A stretch of 18,194 nt of DNA from Ginkgo biloba (Eukaryota > Plantae > Ginkgophyta), in the NCBI GenBank assembly GCA_024626585.2, contig JANKJI020000002.1, forward strand, positions 149,062,703 to 149,080,896, given 5' to 3'. A program made the translations under genes and the position numbers. The notes under the pieces were generated by a model. It was not told the origin of the DNA. It searched no databases and saw only the letters and a program-made list of their open reading frames with translations. Positions 1 through 18,194 of the stretch are shown here, piece by piece. Numbering within the stretch: position 1 is the stretch's first letter; the number at the start of each line of letters is the position of its first letter.

Positions 1-1479
1 CATCTAATGAGAGGATATGCAATATAAGAAACTAGAGAGTTTATAAGATATAAATGGATGAACACTTTAATCACTGGGGACATACAATCCTTTACAAATT
101 TTTTCTTTTGATGTTGAAGGTTTATCCTGTATACCTTGATCCTTTTCCAAATTGGTATAAAGTTCCCTTACTCCTACTATTTTAAAAACTTAAATTGTGT
201 TTAATTTATCTTAAATCAAGTCCTGAATATGGTTGCCAATTACTTCAAGGATTTTGTTTCATATTCCCAAGGATGATGGTATCACAAAAATAGAAATAGA
301 GGAACAGATGAACTTCCTCCACTATTATGAGGGGAGGCTCCCTAATTACAAAGATATCAAGAATATACAAATAGGAATGGTATCAATAATGGGTATTCAT
401 AAAGGTTTGATACTTTTTTAATTTTTTGAGCTATTGAAAAGAGACATAATATAGCAAAGAATATAGGGGAAAGATAAGAGGTAAGAAAATATGTTATTAA
501 TTCCCCTAGACAAAGTGTCAAATATTCGAGTACTAACAATAGAGTATGATCTACTAACAATGAAGAAAAAAATAAGAAAAATATATTCTTGAAGATTGAT
601 TAACTCTAAACACCCTCTTAGGATTAGATCAACGATATAAAGGAGGTCCTTTAGATACTTAAAGCCTTCAATGTACAATCAACCATGTCATACTAATCCC
701 AGATTGCCAATAGTTCCTAATTGTCTGATCAAAATGACATATCACTGCCTTACCTTCATAACCCTCCAACAGTGATCAAAGAGTACATAAAAGTGAAAAT
801 AGATTTATTTGGCAGGAAAATAACCCTTTAGGTAACAAACTCTAGTAGCACTCGAAGAAGGAAACTAAAAGGTTGTATTCTCATCCCAAAAATGATCTAG
901 TCCCAAATAGTATATCGTTTTTTCTGAGTTAAGGATTTTTAATGCAAACACATGAAAAGAAACAAGTAATTTAACATGTATGATAATATTCTTATAAATT
1001 CATGAAATTTATCATCATCATACATCAATTGTACTAGATAAATGATCACAATAAACTTTCACTTCAAAGAATTCTAATCCAAGTTTTAGAGTAGTAATGC
1101 TCACTTGAGACTTCAAATAGAATTCAAACAATAAAATGTGGAAGTAATGATTTGTAGTCATATACTAGAAGTTATTAATACTTGAGCATAATAAAAATAC
1201 ACCACATTACAATTCAAAAGGAGAAAACATCCATAAAAGGATTTTCATTGATACATAATGTCTTAGGTTACATGTACATAAAAGAAATTATCATGATAAC
1301 TACCATTCTATGAAGGAAAAAGTATAATATAACCACAATAGAAAAACACTTATAGGTTCATATAGTCTCTCTAAGGTGGCCTTCCTAGTTGAAATTTATG
1401 AGACAAAGTACATACACATCAAGGATGAAACAAATAAAGAGGAGAAAAACATAGAACATAGGGATACACAAAGGATGGG

Positions 1480-3290
1480 ACATAAATAATTTTCTCACCA
1501 GTGATGTTCAATAGAACCCTTTTTATTTTCTCTCCTTAATTTTATCCTTTGTACTAAGATTGTTAGTGCTGGTTGACATCAATTAAAAATTAATTATCTC
1601 CATTTATTCGTACAATTATTTCTTCATAATGGTTGGTAGTTCTCAAAGGCATTGTAACCTCATTTGACATTCTCCCATTTTTGTTGTGGCTAAATATTTT
1701 TTGCAGGCATAGATATTTTAGAAATATTTCTCTAACTTTATGACCTCCTCTCCTTTTAAATTTATGGAAAAAAAAAAAAATTGATTACAATGGTATATAT
1801 CCCATAAAGAAGAGGCCAACCTAGTAGAATCTACTACTTCTTCATTCTATAAAATGTTGAGAACTTTTATCTTTTTTTACTAGGCCAACTAAATATAATC
1901 ATATTTTGAAATAATTTGATTATCCATCTAGGAAGAAATAATTTTTCCTTCTGAGATAAGATTATTCAATTAAGAAATGCATTAAATAATTATACTCTCT
2001 AAATTGGACATCTGGTTCAAGATTTCTTGAGTCATATCTCTCTTAAAAAAAAATAGGCTTCATATTCTTCATGTTATGACCCTAAAAAATATTAGTTAGT
2101 ACTATGATGACTTATATTATTNNNNNNNNNNNNNNNNNNNNNNNNNNNNNNNNNNNNNNNNNNNNNNNNNNNNNNNNNNNNNNNNNNNNNNNNNNNNNNN
2201 NNNNNNNNNNNNNNNNNNNNNNNNNNNNNNNNNNNNNNNNNNNNNNNNNNNNNNNNNNNNNNNNNNNNNNNNNNNNNNTGAATGAACTTAAAGAATTCTT
2301 ATTTATGTAAATTTACAGAGAAAAATTTCTTGTACAATCCTCTTTCTATTGAATGCATGATAGAATCAATCAGTTCTACTATTATTAAAGAATTTAGAGA
2401 TAACCCAAAAGTCTTTAATATAATTTTGAGGGATATGTTTAGATCCCTTGATCAAGAATTTTCCCACAATATATCATCCACATTTAATTTAGGATTTTCA
2501 GGTATGGATGCTTTGACCTTAGTATCTCATTTTCTTGCATTAAACTTGAATGTTTTGTTTCTTATTGAAGTCTAAGGATGAAGATGTGCTGCTGCAACCA
2601 ATGTCCACTATCGATTTAATATCTCTACAAACCATGGATTTAGCATGGGTTCTTCCTAGGTTTCTTCTCCAACTATCACTTCCATGGATAGGGAATTCAT
2701 AGGAGGGATCTTGTTGTGTTAAACAAATATAGAACTAAGTGACTCTCTATTAGGCATAATTTTTCTTTTAAAGTGTGCTTCTCTTGAACTTTGAATTTTG
2801 GATGATTTGTGCTTCTTGGTGGTGGGCCTCTATTCTTCATGAATTGACTTCCTCTTTCTTCCTTTATTCATTTTATTAACATCACCTCCTTCCCCTATTC
2901 CTAAGATTTATCTAGGTCTTATCGTAATAAACTCAGATCCACATAATATCAACTTGACGATTTCAATGATCATGAACCTATTTTTTTCATTTGTTGATTC
3001 AAGAGGGGGAATTTTCTTCTAACATCCATCTATATCAGTGAATATGTCCTTATCTCCCTTATTATTATTCTATAGATATCCCTTCTCCTAAGAGAAACTA
3101 TAATCCTTAGTGGAATTAGACCTAGCAAAGTTGGTTTGAGAGTTGTGTTGCCCCTTCTCTTCCAAACCACACAATCATAGCCCACAAGAATTTTGAATGT
3201 GCCCTCTTGATGTGCCATCCTAACTAGGAGGGGGTTAGTAGATGGTTCTATGGAGTCAAGACTATTGGGGGCTATGACCAACGGGGATCA
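1480..3290 (-). mobile_element. Decayed repeat element (copy A) with a degenerate minus-strand coiled-coil-like ORF; probably a retrotransposon accessory region
   Basis: 2279-3030 aligns by eye with 16020-16880. The minus strand gives long codon-like runs broken by stops (e.g. RDMTQEILNQMSNLES...SKYDYI, SLNSLIIVELIDSIMHSIERG). Family not identified; boundaries approximate; spans an N gap. Confidence 0.5.
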
Positions 3291-3482
3291 TTGGAGAGTT
3301 TTTANNNNNNNNNNNNNNNNNNNNNNNNNNNNNNNNNNNNNNNNNNNNNNNNNNNNNNNNNNNNNNNNNNNNNNNNNNNNNNNNNNNNNNNNNNNNNNNN
3401 NNNNTTGTCTCATCTAGACTATATTGCTAAAAGCATAGGAATGTGCACATTCCCTAAGAGAGAGAAAAATATAGTGTTGTCC

Positions 3483-3504
3483 AAATAAATAAATAAATAA
3501 ATAA
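3483..3504. repeat. (AAAT)5 microsatellite
   Basis: Direct reading. Confidence 0.85.
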
Positions 3505-4760
3505 TGGCTCAAGAAAAATGCAAAGAGAGAAAAATGCACCATGTCTTGAAACTCTAAGAAATAAAAATAAAATCATTTAGGATGAAAATTTTGAGTTCAG
3601 GCTTCCAAAATAGTCGATGAACCTCTCAAATATTATATTTTTTCATGATGTTTTCTAGAGGTTTCCATACATGACACTAAATTTTTTAGGTTTCTGACTT
3701 TGTAGGGCCATATACGGAGCTTAATCGTAATTAAAGAATGACATATGAGAGATGGTGAGAATTAAATGGACGTGAATAGGCGACAAATAGAGGGACACTA
3801 AGCTTCGTAGGGTTTTCTTAAAATTTCTTTTGAGCTCTAGATTCTACATAAGTTAGAATTTTTATGGAATGACATTGCTAGAAAATGGAGAGTTAAAAGC
3901 TCTTATGAATTGGAACGACTAGAAAAATGTTTGGTTGTTCAATCTAGATCATAGAATTTGGTCATTTTATATTTGTATCTGTAAGGANNNNNNNNNNNNN
4001 NNNNNNNNNNNNNNNNNNNNNNNNNNTGTTGTAATAAGTAATATTTGGACATTTCCTTATGCCTTTTCTCGATCACCAACATATATACAAGCTAGCAAAA
4101 GTCTTGTAGTTAGTTTTACCTACACAAAATTATCAAAAGTCAAATATTGCAAGGAATTTTAAGAAAATTTTGGTACGGTATCTTTTTACCATCCACATTA
4201 GTACATAGGTAAATATACTATTGAAATCATAATAGTTCAATCTAATTGACTAAGTATTTACTTACTTTAAATGATGATGTTTTTATATACTTTGTATTTT
4301 TTGTTCTTTTATGTTATTCTAATTCAATGGACTAAATGTTATTATGGAAAGAGACAACTTCATTGCCAATTTTTTATTNNNNNNNNNNNNNNNNNNNNNN
4401 NNNNNNNNNNNNNNNNNNNNNNNNNNNNNNNNNNNNNAATGAACAAAATTTTTAAATTTAATTTTTTTAAGATTACAAGCTATTTTATTTTCTTATAAAT
4501 AAAACATTTTTTAAATAGTTTTGGATGGGCTAATGTTTACTTGTGTTTTCAAATTGAATAACACTCCCAAATTTTCCTCCTTTTTTGGAGCTAATATTTT
4601 TGTTAGTTGAATAAATATGTCAATTTATTTGATTTTTTGAGATTCTTTNNNNNNNNNNNNNNNNNNNNNNNNNNNNNNNNNNNNNNNNNNNNNNNNNNNN
4701 NNNNNNNNNNNNNNNNNNNNNNNNNNNNNNNNNNNNNNNNNNNNNNNNGTGACCAAATTT

Positions 4761-4787
4761 ATAGATAGATAGATAGATAGATAGATA
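4761..4787. repeat. (ATAG)6 microsatellite
   Basis: Direct reading; a short (CATC)n follows near 4808-4822. Confidence 0.9.
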
Positions 4788-5791
4788 AATATAATTGTAA
4801 GTGTTATATCCATCCATCCATCTATAAACTTTATTGTATAGAAATTTGAGTTTTGTCACTTATCCATAATCCTTAGACAATATAAACATATACTAATAAT
4901 GTCCTTATGTTGGGTTCATTCATTCTCTACAAAAATACTATATATATAAGCATGGAATGTGAAATAGATATCATATGTAAAACTTAATTTTCTTATTTGG
5001 AGATATTCATCTTTAGAGCACATTGAATTTGTCAAAATTAGAGAGGAGATGTGAGGAAGAGAAGCATGTAAACATGCACGTACTTTTATCAACAATGAAA
5101 TAATAAACTTTTGCAAAGTTTTTATTTTGAAATATGCTTCTTATATATTGTGAAATAACTACACTTCTACAAATGCAATATGTTATTTTGTATTTGTGTG
5201 GAATGTTCTTTTATTTGCCTCAAGACATTATTCACTTGGATTGTTATTTAAAACCATTAAATAATATAATGGTGATGTTTTAAGTGGTATCGTTGTTAAA
5301 GTAAATTATGGCATTTGCCATTGCTACCACATGATAAACATAGAAGGGGTGAAAGAATTAGAGTTTGTACTGCATAAATCTTGCTCCATGGCATTATCGA
5401 TAGGAGTTTAGAGAAAAATTTATGCTTTTAGCATTAATTTTGAATAAATATTTTATTTTAAAAAGGATATAAGAAAATAAATCTAGAGAGAAAGTCCCAA
5501 AATCTAGTTATTTATGCATGGTTTGATTTTGATGCCAACGAAACACATTATTTTTAAATCTTTGAAAATGGCTCATATTTATATGGTGGTGTCAAAAACT
5601 TCTTCCTTTGTTATTTTAGATTTTCCATGAATATAAGACCATGTATTACACCACATACCAATTTAAGTTTGATGTTTCTAAGGAGACTTGTTCATCCTTC
5701 TATGTTCACAAGAAGACATATATGTCTCTATCGAACCCATTGAGTTGAGGTTAGGAGGACATATGGTCATCCTTCTATATTTATAGGGATA

Positions 5792-5904
5792 TATCTATAT
5801 CCTCTCTATTTGGATAGATAATTATTATTATGTAGTACCTCTCTTGACTATTTATGTTGTCATCCATTTAACTCTTAAATTATCTATATCCTCTCTATTT
5901 GGAT
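5792..5904. repeat. 24-bp perfect direct repeat within a degenerate ~75-90-bp tandem array
   Basis: TATCTATATCCTCTCTATTTGGAT at 5792-5815 and 5881-5904. TCATCCTTCTAT also recurs near 5692 and 5767. Confidence 0.8.
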
Positions 5905-7236
5905 GATTTCTTCCATTAATTGCTCTATAGTTCTTTCATTATTCAATTATTTATCATGGTACAATATGTTCGCAACTAATTTCAATGTATTTTCTATTTT
6001 TGTATAAGGAAATGAGGGGTGTTAGATTTTCACCATTAGATTTCTTTTCAATGGCCAGTATGTATAGTCTTGGGGTTCGATGAATGCTCATGGAACTTTA
6101 TATGGGGTAGTGATGCTACTAATATAATAAGTGATGTATTTGCATATGGGAATACATATAGGTGAGGATATGGCACAAACACTACATCTCTAAGCTCTAA
6201 GCACTACCTTAAGGATATAATAATAGGATAAGTTATGAAATAATGAACCATAAATTGGTGTTTTCTCAACATAATTATTTTTTCTAGTAACCAAATTTTC
6301 CTCACCCAATAATGCTCTTCCTAATAATTTTGGTAGATGTTGCAATCTTCATCTCTAGCACTTAATTTCTTATATCCCATTCTTTAGCATATTACTAAGT
6401 GTAGGGAAGTGTAGCCCATTTTCTATTATATTACCAAGTATAGGGAAAGTATAGTGCATATAATATACCAAAGGGGATATCCTTGTAGTTTTCATTAAGT
6501 GATGAAGAACTAGATGGTAGTCAATGTCTTGTCCAAAATTAGTGGATAAACTCTTGCCTCAAAGGTCATCAAAATTACTGTTACTGATGGAAAGAATGCC
6601 GCATTATTGCAATGTTACTCTGTAACTAGAATCTTAGACAGACTCTTAGGAGAGTCATTATTGATAATCGAGTGGACTTATGAATGATATTATGATTTTT
6701 TATGCCTATTTTTATTAATGAATAATTTCATGAATTAAATAATAATATAATTAAAAATATTTATAAGATAGTTTATGTTCCCTTATTATTAATAGTACAA
6801 TTTTAGCCAAATTGTTAGTGGGATATTCATGAACCTATTACAAAATATTATTTCCAAAATATTAGATTATTATGCATAATAATGGAATTTTAGATCACTT
6901 ATCGTAAATTTTATTGAACCTTTTGGATGATCATGTAAAATTCAAATTATAATTAATGGGAACTATTGTAATTTCACTCTCTACAACTTAACTTTCTTTT
7001 TTAGTCTCTTACACATGTCCACCACAAGAAATAACTAAATCCTTAATACTTGAGCTCTAAGTTAATGGATGTTGAATTCATCTCCCAAAGAAGGTTGTCA
7101 TCAATAATAGCCAAATTATCTTCAACTCTTAATGGTCATCAAAAATACCTCAATGTGAGCAAATTTATTCAGAATTTTTTGTATTTTATAAAATCAATCC
7201 TTATGACTCATATTGAAGTTATAAACAAGAAATTAT

Positions 7237-7489
7237 GAAATCAAACACACATGTAATCTTCTCCTTCATGTATCTTAGTAGTACTATAATTATACATCGT
7301 TCTTGTAATTTAACTAGTGTCAATTATTTGTGATGGGTAGAACTAGTGTGACCCATTGTTTTAAAGATGAAGATATTTGTAGCCATATTATAACCAAGAA
7401 ATAAAAATAAATTACTCTGATTCATTAAAAGATGTTGGGAGAAATCTCGTAGGCGTAAACCTTTAAGGAAATCAAACACACACGTAATC
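7237..7489. repeat. 22-bp direct repeat pair in the TPS 3' region
   Basis: GAAATCAAACACACA(T/C)GTAATC at 7237-7258 and 7468-7489. Confidence 0.85.
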
Positions 7490-7506
7490 ACAGATATTAA
7501 TATTAA

Positions 7507-7806
7507 TTACATAGGGAGTGGTTGAATGAGAGTTTCTTTTATGTAGTCCTTGACCTCCTTTTTAGAAACGCCAAAGCCATCGCCATCTCTAAAAATGACC
7601 ATGGTGACCCTCGTCTCATCGAAGAGCATCTTTTTGCAAGGCAGTGGAACATTGTCATGAGGATTAAGAAATTGGCGCGTCAATTCCTTTATTGCAGGAT
7701 CCAGAATAGCATAGAGATGATTTAGAGCTTCCTCCTCTGTAGACCCGGGATGGTCTTTCATGTAACACTCGATGCTTGAAGCTAACTCTCCACGAGCCTT
7801 TTCAGC
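7507..7806 (-). CDS. TPS exon 10 ([20 protein letters not shown]...GDGFG...IQPLPM*)
   Basis: Acceptor TTGCAG|GCT; TAA stop at 7509-7507; typical conifer TPS C-terminus. Confidence 0.95.
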
Positions 7807-10359
7807 CTGCAAACATTAAACTCATGGGAATTGGAATTGGATTTGGAATTAATATTGAACACATTGGAATTGCAATTGGAATTAAAAGTAATGAAAAATT
7901 GAATCGTAGGGGGTAAAGAGGGTATGCCTGGAAAGTCTTGGTGTCGTCGCTTAACCTTGAAATAATGCAATTGAGCTCAATCAGCTTGTCCGGATGACCA
8001 GGAAGATCTACTTGCTGCAAAATGTTCTCAGGGAGAAGTTGGCCCATTAAAAACACTCCACTCAAAAGCAGCACGCGTTGACCTATGGAAGTTATTCCAT
8101 TCCTTATGTACTCTTCCAACGTCGGCACATGTTCTGCGGCCAGCCATTCTGCTTCTTCCATATAACCTCCCAGATAATCCTCCCACTGTCCACATACACA
8201 TACACATATCAGACGCAGATTAAAATGGTATGCACCTCCCATTGTATATTTTAACATTAATTACAATTCCAACATTAAACCAATTAATACTTACAGCCTC
8301 CCGGAAAAAGCCAAGCAATTCACGCCCTTGTGCTTTCTCCGACTCCCATGCCACTTCATGTACAATGTCATAGAAAACTTTGTAGCAAAGTTTCATATAA
8401 TCGGGAAGCGTTTCCACGAAAGACAGATCCCATCTGAAACCAAATATTTCAATTTTTAAAATTATATTAAATTAAATGTCCCCGCCATGCATCATATTGA
8501 ATTTCAATTTCATCCAATATTATTCAAACAAAACAAAATGTAGTCAAATCAAGCAAACTACACCTTCTCACAGCCTCTGTGAAGAGCTTAAGTTCGTCCA
8601 GAGTTCCGTAAGTGTCGTACATATCGTCCAGAACTGTTTGGAGGCATGCGACTTTTGTAAAGGCTAATCGGCATGCAGCATATTGAGGTTCAAACGTCCC
8701 CGCAGCGATCAAGAAGAAAAATTCCAGGGGCCTCTCACGAGCGAAGGTGAACTGAGGTAAACCCGAATCTTTGAACCATCTGTATGCATACGCAATATGA
8801 TACAACCAATTAGTATCACAATGAATGATTATTACTAATTTGAAATCAATTAACATTAATGCATGTATAGTTTGGCACCTTGTGACATTCTTCATCTCCT
8901 CCAAGAGATCAGAGTGTACAATGTTGAAGTCCAACTTTGCCAATTCTAAATATTTATCGTTATACACGCGAGGCATCCTGAAAACATATTAAATTAAAGC
9001 AAATAATTATGCAATGTAACACATTGGATTTATAAGCAAATTATAACTGTGCAATATATCAGTCTAGACATTGGTTAGAGAAACATGAAACAACTCATAG
9101 ATATCCTACGTACTTGTGAATGCTTTCCCCAAGCCAGGCATTGTCTGGTTGATATATTTGACAATATCTCTTTGCTTCGTATCGAGGCACTGTCTTTTGC
9201 CAAGGATTCTCCAATGCATACTTTATCTGATAATGAAAATGAATTAATTGTTGTTGTTAGAAACCATAAACTTTAATATTATAATTTCTTCTCTGGAGAT
9301 GAGTGATCACACACCTCTTGGCCAAGGTTTCGGTTGCTGTTCCAGTCGCTGATGCTGGTTAGAGCTCCTCTTAAATATTTAGTGGTGAAGATTCTGGCTT
9401 CATCCATAACATTCTCTCCCGGAAACGCAAGCTCAGAAGCTCTATATAGGCTCAGCATGCTTGTTATCTCTCTGTTTGCCTGACCGGGCGGACAAACAAA
9501 CTGTCCACTTTCGTCTTTGAAATTCTCGAAAACAACTGCAAAGATTGCTATTGATATTGATATTCAGAATTATTACCACAAATTCATAGACAATATCACT
9601 TTCGAACCAAGAAATATATACATATATATAATTGCTACTCAAGAAATCTGTACCCGGAGATACATTGTAGCGATGCAGTCGAAGTAGCCTAAACCCCAAA
9701 GCAGTGACCTCCAGATCTACGAGGGAATTGTCTTTGCCGCACCCAATTCCTCTTTCGTTCCAGTATCTACATATGCATATTCCATATTGATTTAATACCT
9801 ACTTGGTGTTTTAATTCCCTTTATCAATTGATAATATTGCAGTAAAACGTGATAATTAAGCAGTGCAAAAATTAATATGAGAAGGGAACTGACCTGTATA
9901 CGTAATCAAGCGCTTGCTTGATTTCCAATTGAAAGTGGCGATCGATTCCAAGGCGTTCAACAGTATCAACAACCAGAAGACGTTCAAGTAGATCGATAAG
10001 ATATCCATCTCCATCTCCATTATTGATTGCATTGAACATGCACTTAATCTCCCCAATCAGCTTCTCCGCACGTTCCCTGTAACAATGTTCCTGCACGCAT
10101 AGGCATAGGCATTTTGAATTAGGCCATGGAATCATCACTATACACATATATCTTCTCATCAGATTATTAATTAACGCTAGCTGACATGAAAATCCCCCAC
10201 ACCCACACCCACCCCATAAGGTGATTGGAGAGAATGTATAAAATCGAAACCCCAGACATTGGGATGGGGATTGGCCGTCCGTCGCACAATGGGGGCCGAG
10301 CCACAGCCTTGATTAATGGAATTGGAATTAGAGATTGCAGAAACAGAAATCTGAGCCAT
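7507..10359 (-). CDS. TPS: Gymnosperm class I terpene synthase, probable cytosolic sesquiterpene synthase, (E)-alpha-bisabolene synthase-like (TPS-d3) but lacking the gamma domain; 600 aa. complement(join(7507..7806,7928..8185,8295..8433,8564..8779,8879..8977,9114..9226,9315..9535,9654..9766,9894..10090,10213..10359))
   Basis: Manual splicing gives exons of 147,197,113,221,113,99,216,139,258,300 nt = 1803 nt, in frame with no internal stop. Introns are 122,127,118,88,136,99,130,109,121 nt: eight GT-AG and one GC-AG. Motifs: [11 protein letters not shown] (RRx8W, 10284-10252), [51 protein letters not shown] (RxR), DDMYD (8628-8614), [15 protein letters not shown] (DTE). Only 25 aa precede RR, so there is no plastid transit peptide. 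Family assignment rests on my recall of Abies grandis bisabolene synthase, not on a search. Confidence 0.95.
7928..8185 (-). CDS. TPS exon 9 ([14 protein letters not shown]...ITSIGQR...[10 protein letters not shown])
   Basis: Acceptor GGACAG|TGG; non-canonical donor CAG|GCATAC; phase 0. Confidence 0.9.
8295..8433 (-). CDS. TPS exon 8 ([14 protein letters not shown]...FFREA)
   Basis: Acceptor TTTCAG|A; donor GCT|GTAAGT; 139-nt exon typical of plant TPS genes. Confidence 0.95.
8564..8779 (-). CDS. TPS exon 7 (WFKDSGL...FARERPLEF...[23 protein letters not shown])
   Basis: Acceptor ATACAG|A; donor AG|GTGTAG; carries RxR and DDxxD. Confidence 0.95.
8879..8977 (-). CDS. TPS exon 6 ([18 protein letters not shown]...KNVT)
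   Basis: Acceptor TTTCAG|G; donor AG|GTGCCA; phase 2. Confidence 0.92.
9114..9226 (-). CDS. TPS exon 5 ([25 protein letters not shown]...ESIH)
   Basis: Acceptor TATCAG|ATA; donor AA|GTACGT; phase 2. Confidence 0.92.
9315..9535 (-). CDS. TPS exon 4 ([12 protein letters not shown]...[18 protein letters not shown]...NLGQE)
   Basis: Acceptor TTGCAG|TT; donor GAG|GTGTGT; phase 0. The supplied ORF track misses this exon's frame. Confidence 0.93.
9654..9766 (-). CDS. TPS exon 3 ([10 protein letters not shown]...[21 protein letters not shown])
   Basis: Acceptor ATGTAG|A; donor G|GTACAG; phase 1. DLEV sits where class II enzymes have DxDD. Confidence 0.93.
9894..10090 (-). CDS. TPS exon 2 ([11 protein letters not shown]...[16 protein letters not shown]...ALDYVYR); contains the gamma-domain deletion junction
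   Basis: Acceptor GTGCAG|GAA; donor AG|GTCAGT; phase 2. Confidence 0.93.
10213..10359 (-). CDS. TPS exon 1 (MAQISV...[11 protein letters not shown]...LQSPYG)
   Basis: ATG at 10359; 49 codons; donor GGG|GTGGGT at 10212, phase 0. In-frame alternative donors lie 6 and 12 nt further into the intron. Confidence 0.88.
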
Positions 10360-10454
10360 TGAATATACGTCTATAACCTGACAGCACGATTAATGCAATG
10401 GACAAATTATGTCTCAACTGATCAAACTTGTGAACAAAAGCACCGATCCAATTG

Positions 10455-10462
10455 TATATATA
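10455..10462 (-). promoter_or_regulatory. Candidate TATA box of the TPS gene
   Basis: CTATATATAC about 96 nt upstream of the ATG, preceded on the minus strand by a (CT)n pyrimidine tract. Confidence 0.6.
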
Positions 10463-10481
10463 GAGAGAGATACTGGTTACT

Positions 10482-10515
10482 CCCACATGTTCAAGACGCC
10501 CACCCACATGTTCAA
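10482..10515. promoter_or_regulatory. Duplicated 13-bp element CCCACATGTTCAA containing a CACATG E-box (bHLH/MYC-type site)
   Basis: Exact copies at 10482-10494 and 10503-10515, 20-50 nt upstream of the TATA box. Function is inferred. Confidence 0.45.
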
Positions 10516-10894
10516 TGACAAATTCAACAATCTACTTGTTACGCCCGCATTTCAGCATACGCCCACCAATTGAGAAATTCAATCTACCTAACACAAAATT
10601 GATTACATAAGACTACATCTGACTACATATGATATGATATCTATTCTATTATGGTCACTTTCTGGGTTTCATTCATCCGCTCACTTGGATTCAATTTACC
10701 AAAAAAATTCAAACGGTCATCGAAGACCGTAGACCGTAGTATGAGGCAACAATTTGGGCCGTTGCCGGAAGCGTGAATTTAAGGTCTCCCTTTGCATTTC
10801 GTTGCCGTTTTCAATATGAATATTGCAAAACGTTAAAAAGTTAATGGATGTCAACATCTATTATCATATGCCCATTATTAAACATTATTAGTTT

Positions 10895-10992
10895 TAAGGA
10901 AGACTTGAATTAAAACATTAATTCAATTATTATATGCCTCTCTCTCTTATTAATAAGGAAGACTTGAATTAAAATATTAATTCAATTATTAT
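10895..10992. repeat. 39-bp direct duplication, each copy with an internal inverted repeat
   Basis: TAAGGAAGACTTGAATTAAAA(C/T)ATTAATTCAATTATTAT at 10895-10933 and 10954-10992, one mismatch. Confidence 0.9.
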
Positions 10993-11519
10993 TATATTTG
11001 TATATTTAAGTTTATAATATGGTACAATACTATATAATGCAATGGTATGGAGATGGTAGAGTGCTCCCTACGTCCAAAAATGATAGATTCATTTGTTCTC
11101 TTGTCTATAGAGACCTCTCGTGGCATATTATTGTTTGACTTTCAAGCTATATAGTTGCCCCTTTATTGATGTATATACTCATCGTTGTGGACAAAAGAAG
11201 AAATTTGGTAAGGTCACATCCAATGACTTAAGTTTTGTCACACAAATCAAGGGGTTTTTAATTGAAAGGTATTTTGACTATGTTAATAATACTAAAAACC
11301 ATCTTTAATCATGGCCATGAACCACTAAGATACAATAAAATAACAAATTTAATGTACCTACTATTAATTTTTTTTCATAAGGCCATTCTTAGTTAATGCA
11401 TGCTTTGAATTTCTTCATTGCTAAGAAACCACTAAAGTTGAATGTTATTGTCAAGAAGAATAGGAAATCACACTTCTATATTTCTATAAAAATATTTAGC
11501 GAGTAAAGAAATCAAATAC

Positions 11520-12869
11520 AAAATGTTTCTTTTTGGAATGGATCTTTTATATTGCAAAAATTACAAAGTATATAAAAATGTATTAAGTTGGGGCTTTAAA
11601 AATGATGCAGTTGATTACCCGCTACCTCAAACTACCGGCCGCTTCTAAAGATCCAAACAGGGAAATAGTCTTTGTCCCTTGTGTGATGGCCCGACCCCTC
11701 AAGGGCGTTTGCTCAACCAACCCACAAAATCAACAAACATATAAAATGGAAATACAATTTCAACGGCACATAGGCCTCAACTCATCGACATAAAATCGTG
11801 CATAAAAGGCATGAAGAACACAATGCTTCACAAGAAAAATCTAAATCTTTCATTCAACTTGGCCAACCAGCATAGAATATAATTACATACATTAAATCCA
11901 AAGATCTTACATAAAATGTGGCCCATGACCTATTTTCATAACTCATATACATGCATCCCTGAACTAGGGTTTTATCTGTACTACCAAAATCTCCCACCTT
12001 GGATCATGCACACCATATTCTCAACCTAGCCTTTGAACCCTCTTCCACAATTCGATTACTCGTATCCTTACAAGGTCTCTCCTTAGACCCAAACTTGTCT
12101 TCTTCCTTTCAAATATGGTTTCCTCTATCGATGGTTATGCCACCAAGTTCCTCAATATTCTCCACCAACCATGCTTCATTGTCCCTGCAAGGTCTGCTCT
12201 TGGACCTAAACCTCTTCTCCTTCTCCTCCAAATCAATCCTCCTTTTCTCTTCTTCATGACAAGCTTGTCATCTTCCTCTTCTTGCTAAACATGATCTCCC
12301 TTCTCTTGGAACTTCTTACTTTCTATTTTCCTTCTTTGGAGCTCATTACTCCCTTCTATTTTCCTTCTTGCAGACCTATTATGCTCTTCTTGTCTATGCC
12401 AAACTCTTTCCTCTCCAATCGTCGAATGCCAAAACTCACCTTCCTTTTCCTCCAAGTTATTCCCCTCCAAAATCCACACCTACCGCCAAAATCATTAAAA
12501 TAATTTATTGGTCTCTTTAATTCCCTTAAAAACATGTTGGAGGTGCCTTAAAATCCACCATATAGGTCCCTCATTGGCCATAAATTCTCCGGTGGCCCCC
12601 TTTTAATTTTTGTCATTTTTTATTTTTTTCCTTCGTAGCCTTTTGTTGTCCATCGAATAGTATGGGGTCGTTCATTGAACATAACTAAAATCATTTTTCC
12701 TTCATTGTTCGTCGAACAATAAACTACCATTTGATGAACATAATTATTCGTTCATTGAACATAACTATCATCATTCATCACCCATTCGTCAACCTTCTCG
12801 ATGTCTGTTTAGAAAATTTTTTTGATAATTCATCTACATTTTTTGAGCCCTTTCCAAGGGTATATTTCA
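11520..12869 (-). mobile_element. Probable transposon-derived segment upstream of the TPS promoter (class unresolved)
   Basis: Strongly purine-rich minus strand at about 12000-12480 (E/K/R-rich broken ORFs), a telo-box-like CTAGGGTTT near 11964-11972, and a short palindromic repeat array at 12646-12767. Confidence 0.3.
12646..12767. repeat. Array of about 5 degenerate ~20-bp units with palindromic core GTTCA-N-TGAAC
   Basis: TCGTTCATTGAACATAACTA is exact at 12668-12687 and 12748-12767. Variants lie near 12646, 12706 and 12729. Confidence 0.75.
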
Positions 12870-14169
12870 NNNNNNNNNNNNNNNNNNNNNNNNNNNNNNN
12901 NNNNNNNNNNNNNNNNNNNNNNNNNNNNNNNNNNNNNNNNNNNNNNNNNNNNNNNNNNNNNNNNNNNNNATACCCACTAAGGGAATATGACAATAAGATA
13001 CACATGGAAGATCTACTATTTTATATATATATGAGAATTTATTGTTATATACAATATATGTGTGTGTGTGTGATGTATGTATATTGGTGCTATCAAATTT
13101 TCATATGTATTGGTAATACAACTTTATTTGTATGTCTAATTTACAAGAAATAATGTCATAAATTACTTAACATTGAAGAAGCTTCTATGACATATGTTAT
13201 ATTTATGATAAAGTAAAAATTAAATAATAGTAATGAAAATTATGATTATATCAATGAAAAAAGGATGGGAAAATCCATATAAATTATTGTTATAAAATAT
13301 GCAGACTTCCACCTTCTTATTCTTCAATGTTAACACAAATGTTAATAGTTGGTTATATTGATTAAATATTTTTTTATATTCTCCTTAATTTATAGTTCCT
13401 CCCATAGCAAATAATTTTCATCCATATTGATGTGTTGTATTTAAATAAAATATCAAGGGTATATATGGTTATTTATTTTTAATCATCATGTATATAGTGA
13501 TTATTGTTAGGAACAATGTTCAATTCACATGTTTGTGGTAAGACTTACTTGTCGGGAGTCATAAGAGTATTTTATTCTTTTTTTATCATTAGTGGTAAGT
13601 AGACATGAGATTAGTCTTTTATCATTAAAGACTTGGGGATTAATCAATTAATTCTATTATAAATCCTTAACCAAGTATTCCTCTCACACATATATTCCAT
13701 ATAACTCCTCTCTATTATCATTATCTTCTCACATGGGAATATAACTCCCATTTGTAAGGTGTCACTTTGTGAGGGTAGTAACTCCTCTTGGTCTATATTC
13801 TTTCTATATGTTGCACATTTTAATAAATATGTACACTATCCTCCATTATGCTATGAATGTAGGATGAAGTATCTTAAGTTGTGAGATAACACATAATGAA
13901 ATCTTATATTAGTTTTCTATCAAGTTGAATACAATTATACATTTCATTATGTATAAATTATTCCTTTCTTTATTTTATGGTGTGTGTGAACTATAGTTTT
14001 CTTACACTACCTCCTACATAATCTCTAATATTATACTAGAGATCTCTTGATTTATGTGGTTATTTGTGGAGGAAGAGAAAGGAAGAAAAACTTATTAATT
14101 ATTCTTGGAAGTTTTGGTTGAAGATTTGGTGAAATTATTCTTCTCAAAACCCTCACTTTTCTTCCTTCA

Positions 14170-15090
14170 TTCTAAATTTTAATGCTTATGAGAGTGAAGC
14201 AAGGTTGACATACTTGCTTGCTTGTTGGTTTGATATTGACACTTGGGGTACACTTAATTTTTTAACTAGATCTGATTAGGTGAAGGCCATTATGGGTTTT
14301 GAGTCTATGACTTAGCTCTGAATTTTAGATTATATGCTTGGAGCATTGGCAATGGTCATAATTTCTTTAATGGATAGAATTCTCAATTAAATGTATGGAT
14401 TCATATTAGAATTAGCCAAGGGCTCCAACATATCCCCCCTTTCGAATCCCAAAGGCATGCAACCCAATGGCTAGAGTTTGCACATTATGATGGAGTTGAC
14501 TTGATAAATAACTTATCTATTTTTTTAATGCTTTAGTGTTTGGAAAAGGGGATTTACTTCTACTCTATCAAGTTGGCTTGGTATATTAGATAACACTAAG
14601 TGCTTATACTACTAGCTAATAGAGCAAAGTGCAATGTGCATGTTGTATTTTATAGTGGAAGTGATGCTTTCAGAACCATGGGTATTTCTTGTAGATATGA
14701 GAACCTTTACAATCAAGGATTTAGAACTCAAACTATTGTGTTGAGCACTACATTATTCAATAATGGGTTGAGTTATGGAGTAAGGATTTTAGTGTTATCG
14801 TATCCTCTCATTCTACTCCACCGAAGGTGGTCTAAATGGAGGGAGTTATATTCATTAGTTGGTTAGTGTTGTTGGTTGTGTACATCTTTGTTCTCATTCT
14901 TTTGAGAAGTGATGGGGGTACAACTATATCTTATAGTAAATGTGTCCCCTTCATTCATCCTTTATGTGTATGACGTCAATCATAGAGGGATATAGGGCAT
15001 AGTATAAACTTATATTTTGAAGGTTCTTATTGGAGAAAGCTCTTTCTTATACACTTTATTTTATCTTCCTAACATGCATGGGGGTTTAGC
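14170..15090 (+). mobile_element. Possible highly degenerate L1/LINE ORF2 C-terminal (zf-RVT region) remnant
   Basis: Frame-broken fragments occur in the expected order: AWSIGNG, FTIK, LWSK..PPKV..FISWLVL, ESS..TLFYLP. They resemble plant L1 3' ORF2 motifs. Weak, by eye only. Confidence 0.3.
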
Positions 15091-15234
15091 ACCTAAAAAA
15101 ATAGCTCCAAAAATGCCTACATAATAATGATGTATATGATCACTGATTCATTTATAAGATCTAAAGTGAAGGGAAAAATAATAAATGTCTATATATCAAT
15201 GTTAAGGATTGAATTTTAGAGTATCTTGAAGCAT

Positions 15235-15380
15235 ACCAACATTGACAGGAAAAGGTCGAAGACCAACATCAACAGGGAAAGATCAAAGATTAATATAGAT
15301 AAGGTTAAAGATTGACACTAGCGAGGAAGAGTCTAAAGTCTGACATTGACAAGGGTAAGTTTGACACTAATGAAGGTTGA
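15235..15380. repeat. Degenerate ~22-28-bp tandem repeat (about 6 units)
   Basis: ACCAACATTGACAGGAAAAGGTCGAAG followed by ACCAACATCAACAGGGAAAGATCAAAG (27-bp period), then more decayed TTGACA...AAG units. Confidence 0.7.
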
Positions 15381-15799
15381 GTTCACTCACACCGATGTGA
15401 GATTGAGCTCAATGACACTAATATGGTGAAACTCTGACAATATCCAATTATGATCTTAGCAAGGAAAAAATTATGGGGAAAATCTATCTAAATTTATTTT
15501 TATATACAACATATATTTGTGCTATCAAACATGAATACGTACTAGTGATACAAAGTTATTTATACCACAATAAAAAAGTGATAATAATAAATTTTATGAT
15601 TTTATTATGANNNNNNNNNNNNNNNNNNNNNNNNNNNNNNNNNNNNNNNNNNNNNNNNNNNNNNNNNNNNNNNNNNNNNNNNNNNNNNNNNNNNNNNNNN
15701 NNNNNNNNNNACTCGTCCATTTGTAACGATCATCAATTCATTCATAAATCAAACATGTTATAAAATGTCTTATTTCTTCAATAACACCTGATAGGGTTG

Positions 15800-16908
15800 T
15801 TACACTTCAATATCCTTTAATTTTGGTTATGGATCCCTAAATACCTTTTCTATATAACTACATAATTCATTAAACTCCTTAGTTAGGAAATAATCCAATT
15901 CACCTAAAAACTAAGAATAAACCTTAAGATAAGATGAATTCTTGTGGATTACGCTCTACATCGTATAAATAAGACCGCATTCTTGAAGGGAATAATCCAC
16001 CATCTCTTCTTCCACCTTTTGAATGAACTTAAAGAATGGTTGTTTATGTAAATTTGAAAAGTGAAGATACCTATAGAATCCACTTTTTCTAAATTTATGA
16101 TATAATTAATTGTTTCCACTAATATAAAATAAGTCAAAGACAACTCAAAATTATTTAATTTACTTTCAATGGATATGTGTTAATCCCTCAATTGGGAATT
16201 TTCCCAAAATAATTAATCCACATTTATTTTCAAATATTCAAATGAAACCTCATGAAATTTAATAGTTTTATGGACCAACAATTGACCCAAATATAATGAT
16301 ATCTACTAAAAACAAAATTATTACCTTTGATTTGGTAGTTTTAGGTCTAGATGAGTTGAAATTAATAGCTACTTTTCCTGAATCAAACTTGAATGTTGTG
16401 TGTTTCTTACTGAAGTATAAGGATGGAGATATGCCTACTACAACCAAAGTTGATTTTTAATTCAATAACTCTATAAACCATGGATTTTTCATGGGTTCTT
16501 ATTAGATTTATTATCAAACCATAACTCCCATGGATAGTGAAGTCATAGGANNNNNNNNNNGGGTCTTAGTGTATTAAATGAAATTAGAACTAGGTGATTT
16601 TGGGGTAGTCATAATTTTTATTTTAGAGATCGCTTCTCTTAATATTTGAATTTTATATGATTTGTTCTTCTTAGTGGAAGGAATCTCTTCTTAATGACTT
16701 GAATTCCTATTTCTTTATTTATTCAATTCATTTTTATCACCACCTTCCCCTATGCCTAATATTTGTCTAGGTCTTATCATAATAAACTTAGATCCACTTA
16801 ACATTGACTTGATTATTTCAATGACCACATACCCATTTTCTTTATTTATTGATTTAGGAGGTGTATCTTCCCTATCACCTCAAACCATATCATCGATTGG
16901 GTATTTAT
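15800..16908 (-). mobile_element. Decayed repeat element (copy B), same family and orientation as copy A
   Basis: Shared blocks with copy A: TGAATGAACTTAAAGAAT, TTTATGTAAATTT, GAATTTTCCCA, AAACCATGGATTT..CATGGGTTCTT, CTTCCCCTAT, TCTAGGTCTTATC.TAATAAACT.AGATCCAC. Confidence 0.6.
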
Positions 16909-17649
16909 NNNNNNNNNNNNNNNNNNNNNNNNNNNNNNNNNNNNNNNNNNNNNNNNNNNNNNNNNNNNNNNNNNNNNNNNNNNNNNNNNNNNNNNNNNNN
17001 NNNNNNNNATATGTGCTATGCATGCATACTCAAGTAATTAGGATAGATAAAGATTGTACACCGTTAGGCATCAACATGCTTAACAGGGATCTTTGTGACC
17101 CTTGGAGGACTTCACATCTCCTAGAGGACCTCTAATAGCTTCTAGGATTATCTCAGGAGATTTATCTTATGGAATATCCATCTATGAGTGGGGATTATGC
17201 CCAATCCTGGTAAAGGAACTTAGGAAAGGAAATATAACCTAATCACAATTTATGTATTTACATCATATCATGGGAATAAAAGAGAGCAAGGAATCAAAGA
17301 AATGCATCTAATTCTTTATTTCAATAATTAATTAAAGGGGTTTATGTGTTTATTTACTTTTGCATTAGATCACCCATCCACTGGCACACAAAACAATCCT
17401 CACACACAGATCACATGTCTTTGAGGTACGCCTGGGATTATCCCTCTACCTCTCATTTATTTGGGACAACCGTTCCAAATAAAGTAGGAAGGAGAAGTCC
17501 ATCCTCTGGCATACAATACCAATAAGGTTAAGGAGAATATCTCATTAATTTTGGCAAATCAATCCAAGAGGTTGATCAATGAAATTTAAAAATATATCAT
17601 ATTGATTGTTAGGCCAATAATGATAAAAGTTGAATAAGTGGAGAAATCA

Positions 17650-18194
17650 AAACCAACATTATCGGTGTAATAGAGAGGGTAATTAGACGAATTATTAAAT
17701 AAGTATAATTTTATTTTTTTATAATTGATAGATCTACCACCTTCAAGATCAATTGATCATGATATATACTTGCTTTTAGAATCAACTCTTCCCAACCTTG
17801 TATTGTATCAAATGTCATTGGTGGATAGTGAAGATATCAAACAACAGATTCAAGATATTATAGACCAAGTATTTATCAAACCAAGTGTGCCATTGTGTGG
17901 ATATCCTATCATACTTATGATAAATAACTATTGAACTTTGATAATATGTGTCAACTTTAAGGGATTCAACAAAATCACCATTAAGAATAGATATCCTCTA
18001 TCAAGGATTGATGACCTATTACATCAACCACAAGGGCCCAAGTGATTTTCCAAGTTGGATCTAAAGTTTGGATATCATCAGATTTGGATAAAGGAGGAAC
18101 ATACCAAGAATACAATGTTTAAAACCAAATAAGGATTGCTAGAGTGGTTGATGATTCCATTTGGGCTCATAAATGTGTAGGCAATATTTATGAG
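17650..18194 (+). pseudogene. Degenerate Ty3/gypsy LTR-retrotransposon pol (reverse transcriptase N-terminal part), running off the window end
   Basis: One frame reads LPPSRSIDHDIYL...IKPSVPLCGYPIILM...ICVNFKGFNKITIKNRYPLSRIDDLL...FSKLDLKFGYHQIWI...TMFKTK*GLLEWLMIPFGL, the canonical gypsy RT blocks. In-frame stops at 17932, 18043, 18130 and 18178. Left boundary approximate. Confidence 0.92.

Follow-up and report, generated by a model that had tools for sequence, protein, structure and literature searches.

The window analysed here, the whole 18,194-nucleotide stretch of Ginkgo biloba contig JANKJI020000002.1, carries on its reverse strand (positions 10359 to 7507) an intact terpene synthase gene of ten exons, whose reading frame of 1,803 nt encodes 600 amino acids and a stop codon with no internal stops. 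The nine introns measure 88 to 136 nt; eight of the nine have GT-AG borders, and intron 9 (7807..7927) is of the non-canonical GC-AG type, as confirmed by RNA. Exon 1 (10213..10359; residues 1 to 49) opens with an ATG, 25 residues upstream of an RRx8W motif (residues 26 to 36). Exon 2 (9894..10090; residues 50 to 115) is a fusion exon in which the N-terminal helix of the beta domain is joined straight to the post-gamma beta helix; the gamma-deletion junction lies at 10001..10018, where GGA-GAT codon repeats (G-D-G-D-G78) run into Y79. The beta domain continues in exon 3 (9654..9766), without a DxDD class II motif (which a motif scan found absent from the entire protein), and exon 4 (9315..9535). 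After exon 5 (9114..9226), exon 6 (8879..8977) encodes the helix linking the beta and alpha domains, and the alpha domain takes in exon 7 (8564..8779; RER at residues 311 to 313, DDMYD at 348 to 352), exon 8 (8295..8433) and exon 9 (7928..8185), where DDTKTFQ forms part of an NSE/DTE-type motif, DDTKTFQAE (495 to 503). Exon 10 (7507..7806) runs through the stop codon and is followed by a 3′ UTR under RNA contigs (7415..7506); the 5′ region (10360..10574) also has RNA cover, with many polyA reads starting near 10399 and one contig reaching 10574. All of these features are on the reverse strand. The protein matched PF01397 and PF03936 (Pfam, with a deposited Ginkgo protein, BIS3, as proxy, plus exon 2), which, with its DDMYD and DDTKTFQAE metal motifs, makes it a plant class I terpene synthase. 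Judged from the length of its N terminus, it probably has no evident plastid transit peptide and is predicted to be cytosolic.

The closest relatives were other Ginkgo sequences, and ∼99% identity linked the window protein to BIS3 (QFP98433.1, 604 aa) and to the gene models Gb_24809 and Gb_32501. Exons were searched singly; for homologues, Pfam domains and folding, BIS3 stood in for the window protein, whose joined gene model was used in local comparisons only. Five to seven substitutions separate the window protein from BIS3 and Gb_24809, in whose cluster Gb_32501 also falls; the window allele has Q45, P47 and S219 and is without their four-residue insert, and all three relatives have the gamma-less junction in common with it (one residue shorter in Gb_32501). 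A minor alternative acceptor of exon 4 at 9547 adds four residues, as in the BIS3, BIS2 and Gb_24809 records, the window model following the main acceptor. The window gene probably shares its locus with BIS3/Gb_24809/Gb_32501 or is a tandem duplicate. An adjoining cluster holds Gb_39995 (817 aa) and BIS2 (QFP98432.1, 820 aa), three-domain proteins that retain the 215-residue gamma domain which the window gene is without. The file order of the database numbers (Gb_24809, P004092; Gb_39995, P004093; Gb_32501, P004102) suggests that these genes are chromosomal neighbours, consistent with the 68% of TPS-d genes found in tandem arrays (PMC13626697). The characterised GbTPS1 and GbTPS2 (AIU94289/90) were not among the homologues or cluster members retrieved. 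An initial candidate identity, as orthologue of the zingiberene synthases of Taiwania (Cupressaceae), was given up once the Ginkgo matches appeared. BIS2 has the look of a mosaic.

No motif of the SAYDTAW or QxxDGSW type was found in any frame of the 18-kb window, and tblastn with the three-domain Ginkgo sister as query returned no gamma remnant from it. Exon 2 matched AgBIS (PDB 3SAE) as two pieces, residues 51 to 79 and 294 to 329. The best solved relative in every exon searched was 3SAE, and AgBIS was the best match of exons 7 and 9 (E = 5 × 10−39 and 4 × 10−32). An earlier sequence-only reading of this stretch had claimed an intact 600-residue frame with introns too small for a gamma domain and no trace of either motif, and had proposed looking for a single gap against AgBIS; the frame, the introns and the motif scan bear these claims out, and the gap falls at AgBIS 79/294. 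At least part of the stretch was present in 20 sequencing runs from 12 studies. All nine splice joints, that of the GC-AG intron included, were seen in RNA contigs (X15, X16) and in raw polyA reads (X24). In the RNA check across the junction that had likewise been proposed, an X16 contig crossed exon 2 (9894-10089) unbroken and with no differences, and no splice joint or loose end was listed in the RNA data at the junction (10006/10003). The competing explanation, that the assembly collapsed or that the domain is skipped at the RNA level and still sits in the genomic gene, could draw on the several N gaps in the window, the existence of close paralogues and the absence of a junction-spanning piece among the DNA-run contigs listed. 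However, none of the N gaps lies inside the gene, both breakpoints are mid-exon, and the identical junction recurs in RNA from three studies, in BIS3 as deposited in GenBank and in a pair of independent gene models, so that we regard this explanation as extremely improbable. With introns backed by RNA and exon 2 unbroken, the lack of a gamma domain is therefore confirmed to be genuine, with assembly and splicing excluded as its source.

Compared with Gb_39995, the gamma-less genes are missing N80 to L294 (215 residues) and one Asp of the GGA-GAT repeat, and read G-D-G(78)-Y(79)-L-I-D-L at the junction; in Gb_32501, the contraction of the repeat is slightly different, leaving it one residue shorter. 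The gamma domain of abietadiene synthase (AgAS) spans residues 134 to 349 (PMC13604524), which map to N80 to Y295 of Gb_39995. By this alignment, the deletion agrees with the crystallographic gamma domain to within one residue, in line with the earlier claim of a cut at the structural boundaries. Selection for a protein that can still fold would be expected to leave so exact a cut. A scan of metagenomes for DNA of the three-domain sister yielded only two conifer diterpene-synthase pseudogene fragments. In a genomic fragment of a conifer three-domain gene (L002), the N-terminal helix and SAYDTAW share one exon, as do VPCxYP and the helix that follows it; both breakpoints therefore lie within exons, pointing to an in-frame genomic deletion that joined two exons. 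Exon skipping and recombination between introns were rejected as causes, both ends being mid-exon. On this model, a three-domain (gamma-beta-alpha) Ginkgo bisabolene-type synthase would have been duplicated to give the BIS3/Gb_24809 group, and the deletion would have removed the catalytically dead gamma domain with its introns and fused the exon halves into the present exon 2. Its proposed origin is the repair of a break, or slippage, close to the GGA-GAT repeats, and the deletion may have survived since an intact beta-alpha fold remained.

Phylogenies (LG+G4, no mixture model) were built from 69 chosen rows, leaving out fragments and near-duplicates, with thin sampling of cycads, Araucariaceae and Podocarpaceae. 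For the alpha domain, the tree placed the Ginkgo group (support 99/97) as sister to the bisabolene/farnesene synthases of conifers (100/99); Cycas sequences and Gb_38829, all three-domain, lay outside these (98/93, 99/95), and the ordinary gamma-less TPS-d synthases formed a separate clade (98/92). A beta-only tree agreed in placing the gene within the three-domain bisabolene/farnesene synthases. A topology constrained to unite all the gamma-less rows was rejected by the AU test for both domains (alpha: P = 2 × 10−6; beta: P = 2 × 10−5). Every other retrieved full-length member of the bisabolene/farnesene clade is three-domain. An alpha-domain tree had been suggested by the sequence-only reading, which expected a grouping with three-domain bisabolene synthases rather than with ordinary gamma-less TPS-d, as was recovered; its assignment to TPS-d3 did not survive, since the trees put the gene outside the LAS/LPS group and bisabolene synthases are assigned in the literature to TPS-d2 (PMC13604524).

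Some features would suit plain membership of the old gamma-less TPS-d lineage, or a chimeric gene with an N-terminal half from that lineage and a bisabolene alpha domain: a count of nine introns, as in TcTPS1/2, and a length of ∼600 residues are usual for conifer mono- and sesquiterpene synthases, and exon 2 aligned over its whole length with sabinene synthase from Thuja. We consider either origin most unlikely, however, given the position of both domains among three-domain enzymes, the AU rejections, the identity of residues 50 to 77 to Gb_39995 (28/28) and a junction unlike that of Pinaceae TPS-d1 monoterpene synthases, in which an ELMSP-type remnant persists and the Tyr is missing. The gamma-less TPS-d1 monoterpene and TPS-d2 (longifolene/selinene/humulene) synthases share the beta-alpha architecture, length and nine introns of the window gene, but they have just 44 to 50% alpha identity to it, fall in a separate clade and have another junction. 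AgBIS/Ag1 (O81086), PaTPS-Bis and PxaTPS5, by comparison, belong to the same clade, with alpha domains 78 to 79% identical to that of the window protein, and the AgBIS group shares with it RRx8W, DDMYD and the lack of DxDD. The characterised members of the clade are all gamma-beta-alpha (PMC13604524, which counts GbTPS2 among them), whereas the window protein is beta-alpha. On its placement by both domains, RRx8W, lack of DxDD and short N terminus, the window gene is to be classed with the three-domain bisabolene/farnesene clade, as a variant rather than a typical member, its architecture being the character that departs.

A separate loss of the gamma domain, particular to the Ginkgo lineage, is thus supported by the trees, the AU tests and the differing junctions, in keeping with the earlier proposal of a loss inside the three-domain bisabolene clade independent of that in TPS-d1/d2. 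That such an independent loss gave a functional enzyme appears to us a strong probability. Since the Ginkgo group holds this position and all other full-length clade members retrieved are three-domain, the loss is younger than the Ginkgo-conifer split. The alpha domain is unusable for dating it because the alpha parts of the sisters are over-similar; in the beta segment, divergence is 11% to the sister Gb_39995 (21/187 positions) versus 35% to AgBIS, which suggests that the loss falls in the more recent part of the interval since that split. The alpha domain of the window protein is identical to that of Gb_39995 at 334/335 positions and to that of BIS2 at 335/335. The single difference from Gb_39995 compares with ∼23 expected from AgBIS scaling (P ∼2 × 10−9), an excess of similarity that implies gene conversion or recombination, by which the gamma-less and three-domain copies may later have become homogenised over their 3′ halves.

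An AlphaFold model of BIS3 (pLDDT 87, pTM 0.89) placed the junction in a short loop between two helices. In the structural comparison with AgBIS proposed earlier, made here with BIS3 as proxy, its top Foldseek match was AgBIS (3SAE; rmsd 2.2 Å over 530 columns), and against the two-domain sabinene synthase it scored TM 0.92 to 0.93 by target length. The alignment behind the model contained beta-alpha relatives only, which biases it to the beta-alpha fold, and we take it as compatible with a normal beta-alpha enzyme fold rather than as proof of one. A single-sequence fold of Gb_39995 reached pLDDT 35, too low to be informative. Segments lining the active-site cavity were identical to AgBIS at 83/97 positions (82 to 83 across three (E)-alpha-bisabolene synthases), compared with 71 to 74/97 for beta-farnesene and gamma-bisabolene synthases and 37 to 45/97 for ordinary gamma-less TPS-d. 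The BIS3/Gb_24809 group probably acts in the cytosol as a class I sesquiterpene synthase. On the established mechanism of class I enzymes, Mg2+ bound at DDMYD and DDTKTFQAE would ionise FPP, which would pass through nerolidyl diphosphate and C1-C6 closure to the bisabolyl cation, to be deprotonated, most likely to (E)-alpha-bisabolene. This product from FPP is the one we favour with reasonable though far from full confidence, cavity identity being suggestive.

The loss could also be real and independent and the protein nonetheless crippled or altered (folding poorly, of low activity or with a changed product mix), looking intact through gene conversion from the three-domain sister and not through selection. 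The homogenised alpha domain would allow this, as such homogenisation can hide relaxed selection, and engineered domain deletions of taxadiene synthase reportedly lowered its efficiency. We nevertheless judge a damaged enzyme unlikely: correctly spliced transcripts come from at least three gamma-less haplotypes, with more reads than the three-domain type; the gamma-less copies differ mutually at only 0 to 6 of 187 beta positions and keep open frames; and the BIS3 model has a normal beta-alpha fold.

The gene group is expressed, and its transcripts carry BIS3-, Gb_24809- and Gb_32501-type variants. The codons specific to the window (Q45, P47, S219) occurred in at most 1/36 and 0/49 RNA reads, and the window haplotype probably represents an allele that the sampled trees lack, or else a quiet copy. 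In rough terms, the gamma-less contig had a depth of 259 in X15 against 15 for a piece of the three-domain type, and 3/27 X24 reads had the three-domain variant at codon 89, suggesting that the gamma-less short form is the main transcript.

A 2026 review places bisabolene synthases in TPS-d2 and describes all TPS-d3 members as three-domain diterpene synthases; it lists Ag1, GbTPS1, GbTPS2, PaTPS-Bis, PmeTPS3/4 and PxaTPS5 as three-domain, counts only three characterised Ginkgo TPS, and describes progressive gamma loss in d2/d1 with no Ginkgo-specific event given (PMC13604524). TPS-d2 has likewise been described as three-domain without class II activity, and a single early seed-plant gamma loss was modelled for TPS-d1 and TPS-a/b/g (Jia 2022, PMC9169658). 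Three-domain bisabolene synthases are viewed as intermediate between diterpene synthases and two-domain mono-/sesquiterpene synthases (PMC8232007). Losses of the gamma domain that arose independently within TPS-e/f and within TPS-c (Hillwig 2011, as cited by Jia 2022, PMC9169658) are events of the same kind in other subfamilies, class II activity having gone first and the gamma domain after it; together with the seed-plant loss, they substantiate an earlier caution that gamma loss is recurrent in plants. In the literature searched (subscription journals lying outside the search), no paper was found that characterises BIS3, Gb_24809 or Gb_32501 or notes their missing domain; BIS3, Gb_24809 and Gb_39995 had no mention, and Gb_32501 turned up solely for its differential expression.

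Gamma loss as such is thus already known, and the sequence has been made public under the names BIS3 and Gb_24809; what is new is the additional independent loss in Ginkgo and the near-identical pair with and without the domain, of which no earlier description was found. The loss step has so far been inferred only from ∼45%-identical enzymes, and Ginkgo has the states before and after it with the same catalytic domain. With both states in one species, what the gamma domain does to the folding and stability of the enzyme, to its rate and to its product can therefore be measured free of confounding changes. An extra independent loss within TPS-d also speaks against a single-loss picture. We see an even chance that this is a previously unremarked lineage-specific loss with the parent still present, in which a two-domain bisabolene synthase, fully active and the more strongly expressed, stands beside a three-domain sister of the same active site. 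If so, the pair would demonstrate directly that the enzyme can do without the vestigial gamma domain, and would provide a natural bisabolene synthase of 600 residues with a pre-selected junction. AgBIS is the usual enzyme for microbial bisabolene production, PMC4126464 being one example of its use, and a compact natural bisabolene-type synthase could serve there too.

Intron 9 of the gamma-less terpene synthase gene (window 7807-7927, minus strand) begins with a GC donor in a weak consensus context (CAG/GCATAC), and it was efficiently spliced in three RNA runs. At exon 4, a minor alternative 3' acceptor lies 12 nt upstream of the main one (window 9535-9547) and adds four residues to the protein; this upstream acceptor, at 9547, was used in approximately 6 of 34 junction reads in the polyA run X24. 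The Ginkgo records BIS2 (three-domain), BIS3 and Gb_24809 (both gamma-less) all represent the longer form, with the four residues derived from the acceptor at 9547.

In the DNA run X7, contigs with 2-4% divergence across the introns at 8982-9103, 9231-9342 and 9494-9693 of the window are further paralogues of the gene in the genome. BIS2 (P0194, QFP98432.1) is of BIS3 type at both ends, while its gamma domain and the following ~25 residues are of the type found in Gb_39995, a three-domain Ginkgo sister. BIS2 looks like a mosaic, being either a genuine recombinant allele or a PCR or assembly chimera.

In both the alpha-domain and beta-domain trees (LG+G4, 69 chosen rows), the three-domain pseudolaratriene synthase PxaTPS8 (P0310; relative P0070) fell inside the gamma-less Pinaceae monoterpene synthases. 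Because it nests within a gamma-less clade in both trees, its placement suggests either that the gamma domain was regained by recombination or that gamma was lost many separate times. The three-domain state of PxaTPS8 within TPS-d1 has been recorded in a review, with no explanation offered (PMC13604524). Taxadiene synthases, also three-domain, grouped with or among gamma-less TPS-d and not with the LAS-type diterpene synthases (branch supports of 83/60 for alpha and 99/98 for beta). Two metagenome contigs, L001 and L002, carried pseudogene fragments of conifer-type diterpene synthases, those of L002 comprising two gene pieces in opposite orientations.

Around the gene, short ORFs at 17725-17934 (plus strand) and ~14600-14866 resemble by eye a decayed Ty3/gypsy reverse-transcriptase start and a decayed Ty3/gypsy integrase in antisense; neither matched Pfam in the frames tested. 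Two diverged copies of a ~750-nt repeat (2279-3005 and 16020-16860; 73-78% identity) flank the gene at long range and are probably transposon remnants.
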